From an uncultured euryarchaeote (GTDB taxonomy: Archaea; Thermoplasmatota; Poseidoniia; Poseidoniales; Poseidoniaceae): 34,192 bases of DNA. The notes under the pieces were generated by a model. The model was not told where the DNA came from, ran no database searches, and worked only from the letters and a program-made list of their open reading frames with translations. Positions 1 to 34,192 of this stretch are shown one piece after another. Where the stretch lies: the NCBI GenBank assembly GCA_937897005.1, contig CALCOQ010000139.1:1-34192 (forward strand), written 5' to 3'. A program made the position numbers and the translations under genes. Numbering within the stretch: position 1 is the stretch's first letter; each line of letters begins with the position of its first letter.

Positions 1-38
1 AGCTTATCCGCTGCCTCTGAGATATATGCTTGAATTGA

Positions 39-2303
39 TCAACGTACGGTTGAGCCATTTGCTATTTCCCCATCGATGGTGACCAAACGAACGCCTCCTG
101 TCCCATCGTCAGCAGCGAGGAGCATGCCTTCTGACATGACGCCTCGGAGTTTACGAGGTTTAAGATTGGCAACAAAGACCACCCGCATACCCTCCATCTG
201 CGATGCACTGTAATATTCTTTCAACCCAGCGCAAACAGATCTACCTTCAGATGTTCCATCATCTATTTTGACCACCATCAGTTTATCTGCATCGGGATGT
301 TCATCCACTGATGTTATCGTTCCTGTTCTCAATTCAACTTGCATGAATGTCTCAAAATCAAGCCATGTCGTTCCTTCTGGTGCTTCTTCCATTTCTTCGT
401 CCCCCTCATTCTTACCCTTCTTCCCACCTTTGATACCATCTCCCATCTCATCTGAGGTGAGGGCAGCATCATCAGCATAGGATTGTTCTTCAGCGAGTAT
501 CTGCTCAAGATCGAGTTTCTGGAACAATGGTTCCGGTGGGCTATCGTTCCATTTCATTTCACTGGACCAATCGGTTGCAGAGCCCCAATCCATCTCACTG
601 ACATCACCTTCTTCTCCAAGAGCCTGCCAAAGCCTTTGTGCGCTGAAGGGAATGAAAGGTTGACTGACTATGGCCAGTAATCGAGATACTCTCCAAGAGA
701 AGGCGAGTGATGCGAGCGCTCCAGATGCATCTTCATCGTTTTGATCCTGTGGCTTGAGAAATTTCCATGGAGCCGCATTCTGAAGAAGCTGATTACCGAA
801 TTGGGCGATATTCATCACTCCGCGCAGCGCTTCCTTGTATCGATGCTTATCGAGGCTTTCACCAACCTTGAGGAACAATTCCTCGCTCTTCTCCATCAAG
901 GAATGAACCATCTCACCCCTTTCAAATATTTTCAGTGGATTCTCCATTTGTTCTCCAGTGTCCAGCCGTTGAGCCAAAGTCAGAACTCGATGCACGAAAT
1001 TCCCATGACAGCCAATCAATTCAGAGTTTATCTTCTCAACAAAATCAGGCCAATTGAAATCAGTATCATGATTCTCCGGCATATTGATTCCAAGATAGTA
1101 TCTGAGAGTATCAGGATCAAAGCGTTCCAGGAATGAAGGGAGCCAGACCGCGTGTTTGCGGCTTTTTGAGAATTGACCGCCTGCCAACATCAGGTATTCC
1201 ATCGCCGGAACATTGTCCTCCAAGTGCAGGTCTCCTGCTGCAGGCAGCGAGACTTCATCTTTGATGGTCAGACCGTTGGCAGCATGGTTCAATCCCATTA
1301 TCAGGGCTGGCCAAATGACCGTATGGAAGGGGATATTGTCCTTGCCGAGGAAATAGAGATGCCGTGGTTTCTCTCCAGAATCGGAGATTCTCCACCACTT
1401 TTCCCATGCATCATCACGACTGGAATATCTATCAGACCATATCTTGGCGCATGAAAGATACCCCTGCACCGCTTCAAACCAGACATAGACACACTTTCCC
1501 TTCCATTCTTCTTCTTCGAGTGGGATGGAAATACCCCAGTCGAGATCTCTGGTGATTGCACGTGGCCGCAGGCCCATATCCAACCACTGTTTCGTCATCG
1601 CTCTGACATTGGGCTTCCAGTAGGGCATTCTTTCAGTTGCATGTTCAACCAGGCGTTGTTGGAACAGATCCAATCTGTAGAACAGATGGTCAGTATCTCT
1701 GATCTCGATTTCTGCTTCGGGGTTCATTTTGGAGCGGGGATTCAGCAATTCATAGGCCTCGTATGTGGTTCCGCATGTGTCGCATTGATCCCCTCGTGCA
1801 CCCTCTGCACCACATTCAGGACATTCTCCTTCCACATATCGATCTGGAAGAAAACGCCCCTCACCATCAGTTCGCTGTTCGTAGTATTGCTGCATTGTCT
1901 TTCGTTCAAACAATCCCGCCTGAAAAAGAGAGGTGAAATTCTCTTGAACGATCTTCTTGTGCATTGGGTCACTTGTACGGTTGAACAATGCTCCTCCGAA
2001 TTCCTCTCCACGACAATCAATATTTGGCTGCCACATGCATCCTAGATTGAGTAATGCTTCTGTATTGGTTGCATGGAATTCATCAACAATCTCCTGAGGA
2101 GTGACACCTTTCTGCTCAGCACTGACAGTGATTGGCGTTCCATGTTCATCAGAGCCACTGACCATCAGTACGCGATTGCCTTTCGCTCGTTCGTATCTGA
2201 ACTGGATATCAGGTGGTAGGTAACATCCAGCAACATGGCCAAGGTGCAGGGGCCCGTTAGCATAGGGCCATGCTACACATATCAGTACATGTTGACCAGT
2301 CAT
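39..2303 (-). CDS. metG: Methionyl-tRNA synthetase with C-terminal tRNA-binding (Trbp111/EMAP-like) domain
   Basis: AWPYANGPLHLGH (HIGH motif), GSDEHGTPI, Zn knuckle CPEC..CDTC, YVWFEA, GKDNIPFH, QFSKS (KMSKS variant), and C-terminal HPDADKL..NLKPRKLRGVMSEGMLL OB-fold. Start moved to ATG 2303 (MTGQHVLI) because the longer ORF overlaps the divergent gene. Confidence 0.97.
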   Translation of the reverse strand: MTGQHVLICVAWPYANGPLHLGHVAGCYLPPDIQFRYERAKGNRVLMVSGSDEHGTPITVSAEQKGVTPQEIVDEFHATNTEALLNLGCMWQPNIDCRGEEFGGALFNRTSDPMHKKIVQENFTSLFQAGLFERKTMQQYYEQRTDGEGRFLPDRYVEGECPECGAEGARGDQCDTCGTTYEAYELLNPRSKMNPEAEIEIRDTDHLFYRLDLFQQRLVEHATERMPYWKPNVRAMTKQWLDMGLRPRAITRDLDWGISIPLEEEEWKGKCVYVWFEAVQGYLSCAKIWSDRYSSRDDAWEKWWRISDSGEKPRHLYFLGKDNIPFHTVIWPALIMGLNHAANGLTIKDEVSLPAAGDLHLEDNVPAMEYLMLAGGQFSKSRKHAVWLPSFLERFDPDTLRYYLGINMPENHDTDFNWPDFVEKINSELIGCHGNFVHRVLTLAQRLDTGEQMENPLKIFERGEMVHSLMEKSEELFLKVGESLDKHRYKEALRGVMNIAQFGNQLLQNAAPWKFLKPQDQNDEDASGALASLAFSWRVSRLLAIVSQPFIPFSAQRLWQALGEEGDVSEMDWGSATDWSSEMKWNDSPPEPLFQKLDLEQILAEEQSYADDAALTSDEMGDGIKGGKKGKNEGDEEMEEAPEGTTWLDFETFMQVELRTGTITSVDEHPDADKLMVVKIDDGTSEGRSVCAGLKEYYSASQMEGMRVVFVANLKPRKLRGVMSEGMLLAADDGTGGVRLVTIDGEIANGSTVR

Positions 2304-2422
2304 CTGACCACCGATATTGAGGCCACACTGCGTCATGATATGGTGATTTCCTAATCGACAACCCCTAATAACTTGAATCTTCACAGTGTGTTGTCGCCTC
2401 GCACAGGAGGGCGCACCCACCA

Positions 2423-3466
2423 ATGGTTTCCACCCTACTGATTTTGTATGCCGGGCTCGCCCTTGTGGTTTCTTTCCTTTGCAGTCTTTTAGAAAGTGTT
2501 CTGCTAAGTATTTCTCCTTCACATATCCAGGTGATGCAGAATAGGAAACAAAAAGCCGGGGAGATATGGTCCAGACTCAAAAACAACGATTCGGTCAGAC
2601 CGTTGACTGCCATTTTGACATTGAACACCATTGCCCATACAGTTGGTGCAGTAGGTGTTGGGTCAGTTGTTCATCAGGAGTATGGAAATGAATGGGTGGC
2701 TATTGCCTCGGCTATTTTGACAGTTGCTGTATTACTGTTATCAGAGATTCTTCCTAAAACTATAGGCTCTGCATACTGGAAAAAATTAGCCATTCCAATG
2801 GCGTATGTGACCAATGTATTGACCCTCGCACTAACAATTATCGTGGTCCCAATAGAGTGGTTCCGCAAGTTATTACCACAGGCTCAGAGGACAACAGTCA
2901 CTCGTGATGAATTAGCTGTTCTTGCCGATATCGGAGAAGAGGAGGGGACCCTTGAAGAAGATGAGGAGAAGGTGATATTGAATCTGTTGAGATTGGCTGA
3001 AATAAACATTGAGGAGATAATGACCCCTAGAGTTGTGGTCACTGCATTCCCCGCAGAATATACCGTTGAGCAGGTATTGGAGGAACACCCTATGCTCAGA
3101 GTGTCAAGAATCCCGGTCTATGGAGGGAATATCGATGAACTTCTAGGATTTGTCATACGTTCGGAAATTCTAATGGCTGCCAGTAAGAATCAATGGGAGA
3201 CCAAACTCAAAGATTTGATGAAACCTCTAGAGTTCATCAACGAAGGGGATAGTGTAGACCAATTGTTGGATATCTTCATCAAGAAACGTCAACAGATAAT
3301 GGCGGTCACCGATGAATTCGGTGGCACCTCTGGAATAGTCACATTTGAAGATGCGATTGAGACACTCTTGGGTGAAGAGATAGTTGATGAAACCGATGAG
3401 GCAGAGGATATGCGCGATGTCGCATTGGCTCTGTCCAGCAATGGTAATTCCGAATCAGAGGAGTGA
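2423..3466 (+). CDS. CNNM (DUF21) + CBS-pair membrane protein (CorC/HlyC-like, putative Mg2+/Co2+ homeostasis)
   Basis: SFLCSLLESVLLS, AILTLNTIAHTVGA, SEILPKTIG, IMTPRVVV, SRIPVY, DEFGGTSGIVTFEDAIETLLGEEIVDETD. GGAGG at 2406-2410 precedes the ATG. Confidence 0.92.
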   Translation: MVSTLLILYAGLALVVSFLCSLLESVLLSISPSHIQVMQNRKQKAGEIWSRLKNNDSVRPLTAILTLNTIAHTVGAVGVGSVVHQEYGNEWVAIASAILTVAVLLLSEILPKTIGSAYWKKLAIPMAYVTNVLTLALTIIVVPIEWFRKLLPQAQRTTVTRDELAVLADIGEEEGTLEEDEEKVILNLLRLAEINIEEIMTPRVVVTAFPAEYTVEQVLEEHPMLRVSRIPVYGGNIDELLGFVIRSEILMAASKNQWETKLKDLMKPLEFINEGDSVDQLLDIFIKKRQQIMAVTDEFGGTSGIVTFEDAIETLLGEEIVDETDEAEDMRDVALALSSNGNSESEE

Positions 3467-4450
3467 TTCCTCCAGGAATTTCTGTGTGATTTGTGCTCGA
3501 CCTTTGTGTTCACTGTCACCCGAATGCCTCAGATCATCAAGAATATGTGCCTCGTGGTCTACTTTCAGATACTCCAACAAGAGATTGTAATGTTCCACTC
3601 CCAATCTTGAATCATCGGCAGCCTGAACAACCAATGTTCTTACCTCGGGAATACCCCATCTTGGGACCATGATGTCTTCAGGTTCTGTGAATCTCTCTTC
3701 GGGATGAATCTTTTTCAATGCATGCTGCAACCATCGATAAAGCAGTGGTTTGATGATTCTAGAAGGCCCTGTGAGATATTCATCAAGGATCAGGTTGTAA
3801 TTGGTCATAGGAGACTCTAGAACAACGCATTTCAGGTGGCTCCGCCACCAACCTTCCATTCGCGAACTGAGTTTCAATGCGATGAATGAGCCAAGACTAT
3901 GTCCACAGATTGCAATGTTTGTGATTCTCTCTCTAGGTAAGGAATTGAGTAGTGCAACAGCATCTTGAGCACATTTCAGAGCGGTGAACTCATGATCATC
4001 CGGGGCATGGCCATGACCACGAAGATCCATGGCAAGTATATGGAAACCATGGATGCCCTTGGCTCTGTTATGAGATCTGCTTGAATTAGAACTCCATCCA
4101 TGCAGAAAGAATACCAGCGGTGCTGCAGCATCACCTTCCCATTTCATATGAGCATGAATAGGCACACCATCTCTTTCAGTGGTGACTGCTTCCCACTCAT
4201 CACCAGAAATACAATCTTCCAGTCTTCTATTAGTCCTGAACAATCGTCTCAAAATCCATATTCTGAATGATTCATGAAACAAGAAAAGGCTGCTGGCAAC
4301 TGCAATGATGGAAATTGAAATTGTAGAGGTTGATGACTCATTGAAGATGATTGTTGAGATTGCAATGACGAGCAAAGCAATGCTCAATGCCAAGAGTAAA
4401 TACTCAATGGGATGGGCTGGAGTGGCCTTTCTTGCAACAACGTGCCTCAT
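3455..4450 (-). CDS. Membrane-anchored alpha/beta-fold hydrolase
   Basis: Two N-terminal hydrophobic helices, FFLHGWSS oxyanion loop, DLRGHG, GHSLG nucleophile elbow, candidate Asp (ADDSRL) and His (LRHSG). Confidence 0.85.
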   Translation of the reverse strand: MRHVVARKATPAHPIEYLLLALSIALLVIAISTIIFNESSTSTISISIIAVASSLFLFHESFRIWILRRLFRTNRRLEDCISGDEWEAVTTERDGVPIHAHMKWEGDAAAPLVFFLHGWSSNSSRSHNRAKGIHGFHILAMDLRGHGHAPDDHEFTALKCAQDAVALLNSLPRERITNIAICGHSLGSFIALKLSSRMEGWWRSHLKCVVLESPMTNYNLILDEYLTGPSRIIKPLLYRWLQHALKKIHPEERFTEPEDIMVPRWGIPEVRTLVVQAADDSRLGVEHYNLLLEYLKVDHEAHILDDLRHSGDSEHKGRAQITQKFLEESLL

Positions 4451-5241
4451 GAGTCATCATCCGCATCAGCAGCAGAACGTTTCTCATCGATCTTGGCGAT
4501 TCTCTTGGCACCGAATTCTCCGAGACTCTCCAACCGAGCAAGCCAACCAGTCTCCTTTCCAGTTGGCACATGGTGCACGAGATAGGCTCCGAACATCTTA
4601 TCCCACATACCCTGGTTGTTTTCCCTGCCAACCACTCTTTTGAAGATATATTCAGAAATCGGGAAGGCTAGACAGATAAGACATAGAGTGATCATCTGAG
4701 CATCCACTCCATCAGAACTACTGTTACCGATACCTGATATGGCAAGGAAACCCAATCCTAAAAACAGCATTGGTGTGTTGATATTCGTCATGATTCCATG
4801 AAGAAAAATCGGTTTCCCACCCTTCCAACTGACATATTTGGTCCTAGAAACGAACTCACCGATATTCCTTCCGAATTTGGCAGGAATGAACAGGACATTG
4901 GATAGTGGTAGTAATAGTCCAGCGATTAGTGGCCATGTCATATCGCCAGTACCGGTGAATATCAGTAGCGACATGACTGCAATGAGAATACCCCAGTTCC
5001 AAGCGAAGTTGACAATCCAAGCAGCAGCCCGATTTGTTTTACCTGCAGCAACGAATTCGCTAGGGAAATCACGAGTGGGACGCTCTCTTTTGACCCTTAC
5101 ACGCGCTTGTCTAGGGGACTTGGCCTTTGGTGCAGCCTTGGCCTTAGGTACCGCCTTTGCTTTTGGTACCGCCTTGGCCTTTGGTACTGCCTTTGCTGTC
5201 GGCTTCTTATCAATCTCTCCTGCCTTGTCAAGTAATCCCAT
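4447..5241 (-). CDS. RDD-family-like membrane protein with Lys/Ala-rich repeat N-terminus
   Basis: RAAAWIVNF, GRNIGEF and QGMWDKMFGAYLV resemble degenerate RDD motifs. About 4 TM segments. Start placed at ATG 5241; stop overlaps the next start (ATGA). Confidence 0.6.
   Translation of the reverse strand: MGLLDKAGEIDKKPTAKAVPKAKAVPKAKAVPKAKAAPKAKSPRQARVRVKRERPTRDFPSEFVAAGKTNRAAAWIVNFAWNWGILIAVMSLLIFTGTGDMTWPLIAGLLLPLSNVLFIPAKFGRNIGEFVSRTKYVSWKGGKPIFLHGIMTNINTPMLFLGLGFLAISGIGNSSSDGVDAQMITLCLICLAFPISEYIFKRVVGRENNQGMWDKMFGAYLVHHVPTGKETGWLARLESLGEFGAKRIAKIDEKRSAADADDDS
5120..5196 (-). repeat. Imperfect 18-bp coding tandem repeat (about 4 copies) encoding AKAVPK
   Basis: Protein reads AKAVPK AKAVPK AKAVPK AKAAPK AK. 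DNA copies differ at synonymous positions. Confidence 0.85.
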
Positions 5242-5246
5242 TTGTA

Positions 5247-6374
5247 TCAACTTCCATATTGTGAACCGGCCTCACTGTAAATAGCGAATTCAGTCGATTG
5301 AGTGAATGCCTGTATGTCATCTTCGGGTAGATCCAATAACAGTGAATCCACCATTCCGAAGAACTCAATCCTCTCATTTTCACCAGCATTTCCTGGATCA
5401 CTGGCGACCGCAGCATACAACTCAAAGGAATCACTGCGGATGAACGAATCGGGATCGGGCAACTTGGCCAATAGATTGTCAACAATAGAAACGAATTCAG
5501 CAAAGATATCTGAATCCTCGGCCTGCACTTCAATCTCTTCCTCATCTTCGATTTCAAGCGATGACAATGGCTGTTCTCCTTGAATAACGGCCTTGATCGA
5601 TTTATGTTCGCTGATCAACTGTTCTAATTTTGGCTTGAGCTTCCTCAATTTCGATGTCTGGCTCTTCTGTTTAGCCAACTGGTACTTTGGTTTCAATTTC
5701 TTGATGTTGGCTTCAAGTTCACTCTTACGCGCACTTAAATCCTCTAGAGTTTGGGAATCGAGGACATGCTCTGAATCATCATCTTCAGACATCTCTTCAA
5801 TATCCTCTTCTTCTTCATGAGATTCTTCCTCTATTTCTTCAAGTTCTTCTTCATCTTCATCTAGAAGTTCAATTGTGGGGGCATCTCTTATCTCGGCTAT
5901 CTTAGAGTCATGTTCAGCCTTCCGCTTCACGATTATCTCACGATCCAATTGGTGACCGAAACGGTCAGCATATCTATCGAGAAGACTACCAACTTCACCT
6001 TCGCCTAAACGATCAATATGGCCATAGACTTGTTGCAGAGGCTTACTGCTGCCCCGCTTCCATAGGGAGTCATATCCATCTTTCTTCTTCTCCTTGGTCA
6101 TATCAGGGGGTGCGAGACCAGAGATTGTGGGAGCAGAGGAACCTTCCAAGACACCCTTTGCAGGTTTGGCAGGAGAAACTGGAGGTGGTGGGACCGGAAT
6201 TACATCTCCTGATGGAGGCGGAGGGGGAGGGATGGCAGCGGCTGCACCAGGGGGTGGAGGAATGGCAGCGATTGCACCAGGGGGTGGAGGAATGGCAGCG
6301 ATTGCACCAGGGGGTGGAGGAAGACCCCCCATGGCAGGTGGCGCAGCACCCTTCTTCTTCTTCTTGCGTCCCAT
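5247..6374 (-). CDS. Hypothetical protein: basic N-terminus, polyproline repeats, acidic tracts and predicted coiled coil
   Basis: 375-aa ORF with GGGTGA RBS-like sequence before the ATG. MGRKKKKK, repeated PPPPG, E/D-rich stretches and a heptad-like segment LEDLSARKSELEANIKKL. Confidence 0.85.
   Translation of the reverse strand: MGRKKKKKGAAPPAMGGLPPPPGAIAAIPPPPGAIAAIPPPPGAAAAIPPPPPPSGDVIPVPPPPVSPAKPAKGVLEGSSAPTISGLAPPDMTKEKKKDGYDSLWKRGSSKPLQQVYGHIDRLGEGEVGSLLDRYADRFGHQLDREIIVKRKAEHDSKIAEIRDAPTIELLDEDEEELEEIEEESHEEEEDIEEMSEDDDSEHVLDSQTLEDLSARKSELEANIKKLKPKYQLAKQKSQTSKLRKLKPKLEQLISEHKSIKAVIQGEQPLSSLEIEDEEEIEVQAEDSDIFAEFVSIVDNLLAKLPDPDSFIRSDSFELYAAVASDPGNAGENERIEFFGMVDSLLLDLPEDDIQAFTQSTEFAIYSEAGSQYGS
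6231..6320 (-). repeat. 30-bp coding tandem repeat x3 encoding PPPPGA(I/A)AAI
   Basis: Unit aatggcagcgattgcaccagggggtggagg is exact at 6261-6290 and 6291-6320 and near-exact at 6231-6260. No spacers. Confidence 0.95.
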
Positions 6375-6471
6375 GTTGTCACCCTACGGGTGAAACGGGC
6401 ACCTTGCCCTTCTTCTTTAACATTGACCGAATAAGAGTACGAGTGGCTTCAAGAAATATCCTCAATTTGAA

Positions 6472-7758
6472 TCATGAGAGCAATGAGCCCCAACCCTTGA
6501 GGACCACGAACGCTGCTGCAGCCTCAGGCATCTCCATTACATCTCCTGCTGACCCTTCAGCATGGAATTCGCCAATACGGGTATTGATATCTTCAGCGTT
6601 GATTTCAATTTTCATTTTTCCATCCTGTGGCAATGCAACAGCCTCAGTCAATGGGTCGAATGGGTTGCCACCATCCGGGTCCAAGCGGTTGAGCGGGAAT
6701 TCAGTCACTCTCAATCCACATTTTCCATGTAGTGATGTTGGATATCTAATGACCCTGTGGCAGTCGATAGTGACTACTTCATCGGTTTCACCAGCACTGC
6801 CTAGTACAACCGCGGAATCATTCTGTAGAATATCGATGAATGCGTCTCTATAATAATTCGAATCACCACCCCTTCCTCCAAGCGCATTCAGATTACCTTC
6901 CTCCAGTTTCGCTCTTCGTGTTGGATGAGCAACAAGTTCTGCAATATCTTCGACAGCTTTCTTTCCACGACTCCGCTTCAGGCCACGAATTCTAGCGGAC
7001 CTCTTCAATGAATCAACATAAGTATCGATAATCAATTTCACTTCTTTCCCTTCCCCTTCTCTGACTTTATCCAATTTAGAAAGGGTCTGTGAAAGACCAG
7101 TTCGTAATCTGAGGGCCCAGCCGCTGGCATCTGAATCCGCCGAACGAGGTAGTAAGGAGGTGACGTCAACTCCATCCCCTCTGATATGTGATACCAATTC
7201 TCGTCTCGCTTCGCTATCAAGATGGGCGAGTTTCGGGTCGCGATAATGAAGATGAAAACCTCTGTGGCCGGAAAATGTCAATTGCAGGTATTTTTCTTCG
7301 AATCCGAACTCGGGTTCCAAGAAATCATTCCAGAGCCGCCATGCCTGTTCTCTGATCTGCTCAAGCATTCCGATGAAGTCCGTATCGACAACTCCTGGTA
7401 GATGATCACCATCGAGATCGAAAATCAAGTCAGCACCCAGCCATCCTTTCTCTTTCATTTTGTAGATGGTAGGATCTTTCCAATATGCTGTGCTGTAGAA
7501 TACGGAATGGGGTGTTCTATCAATCAGGTGATGTTTGATGCTGCTGGTATCGGGAAATCCAATATGCCTTTTTGGCACCCCTCCGCCAAATGGTAACAAC
7601 ATCCACTCTCTTGTTCTCAACCGTGGAGGGGTCCATGGGGTAAATGTCCGATAATGTTGTTCAAATCGGTGCGCGAATACAGCCCAGCCCTTGACCATGG
7701 AACATGCCCCCGGTCCCTCTCTGAGGCTGAGGGGTGATGAATGACGCGGTAAGGGCAT
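6472..7758 (-). CDS. priS: DNA primase small (catalytic) subunit, archaeo-eukaryotic primase
   Basis: PHSVFYSTAYW, KGWLGADLIFDLDGDHL (DxD), FSGHRGFHLH, DEVVTIDCHRVIRYPTSLHGKCGL. ATG 7758 overlaps the upstream stop (TGATG). Confidence 0.95.
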   Translation of the reverse strand: MPLPRHSSPLSLREGPGACSMVKGWAVFAHRFEQHYRTFTPWTPPRLRTREWMLLPFGGGVPKRHIGFPDTSSIKHHLIDRTPHSVFYSTAYWKDPTIYKMKEKGWLGADLIFDLDGDHLPGVVDTDFIGMLEQIREQAWRLWNDFLEPEFGFEEKYLQLTFSGHRGFHLHYRDPKLAHLDSEARRELVSHIRGDGVDVTSLLPRSADSDASGWALRLRTGLSQTLSKLDKVREGEGKEVKLIIDTYVDSLKRSARIRGLKRSRGKKAVEDIAELVAHPTRRAKLEEGNLNALGGRGGDSNYYRDAFIDILQNDSAVVLGSAGETDEVVTIDCHRVIRYPTSLHGKCGLRVTEFPLNRLDPDGGNPFDPLTEAVALPQDGKMKIEINAEDINTRIGEFHAEGSAGDVMEMPEAAAAFVVLKGWGSLLS

Positions 7759-8003
7759 CAACGATAGAAGCGCTTCTCAGCGTCCTTGCCTGCAGTTGCT
7801 GCGCCACGTCCTGTTATCTTCTGGTAACAATCCCAACAGGCATAATGCTCGTCAATCGGTATCGATTGACCAAAAGTCAAACGAATACCGCAACCATGGC
7901 ATAATGGTCCAAGCTCACCATTTGGAGATTGGGCCAGAGGAACGTGGTCATGCGGCATCAGTATCGCTATTGCGTTGGGGTACAGGTCTTTGAATGTGAG
8001 CAT
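7758..8003 (-). CDS. Small Cys4 zinc-finger protein
   Basis: 81 aa with CHGC-x17-CWDC. Starts immediately after the upstream stop with GGTGA before the ATG, and its stop overlaps the priS start. Confidence 0.75.
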   Translation of the reverse strand: MLTFKDLYPNAIAILMPHDHVPLAQSPNGELGPLCHGCGIRLTFGQSIPIDEHYACWDCYQKITGRGAATAGKDAEKRFYR

Positions 8004-8489
8004 TCACCATTTGGAATTCGCAGCGTCAGGGCCATGCGAGAACTGCAACAGATCCAGAGCAACTTCACAAGATTCAGAGATTTCTTGGTTAGGGTCATCG
8101 AGATGTTTGCGAAGTATTGATCCAATCTCGGTACTACCGATCGCCCCCATAGCCTCAGCTGCTTCATGCCTGACCATCACATGCTCCTGTGCATCATTCA
8201 AGATATTGACCAATGCAGGCAATGCTTGCCGATCTTGCATCTGCCCGAGCACATATGCCAATTCGTGCTTCAATAATGTCGAATGGCATGAAAAACCGCT
8301 GCATAATGCATCAATCGCCTCCTCGCCACCAATATTTCGTAATGAAAAGAGCGCTCGCATTCGTTGAAACATCCTCTCCTCTGAATCCAGTAAGGTCCGT
8401 TTCAATGATGAGACATCTGAGTTAGATGAGGGAGGTGCGGGGTCAACCGAACCGAATTTACTGACTCCTGGAACGCCATCATCATCCAT
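8004..8489 (-). CDS. Half-length deoxyhypusine hydroxylase (DOHH)-like HEAT-repeat protein
   Basis: SVDPAPP, RMRALFSLRNIGG, LLKHELAYVLGQMQD, MVRHEAAEAMGAIG, ESCEVALD. Two His-Glu motifs (H75/E76, H108/E109) 33 residues apart. Confidence 0.8.
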   Translation of the reverse strand: MDDDGVPGVSKFGSVDPAPPSSNSDVSSLKRTLLDSEERMFQRMRALFSLRNIGGEEAIDALCSGFSCHSTLLKHELAYVLGQMQDRQALPALVNILNDAQEHVMVRHEAAEAMGAIGSTEIGSILRKHLDDPNQEISESCEVALDLLQFSHGPDAANSKW

Positions 8490-8491
8490 GT

Positions 8492-9376
8492 TCAGACCTC
8501 TGAGCCAATGAATTGAATTCCTTCGGCATTGAAATCTGGATTTATCAATCCGATAGCCTGGCCTTGTTTCAAAAAGTGCTTGACTGAATCTCTTCCTTCC
8601 GGGCCATAATCTATTGTCCGTTGATTGACATACATACTGACGAATCTCTCATTTGTCGCATCATCTATTCCACGTCCCCATGATTTGGCGAAAGCCAATG
8701 CCTGCTCAGGGTTTGAAATTGCATACTCTATGCTTTGTCTGGTCCATCTCGTGATTTCACTCATTATTTCCTCACCAAGATCCCTTCTGACAATATTTCC
8801 ACCAAGAGGCATCGGCCATCCATTGTTCTCCTTTGCCCACCATACCCCAAGGTCCAGATGAACTTCAAGGCCATGTTCTCTATAGGTCAATTGACCTTCA
8901 TGGATAATCAATCCCGCATCTACCCGTCCTTCAAGTACCGCTTCGAAGATCTCATCGAATGCAATGACTTCTGTCTGGACATCTCCCCAAGCCAACCTAA
9001 GGCCTAGATACGCACTTGTTTTCAACCCCGGAATTGCAATCAGGCCACTCTTCACATCATTCAAAGTCTTGCCTTCGAGTGCAACCACCATCGGCCCATA
9101 TCCCTCCCCCATACTGGCTCCACAATTCATCAATGCATATTCTTGAGATACCTCGGGAAATGAATGGATGCTGATGGCACTGACCTCAAGTTCATTGTTC
9201 ATGGCACGGTGATTCAAGGTCTCGATATCCTGCAATTCGTGAATGAATGAATATCCCGGAGTATTGATCAGACCAGTGGTCAGAGCGTGGAACATGAATG
9301 CATCATCTGGATCGGGGGAATGCCCAATTCTAATGATTCTTCTACCGCCCTCATCCACAGGGAAAGATACCACCAT
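8492..9376 (-). CDS. mqnD: 1,4-dihydroxy-6-naphthoate synthase (futalosine menaquinone pathway)
   Basis: IGHSPDPDDAFMFHAL, DIETLN, GASMGEGYGP, AGLIIHEGQLTY, DLGVWW, PMPLGG, MYVN. Confidence 0.93.
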   Translation of the reverse strand: MVVSFPVDEGGRRIIRIGHSPDPDDAFMFHALTTGLINTPGYSFIHELQDIETLNHRAMNNELEVSAISIHSFPEVSQEYALMNCGASMGEGYGPMVVALEGKTLNDVKSGLIAIPGLKTSAYLGLRLAWGDVQTEVIAFDEIFEAVLEGRVDAGLIIHEGQLTYREHGLEVHLDLGVWWAKENNGWPMPLGGNIVRRDLGEEIMSEITRWTRQSIEYAISNPEQALAFAKSWGRGIDDATNERFVSMYVNQRTIDYGPEGRDSVKHFLKQGQAIGLINPDFNAEGIQFIGSEV

Positions 9377-9517
9377 GGGTCGGCGAATCAGGGTTTCTAC
9401 TTCAAGTTAGGCGATGAGTATTGAGAGAAACAATATTGTTGATTTTTCGGTGAATGTGATGCTATTTTGGGAAAGATTCTATTTCAGTCCACGTGCTGGG
9501 GTATCGAGGGAACTACA

Positions 9518-12010
9518 GTGGTAGCGACGAGAATGTCCACACTCATGCTGGTATCAACCAGTTTCTTACTACTCACAGGACTAGCCTGTGCAGTCACTCC
9601 GAGTGGCCTTGGTTATGTTGGAGTTCACACCGCTGGGCAGCAGCATTTTGATGAGACGCTATCGGTTGCCATCTCTCCTGATGAATCAATTCTAGCTACT
9701 GGGACTGAAGGATATGTTGTCATCACCAGTATGGAGACGCGCCAGGTTCTGAAAATCATAAATGCCGAGGATGATGCAACAGTTATCGAGTTCTCTCCTG
9801 ATGGAGACTATCTTGTGGTTGGTCTCAAATCAGATAGTCCTCAGACCCGCGCTCTTCAAATGTACTCAACGAGCGATTGGAGTGAGTATGGGGATGGATT
9901 CAACAATGGGAAGAACCCCCAAGACATCTCATTTTCAGCAGATGGCGCGAAAATATTGGTCCAAGGGCAGAATAAAGATGCATTTGAATTGAGTTTTCCA
10001 GATCTGGAAGTCATTGGACATCTTGAGAATCTACATACTGACATACTCCAGTGCAGTGATTATGGTTCCGGAGGTTCCATCGCCATCACTGGTGGGTTGG
10101 ATGGAATGGTTGCCCTCTGGAACATGTCAGAACACTCCTTGGTATCTTCCATGGAGATTGAGGATTCAGAGATTGTAGATTGTCTAATAAGTCCAGATTC
10201 TTTGAGTTATTCAGTTCTGATCAATAATGGATATCTGCGAACATTCTGGTTGAATGGGACCATGGTAGATGATTCTGAAAAATATTTCATCGAGGCCAAA
10301 CAGATCAAATGGAGTGATGATGGGGATCATATTTTTGTTCTCGAGTCCTATTTGCTGCCATCATTACAACGATTGAGAGCCACGGACTGGGTGATTGATG
10401 AGATAACTAACTTCGGGCATCAAGTCGGGGTATTTGATATCACGACTGATGCAAAGACCATAGTGACAAGTACCGGTACAATACACGTGGGCATCTACCA
10501 ATCGAATTTCAAGGCACAGGGTCATGGAGAAGATGGACCGGATTTCGATGGCGATGGAATACCGGATTCCTTGGATGAAGATGATGATGGCGATGGTATC
10601 AATGATATCTATGATGTGAGTTGTTCCACAGACATTGATTGTGCCAAGTCAGCAGATTCTGAATACATCAGAAGTATTGAATTCAAGATCGAGACGCAGA
10701 GTTTGATCATCAGTGATAGTGTCACATTCAACAGATACGATTCAAATGCTTTGAGAAATCTGACCACCTCCCTATTGTCGGATGACAATCGGATAGATGT
10801 CGATGAATTGACTTGGATGTCAATAGCCATGTGTGATAATATCATTGAAAGGGATGTTGTTGACCAATGGCAGACACTGATAGAGATAGAGGGAGCACAA
10901 TTGACAAATGGATCTCTTACGTGTGACCCGATAGAGGGTATTTCTTCGAATGATTTCGGCGATCTCAGCCTTCGTGCAACATTTACCTGGGTCACCAAAT
11001 TTGATTTATCCAGCACTCCTTTGGCCCCTTATAATTTCACTATCAAAGGAATCGCAGAAGCCTCCACTGGAAGCTCTGCCCTTATCGCTCCTCAATTTCC
11101 AGTCAGTTTGGTCTTCACCAATTCAATGGCCACTGATTCATCTATCGCCCTGTGGAATAACGGAGATGGGGCTCGTGTGATTTTCATGGATGAAGTTCCA
11201 GCCACAGGTCCGGGTGTTGATGATCTGGTAATAGCCTTCATAATGGCCAATTTATGGATTCCAATAGGCAGTATCTTGGGAATCTTAGGCGGTGTGGCCC
11301 TCATTGTCAAGCAGAACAAGACTATCTCTTTCGCTCTTCTGACGAGTTCAGGGGAAAGTTTGGACGAAGATGCAGATGATGCCGAAGAGGATGCTGATGA
11401 CTCATATGATGACTACGAAGAATATGATGAGTATGAAGACTCTATTGTTGAAGGAGAGGATGATGTATGGACTCAAGAATCAGAACTATCTCCACCAAAG
11501 CCATCTCGTGGACCACCCCGTAGTTCTACCCAAAGGGCTGCTAAAATTCCTTATCATTTAGATGCAGATGAGCCGGTCAAGGCAAGACGCCGCAGAGTCA
11601 GTGATAAACAACCTACAGGCTCCAAGCGTAAAACGCTCGTCGAATCAGCGGATGATGAGGAGGAATATGATTACGGCCTCGATGGCGTGTATCATGATGC
11701 GGCATGGGAGACTGAATATGACGAGTTTGAGCCTCCGAAGGTTCGAAAGGTCAAGAAGGCCGAGGAAGAAATGGAAGAACCCGCAGAAAAGAGCAAGGGA
11801 CGTAGAAAGGTGAAGCGACGAAATCCCAAGAAATCAAAGAAGAAGGCCACGCCTGACAAAGAAGTTGTGGCCAAGAAGGTCGTGGCCTCCAAGAAACGTA
11901 TCAGGAAGTCTCCAGAACCCACAAAGAGTGAGCCAGCAGAGCCGCCAGATGATGAGGACTCAGCCATGGACAAGGCGCTTGGAATGTTGACTGGTTCAAA
12001 GGATGATTGA
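9518..12010 (+). CDS. Secreted/membrane-anchored WD40 beta-propeller protein with Asp-rich Ca-binding (TSP3-like) motif and charged low-complexity cytoplasmic tail
   Basis: Signal-like N-terminus, WD40-like repeats (SVAISPDESILATG, IEFSPDGDYL, ISFSADGAKI, TGGLDGMVALWN), DFDGDGIPDSLDEDDDGDGINDIYD, TM IPIGSILGILGGVALIV, then acidic and Lys-rich tail. Start uncertain (GTG 9518 or ATG 9533). Confidence 0.8.
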   Translation: MVATRMSTLMLVSTSFLLLTGLACAVTPSGLGYVGVHTAGQQHFDETLSVAISPDESILATGTEGYVVITSMETRQVLKIINAEDDATVIEFSPDGDYLVVGLKSDSPQTRALQMYSTSDWSEYGDGFNNGKNPQDISFSADGAKILVQGQNKDAFELSFPDLEVIGHLENLHTDILQCSDYGSGGSIAITGGLDGMVALWNMSEHSLVSSMEIEDSEIVDCLISPDSLSYSVLINNGYLRTFWLNGTMVDDSEKYFIEAKQIKWSDDGDHIFVLESYLLPSLQRLRATDWVIDEITNFGHQVGVFDITTDAKTIVTSTGTIHVGIYQSNFKAQGHGEDGPDFDGDGIPDSLDEDDDGDGINDIYDVSCSTDIDCAKSADSEYIRSIEFKIETQSLIISDSVTFNRYDSNALRNLTTSLLSDDNRIDVDELTWMSIAMCDNIIERDVVDQWQTLIEIEGAQLTNGSLTCDPIEGISSNDFGDLSLRATFTWVTKFDLSSTPLAPYNFTIKGIAEASTGSSALIAPQFPVSLVFTNSMATDSSIALWNNGDGARVIFMDEVPATGPGVDDLVIAFIMANLWIPIGSILGILGGVALIVKQNKTISFALLTSSGESLDEDADDAEEDADDSYDDYEEYDEYEDSIVEGEDDVWTQESELSPPKPSRGPPRSSTQRAAKIPYHLDADEPVKARRRRVSDKQPTGSKRKTLVESADDEEEYDYGLDGVYHDAAWETEYDEFEPPKVRKVKKAEEEMEEPAEKSKGRRKVKRRNPKKSKKKATPDKEVVAKKVVASKKRIRKSPEPTKSEPAEPPDDEDSAMDKALGMLTGSKDD

Positions 12011-12817
12011 TCAGGCGATAAGGAATTCCAGACTCCCCTCAAGTTCTAGGACTTCGGATATGAACGTAGTGAGTCCCAGCTCGGCCTCTTTGTCTAGATG
12101 ATACAGAACTTCATCGAAGTATTTGTCTATTCTTTCACTGGTGAATGAACTACGGCGTGAGCTATCACTGATGATGCGCTTACGGATGTCCTCGTCTTTG
12201 AATCGTCGAAGTGCTTCCATGAGATCTTCGTGAGCCTTACTGATCATATGCATCGGCGCTTCGCGCGGAGCTGCAAATACAGCAAACACCATTGGAAGGC
12301 CGGTGACATCCTTCCATTCCATCCCTAGGTCCATTCGTACCAGACCGGGATTCTTCTGTGCTTCATCGAGAGCTCTATCACCGATCAACAGTGCACCATC
12401 ACAGCGGGCAAGCATGGAGTCAAGATCCGGACCCATTTCCACTGGACGAGGGTCATGTCCGCGCTTCTTCAAAAGATACATCAACAATCTTCGTGATGTT
12501 GCTGAGTCAGTAGGCAATGCAACATCACGCATGTCCTCTATCTCTCTGTTGCCGAACAACAGCACACTTCCGACTGCTCCATCTGAAATGATGCCCAATT
12601 CGGGGACCAGCACCAATTCCTCTCTGTTCAATGCCCAATCGGCTGCAGGAATGGGTGCAATGAGACAATCTTTCCTCAATAGATGCCCCGTCAACCAAGC
12701 AGGGGGTGCAGCGAGAACTCTCCATTCATCTGGTAGGTCATGATACAGGGGGTCGCAATTCAGGAATGCTACGCGCCCAATGGTTCTCTGCCAGGTGGGG
12801 ACATCAACACTCATCAT
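12011..12817 (-). CDS. mqnA: Chorismate dehydratase (futalosine pathway)
   Basis: IGRVAFLNCDPL, GAVGSVLLF, SATSRRLL, ALLIGDRAL, DLGMEWKDVTGLPMVFAVF. Start overlaps the mqnE stop. Confidence 0.92.
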   Translation of the reverse strand: MMSVDVPTWQRTIGRVAFLNCDPLYHDLPDEWRVLAAPPAWLTGHLLRKDCLIAPIPAADWALNREELVLVPELGIISDGAVGSVLLFGNREIEDMRDVALPTDSATSRRLLMYLLKKRGHDPRPVEMGPDLDSMLARCDGALLIGDRALDEAQKNPGLVRMDLGMEWKDVTGLPMVFAVFAAPREAPMHMISKAHEDLMEALRRFKDEDIRKRIISDSSRRSSFTSERIDKYFDEVLYHLDKEAELGLTTFISEVLELEGSLEFLIA

Positions 12818-14004
12818 CTCACCGTCGCTAATGTTCGTGGAATATTCGTTTGGGGAGATGCTACCCGTTCAAAACGAGAGTATGTTGTATCTCTCTTGAC
12901 AGCAGAACATCCTGATCTCTCTATCAATCTGCATAGGTCATCAATTCCATGTCGCAGTGATGCATTGGAACCAGCGAGATGCATGATGGACTCCTGAATC
13001 ACTGTACCATCAATATCATCGGCACCACATCTGATGGCTAACTCAGTCAAGGAGTCGCCAATATTCATTCGATATGCTTTGATATGGGGAATATTGTCCA
13101 ACATCAGTCTACTCACAGCAATCATTCTAAGGATTTCATTACCACTGGCCAGTTGAGCCTCGGGGAGACGAGAAGAGTCGGGCAGGAATGGATAGGGAAC
13201 AAAGCATTGGAATCCAGAGGTTTCATCCTGTAATTCGCGCAGTTTGATCAGATGGTTGATTCGGTCCTCTACATTTTCAACTGTGCCGAACAACATTGTA
13301 CAGTTACTGGGAATGTCCAGTTCATGTGCTGTCCTATGAATGTCTAGATATTCTTGGCTGCTTTCCTTACCTTTGCAGATGATTTCACGAACCGAGTCAG
13401 CAAGAATCTCTGCTCCACCTCCCGGAATGCTCCCCAATCCCGCCTCTTTCAATCGAGACAAGGTATCTCTGATAGATAGTGAGGAGAGGTTGGCAAGATG
13501 TCTTATCTCCACCGCTGTCAACGCCTTGATGCTGATATGTGGAAATCTTTCACGTGTCGCACTGAAGAGACTTCTGTAATGGTCCACATCCCATTCGGGA
13601 TGCAACCCTCCAACGGAGTGCACTTCATCAATGAACTCAGCATATGGGAGAATACTGGAAATATATCCTTCGACATCGAGTGCATATGCGTCTTCTGAAC
13701 GCAACCCTCTTCGGAAGGCGCAGAATCTGCAGGCCAGAACACAGATATTGGTCTGGTTCACATGGAGATTGACATTGAAATGTACATCACTCCCAAATCT
13801 TGCTTGCTTGCATGCCTCAGCCAGTTTCATGACCGCATGAATATCTGGATGTTGTAGGAGAGCAATGCCATCAGCAGCCGAGATTCTACCCCCAATGTTC
13901 AATCTGTTCCTGATGGCATCAAGTTCAACGTCGAGACCTTCACAACTTTCGAGCAGTTCTACCTGGGTAGCTCTCCAATCCTCGAATAATCCCGGTGTCC
14001 GCAC
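12814..14004 (-). CDS. mqnE: Aminodeoxyfutalosine synthase (radical SAM, CofH/MqnC/MqnE family)
   Basis: NVNLHVNQTNICVLACRFCAF (CxxxCxxC), VHSVGGLHP, IKALTAVEI, PGGGAEIL, AVSRLMLDNIPHIKAY (MqnE-type rather than MqnC-type). Adjacent to mqnA. GTG start with GGGAG upstream. Confidence 0.82.
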   Translation of the reverse strand: MRTPGLFEDWRATQVELLESCEGLDVELDAIRNRLNIGGRISAADGIALLQHPDIHAVMKLAEACKQARFGSDVHFNVNLHVNQTNICVLACRFCAFRRGLRSEDAYALDVEGYISSILPYAEFIDEVHSVGGLHPEWDVDHYRSLFSATRERFPHISIKALTAVEIRHLANLSSLSIRDTLSRLKEAGLGSIPGGGAEILADSVREIICKGKESSQEYLDIHRTAHELDIPSNCTMLFGTVENVEDRINHLIKLRELQDETSGFQCFVPYPFLPDSSRLPEAQLASGNEILRMIAVSRLMLDNIPHIKAYRMNIGDSLTELAIRCGADDIDGTVIQESIMHLAGSNASLRHGIDDLCRLIERSGCSAVKRDTTYSRFERVASPQTNIPRTLATVR

Positions 14005-14061
14005 GCTACTCCCATATGTTTCGTTCAGGCATTCAAGAATGAATGCTTTGATGACCAGTTC

Positions 14062-16989
14062 TCATCGCTTGAAGCTGATGGTTGAACGGCTGGCCTTCAA
14101 TACACCTTCTCTGAACATGATTTTCCTGAATTCTTCCATCCATAGGACTGATGAAGATATCAGAAACAGTACAACCCACGTTGTCCAGTTCAAATATTTC
14201 GTTGAGAGCAATTCGCCGATCTCAAGTCCTGCGAACGGGATGTCGAGGGTGGAATTCTGTACCGTGAAAAGTAATAGAGTTGAGCAGAGAACCAATGAGA
14301 TATTAATCGCCTTGTTGCTGAAAATCCCAAGTTTGAAAACACTATCAGTGACACTACGACAATTCATGACATTGAACAATTGGAATAGAATGAAAACCGC
14401 GAATGCAGCAGTACGAGCAATCTCAAAACGCTCTTCGGCCCACCCCTCCCATGCTTCTTGGTCGCAGCCTCCTTGCTTTGAAGCAGCCAATTTACCATCG
14501 TAGAAGATGTCGCCCCTGTCAAAGGTTCCCATGGTACATACTTCCTGCGTTATGACTGAACCATCAGCGATGTAGAAAACTGTCAGGGTACCGATCACCA
14601 TGACCGAAGCCATCCAGAAGATCAAGGCCATATCAATGATGTTCGGGAGTCCTTCATTGACTGGTTTGGGAGGTACGGACATGACACTGCCATGCTTCTT
14701 TTCAACACCCAATGCGACTGCAGGCGGTCCATCCATGAGGATGTTGATGACCAATATCTGGGTTGCTGTGAAGGGCAGATTCCAACCGAAGACAAATGTG
14801 GATAATATAATGATAGCAACCGCTGCAACATTGGTGGATATCTGGTAACGCACGAAGTTACGGATGTTCTGGTAGATCTTTCGTCCTTCCTCGACAGCAT
14901 GAACGATATTAGCGAAGTTATCATCCTGCAACACCATGTCAGCAGCATCCTTGGCAACATCAGTACCCGCCATGCCCATTGCAATTCCAATGTTGGCTTT
15001 AGAAAGGGCTGGAGCATCATTAACTCCATCTCCAGTCATGGCGACAACCTCGCCATTCTCTTGTAATGCACTGACGATTCTCATCTTCTGGTCTGGAGTG
15101 ACTCTGTGGTAGACATCGGTAGTATCTGCTTTAGGTCTCAATTCTTCATCACTCATTTCTGCTAGACTATAACCGCTCAAGGATATGGAATTGATATCAG
15201 CAATATCCAGATCACGGCCGATGGCAAGTGCGGTTATCTCCTGATCTCCAGTGATCATCTTGACTCTGATGCCAGCCTGCTTGCAGATCCGTATAGCCTC
15301 ATGAACCTCTGCTCTAGGAGGATCTCTGATAGCCACAAGACCGAAGAAGATGAGATCACTCTCCATCACTTCCATATCTGAAGTATCCTCATCTTCCATT
15401 ACGCGACGGCCACATAATGCAAGCACTCTCATTGCTTGCGCGGCCATTTCACTATTCACTTCCATGATTTGGTCGATGTCAGAAGTTCTGAATTCCCTCT
15501 CAACACCATTATTGATGATCCTTGAAGTAATATCTCGGTATCCGCCAGCAGCTCCTTTCGACAATACCCATGTCTCTCCATCGATCTCATTGATAGTGGT
15601 CATTCGTTTACGATCTGGATCAAAGAAGAACTCGAATGAACGTGGAAACAGCTCATCCAGGTGTTCAAGTTCCCCATGGACCTTCCATCCAAAAACAGCA
15701 CAGGCAGAGTCTGTTGGGTCACCTATTGCTTCCCATTGGCCGTCGAACCTGTGAATCGTACTGTTGTGACACAAGGCCGCGCATAGAGAGCCCATGCGAA
15801 ATGAAAATCCGTCCAACCTTGCATCAACCTGCTCCTTTGAAAGAACGGAATCATCAGAAATCACCCCCCCTGTTGTCGGATTGAAACCTTCACCTGATAC
15901 AAGGTGGTCATCATCCAGAGTCCAGAATCTTCGGACAGTCATTTGATTCTTGGTCAGAGTTCCAGTCTTGTCAGTACAGATGATGGTTGTGGCGCCAAGG
16001 GTTTCAACCGCTTTCATTCGTCGCACTATCGCCTTGTGTTTTGCCATGTTACGCATTCCCAAAGCAAGTGTGATGACCAGAATTATCGGTAATCCCTCAG
16101 GAACAATGGCGACAAAAATTGCGATTGCCACGATGAATTGCTCAATGGCTGCATCAAGCAGATCTGCTCCTTCAAGATAAGCCATTGCCATTTTCAGTGA
16201 GACCAGCAAGACAGCTACGAAGAGAGCAATGAACCCTAGAAAACGTCCTAGAGATTCCAGTTTGGATTCAAGAGGCGTCTTTGGAGTAACAGCATCTGCA
16301 ATACCACTTGCTATGTGTCCCAATTCAGTCTGCATCCCAGTATGTACCACTACACCAATAGCGCGTCCCCTTGCCGCAACCGTACCCATGAATGCCATGT
16401 TGGATTGTTCTGCAAGGATCCTCCTTCCATGGATTGCATGTGCAGATTTCGAAACAGCATCAGATTCACCAGTCAGTGCAGATTCATTGATCTTGAATTG
16501 GTATATCTCAGTCAACCTGATATCCGCGGGGATGTTATGCCCTTCCTCCATCTTGACAATATCTCCAGGTACCAGATCAAATGTTGGAATCTCCAATTCT
16601 CTACCTTCTCTTTCGACGATACAATTGCTTACAGCCATCTGCTTGAGTGCATCCATCGCTTGTTCAGCCTGCTCCTCTTGCCAATATCCAAAAACAGCAT
16701 TGATGGTCAAAACAAGGAAAATGAATATCGCATCTCCAGGCTGCTGAAAATTATGGATGACTAAAGAAATGACTGCTGCTCCCATCAATAGATAGATCAA
16801 AGGGTCATTGAACTGAGATATCAGTCTTCGCCACCAAGGACTCTTCTCAGGCTCCTCGAGTTGATTGGGCCCATATTCCTTCAATCTCTGAGATGCCTCT
16901 TCATCCGTGAGACCTTCAGTACAAGTTGATAAATTGTCAAACACAACTTCCGGTTCCAATGTGAACCATTTGGTATTCTTCTCCCCCAT
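14062..16989 (-). CDS. P2A-type cation-transporting ATPase (probable Ca2+/Mn2+)
   Basis: TGES, PEGLP, DKTGTLT, KGAA, DPPR, TGD, GDGVNDAPAL and about 10 TM helices. GGTGGTGA RBS. Confidence 0.95.
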   Translation of the reverse strand: MGEKNTKWFTLEPEVVFDNLSTCTEGLTDEEASQRLKEYGPNQLEEPEKSPWWRRLISQFNDPLIYLLMGAAVISLVIHNFQQPGDAIFIFLVLTINAVFGYWQEEQAEQAMDALKQMAVSNCIVEREGRELEIPTFDLVPGDIVKMEEGHNIPADIRLTEIYQFKINESALTGESDAVSKSAHAIHGRRILAEQSNMAFMGTVAARGRAIGVVVHTGMQTELGHIASGIADAVTPKTPLESKLESLGRFLGFIALFVAVLLVSLKMAMAYLEGADLLDAAIEQFIVAIAIFVAIVPEGLPIILVITLALGMRNMAKHKAIVRRMKAVETLGATTIICTDKTGTLTKNQMTVRRFWTLDDDHLVSGEGFNPTTGGVISDDSVLSKEQVDARLDGFSFRMGSLCAALCHNSTIHRFDGQWEAIGDPTDSACAVFGWKVHGELEHLDELFPRSFEFFFDPDRKRMTTINEIDGETWVLSKGAAGGYRDITSRIINNGVEREFRTSDIDQIMEVNSEMAAQAMRVLALCGRRVMEDEDTSDMEVMESDLIFFGLVAIRDPPRAEVHEAIRICKQAGIRVKMITGDQEITALAIGRDLDIADINSISLSGYSLAEMSDEELRPKADTTDVYHRVTPDQKMRIVSALQENGEVVAMTGDGVNDAPALSKANIGIAMGMAGTDVAKDAADMVLQDDNFANIVHAVEEGRKIYQNIRNFVRYQISTNVAAVAIIILSTFVFGWNLPFTATQILVINILMDGPPAVALGVEKKHGSVMSVPPKPVNEGLPNIIDMALIFWMASVMVIGTLTVFYIADGSVITQEVCTMGTFDRGDIFYDGKLAASKQGGCDQEAWEGWAEERFEIARTAAFAVFILFQLFNVMNCRSVTDSVFKLGIFSNKAINISLVLCSTLLLFTVQNSTLDIPFAGLEIGELLSTKYLNWTTWVVLFLISSSVLWMEEFRKIMFREGVLKASRSTISFKR

Positions 16990-17124
16990 GGTTCACCACC
17001 TGAACAAGGCTCCGTATCAACGGAATGTGATAAGCATGACTCTACCGGTGGATGGCATGCTTGAATTAGATATTTTGATGGTAATTGCGAATCATTGAGA
17101 AGTAATGCCTCTTCGCCGTAATGC

Positions 17125-19203
17125 ATGTCTGAGCATCAACCCTACGTTCCAGCGGACAAGGTGTTACCGGAGTTGACCACCCGGGTCATAGTCATCGGAA
17201 TTATACTCGGTGCGGTTATGACAGCAGCCAATGCTTACCTAGGGATGTTGGTAGGTATGACAGTAAGTGCATCGATTCCCGCTGCGGTCATGTCGATGTT
17301 GATTCTGCGCGGTTTCAAATTCGATGATGTATCCATTCTTGAGAATAATTCCGTTCAGACAATGGCATCGGCTGGAGAAAGCCTTGCTGCAGGTATCATC
17401 TTCACAGTACCTGCATTGTTGGTTATGGGAATCTGGTCGGACATCAACTGGGTTGACACTTTCATCATCGCCTTTCTAGGTGGTGTTCTCGGAACGATGT
17501 TCACCATAGCACTGCGCAGGGTGTTCATAGTTGAGGAAGCACTGCCATATCCTGAAGGCGTGGCATGCAGGGAAGTTCTGGTATCTGGTGAAGAAGGCGG
17601 AAGTGGATTGATCGCTATCATCTATGCCCTGATCATTGGCGGTCTGTTCGGTTGGTGTGTCAAGGGGATGCATCTGGTCAAGCATAGTGTTCACAGAGCA
17701 TTCGACCTTGGAGGTGTACGTGCATATGTGGGTTCAGAGATGTCGATTGCCCTGTTCTCAGTGGGATACATCGTTGGTTTGCGGATTGCATCATTCATAT
17801 TCTTGGGAGGTGTACTCGGGTTCGGCGTTCTAGTGCCGCTATATGGTATGGTCAACGGTTGGCCAGCCGGCATCAGTTCGACAGATGCATTCATGGTGAT
17901 CTGGAATGAGCAGATCCGATTCGTTGGAGTCGGAGCCATGGTTGTTGGCGGGGTCTACACTCTATGGACGATGCGGAAGACCATCATGACCGGATTCAAG
18001 AAAGCCTTGAATTTCACGGATCTGGATGAAACCGAGGAGCAACTCCGGACAGAGATAGATATCGACATGCGTAAAGTTTTGATCGTATGTGGAGTTATTG
18101 CAGCGTTGACATTCCTGTTTTATTGGTGGAGAACAGGCAGTCTTGTCCTTGCCATTGTCGGAGCATTATTCCTCGCTGTTGCAGCCTTCTTCTTCTCTGC
18201 AGTTGCCGGATATATCGCCGGAGTCGTTGGTTCAAGCAATTCACCAGTTTCTGGAATGACGATTGCGACATTGCTGTTTACTGCCATGATCGTCTGGGTT
18301 GTTGGTGACTTCATCCTCGGGATGAGAAAAGAGGACCTTATGTACGCTACTCTGATCATCGCAGCTGTCGTGGCTGTGAATGCAGCCATCGCTGGAGATG
18401 TGATGCAGGATCTCAAGACAGGGCATATGGTTGGAGCAACTCCGTACAAACAACAGATCGCTGAAATCATCGGTGTGGTGGTTGGTGCCATTGTCATTGG
18501 ACCAGTGTTGTGGTTGCTTAATGAAGCATTCAGAATCACCAAGACACATTGTTATGACAACCCCCCTAACAACTGGGACCCGGCTAAGGAAACTTTGCAA
18601 CAGGCGTGTGAGGGAGCATTATTGGCCCCGCAAGCAGAACTGATAGGTTCTATCATCCAAGGGATTTTTGGTGGCGAGTTGAATTTACCAATGATCACAT
18701 TAGGTGCGCTCATTGCCGTGATAATCATATGGCGGAAGATGCCAGTCATGTCAGTCGCCATTGGCATCTACCTTCCTCTTTCTCTCTCAGTGCCTATCAT
18801 GGTAGGAGGCCTTGTCAGCCACATTGTTGTGAAATCGGCTCACAGGAGGGTTGACGGAGAGTTGCTCGATGAGCCTTCACAAGAGGCGTTGGAGGCTGGT
18901 GAAGAGGTGGCTTCTCGTGGCGTTCTTCTGGGAGCGGGATTCATTGCAGGAGAATCGCTGATGGGAGTGTTAATCGCTTTCATCATCGTGGTTTGGAATG
19001 AGCCACATGAACTCATCGGATTGGGAGAACTTGGAGATTTCTGGACACTGTTGTTCTATGGATGGTTCATCGCAGTGTTCGTATTCTTGGTTTCCCGTTC
19101 ATTGCCGCTGAGTAAAGACGGCTCCAATCTCATCACTGATACAATGGCAGTGATTTCTGATGGTTTCAAACGATTCATCCGAGCATTCTCGCCTCAGAAA
19201 TGA
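17125..19203 (+). CDS. OPT-family oligopeptide transporter (YSL-like prokaryotic clade)
   Basis: AANAYLG..GMTVSASIPAAV, ENNSVQTMASAGES, LPYPEGVAC, GSSNSPVSG, QDLKTG..VGATP..QQ, APQA, GFIAGE. Confidence 0.95.
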   Translation: MSEHQPYVPADKVLPELTTRVIVIGIILGAVMTAANAYLGMLVGMTVSASIPAAVMSMLILRGFKFDDVSILENNSVQTMASAGESLAAGIIFTVPALLVMGIWSDINWVDTFIIAFLGGVLGTMFTIALRRVFIVEEALPYPEGVACREVLVSGEEGGSGLIAIIYALIIGGLFGWCVKGMHLVKHSVHRAFDLGGVRAYVGSEMSIALFSVGYIVGLRIASFIFLGGVLGFGVLVPLYGMVNGWPAGISSTDAFMVIWNEQIRFVGVGAMVVGGVYTLWTMRKTIMTGFKKALNFTDLDETEEQLRTEIDIDMRKVLIVCGVIAALTFLFYWWRTGSLVLAIVGALFLAVAAFFFSAVAGYIAGVVGSSNSPVSGMTIATLLFTAMIVWVVGDFILGMRKEDLMYATLIIAAVVAVNAAIAGDVMQDLKTGHMVGATPYKQQIAEIIGVVVGAIVIGPVLWLLNEAFRITKTHCYDNPPNNWDPAKETLQQACEGALLAPQAELIGSIIQGIFGGELNLPMITLGALIAVIIIWRKMPVMSVAIGIYLPLSLSVPIMVGGLVSHIVVKSAHRRVDGELLDEPSQEALEAGEEVASRGVLLGAGFIAGESLMGVLIAFIIVVWNEPHELIGLGELGDFWTLLFYGWFIAVFVFLVSRSLPLSKDGSNLITDTMAVISDGFKRFIRAFSPQK

Positions 19204-19284
19204 TTGCGCTTGTCGATTTTGCTCGCGACTGAAGATGTGAATGTTGAAAGGCCCCATCGACAGCCATCTACATGAGGGGAGTCA

Positions 19285-20130
19285 ATGATGGTGACAGAAC
19301 CGAGCAGGACTGCACGATTGGAAGACATCGCCAGGCATTGTAGGGCACATATTCTCAGGATGACTCATCGTGCTGCTGCAGGCCATCCGGGGGGCTCGTT
19401 ATCTGAAATTGACATTCTCACAGCACTATATCATCAGCGTCTCAGGGTAAGGCCTGAAGAACCAGATTGGCCGGATAGAGACCGTTTCATTCTATCCAAA
19501 GGACACGCAAGTCCAGGGATGTATGCAATTCTTGCAGAGAAGGGATTCATAACCCATTCAGATCTTGAATCATATCGCGTACTTGGAGGAATCTGTCAGG
19601 GGCATGTGGATATGAAATGGACTCCCGGGGTTGATTTCAGTGCAGGCTCACTTGGTATGGGACTATCTTTTGGAATTGGCTGTTCAATCGCCGCACGACT
19701 CGATGAGAGTGAACGCACAACTTGGGTCATGTTGGGTGATGGTGAACTTCAGGAAGGCAGCGTGTGGGAAGCGGTCATGGCTGCAAAACATCACGAGCTT
19801 GGCAATCTGAAGGTGATAGTTGATATGAACGGCATCCAGAATGATGATTTTGTCGATGTGCAGATGAGGATGTTCGATATACCAGCAAAGTGGTCTGGTT
19901 TCGGGTGGCCTGTGAAGGTTATCGATGGCCATGATATGGAGGAGATACTGGATGGTATTGCATGGGCAGATTCCATCACTGACGGTCCTGCCGTCATCAT
20001 TGCGCATACAGTCAAAGGCAAAGGTGTATCATTCATGGAGAACAACCCTGCATTTCATGGAGCAGCGCCTTCTGACGAGCAGTTGGCCCAAGGTCTTGAG
20101 GAATTAGGATTTGATGGGGGTGAACTCTGA
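19285..20130 (+). CDS. tktA: Transketolase, N-terminal (ThDP-binding) subunit
   Basis: GHPGGSLS, DRDRFILSKGH, GSLGMG, GDGELQEG, TVKGKGVSFME. GAGGGGG RBS. Confidence 0.95.
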   Translation: MMVTEPSRTARLEDIARHCRAHILRMTHRAAAGHPGGSLSEIDILTALYHQRLRVRPEEPDWPDRDRFILSKGHASPGMYAILAEKGFITHSDLESYRVLGGICQGHVDMKWTPGVDFSAGSLGMGLSFGIGCSIAARLDESERTTWVMLGDGELQEGSVWEAVMAAKHHELGNLKVIVDMNGIQNDDFVDVQMRMFDIPAKWSGFGWPVKVIDGHDMEEILDGIAWADSITDGPAVIIAHTVKGKGVSFMENNPAFHGAAPSDEQLAQGLEELGFDGGEL

Positions 20131-21068
20131 TGATGGCTGCTTCACGTGATGGATACGGAGATGGTTTGCTGGAGATTTCAAATGACCGGCATGTGGTCGT
20201 GCTCGAAGCAGATCTCGGCAAATCAACTAAATCTCTTCATTTCAGGAAGGCAAACCCAGAGAGAACAGTATCCTGTGGTATCGGCGAGCAGAACATGATG
20301 CTCATCGCAGCCGGACTTGCATCTTGTGGATACAAACCATTCGCAAGCACATTCGCCATTTTTACTGAGCGCGCTTTTGAGCAGGTGCGAAACGGTATCG
20401 CCCGCCCGAATCTACCGGTTCATATCTGCGGTAGTCATGGAGGTAGCCATACAGGAACCGATGGCAGCAGTGCACAATCGATAGAGGATCTTGCTATTTA
20501 CCGCAGTCTTCCAAACATGACCGTAATGCATCCTTGTGATGATGTCAGTGCCAGTGTTTTGACTCAACAATGTCTTGAATTATCCGGCCCTTCGTACATG
20601 CGCACTGCAAGGAACAAGACTCCAGTCATCCATGCTGAAAGGGAAGCAGAATTACAAATCGGCAAAGGGGTGTTGTTGAAGCAAGGAAGCGATGTTGCGT
20701 TGATCGCCTGTGGAGTATTGGTGAGTAAATCCCTCGAAGCAGCAGCTGAATTGGAGAATGCTGGGATTTCTGCATGTGTTATCGATATGCATACAATAAA
20801 GCCGCTTGATACGAAACTCCTCGACGATATTGTCATAGATACTGGATGTGTTGTGACTGCAGAAGACCACTCGATCATTGGAGGTCTTGGCGGAGCGGTT
20901 GCGGAACATCTATCCTCATCCACTCCAGTCCCTTTGGAAAGAGTCGGAGTCAAGGATAGATTCGGCGAGTCTGGTCAAGCAGAGGAAATGCTGGATCTAC
21001 TGAATATCAATACTGCTGACATCGTTGAGGCAGCAAAGCGAGCGATTGAAAGAAAGAACAGGAGTTGA
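20130..21068 (+). CDS. tktB: Transketolase, C-terminal subunit
   Basis: ADLGKST, GIGEQNM, STFAIF, GTDGSSAQSIEDLA, TIKPLD, AEDHSIIGGLG, DRFGESG. 1-bp overlap with the upstream stop. Confidence 0.95.
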   Translation: MMAASRDGYGDGLLEISNDRHVVVLEADLGKSTKSLHFRKANPERTVSCGIGEQNMMLIAAGLASCGYKPFASTFAIFTERAFEQVRNGIARPNLPVHICGSHGGSHTGTDGSSAQSIEDLAIYRSLPNMTVMHPCDDVSASVLTQQCLELSGPSYMRTARNKTPVIHAEREAELQIGKGVLLKQGSDVALIACGVLVSKSLEAAAELENAGISACVIDMHTIKPLDTKLLDDIVIDTGCVVTAEDHSIIGGLGGAVAEHLSSSTPVPLERVGVKDRFGESGQAEEMLDLLNINTADIVEAAKRAIERKNRS

Positions 21069-21072
21069 GAAC

Positions 21073-21735
21073 ATGGAATTTTTCTTGGACACAGCAGAGA
21101 TTGAAGAGGTACGTGAGATTGCAGCATGGGGTATTCTTGATGGAGTTACCACCAATCCAAGTCTGATCAAGAAATCCGGACGTGATTTCAAGCAGGTGGT
21201 CCGTGAGATTGCTGAGATATGTGATGGTCCCATTTCGGCTGAAGTCACCGCAATGGATACCGAGGGGATGGTTGAACAGGGCCTGGCATTGAAGGATGAA
21301 CTGCCTGATAATGTAATCATCAAGGTTCCATGTACCCCTGAAGGTCTGGCTGCGACCAAGATTCTATCCGACCAAGGAATCGGCGTCAATGTCACTTTGA
21401 TATTCAATGCCTCCCAAGCAGTCATGGCCGCCAAGGCTGGAGCGATGTATGTTTCTCCCTTCATAGGTCGTATCGATGATACTGGGGCAGATGGAATGGA
21501 TCTGATGGCTGAAATCATGACGATATGGGATTATTATCCGGAACTGGACACCAAGGTACTTGCTGCTTCGATCAGAAATCCCATGCATATTCTTCAAGCC
21601 ATGCAAATGGGCACTCATACTGCAACAATGCCTACCAATATTTTCAGACAACTGGTAAAGCACCCATTGACTGACAAGGGTCTTCAACAATTCTTGGATG
21701 ATTGGACAGAAGTCGAGGCTGCAGGCAACGCATGA
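21073..21735 (+). CDS. tal: Transaldolase (short TalC/FSA-fold type)
   Basis: FFLDTA, GVTTNPSL, ISAEV (Glu), IKVP (Schiff-base Lys), NVTLIF, VSPFIGR (Phe), AASIR, HPLTDKGL. The Glu/Phe pair indicates transaldolase rather than FSA. ATG 21073 follows AGGAG. Confidence 0.92.
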   Translation: MEFFLDTAEIEEVREIAAWGILDGVTTNPSLIKKSGRDFKQVVREIAEICDGPISAEVTAMDTEGMVEQGLALKDELPDNVIIKVPCTPEGLAATKILSDQGIGVNVTLIFNASQAVMAAKAGAMYVSPFIGRIDDTGADGMDLMAEIMTIWDYYPELDTKVLAASIRNPMHILQAMQMGTHTATMPTNIFRQLVKHPLTDKGLQQFLDDWTEVEAAGNA

Positions 21736-21821
21736 ACCCCATCCCTGCTCCAGTTGCAGGATATGACTCTCAAAAGCCTTGAAGAAGGGATGCAGGGTCA
21801 ACTAGTCTCGGAGGACTCCAC

Positions 21822-22367
21822 TTGAGTGATAGCAAGGGTAAACTTCAGCAGTTGCTGGATGGGGAACTGGACCCTTCAGAAATTGCCAATGACCCGACCT
21901 TGTCCAGTCTTGCTGAAAGAATATATGGAATGGATATCAAGGCTCTGATGGCCGAGAAGGGCATCATCACCCCCATTTCCAAGGATGAAGATCCAGCCAC
22001 ATCCACAGGGATTTCCTCGAATCCAATGGTGGAAGTGATTCCGGAAGCATCCTCTCTAATGGCAATACCACCACCTCCAGCACCAATTCCCGGAACAGTT
22101 GCTACAGGTAGAAAGCCATTGTTCATCATTCTAGGATTGTTGGCTTTAGGTGTTTCAATCTTCAATCTGATCGTCGGACTAGGAGAGATATACAATCCAT
22201 GTACATCTGATTGGTGCTCACAGAACATGAAGTTGAACTGGCTATCTCCACACCAGATTTCCAGCGATACCGGTTGGGGACATGTCGGCACTCCTGGGGT
22301 TCCTGATTATGCGATGATTGCTGGCGGTACGATACTGACTATTCTTGGATTGCGAAAGAAGGCATGA
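21822..22367 (+). CDS. Hypothetical membrane protein (2 TM, Pro-rich linker)
   Basis: TTG start with GGAGG upstream, two hydrophobic helices around a Cys-pair loop, ends 6 bp before proS. Confidence 0.75.
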   Translation: MSDSKGKLQQLLDGELDPSEIANDPTLSSLAERIYGMDIKALMAEKGIITPISKDEDPATSTGISSNPMVEVIPEASSLMAIPPPPAPIPGTVATGRKPLFIILGLLALGVSIFNLIVGLGEIYNPCTSDWCSQNMKLNWLSPHQISSDTGWGHVGTPGVPDYAMIAGGTILTILGLRKKA

Positions 22368-22373
22368 GGTGGA

Positions 22374-23900
22374 ATGATGACTCAGCCCGCCAAAGCCAAA
22401 CGTGGCATTCCAGCAAAATCAGATTTCACTGAATGGTATCCATTCATGGTAGAGGCTGCAGAATTGGTCGATAAGAGATATCCTATCAAAGGCATGGATG
22501 TCTGGAGACCATATGGTTGGAAAACGATGCGCCTGATCGATGATGTCACCCATGGAGAGATGGAGAGAACCGAACACGAGGAAGTAAGATTCCCCCTCTT
22601 GATACCCGAGAATCTTTTGGAGAAGGAGAATGTGTTGGTCGCAAGGCTCCAGCGAGCACGGGAGGAAGGAGTGAACCCCGATGAACTGAGAGACGAGGAA
22701 GAGGATGCTGGTTTCAAGAAAGAAGTGTATTGGGTGAAACATGCTGGCGATAATGATCTGGATGTTCCGATGTTCTTGCGCCCAACTTCTGAAACTGCCA
22801 TTTATACTCTGTTTCCTCTATGGATCAGAAGCCATGCTGACCTTCCACTGAAGACATATCAGATCGTCAACACCTTTCGTTATGAGACAAAGCAGACTCG
22901 TTCCTTCATCAGGGTCCGCGAGATACATTTCTTTGAGGCACATACTGCCCATATAGACGAGGATTGTGCATCTAGACAAATAGAAGAAGACCTCGAGATA
23001 GTGAGACGAATAATGGATGCTCTTTGTCTACCTGTCCTAATGGCAAAACGGCCTGTTTGGGATACATTTCCAGGTGCATGGTACACAATCGGCATAGATG
23101 TAGTAATGCCAAATGGAAGAACATTACAAGTAGCAAGCTGTCATCATTATAGAGATCAATGGGCCAAAGCATTTGACATCAAATATGAGGGTGAAAATGG
23201 AGAATTCGAGTATTGTCATCAGACGACATATGGTATGTCGGAAAGATTGCTTGGGGCAGTTGTCGGGATGCATGGAGATGATTCCGGATTGATAATGCCT
23301 CCCCGTATTGCACCTATACAGGCCATTGTGATTCCTGTTCTGAAGAAAGGCTCAGAACAGTTGGTAGTGGATGAAGCCAGAGCATTGTTGGCAGAATTGA
23401 AGGATGCTGGCATTCGCTGCCGTATCGATGAACGCGACTTGAGGCCCGGTCAGAAATACTATGATTGGGAGATCAAAGGAGTCCCACTCAGGTTGGAATT
23501 AGGTACCCGAGATATTGAGAATGCTACAGTATTTGCAGCAAAACGTACCGGAGGAAAGACTCCATTACCAAGAAATGATATCATTTCATCTGTAAAATTA
23601 CAATTGGCTGAGGTCGAAGCTGAATTGAAGTCTCGGGCCTCAATGCACATGGAGGGCAGAGTCAAACCTCTACCAAAATTGATTCAATCTGAAACGGGAT
23701 GGAGTCTGGAAGAGGACCTCGAGGAGGGGATTGTTCACGAGATTGCCTTCGATGGTAGTGATGCCGATGCGGAAGTGATTGAACGTACTACCGGCTTGTC
23801 TTTCCTAGGTGATGCTGTGGAACAATATACTGAGGAGCGACCGTGTGCAGTGACCCGTAAGCCCACGAAGCGAAGAGTCTGGTTAGCGAGAACCTATTGA
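22374..23900 (+). CDS. proS: Prolyl-tRNA synthetase, archaeal/eukaryotic type
   Basis: DFTEWY, YPIKG, LRPTSET, DLPLK.YQ..NTFRYETK..R.FIRVREI.FFEAHT, HQTTYGMSER, GD..GL..PP, WEIKGVPLR.ELG, terminal ARTY. Confidence 0.97.
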   Translation: MMTQPAKAKRGIPAKSDFTEWYPFMVEAAELVDKRYPIKGMDVWRPYGWKTMRLIDDVTHGEMERTEHEEVRFPLLIPENLLEKENVLVARLQRAREEGVNPDELRDEEEDAGFKKEVYWVKHAGDNDLDVPMFLRPTSETAIYTLFPLWIRSHADLPLKTYQIVNTFRYETKQTRSFIRVREIHFFEAHTAHIDEDCASRQIEEDLEIVRRIMDALCLPVLMAKRPVWDTFPGAWYTIGIDVVMPNGRTLQVASCHHYRDQWAKAFDIKYEGENGEFEYCHQTTYGMSERLLGAVVGMHGDDSGLIMPPRIAPIQAIVIPVLKKGSEQLVVDEARALLAELKDAGIRCRIDERDLRPGQKYYDWEIKGVPLRLELGTRDIENATVFAAKRTGGKTPLPRNDIISSVKLQLAEVEAELKSRASMHMEGRVKPLPKLIQSETGWSLEEDLEEGIVHEIAFDGSDADAEVIERTTGLSFLGDAVEQYTEERPCAVTRKPTKRRVWLARTY

Positions 23901-25087
23901 ACACCACGTTCAATCAATATCCTGACAGCTACCAACAGTGCTCTTTCATCATCCAAGGCCCAATGCTCACCAAGACTATCCACCATATGGGCGCGGGGTT
24001 TGCCCTCATCACCAATATCCTCTAATCGGTTAGCCACAACTGCAGTCATTCCTGCATTCTTTATCTGAGCTAATGCCCTATGAACAAGATCAGCAATTTT
24101 GACTCCTGACTCAAGTTTGAAGCCGATTCTGACACTGCCTTCGCATGCTTCTTTCAATTCCTCGATATGCTTTGAACCCTCTATGAGGGAAATCTGCCAA
24201 TCTCCTTGCTGTGAGCCGAATTTCCCTTCTATGGGAGACTCTACGAGATAGTCCAGAACTGCAGCACAATGCACCCAAGCGCTGATGGAATCATTTGCCA
24301 AAGCTTTGAGTTCCCTAAGCATCAATTGTGGGTCTGGAGCATCTATCACCAATGGTAGTCTGAATGCAGGAGTGGCGGTACAGGCTCCCGCTACTACTGT
24401 TACGTCGTGTCCTAATCGGTGCAGGTCCTCGGCGACCTTCCATCCCGTGGCGCCGCTGCTGGTGTTCTGTATGTATCGAATATCATCAATACTACTGCGG
24501 GTGGCACCAAGGGTCACAACAACAGATCTTCTATCAGCCAATCTTGAATTCAACATGTGTGAAAATGCAGCAACAATGCTGACTGGGTCATCTTGCTTCC
24601 TCTTTCCTTCGATGAACGGGCCCCAATGCAACTGCATCCCAAACCTTTGGAGTTCGGCCTCTAATTCTTCTGTAATGGGGTCCGCAGCGAGGTCTTCATG
24701 CATACTGGGGACCAACATTACCGGAACTTTACGACCACGTGCTGCTGACAATGCCATCAGAAGTGGAGTATCCATCATTCCTTGAACCAAACCAGCCATA
24801 TGGTGGCGAGTTGCGGGACAGACCAAGGCTGCATCAAAATCATCGAGTTGCATCATTTCACCATCCCAATCGAGAATGACCCCGGAATCACTGGCCCAAG
24901 ACAGTGCCAGTGGAGTGATGATCTTCTGTGCTGAATGAGTCATCACGACTTGCACCACAGCACCATATCGGCGCAATTCTCTTGCCACCTTCACGGAATC
25001 AACCGCAGCGATACCTCCAGTGACGCCAAGCAGAATGCGCTTCCCTTCCAGCCCCGGCCCGTGAAAGTCGACACTGGTGTCTCGCAT
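23894..25087 (-). CDS. coaBC: Bifunctional phosphopantothenoylcysteine decarboxylase/ligase (Dfp)
   Basis: ILLGVTGGIAA, VVMT..A, CPAT, PSMH, TLGATRSSIDDIRYIQNTSSGATG, AAVLDY, GFKLES, VVANRL. Start moved to ATG 25087. Confidence 0.88.
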   Translation of the reverse strand: MRDTSVDFHGPGLEGKRILLGVTGGIAAVDSVKVARELRRYGAVVQVVMTHSAQKIITPLALSWASDSGVILDWDGEMMQLDDFDAALVCPATRHHMAGLVQGMMDTPLLMALSAARGRKVPVMLVPSMHEDLAADPITEELEAELQRFGMQLHWGPFIEGKRKQDDPVSIVAAFSHMLNSRLADRRSVVVTLGATRSSIDDIRYIQNTSSGATGWKVAEDLHRLGHDVTVVAGACTATPAFRLPLVIDAPDPQLMLRELKALANDSISAWVHCAAVLDYLVESPIEGKFGSQQGDWQISLIEGSKHIEELKEACEGSVRIGFKLESGVKIADLVHRALAQIKNAGMTAVVANRLEDIGDEGKPRAHMVDSLGEHWALDDERALLVAVRILIERGVQ

Positions 25088-25184
25088 CCGTTCCACATAT
25101 GTTCGCAGTAAGAACTGCACAAAGCCCCTTCGGCTGAATATACAACCGGTTGTATGATGAAGTGCTCATGATTGGCACCGTTTG

Positions 25185-25793
25185 ATGGCCAAGGATCCAG
25201 ATGAACTGGTAATGGCGGGTAGCGTACCCACTAATCATTCGCGACATCCACTGGAAGCTTTACATCGCCAGATCAGCTTCGTGATGATTGGAACCATTTT
25301 TCTGTTCGCATTATTCGTCTGGTCAATTCTGAATGGAATATCCTCAGGTTTTGGTTGGGTTGCCATACTCCCCTGTATCATTCTGGGAATGATATGGTCT
25401 GGATTCAGGAGTCGCAAGGAATGGGCTTATCCATTCGCAGTCGGGCTCAATGCCGCAGCCATCGTTCTCTTTGGGTTGATGTCAATCATCTTCTTGTTGA
25501 GTGGAGATGCACTTTCCATGTTGCTTGGTATCTTACTGTTGTTCACTGCCATCGCTTCAACAAGGAGATTGAACATAATGCGAAATACTTTGTTCAAGGC
25601 TTGGTATCTAGGATTGGAGATTCCAATGTATGGAATGAATCTACAACAAGGAGAGATTTACGCCTCTTGCCCACATTGCTCATCAATTCTAGCCATCAAG
25701 CCAGCACGGTTATCTCAAGATGATAAATGTCCATCATGCGGCGACAACCTCGTATCCGAAGAAAGCGCTCAGAGAGTGAAAGAAGAAGAGTGA
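25185..25793 (+). CDS. Hypothetical 4-TM membrane protein with C-terminal Zn ribbon
   Basis: Four hydrophobic segments followed by CPHC-x16-CPSC. Confidence 0.8.
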   Translation: MAKDPDELVMAGSVPTNHSRHPLEALHRQISFVMIGTIFLFALFVWSILNGISSGFGWVAILPCIILGMIWSGFRSRKEWAYPFAVGLNAAAIVLFGLMSIIFLLSGDALSMLLGILLLFTAIASTRRLNIMRNTLFKAWYLGLEIPMYGMNLQQGEIYASCPHCSSILAIKPARLSQDDKCPSCGDNLVSEESAQRVKEEE

Positions 25794-25795
25794 AC

Positions 25796-26821
25796 TCAGC
25801 GAGATGCAAGAGTCAGGTTCTTCCACATGTCTTCTGGAACTTCCATTGAAAGTCGCAATCCACCCATCGCTCCAAGGCGTACTGGGTCGTCGACAACGTG
25901 GACATTGACATCACCCAGATCCGAAAGTCGCTCTTCGATGAGTGCACCAAGTCCACGGATTCCAGAACCTCCACCGGCTAGAACCATGTTTTTACGAAAA
26001 GAATCATGATATTCGGGGTTTGAGGAGGCAACCAAACCTTTGATATGCTCGACGAGTGGGTCTATAATGCTCTCACAGGCAAATTGGATGCACTCGGTTA
26101 TGTCTAATGTCATGGCTTTTCCTTCGATGGAGAAATCAACCATCACGGGATCGTCTGGTTGCGATGCGCCGGTGAACGAATGCTCTTCCTTCCATCTGCG
26201 AGCCATGTCCTTTGTCACTTGTGCACCACTGTACTTGATCTGCACCTGTTCAATGATCTGATTGTCAATGTAATCTCCAGCATATTGGCTGTGTACCTGA
26301 TCGATTGGTTCAGGAATGGTTCCGTAAACACGACAGATATCTGCGGTTCCTGCACCGATATCTATGACCAAGGTGTGTTCAAGCATATCCAATGCATATG
26401 CGACAGCGAATGGCTCAGATATGATCATGCATGCATTGACAGTTCCTGCTGCGGCATCGAAGATGTAAGTCTTGTCGACATAGGATGCTTCGGCTGGAGC
26501 ACCAATGACTGCTACCACTCGGTCATAATCTTCTGGGTCTGATAATCCAATGAGGTGGGTGATGAAATGGGCGATGAATTCACGATCTTTCTGAGAATCC
26601 TTGATGACCCCATGTTCAAGGGGGCGGAAAAGATCCAAAGCCAAACGATTCTTCAAAGCATCTTCACCAAAAAGAACATCTCGCTTGAGGAAATTACGTG
26701 CGATATGGTCCTTCGGAGTACCAATAACGGTCAACTCTTCTTGCTCATGGTTTTCGCTCGATACCATCACTGATCTGAAGGTGCCAAGATCCACTCCGAT
26801 GTACAGTACTTTGTCAGCCAT
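25796..26821 (-). CDS. Actin-like ATPase, MamK-like
   Basis: IGVDLGT (phosphate 1), IGTPKDHIA, RPLEHGV, VIGAPAEAS, SEPFAVAY, IDIGAGTADIC (phosphate 2), LAGGGSGIRGL (adenosine), GGLRLSMEVPEDMW. GAGGG RBS. Confidence 0.88.
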   Translation of the reverse strand: MADKVLYIGVDLGTFRSVMVSSENHEQEELTVIGTPKDHIARNFLKRDVLFGEDALKNRLALDLFRPLEHGVIKDSQKDREFIAHFITHLIGLSDPEDYDRVVAVIGAPAEASYVDKTYIFDAAAGTVNACMIISEPFAVAYALDMLEHTLVIDIGAGTADICRVYGTIPEPIDQVHSQYAGDYIDNQIIEQVQIKYSGAQVTKDMARRWKEEHSFTGASQPDDPVMVDFSIEGKAMTLDITECIQFACESIIDPLVEHIKGLVASSNPEYHDSFRKNMVLAGGGSGIRGLGALIEERLSDLGDVNVHVVDDPVRLGAMGGLRLSMEVPEDMWKNLTLASR

Positions 26822-26891
26822 GCAGTTCCCTCAACCAATCGGACCTGAAGGCGACTTATGAAGCATACCACGTCAATTGCACAACTGGCAT

Positions 26892-27899
26892 TCAAATCCA
26901 ATTCTGACAATTTGAACAGTACCATGCAGAATACTCAGGATAGAGTTCGGCCATAGAGCCACAACCAGTGCATTCTTTCACAGCGCTTCCACCGAAAATA
27001 CTCATGACGATACGCACATGATCAGCATCACCAATACCTAATTGTTCGCGCATGGCCCACAGCATCTGGTCCTCACTAGGTGAGATGATTCCATCTTCAA
27101 GAACTATTTCTACTGCAGCTTGGTAATCCTCGATCATTCTGACATCACGAGCATCCATCGAAACACCACCCTTCTCAGCGATGATGTCTTGGCCACCAGG
27201 ATCATCAACAAAGATGACCAGGGATGCAGGGTTCAACTCAGAGTTCTTCATTTCAAACAGGACTCCCGAACCCTCACTTGAAGCATAAACATATTTGGAT
27301 AATCTGTTGATGATGCTTGCGATATTCCTAGCAGTATCCTCAATGGTTCTACCCCGTCTCCAACCCCGACTATCATCTTCATCGTAGCCATAGAATTCAG
27401 TGCCAAGACCCGGATATTCAAGTCTGATCTCTTCTCCACCATCGAACTCATTATTCAACAAGGTGATCGATGCAACTACTGTATTACCAATATTGTCATC
27501 ATCATCAAAGGAAATCATCAGCGGCTTTCGCTCTTCACTGGCCACATTGAAAGTTCCTTGCAACCCACTCATCCACTTGTCCTCCAAACGCTGAAGGCTG
27601 GCCTCCTGTTCCTTAGACAGGTCCTTGTTGATTCCAAGAACACCTCGTAATTGTCCACTTTCCATCTCTTGCTGGAATTCATCGATCAATTCAGCATCCC
27701 GACGATGATTGGGAGGAGGGCCCGTTTTTGTCTGAACATGGTCTGGATCTCTCCATTCATAGGAACATTTGGAACATATAAAAAAACCTTCCAGAGAAGA
27801 GGGGTCTGCCTCTCCTCTACAACGTGGACAATCGCCCTCTTCATCCACGTTCAGGTTCTCGCCTGCAGCCTTTCTACCACGCCGGATACCCATTCCCAT
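26892..27899 (-). CDS. Hypothetical protein with N- and C-terminal Zn ribbons and a TerB-like helical segment
   Basis: CPRC..CSKC at the N-terminus, CTGC..WYCSNC at the C-terminus, and VLEDGIISPSEDQMLWAMREQLGI. Start moved to ATG 27899 (or 27893) to avoid overlap with thiolase. Confidence 0.8.
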   Translation of the reverse strand: MGMGIRRGRKAAGENLNVDEEGDCPRCRGEADPSSLEGFFICSKCSYEWRDPDHVQTKTGPPPNHRRDAELIDEFQQEMESGQLRGVLGINKDLSKEQEASLQRLEDKWMSGLQGTFNVASEERKPLMISFDDDDNIGNTVVASITLLNNEFDGGEEIRLEYPGLGTEFYGYDEDDSRGWRRGRTIEDTARNIASIINRLSKYVYASSEGSGVLFEMKNSELNPASLVIFVDDPGGQDIIAEKGGVSMDARDVRMIEDYQAAVEIVLEDGIISPSEDQMLWAMREQLGIGDADHVRIVMSIFGGSAVKECTGCGSMAELYPEYSAWYCSNCQNWI

Positions 27900-27948
27900 A
27901 TTATTGGCAGAAATGGCAACGCCAAAGAAGGTTTGCAAGAAGTAGAGG

Positions 27949-29088
27949 TCAAATCTTCTGCAGTATGGTGGAAATACCCATCCCTCCACCGATACACATG
28001 CTGGCCAAGGCATACTCTCCCCCAAGCCTGTCCAACAAAGATGCTGCTTTGCCAGTTATTCTAGCGCCACTGGCACCCAAAGGGTGGCCGATGGCCAATG
28101 CGCCACCATCAATATTCAATCGTTCATCATCATCGGAAACGCCTAGATCGTCAATCACTGCCAATGATTGCGCAGAAAAAGCCTCATTGAGTTCAATGAC
28201 GTCGATATCGTCCAAATTCAATCCTGCTCTAGCGAGAGCCTTGTTTGATGCTGGGACTGGACCAATGCCCATGATGTCCGGTGGAACTCCTGCGACTGCG
28301 GTAGAAATGATTCGAGCCATTGGCCGGATTCCTCTGCTCTCGGCGTATTCCTCGGAACAGATGACCGTGAATGCTGCACCATCAGTCAAGGGAGAAGAAG
28401 TGGCGGCTGTGACTGAACCATCCTTGAGGAAGGCCGGAGATAAAGAAGCCATCATCTCCAATGTGGTATCAGCCCGAATGCATCCATCAGCAGACACAGA
28501 TATTCCATCATCTGAAATACTGATCAATTCATTATCGAAAAAACCAGACTCCTTTGCAGATGCTGCCTTCTGATGGCTTCTGAGAGCGAATTCCTCCTGC
28601 CTTGGTCGATCTATGGAATGTGAACGAGCAAGATTTTCTGCAGTCAGCCCCATGTTGATGTAAGCATCAGGATAATCTGCTTCAATAGTTGGATGTAGAT
28701 CCCTGCTCCAACCGCCACGTTTCACTAAAGACATCGTTTCTACACCTCCGCAAAGAAAAACCTCTCCTGATCCAATAGCGATGGCACCAGTAGCATCGTG
28801 GATTGATTGCATGGATGAGCCGCATAGGCGGTTGGTGGTGACTCCCGGGACGCTGGAGGGTAATCCACTGAGATAGGTGACCATCCGTCCGAGGTTCAAC
28901 CCTTGAACCCCTTCGGGATAAGCACATCCAAGCATCAGATCCTCAATATCTTCAATCTCCACTCCGCTCTGCGCAATTGCCTGTTCAATCACTTGCGAGG
29001 CCATATCCTCGGGTCTGACTGCCGCCAGGGCACCCTTGTGAGCTCGATGGAATGGCGAGCGCACATAGCCGATGATGACTGCGCCCAT
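27949..29088 (-). CDS. Thiolase (acetyl-CoA C-acyltransferase)
   Basis: NRLCGSSMQ (catalytic Cys), GGVETMS, MGLTAE, DGAA, MGIGP, ELNEAF, GHPLGASG, MCIGGGMG. Likely start ATG 29088. Confidence 0.95.
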   Translation of the reverse strand: MGAVIIGYVRSPFHRAHKGALAAVRPEDMASQVIEQAIAQSGVEIEDIEDLMLGCAYPEGVQGLNLGRMVTYLSGLPSSVPGVTTNRLCGSSMQSIHDATGAIAIGSGEVFLCGGVETMSLVKRGGWSRDLHPTIEADYPDAYINMGLTAENLARSHSIDRPRQEEFALRSHQKAASAKESGFFDNELISISDDGISVSADGCIRADTTLEMMASLSPAFLKDGSVTAATSSPLTDGAAFTVICSEEYAESRGIRPMARIISTAVAGVPPDIMGIGPVPASNKALARAGLNLDDIDVIELNEAFSAQSLAVIDDLGVSDDDERLNIDGGALAIGHPLGASGARITGKAASLLDRLGGEYALASMCIGGGMGISTILQKI

Positions 29089-29179
29089 GAGCAATCGAGA
29101 AGGTGTAGGCTGTTCAACATCACGGTCATTCAAACCGTTCAGGTTATGAACGGATGTCGGGTGGGCGGCTTCGATTCAT

Positions 29180-29860
29180 ATGCTACGACAATGCAGAGCG
29201 CACGGATACTACGAGGGTCAGAACTGCCCGGTATGCAACGAAGAAGGTAAATTCATCATGAGTGAAAGAGAGAAGAACGGAATCGGCCGATTGATGGCTG
29301 GCGTGCTTCGTCATTTTCCAGAAAAGTTCAATCTGCAGATGGATATCAACGGCTGGGTCAGCTGCAATGCATTGTGTGATTCATTCAAAGAAGCCAGGCA
29401 TTACTACCATTGGTTGCGGCCTTGGCATTTTGAAGCAATCTCTTCTGCAGAAGCCAAAGGCCGATATCAGGTAGAGGGCGAAATGGTCAGGGCGACATAT
29501 GGGCACAGTGTGGAGATTGAACTGGATCTTCCAACCGATGACATTCCTGAAGTTCTCTATTACCCCTGTTCGGAAGAGGACCTTGCGAATCATCTAGAGT
29601 TAGGCATCAAAGCAGCGGACCGCCAGCATGTGCATCTTTCGAAGACCATAGCGAATGCAATGGAAGCCGGACATGTGCGTATTCACCGGCCCAGAATTCT
29701 AGAGGTTGATACTGAACGCGCCATAGACGATGGAAATACTATTTACCGTGCTGGGACCACTGTTTATCTCTGCGAAGACATTCCCAGTGATTATCTGGAA
29801 GTCCTGCCTGAAGATGACCAGATGATAACAGAAATCATCATGTTATGGGAAGAGGAATGA
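29180..29860 (+). CDS. kptA: RNA 2'-phosphotransferase (KptA/Tpt1) with N-terminal Zn-binding extension
   Basis: LRHFP, GWV, KGRY, RATYGHS, RQHVHLS, plus N-terminal CxxH-x7-CxxC. Confidence 0.93.
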   Translation: MLRQCRAHGYYEGQNCPVCNEEGKFIMSEREKNGIGRLMAGVLRHFPEKFNLQMDINGWVSCNALCDSFKEARHYYHWLRPWHFEAISSAEAKGRYQVEGEMVRATYGHSVEIELDLPTDDIPEVLYYPCSEEDLANHLELGIKAADRQHVHLSKTIANAMEAGHVRIHRPRILEVDTERAIDDGNTIYRAGTTVYLCEDIPSDYLEVLPEDDQMITEIIMLWEEE

Positions 29861-30193
29861 TCACTGAAACTTTCCGCATGATACGCAGAATTCCATATCG
29901 CCATCCAATGGTTCCTCACAGAATGAACAGTTGTCGGCGCCTCCTTGGGCAGATTTCCTCTGAATGGTATCAGAAGTGGCAATCAACCTCACAGCCTTCT
30001 CCAATTCTACTGGGTCGTCACCCGCATCCTTCAGTTCCTTCCAGCGGTAATTGAAAGCAATGGCCTCTTGGATGGCTGACTCTATCTGTAGACGTCGCCT
30101 ATCACGTTCAACAGGGTCACTGATTTCATCACTCTTCTCCAACTCTGTCTGAAGATGCCGTTGGAACTCATCCACTGTAGGATGTTCGCCCAT
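29861..30193 (-). CDS. Hypothetical helical protein with C-terminal Zn ribbon
   Basis: 110 aa of charged helices ending in CSFC-x9-CVSCG. Fills the gap between kptA and ipk. Confidence 0.75.
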   Translation of the reverse strand: MGEHPTVDEFQRHLQTELEKSDEISDPVERDRRRLQIESAIQEAIAFNYRWKELKDAGDDPVELEKAVRLIATSDTIQRKSAQGGADNCSFCEEPLDGDMEFCVSCGKFQ

Positions 30194-30265
30194 GAGTGGG
30201 CCAATAGGGATTCAGTCTTCAGACCACCGGCGAATGACTTTGAGGAACAATCCCATGCGGAGTAC

Positions 30266-31057
30266 ATGGAAGGCCGACGGGTTCTCATCAAACTAGGAGG
30301 TGGATTGATCACGTTCAAGGATGAACCATGCAAGGTGCGTTCAGATATTCTCACTGCATGTGCTGAAAGAATCTCCAATATCGTTGAAATGGGATGGAGG
30401 CCGATAATTGTTCACGGTGCTGGTGGATTCGGGCACTTGAGAGCCAAGCAATATTCCTTGAGTTCGGGAAGGGATGAGATGATTGCAGGGCAGGATGAAG
30501 CGGTGGAATTGGTCAGAAAAGAAATGCTTGATCTCAATTCTCAAGTCTGCAAAGCACTCATCGATGTGGGATTGAAGGTTTCCTCCCATCCTCCGCATAC
30601 ATGGTCTAGAGGTACAGGGCAGGGTCTTGTCGGCTCATTGCAGCGTTTTGAAGCCGATGATGGAGTCATCCCCATCACCTATGGGGATGTCAATGACTGC
30701 GATGGGCCGGAAGGTTTCGGAATCTTATCTGGTGATCATCTAATGGAGAGGTTGGCCACCATAGAGGGAGTATCCAAGGCTATTTTCGCACTGTTTGGGG
30801 TTGATGGAGTCATGTCCACTCCTCCCGATTCGGAGCAGCAAGGCATCCTACTGGAGAAAATTGACTCAGAGAGTGATTTCATTGCTTCACATGATTCCAA
30901 GATTGATGTCACTGGGGGTATTACTCTCAAAGTTGCATGTGCCAGAAGAATGGCTGCAGGTGGAATAGATGTGTGGATGGTGAATGGCGAGTATCCAGAC
31001 CGGATTGTCGACTCCTTGTTGCAGACAGGCACTATTGGAACCAATGTCATCGGTTGA
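30266..31057 (+). CDS. ipk: Isopentenyl phosphate kinase (amino-acid-kinase family)
   Basis: IKLGGGLITFK, VHGAGGFGH (IPK His), YGDV, ILSGD, VDGV, DVTGGI..K. Adjacent to IDI/GGPPS. Start moved to ATG 30266. Confidence 0.9.
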   Translation: MEGRRVLIKLGGGLITFKDEPCKVRSDILTACAERISNIVEMGWRPIIVHGAGGFGHLRAKQYSLSSGRDEMIAGQDEAVELVRKEMLDLNSQVCKALIDVGLKVSSHPPHTWSRGTGQGLVGSLQRFEADDGVIPITYGDVNDCDGPEGFGILSGDHLMERLATIEGVSKAIFALFGVDGVMSTPPDSEQQGILLEKIDSESDFIASHDSKIDVTGGITLKVACARRMAAGGIDVWMVNGEYPDRIVDSLLQTGTIGTNVIG

Positions 31058-31118
31058 GTATATTCGATTGACGGACCATGTTTTATGTTGAGTACCCATG
31101 CGAATGATGGGCATAGTC

Positions 31119-32861
31119 ATGGTGGATTGGGAATCAACTGAATCGCACCCGCTACAAGCGCATGATTCAGCCCAAGCAGCTATGATGGAAGAGTTCGTCA
31201 TACAGGTGGATGAACTTGATAACAGGGTTGGAGGACAAACCAAACTGACTGCTCATCATGGTGCTGGAGCCCTCCATCGAGCCTTCTCTGTGCTGGTGTT
31301 CGATTCAAACGACAGACTATTGCTGCAGAAACGCTCTTCTGACAAGATAACATTTCCCGGTGTATGGGCCAATTCCTGCTGTTCTCATCCATTGGACAAT
31401 GATACTGAGAGAGGAGGTTTTCATTGCTCTATCCTAGCAGCGATCAGGAAGATGGAACAGGAACTCGGGGTTGATCCTTCAACATTGGCAGTGGATGATT
31501 TTACAGCTGCCTCTAGGATGTTGTATTGGTCGCGCAGTGATGACGAATGGGTGGAGAAGGAACTGGATCATATTCTCATTCTACGCAAAGACATCAGTTG
31601 CAGTCCGAATCCTAACGAAATCGAAGAATTGCGGTGGTTCGGCAGAGATGAGTTTGAAGCATTCATGAAATCTTTCAATGCAGACGATTCACAAACACAG
31701 AATGGTGAACAGAAAGTCATCGCTCCGTGGTTCAAATTGATCGTGGACAACCTTCTCAGTGATTGGTGGGATGATCTCGGCTCTATCACTGATGATGGTA
31801 AGATACATTGTTTCGGAAGACTGGATCTGGGCGAATTTGAGAAGCCAGAACCTGAGAATCTGGATGCTGCTATTTCCAGATGCAGGCCAAAGGTTGAGAG
31901 GATAATCATGGATGCCCTGTCGAAGAGTGGAGTTGGCCGTTTACGTCGAGCCATGATACATCTATTGGAAGGTGGAGGGAAAAGAGTAAGAGCTACTATT
32001 CCAAGACTTGTTGGGGAAGCACTCGAGACTGGTCGGAGTGATTACTCTGAGCATGAATTGGTTGGTGCTTCTTTGGAGATCATTCATAATTTCACATTGG
32101 TGCATGATGATATCATGGATGATGATGATATTAGACGCGGTAGGCCATCAGTCCATGTAGAATATGACATGCCAACCGCCATCAATGCTGGTGATGCAAT
32201 GCTGGCGATAGGTTTTGAGATACTAGTTGGAGAACCAGGTGAGTTGGATGGTATCGGGGCAAGGCATCTAGAGCAGGTGGTTAGAGCCATTTCGGGAATG
32301 GTCAGAGGAGTTTCCGAGGGCCAACAACTCGATATCGCCTTTGAGAATGAAGAGAATGTCGGGACTCAGGAATACCTTCGGATGATTGAAGGTAAAACTG
32401 CTATTATGTTCAAAACCGCAGCAGAACTAGGGGCGCTACTCAGCGACTCCAGCCAAGATATCATCGACATATGCTCTAGGTGGGGCAGAGAGATGGGGAT
32501 GTGCTTCCAACTGATGGATGATCTGATCGATGTTCTAAGTGATGGTGAGACATTAGGCAAACCAAGAGGAAGTGACATCGCTCAAGGAAAGAGGACTTTG
32601 ATGGTATTACATGCTCTTGAACAGGGAGGTGATGATGCAAAAACTCTCAACTCCATCCTTGGTAATGGTGAGTCTGCAACTCAGGAAGATATCGATACTG
32701 CAATAGTCATTCTGAAAAGGTGTGGCTCTATTGAACACGCCAGAGAAATGGCTGCTTCCCATCATCAAGCAGCCCATGCTGCTCTGGACGAATTGCCATT
32801 CTGGGTAGAATTGACTGCCCTGAGGGAACTTACTGACTGGCAAGTCAGGAGAATATCATGA
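31119..32861 (+). CDS. idi/idsA: Fusion of type-1 (Nudix) isopentenyl-diphosphate isomerase and geranylgeranyl diphosphate synthase
   Basis: N-half: LHRAFSV, QKRS..KITFPGVWANSCCSHPL, EKELDH, PWFKLI. C-half: GGKRVR, HNFTLVHDDIMD..RRG, AINAGD, GQQLD, KTA, FQLMDDLID, GKPRGSDI..GK. One uninterrupted ORF. Start is ATG 31119 or 31098. Confidence 0.93.
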   Translation: MVDWESTESHPLQAHDSAQAAMMEEFVIQVDELDNRVGGQTKLTAHHGAGALHRAFSVLVFDSNDRLLLQKRSSDKITFPGVWANSCCSHPLDNDTERGGFHCSILAAIRKMEQELGVDPSTLAVDDFTAASRMLYWSRSDDEWVEKELDHILILRKDISCSPNPNEIEELRWFGRDEFEAFMKSFNADDSQTQNGEQKVIAPWFKLIVDNLLSDWWDDLGSITDDGKIHCFGRLDLGEFEKPEPENLDAAISRCRPKVERIIMDALSKSGVGRLRRAMIHLLEGGGKRVRATIPRLVGEALETGRSDYSEHELVGASLEIIHNFTLVHDDIMDDDDIRRGRPSVHVEYDMPTAINAGDAMLAIGFEILVGEPGELDGIGARHLEQVVRAISGMVRGVSEGQQLDIAFENEENVGTQEYLRMIEGKTAIMFKTAAELGALLSDSSQDIIDICSRWGREMGMCFQLMDDLIDVLSDGETLGKPRGSDIAQGKRTLMVLHALEQGGDDAKTLNSILGNGESATQEDIDTAIVILKRCGSIEHAREMAASHHQAAHAALDELPFWVELTALRELTDWQVRRIS

Positions 32862-32886
32862 TGCTGAGTTGAAAGACTCAGAATCA
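32859..32886. terminator. Hairpin between convergent genes, candidate bidirectional terminator
   Basis: TGAT-G-CTGAGTT-GAAA-GACTCAG-A-ATCA: a 6-bp stem plus G-U pair and GAAA loop, extended by the two stop codons. No U-tract. Confidence 0.4.
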
Positions 32887-34192
32887 ATCGGTGTAATACT
32901 CTTCATCGGGAACATCTGCTTTGAGACCCTTCCTTTGGCGAATTTTCCCAACTGTCTTCTCGAACAGTTGAGGGGGTAGAATATCAAATCCACAGTTCTC
33001 GCTGTTCCACACAGCACGTCCTTGACTTGCAGCTCGGATATCGTTTGAGAAGCCAAAGGTTTCAGCAACTGGAACTGTTCCGACCACAGTAGTGACCTCT
33101 CCATCAGCAGGCATATCTTCAATCACTCCGCGCCTGTTCGATATCTCTCTTGAGACTCCACCCAACCAGTCATTAGGAACGCTGACGAACATCTTCTGCA
33201 TCGGCTCCATGATAACCGGACGTGCTCTTAGACAAGCACCCTTGATTGAATTGCGTACGGCTGGTATGGTCTGGGCAGGGCCACGGTGAATTGCGTCCTC
33301 GTGCAACTTCGCATCGACAAGACGGATAAACATCCCCATCATGGGTTCTTCAGCGATTGGACCACGCTTACAGACAGCATTGAAAGCCTCGATTATCAAT
33401 TCTCGAGTCTCGTGTAGATTCTGAATTCCCTTGGTATCATTGACGAGAACATTGGTTCCATTGATGGCATATATCTTACGCATCAGATCCCTGTCCATTC
33501 CATCGAATTCTCCGAACTTGTTTCCTACTTCCTTGGCATCCTTGTTGCGAACGGTTCCATTTCCGAAATGTCCTTCTCTGAGTGCCTGTATGACTTCCAG
33601 AGGAAATTTCTCAACCTCTACGTAGAACCTGTTGTGCCGGTTTGGAGACTTTCCTTCAAATGCATGTCCTTTGTTATGGGACTCTACCGACTCGCGGTAA
33701 ACGACGATCGGTTCGCTGACCTTGACCTTGATTCCCTGTTCCTCCTCGATTCTGTAGGTAGTGATCTCAAGATGTAACTCACCCATTCCAGCCAATAGTG
33801 CTTCACCGGTCTCTTGGTTGGTAGTGACTACGAGACTGGCATCAGCCTTGGCCAGAGAGCGTAGAGCATCAATGAACTTGGGTAGGTCCTTCATCGACCG
33901 AGGCTCAACAGCAACTGTGACGACTGGTTCGGAATAGTGGCGAATCGCTTCGAATGGCGTGAAGTCCTTATCTCGTGAGATGGTTACTCCAGCAGCTGCT
34001 GAACGGATTCCGGTCAATGCTGCGATATTTCCTGCTACTACTGAGGGTACCGAGATGCGGTCACTGCCGACCATCATGCTGACTTGTTGTACTCTTTCGG
34101 CCTTAATTGCACCTAGAGCCCATACACTCTCTCCTTGAGTGACGACTCCGGAATAGATTCGTCCCACTGCAACCTCCCCTGCATGTGGATCC
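32884..34192 (-). CDS. fusA: Archaeal translation elongation factor 2 (5'-truncated by window edge)
   Basis: DPHAGEVAVGRIYSG, EPVVTVAVEP, GMGELHLE, PIVVYRES, KSPNRHNRF, LHEDAIHRGPAQ (diphthamide His), FGFSNDIR. The frame stays open to the window end. Confidence 0.97.
   Translation of the reverse strand, partial: DPHAGEVAVGRIYSGVVTQGESVWALGAIKAERVQQVSMMVGSDRISVPSVVAGNIAALTGIRSAAAGVTISRDKDFTPFEAIRHYSEPVVTVAVEPRSMKDLPKFIDALRSLAKADASLVVTTNQETGEALLAGMGELHLEITTYRIEEEQGIKVKVSEPIVVYRESVESHNKGHAFEGKSPNRHNRFYVEVEKFPLEVIQALREGHFGNGTVRNKDAKEVGNKFGEFDGMDRDLMRKIYAINGTNVLVNDTKGIQNLHETRELIIEAFNAVCKRGPIAEEPMMGMFIRLVDAKLHEDAIHRGPAQTIPAVRNSIKGACLRARPVIMEPMQKMFVSVPNDWLGGVSREISNRRGVIEDMPADGEVTTVVGTVPVAETFGFSNDIRAASQGRAVWNSENCGFDILPPQLFEKTVGKIRQRKGLKADVPDEEYYTD

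What the first reader, a model, noticed from the sequence alone, without database searches (positions are those of the whole stretch)
8004..8489. Half-size deoxyhypusine hydroxylase: candidate homodimeric archaeal aIF5A hydroxylase and pre-duplication form of DOHH
Seen: a 161-aa HEAT protein with two His-Glu motifs 33 aa apart (KHE, RHE), its own start and stop, and tight flanking genes (2-bp gap upstream, 0-bp downstream), leaving no room for a second half. Known: eukaryotic DOHH is about 300 aa, made of two pseudo-symmetric halves with four HE motifs around a diiron centre. DOHH is generally regarded as absent from archaea even though some archaeal aIF5A is hypusinated. From my recollection of human DOHH, this protein mixes signatures of the N-half (RALF.LR, LLKHELAY.LGQMQD, MVRHEA.EA.GAIG) with the inter-half linker and C-half (SVDPAPP, GGEEA, ESCEVALD). 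Inference: a single-repeat unit that homodimerises to rebuild the four-HE diiron site, and possibly resembles the ancestor before internal duplication. An O2-dependent enzyme would fit an aerobic marine archaeon.
Basis: partly seen in the sequence, partly recalled or inferred. Interest (0 to 1): 0.9.

Follow-up and report, generated by a model that had tools for sequence, protein, structure and literature searches.

The report
Half-size archaeal deoxyhypusine hydroxylase homologue
A marine archaeon carries a conserved gene that looks like exactly one half of the eukaryotic enzyme that completes the hypusine modification of translation factor 5A, an enzyme that the literature says archaea lack.

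Summary
Window 8004..8489 (-) encodes a 161-aa, four-HEAT-repeat protein with two His-Glu motifs 33 residues apart, packed tightly between its neighbours.

It is a specific homologue of deoxyhypusine hydroxylase (DOHH), not a generic HEAT protein:
- Human DOHH (4D4Z) is hit at E=1.9e-75, and the protein aligns end to end with each half.
- The AF2 monomer overlays the human linker plus C-half at Z 21.8, rmsd 1.5 A.
- All 34 core columns on which the eukaryotic N- and C-halves agree, of 37 comparable, carry the same residue in the archaeal proteins.

The half-size form is a family. It is single-copy and about 160 aa, found in 155 of 201 genomes of the same order and in 34 further genomes of the phylum. 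It occurs almost only where cytochrome oxidase is present. The genome also encodes deoxyhypusine synthase and aIF5A.

A homodimer is predicted at 0.88, best control 0.00.

Most likely it is a homodimeric diiron aIF5A deoxyhypusine hydroxylase (about 0.6).

The "pre-duplication ancestor" reading is neither supported nor excluded, because topology tests do not resolve it.

Automatic pipelines already label it a deoxyhypusine monooxygenase. I found no paper that describes it.

The parts
8004..8489 (-). Gene for the 161-aa half-size DOHH homologue (P0001). It consists of an N-terminal DPAPP segment plus four HEAT repeats (eight helices).
   Evidence: ORF and translation. Human DOHH 4d4z_A hit at E=1.9e-75, both halves matched. 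AF2 model pLDDT 90.4 with 8 helices. VIA Z 21.8, rmsd 1.5 A over 148 residues to 4d4z_B.
8430..8450 (-). Residues 14-20, S-V-D-P-A-P-P: the conserved N-terminal segment that corresponds to the eukaryotic inter-half linker.
   Evidence: D16 and P17 are invariant, and A18 and P19 at least 90% conserved, in 44 archaeal halves. A DP[AT][PAV] motif lies in the first 60 aa of 134 of 137 half-size proteins in hand. Model residues 4..153 overlay human residues 135..285. Residues 12-20 touch helix residues 143 and 147 of the other subunit in the predicted dimer.
8262..8267 (-). First His-Glu motif, H75-E76. It aligns with human H56-E57 and H207-E208.
   Evidence: Alignment columns, where the PDB chain index is the native number plus 5. 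One search gives the chain's own numbering. Invariant in 44 of 44 sequences.
8163..8168 (-). Second His-Glu motif, H108-E109. It aligns with human H89-E90 and H240-E241.
   Evidence: Alignment. Invariant in 44 of 44 sequences. H108 lies in the predicted dimer interface and touches L72 of the other copy.
8492..9376 (-). Context only: the upstream MqnA-type menaquinone (futalosine-route) gene, 2 bp from the start codon.
   Evidence: Pfam VitK2_biosynth 1.3e-63. It lies next to the half-size gene in 9 of the 11 related loci examined. RNA-library contigs bridge this junction.
7758..8003 (-). Context only: an 81-aa Cys-rich (zinc-ribbon-like) ORF that starts right after the stop codon, followed by DNA primase PriS (6472..7761, -).
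   Evidence: ORF list. No Pfam family reaches its cut-off. A homologous ORF lies beside the gene in 10 of the 11 related loci. PriS: NCBIfam 1.7e-58.

Best explanation
The gene encodes one 'half' of a deoxyhypusine hydroxylase: an N-terminal DPAPP segment followed by four HEAT repeats that carry two His-Glu motifs. Two copies are proposed to pair around a two-fold axis, so that four His-Glu motifs face each other and bind two iron ions. This would rebuild the site that the eukaryotic enzyme forms between its N- and C-halves. With O2, the dimer would hydroxylate the deoxyhypusine side chain that deoxyhypusine synthase places on the conserved lysine of aIF5A, giving hypusine.

Shown here: the homology, the conservation of every residue shared by both eukaryotic halves, the single-copy half-size architecture across a phylum-wide family, the presence of substrate and upstream enzyme, and restriction to lineages with an oxygen reductase.

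Predicted here: the homodimer.

Inferred: iron binding, O2 use and aIF5A as substrate.
For: 1. Specific homology.
- phmmer against PDB chains gives human DOHH at E=1.9e-75, with the N-half at 116.5 bits and the linker plus C-half at 138.6 bits.
- The best natural non-DOHH chains score far lower: CpcE 1.1e-4, MTH187 1.4e-3, YibA 8.2e-3. Designed consensus alphaReps score in between.
- NCBIfam PBS-lyase equivalogs score 28 bits or less against cut-offs of 300 or more.

2. Fold.
- AF2 pLDDT 90.4.
- Foldseek finds 4d4z at E=1.1e-11, TMq 0.87, 48% identity; the next hits are at 1e-4.
- VIA gives Z 21.8, rmsd 1.5 A over 148 residues.

3. Catalytic residues.
- H75/E76 and H108/E109 align with human H56/E57, H89/E90, H207/E208 and H240/E241.
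- H56, H89, E90, H207, H240 and E241 are the reported iron ligands (PMC3306375, passage read).
- Both motifs are invariant in 44 of 44 archaeal halves.
- Two HE motifs 32 or 33 residues apart are present in all 137 half-size proteins in hand.

4. Shared conservation. Of 132 core columns, 37 have a 60% or higher consensus in each of the N-halves, C-halves and archaeal halves. In 34 of them the residue is the same in all three. None has N=C with the archaeal residue different.

5. A conserved family.
- 155 of 201 genomes of the order have a match, mostly single-copy, with open frames of about 160-200 aa.
- 109 of 401 genomes of the phylum have one, 34 of them outside the order.
- 404 stretches in species-representative genomes encode a relative.
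- All 20 divergent loci fetched encode a single half.

6. Pathway. The genome has DHS (293 bits), a second DHS-like gene, and aIF5A (109.7 bits) with the KPGKHGSAK loop.

7. Oxygen. 104 of the 109 genomes with the gene also have COX1, against 71 of the 292 without it. The COX1-free families f5, f16 and f19 (0 of 91 genomes) and f6 (0 of 48) have no copy (my cross-reading of the two tables).

8. Dimer.
- Homodimer with two Fe: ipSAE 0.88 (runs 0.89, 0.88, 0.87), best of 3 controls 0.00, at least 68% of contacts shared between runs, partner pLDDT at least 87. The interface is symmetric. In the tool's calibration the mark was reached by 20 of 30 solved one-chain pairs and 1 of 23 single chains.
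- 22 of 48 invariant or near-invariant positions lie in the predicted interface, against 20 of 113 other positions (Fisher p=3.6e-4).
Against: - No biochemical data exist for any member.
- The dimer pass may simply reflect likeness to the solved intramolecular N/C arrangement of human DOHH, as the tool itself warns. The interface enrichment is expected anyway if the active site lies there.
- There is no gene-neighbourhood link to DHS or aIF5A. In the window the neighbours are menaquinone and primase genes. In 20 divergent loci no DHS or aIF5A lies within about 1.4 kb, and the ten flanking proteins scanned are unrelated to translation.
- 46 of 201 genomes of the order lack a match, including 18 of 61 high-quality ones, and whole genera are nearly empty (g18 1 of 9, g21 1 of 8). 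The function is therefore dispensable.
- Several COX1-bearing families have no copy (f4 0 of 10, f22 0 of 9, f23 0 of 5).
- Early amino-acid analyses found mostly deoxyhypusine in the Euryarchaeota tested, and hypusine in Crenarchaea (PMC5178350, passage read). This gene was not seen outside one phylum here, so it cannot explain hypusine in Crenarchaea.
- Kin are not independent, so the COX1 association overstates its own strength.
- The RNA evidence is weak: contigs only, covering the 5' end only.
Confidence: 0.6

Rival explanations
1. It has the same fold and the same dimeric diiron site, but a different substrate. On this reading it is an O2-dependent hydroxylase or oxidase acting on another aminoalkylated protein or on a free polyamine or other small molecule, not on aIF5A.
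For: - There is no operon link to DHS or aIF5A in any locus examined.
- The gene is dispensable in many relatives.
- The genome has a second DHS-like gene beside an agmatinase-type gene, so the polyamine chemistry here may differ from the eukaryotic route.
- Euryarchaeota tested so far showed mostly deoxyhypusine (PMC5178350).
Against: - All 34 columns on which both eukaryotic halves agree are identical in the archaeal family. These include E76 and G82, which align with human E57/E208 and G63/G214. I recall, but could not check here, that those human residues are needed for binding the eIF5A substrate.
- 42-45% mean identity to the eukaryotic halves is unusually high for a change of substrate.
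- In eukaryotes DOHH has one known substrate (PMC8153317, passage read).
Confidence: 0.15
2. Rival on origin, compatible with the proposed function. The archaeal gene descends from the linker plus C-half of an early (stem-lineage) eukaryotic DOHH that was transferred and truncated. On this reading it is not a survivor of the pre-duplication state.
For: - The N-terminal DPAPP segment matches the eukaryotic linker, which precedes the C-half.
- The family HMM scores C-halves higher than N-halves: means 168 against 132 bits over 239 full-length proteins, with part of the gap due to the linker.
- ML trees place the C-halves next to archaeal sequences: FastTree 0.947 and 0.75, UFBoot 81.
- The arrangement with archaeal halves next to N-halves is rejected (AU 0.0012).
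- The gene was seen in only one archaeal phylum here, whereas I recall it as universal in eukaryotes.
Against: - The crown C-halves form a clade that excludes all archaeal sequences (support 0.94, 98 and 96). Any transfer would therefore predate the radiation of sampled eukaryotes.
- AU tests do not reject N and C as sisters: p=0.072 with outgroup and 0.495 without.
- Divergence inside the archaeal family is as deep as archaeal versus eukaryotic: 39-47% identity between the window protein and the other clade.
- The archaeal halves are closer to N-halves (42%) than C-halves are to N-halves (37%).
Confidence: 0.3
3. It is a non-catalytic HEAT-repeat scaffold or PBS-lyase-type adaptor that only resembles DOHH.
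For: Pfam sees only repeat families (HEAT_PBS 5.9e-18, HEAT_2 9.7e-14). NCBI names relatives 'HEAT repeat domain-containing protein'.
Against: - Pfam's repeat models also cover true DOHHs, as the precomputed domains show.
- The DOHH match is about 70 orders of magnitude better than that to any natural PBS-lyase-type chain.
- The PBS-lyase equivalog models fail by more than 270 bits.
- The metal-ligand motifs are invariant.
- The five generic HEAT windows used as outgroup have no HE motif.
Confidence: 0.04

Closest known systems
Eukaryotic deoxyhypusine hydroxylase (human DOHH, PDB 4D4Z/4D50; yeast Lia1; Drosophila nero), EC 1.14.99.29
   Same: - HEAT_PBS-type repeats and the same fold (Z 21.8, rmsd 1.5 A over 148 residues).
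- 48-49% identity to the human linker plus C-half. Mean identity is 42% to N-halves and 45% to C-halves.
- The His-Glu motifs have the same 33-residue spacing and align with the iron ligands.
- A DPAPP segment precedes the four repeats.
- The predicted dimer puts two halves face to face.
   Different: - One chain has four repeats and two His-Glu motifs, not eight and four.
- The active site would have to form between two identical chains.
- A dimer would carry two DPAPP segments, against one in the eukaryotic chain.
- The host is an archaeon, and the presumed substrate is aIF5A.
- One archaeal clade has a 32-residue spacing between the motifs.
Generic prokaryotic HEAT_PBS proteins (phycobilin lyase CpcE/CpcF 5N3U, NblB, E. 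coli YibA 1OYZ, Methanothermobacter MTH187 1TE4)
   Same: The repeat type and the overall alpha-solenoid.
   Different: - Sequence scores are far lower (1.1e-4, 8.2e-3, 1.4e-3).
- rmsd is 4.5-5.6 A against 1.5 A.
- The NCBIfam equivalog cut-offs are missed by a wide margin.
- These are not diiron hydroxylases as far as I recall.
Designed alphaRep proteins (e.g. 3LTJ, 6FT5, 9SAH)
   Same: They are consensus HEAT-like repeats, so phmmer scores are high (1e-12 to 1e-35) and Z is 15-18.
   Different: They are artificial consensus designs with about 28% identity, none of the DOHH-specific columns, and no biological relationship. They show why repeat-level similarity alone would be misleading.
Homodimeric relatives of internally duplicated pseudo-symmetric enzymes (recalled general pattern, e.g. 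retroviral protease versus pepsin-type aspartic proteases)
   Same: One active site is built on a two-fold axis, either by two identical chains or by two fused, diverged copies.
   Different: This is an analogy only; the folds and chemistry are unrelated. The direction of evolution (fusion of a duplicate versus fission or truncation) is not resolved here.

Membership tests
Deoxyhypusine hydroxylase (DOHH/Lia1/nero) | Family-specific sequence similarity well above that of generic HEAT_PBS proteins | tested here: met
   Human DOHH is hit at E=1.9e-75, whereas natural PBS-type chains score 1e-4 or worse. Named eukaryotic DOHHs are hit at 1e-75 to 1e-95.
Deoxyhypusine hydroxylase (DOHH/Lia1/nero) | His-Glu motifs at the positions of the iron ligands (human H56, H89, E90, H207, H240, E241) | tested here: met
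   H75/E76 and H108/E109 align with both pairs of human motifs. The ligand list comes from PMC3306375. The motifs are invariant in 44 of 44 sequences and present in 137 of 137 half-size proteins. Each chain has two of the four motifs.
Deoxyhypusine hydroxylase (DOHH/Lia1/nero) | Eight HEAT repeats in one chain, arranged as a dyad of two four-repeat halves | tested here: not met
   The protein is 161 aa with eight helices, i.e. four repeats. There is no second half in the flanks or elsewhere in the assembly. None of the 20 divergent loci has two halves.
Deoxyhypusine hydroxylase (DOHH/Lia1/nero) | Two halves packed face to face so that the four His-Glu motifs form one site (here this would need a homodimer) | tested here: inconclusive
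   The predicted homodimer scores 0.88 against a best control of 0.00, with a symmetric interface that includes H108. This is a prediction and may rest on likeness to 4D4Z. No coordinates were available to measure His-Glu distances.
Deoxyhypusine hydroxylase (DOHH/Lia1/nero) | A non-haem diiron centre | not testable with these tools
   This needs metal analysis or spectroscopy of purified protein.
Deoxyhypusine hydroxylase (DOHH/Lia1/nero) | Hydroxylation of deoxyhypusine on eIF5A/aIF5A | not testable with these tools
   The substrate and the preceding enzyme are encoded: aIF5A at 109.7 bits with the KPGKHGSAK loop, and DHS at 293 bits.
PBS-lyase HEAT-like proteins (CpcE/CpcF, NblB, YibA) | Reaches the curated equivalog score of a named PBS-lyase-type family | tested here: not met
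   NblB scores 28.4 bits against a cut-off of 300, CpcE 21.3 against 330, CpeY 16.1 against 600, and PRK09687 12.7 against 275.
Pfam HEAT_PBS repeat (PF03130) | Repeat-level match above the gathering score | tested here: met
   63.8 bits against a cut-off of 20.9, in 3 stretches. This names the repeat type, which true DOHHs share. It does not name a function.

The most novel reading that the evidence does not exclude
The archaeal protein preserves the state of DOHH before its internal duplication: a homodimeric [DPAPP segment + four HEAT] unit. On this reading the eukaryotic enzyme arose when such a gene was duplicated in tandem and fused. The DPAPP segment of the second copy became the inter-half linker. 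In the predicted dimer this segment already sits against the C-terminal helix of the partner subunit, which is where a fusion would join the chains. The gene would then be an archaeal contribution to, or an archaeal relic of, the eukaryotic hypusine pathway. Poseidoniales would make true hypusine.
Probability: 0.3. Interest if true: 0.85.

Novelty: new variant of a known kind. Interest (0 to 1): 0.75.

Why it matters
Papers and reviews from 2012 to 2021 that I read in passages state that no DOHH homologue exists in archaea, and that archaeal hypusine formation is therefore unexplained.

This family gives a concrete, clonable candidate for that step in one of the most abundant groups of surface-ocean archaea.

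It also offers a natural minimal DOHH for study. It has half the size, probably true two-fold symmetry, and one kind of chain. That makes it useful for working out how a HEAT-repeat scaffold became an O2-activating diiron enzyme.

It bears on whether the eukaryotic enzyme arose by duplication and fusion of such a unit.

It does not explain hypusine in Crenarchaea. The gene was not seen outside one phylum here, and other archaeal phyla were not searched.

Tried and rejected
- Truncated gene or assembly artefact: rejected. The same about 160-aa form with its own start recurs in 155 of 201 genomes of the order and in all 20 divergent loci.
- Second half elsewhere in the genome (heterodimer): not found. 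There is one match in the assembly at E of 10 or better, but the assembly is only 74% complete.
- Outgroup rooting with five generic HEAT windows cut from giant repeat proteins: the root fell inside the N-halves on a branch of 0.9-1.4 substitutions per site. I regard this as unreliable.
- Gene neighbourhood as functional evidence: it led nowhere.
- RNA evidence:
  - Only Logan contigs of four RNA-labelled runs could be laid.
  - Two contigs (X14 and X17, from two studies) bridge the mqnA stop and the first 90-125 nt of the gene.
  - Positions 8004..8363 had no cover, which proves nothing.
- Near-identical DNA is held by runs labelled marine or cold-seep metagenome from seven studies. One of them may be the source.
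- Distribution outside the phylum could not be tested:
  - The genome-contig scan returned its 80 best loci, all of the Poseidoniales type.
  - The ESM Atlas lists 164-170-aa HEAT clusters from Bathyarchaeota and Nitrososphaerota at score 0.95. These remain untested leads.
- Names of the unnamed full-length representatives could not be obtained. I call them 'eukaryotic' by their likeness to the named DOHHs.
- Literature:
  - Eight searches found no paper describing an archaeal or half-size DOHH.
  - Subscription-only papers are not in the library.
  - Park et al. 2006 and Kim et al. 2006 were not held.
  - No supplementary files were consulted. The supplements of large MGII genome papers could list a KEGG assignment for this gene.
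Full report
**The observation**

The window holds a minus-strand ORF at 8004..8489 that starts with ATG, ends with TGA and encodes 161 residues.
- The two His-Glu motifs are at residues 75-76 and 108-109.
- The upstream ORF (8492..9376, -) ends 2 bp before the start codon. It is a strong MqnA-type menaquinone-synthesis match (Pfam VitK2_biosynth, 1.3e-63).
- The stop codon is followed directly by the ATG of an 81-aa Cys-rich ORF, and then by DNA primase PriS.
- There is no room for a second half in the flanks, and the assembly (1.91 Mb, 363 contigs, 74% complete) has no second copy.

**What it is**

Pfam sees only repeat families (HEAT_PBS 5.9e-18, HEAT_2 9.7e-14). NCBIfam's phycobilin-lyase equivalogs fail by hundreds of bits.

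Against all PDB chains, the best hit is human deoxyhypusine hydroxylase at E=1.9e-75.
- The query aligns twice along that chain: with the N-half (116.5 bits) and with the linker plus C-half (138.6 bits).
- His75/Glu76 and His108/Glu109 fall on both pairs of human His-Glu motifs.
- Natural PBS-type chains score 1e-4 or worse in the same search. Only artificial consensus alphaReps come in between.

The iron ligands of the human enzyme are reported as H56, H89, E90, H207, H240 and E241 (PMC3306375, passage read).

An AlphaFold2 model built on 44 archaeal sequences has pLDDT 90.4 and eight helices.
- Foldseek ranks 4D4Z first at E=1.1e-11, TMq 0.87 and 48% identity. The next hits are at 1e-4.
- VIA-align gives Z 21.8 and rmsd 1.5 A over 148 residues.
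- Model residues 4..153 lie on human residues 135..285. The N-terminal S-V-D-P-A-P-P stretch therefore takes the place of the human inter-half linker.

**It is a family, not an accident**

Proteins of 150-192 aa with the same architecture are abundant in the protein collection.
- NCBI names them 'HEAT repeat domain-containing protein' from Candidatus Poseidoniaceae and Thermoplasmatota MAGs.
- JGI's pipeline names some of them 'deoxyhypusine monooxygenase'.
- The ESM Atlas clusters carry the automatic name 'putative deoxyhypusine monooxygenase'.

Whole-genome searches give the distribution.
- 155 of 201 genomes of the same order have a match, and 43 of the 61 high-quality ones do. Nearly all have one copy, with open frames of about 160-200 aa.
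- 109 of 401 genomes sampled from the phylum have one.
- 34 of those lie outside the order: f29 18 of 19, f10 7 of 9, f26 3 of 3, f28 2 of 6, and single genomes in f18, f33, f34 and f48.
- Large families have none: f6 0 of 48, f16 0 of 53, f19 0 of 24.

A scan of species-representative genomes found 404 stretches that encode a relative. The 80 kept are all of the Poseidoniales type by record title, apart from three contigs in bins labelled as bacteria.

I fetched 20 divergent loci. Each encodes a single half with two His-Glu motifs and a start codon a few residues before the conserved D-P-A-P segment.

Sequence features across the proteins in hand:
- In all 137 half-size proteins the two motifs are 32 (75 proteins) or 33 (62 proteins) residues apart.
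- 134 of the 137 have the DP-A/T-P motif near the N-terminus.
- In the alignment of 44, the invariant residues include D16, P17, H75, E76, G82, Q83, H108, E109 and E112.

The order mqnA, half-DOHH, Cys-rich ORF, priS recurs in the related loci:
- MqnA is present in 9 of the 11 loci.
- The small ORF is present in 10 of 11.
- PriS is present in all 11. In one locus from another family it lies on the other side, on the opposite strand.

**Function**

The strongest argument is column-by-column.
- Of 132 core columns, 37 have a clear consensus in each of three groups: 90 eukaryote-like N-halves, 90 C-halves and 35 archaeal halves.
- In 34 of these the residue is the same in all three groups.
- In 2 the archaeal residue follows C, and in 1 it follows N.
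- In none do N and C agree against the archaeal proteins.

So everything that both halves of the eukaryotic enzyme keep, the archaeal protein keeps.

The substrate pathway is present:
- a deoxyhypusine synthase (293 bits);
- a second DHS-like gene beside an agmatinase-type gene;
- aIF5A (109.7 bits) with the K-P-G-K-H-G-S-A-K loop.

An O2-dependent enzyme should be confined to aerobes, and the distribution fits that.
- 104 of the 109 genomes with the gene also have haem-copper oxidase subunit I, against 71 of the 292 without the gene.
- The five exceptions are incomplete MAGs in families that otherwise have the oxidase.
- The oxidase-free families have no copy.
- Several oxidase-bearing families also lack the gene, and related genomes are not independent, so this is supporting evidence and not a test.

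**The dimer**

One chain offers two of the four His-Glu motifs and there is only one gene, so a catalytic site like the human one needs two copies.

The complex predictor was run with two copies, two Fe ions and my alignment of 44 rows.
- The three runs scored 0.89, 0.88 and 0.87, against 0.00 for the best of three controls.
- At least 68% of contacts were shared between runs, and the partner pLDDT was at least 87.
- In the tool's calibration the mark was reached by 20 of 30 solved one-chain pairs and 1 of 23 single chains. The tool notes that these counts hold only roughly, because I used my own alignment and a ligand.
- The interface is symmetric. It includes H108, the S70-L72 turn before the first motif, G82-Q83, the E-S-C-E-V-A-L-D helix, and residues 12-20 (the DPAPP stretch), which touch residues 143 and 147 of the other copy.
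- 22 of 48 invariant or near-invariant positions are in the interface, against 20 of 113 others (p=3.6e-4).

Because human DOHH has been solved, the pass may only show likeness to its internal N/C packing, not that these chains bind. I could not read coordinates to measure the metal site.

**Origin**

Mean identities over the core are 42% between archaeal halves and N-halves and 45% between archaeal halves and C-halves. N- and C-halves are only 37% identical to each other.

Trees:
- N-halves and C-halves of sampled eukaryote-like proteins form their own groups. C has support 0.94, 98 and 96 in three analyses.
- The archaeal proteins fall outside both, in two well-supported clades. One holds the window's order and its close relatives, the other the rest of the phylum.
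- A recent transfer of a truncated eukaryotic half is therefore unlikely.

The deeper question is open.
- ML trees put C next to archaeal sequences with weak to moderate support (0.75, UFBoot 81).
- With an admittedly poor outgroup, AU values were:
  - 0.072 for archaeal halves outside N+C;
  - 0.086 for archaeal halves with C;
  - 0.0012 for archaeal halves with N, which is rejected.
- Without an outgroup, none of the three arrangements of the four groups is rejected (0.495, 0.632, 0.213).

The DPAPP segment fits either story.
- It could be the ancestral N-terminal cap that became the linker after fusion, or a linker kept after truncation.
- 79 of 98 full-length representatives have the motif in the linker.
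- 4 of the 98 also have a DP-x-P string before the N-half, which may be chance.

**What is known**

Passages in PMC3306375 (2012), PMC5178350 (2016), PMC6105217 (2018), PMC7773846 (2020) and PMC8153317 (2021) state that no DOHH homologue or orthologue has been found in archaea. Two 2026 reviews that I searched by term do not mention one.

Eight full-text searches found no description of an archaeal or half-size DOHH. The library lacks most subscription journals, and I saw no supplements.

Automatic annotation has already put the DOHH label on some members. The name is therefore not new. What I did not find in print:
- recognition that this is a half-size form;
- recognition that it is probably homodimeric;
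- its spread across the phylum;
- its contradiction of the textbook statement.

**Limits**

- Cluster names could not be looked up.
- Other archaeal phyla could not be searched.
- The RNA evidence is limited to contigs over the 5' end.

**Verdict**

- The DOHH homology is secure.
- The homodimeric aIF5A hydroxylase reading is the best explanation, at about 0.6.
- The ancestral reading stays possible, at about 0.3.

Noticed in passing
L003 (G000 contig C63) 792..1706 (+) and 1689..2675 (-): A second, weaker deoxyhypusine-synthase-like gene (304 aa, 129 bits) lies tail to tail with a 328-aa ORF that I read by eye as agmatinase/arginase-type. I ran no family scan on it. This recalls the agmatine-based deoxyhypusine route described for Haloferax (PMC5178350). 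The genome also has a canonical DHS on C188.
   Followed up: partly
window 7758..8003 (-): An 81-aa Cys-rich ORF (two C-x-x-C pairs) starts immediately after the stop of the half-DOHH gene. It recurs at the same place in 10 of the 11 related loci. No Pfam family reaches its cut-off.
   Followed up: partly
window 8492..9376 (-), 12011..12817 (-), 12814..14004 (-): Two VitK2_biosynth (MqnA/MqnD-type) genes and a radical-SAM CofH/MqnC-type gene suggest a futalosine-route menaquinone cluster around the finding.
   Followed up: partly
window 5247..6374 (-): A 375-aa ORF has a proline-rich N-terminus with a thrice-repeated A-I-P-P-P-P-G-A unit and a very acidic middle part. It has no Pfam match.
   Followed up: no
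window 9467..12010 (+): An 847-aa protein has a WD40-type beta-propeller at the N-terminus, a likely membrane span, and a long acidic then lysine-rich tail.
   Followed up: no
L038, L052, L087 (search for related loci): Three contigs that carry the Poseidoniales-type gene (58-67% identity) sit in genome bins titled Yoonia sp., Deltaproteobacteria bacterium and Rhodobiaceae bacterium. This is probably mis-binning rather than bacterial copies.
   Followed up: no
L016-L026 and proteins P0389-P0483: The second archaeal clade (Thermoplasmatota outside the window's class) has 32 rather than 33 residues between the two His-Glu motifs, through a one-residue deletion in the loop before the second motif.
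   Followed up: partly
L017 552..1358 (+): In one divergent genome the gene just upstream of the half-DOHH is a VIT1-family iron transporter. This is a single case.
   Followed up: no
ESM Atlas hits: Clusters of 164-170-aa HEAT-repeat proteins from Bathyarchaeota and Nitrososphaerota, and a 164-aa 'deoxyhypusine monooxygenase family' cluster from Ascomycota, score 0.95-0.96. Whether they carry His-Glu motifs is unknown.
   Followed up: no
proteins P0137, P0172, P0204, P0232: Four of 98 full-length DOHH representatives have a DP-x-P string before the N-half as well as in the linker. This could be a remnant of a duplicated N-terminal cap, or chance.
   Followed up: no
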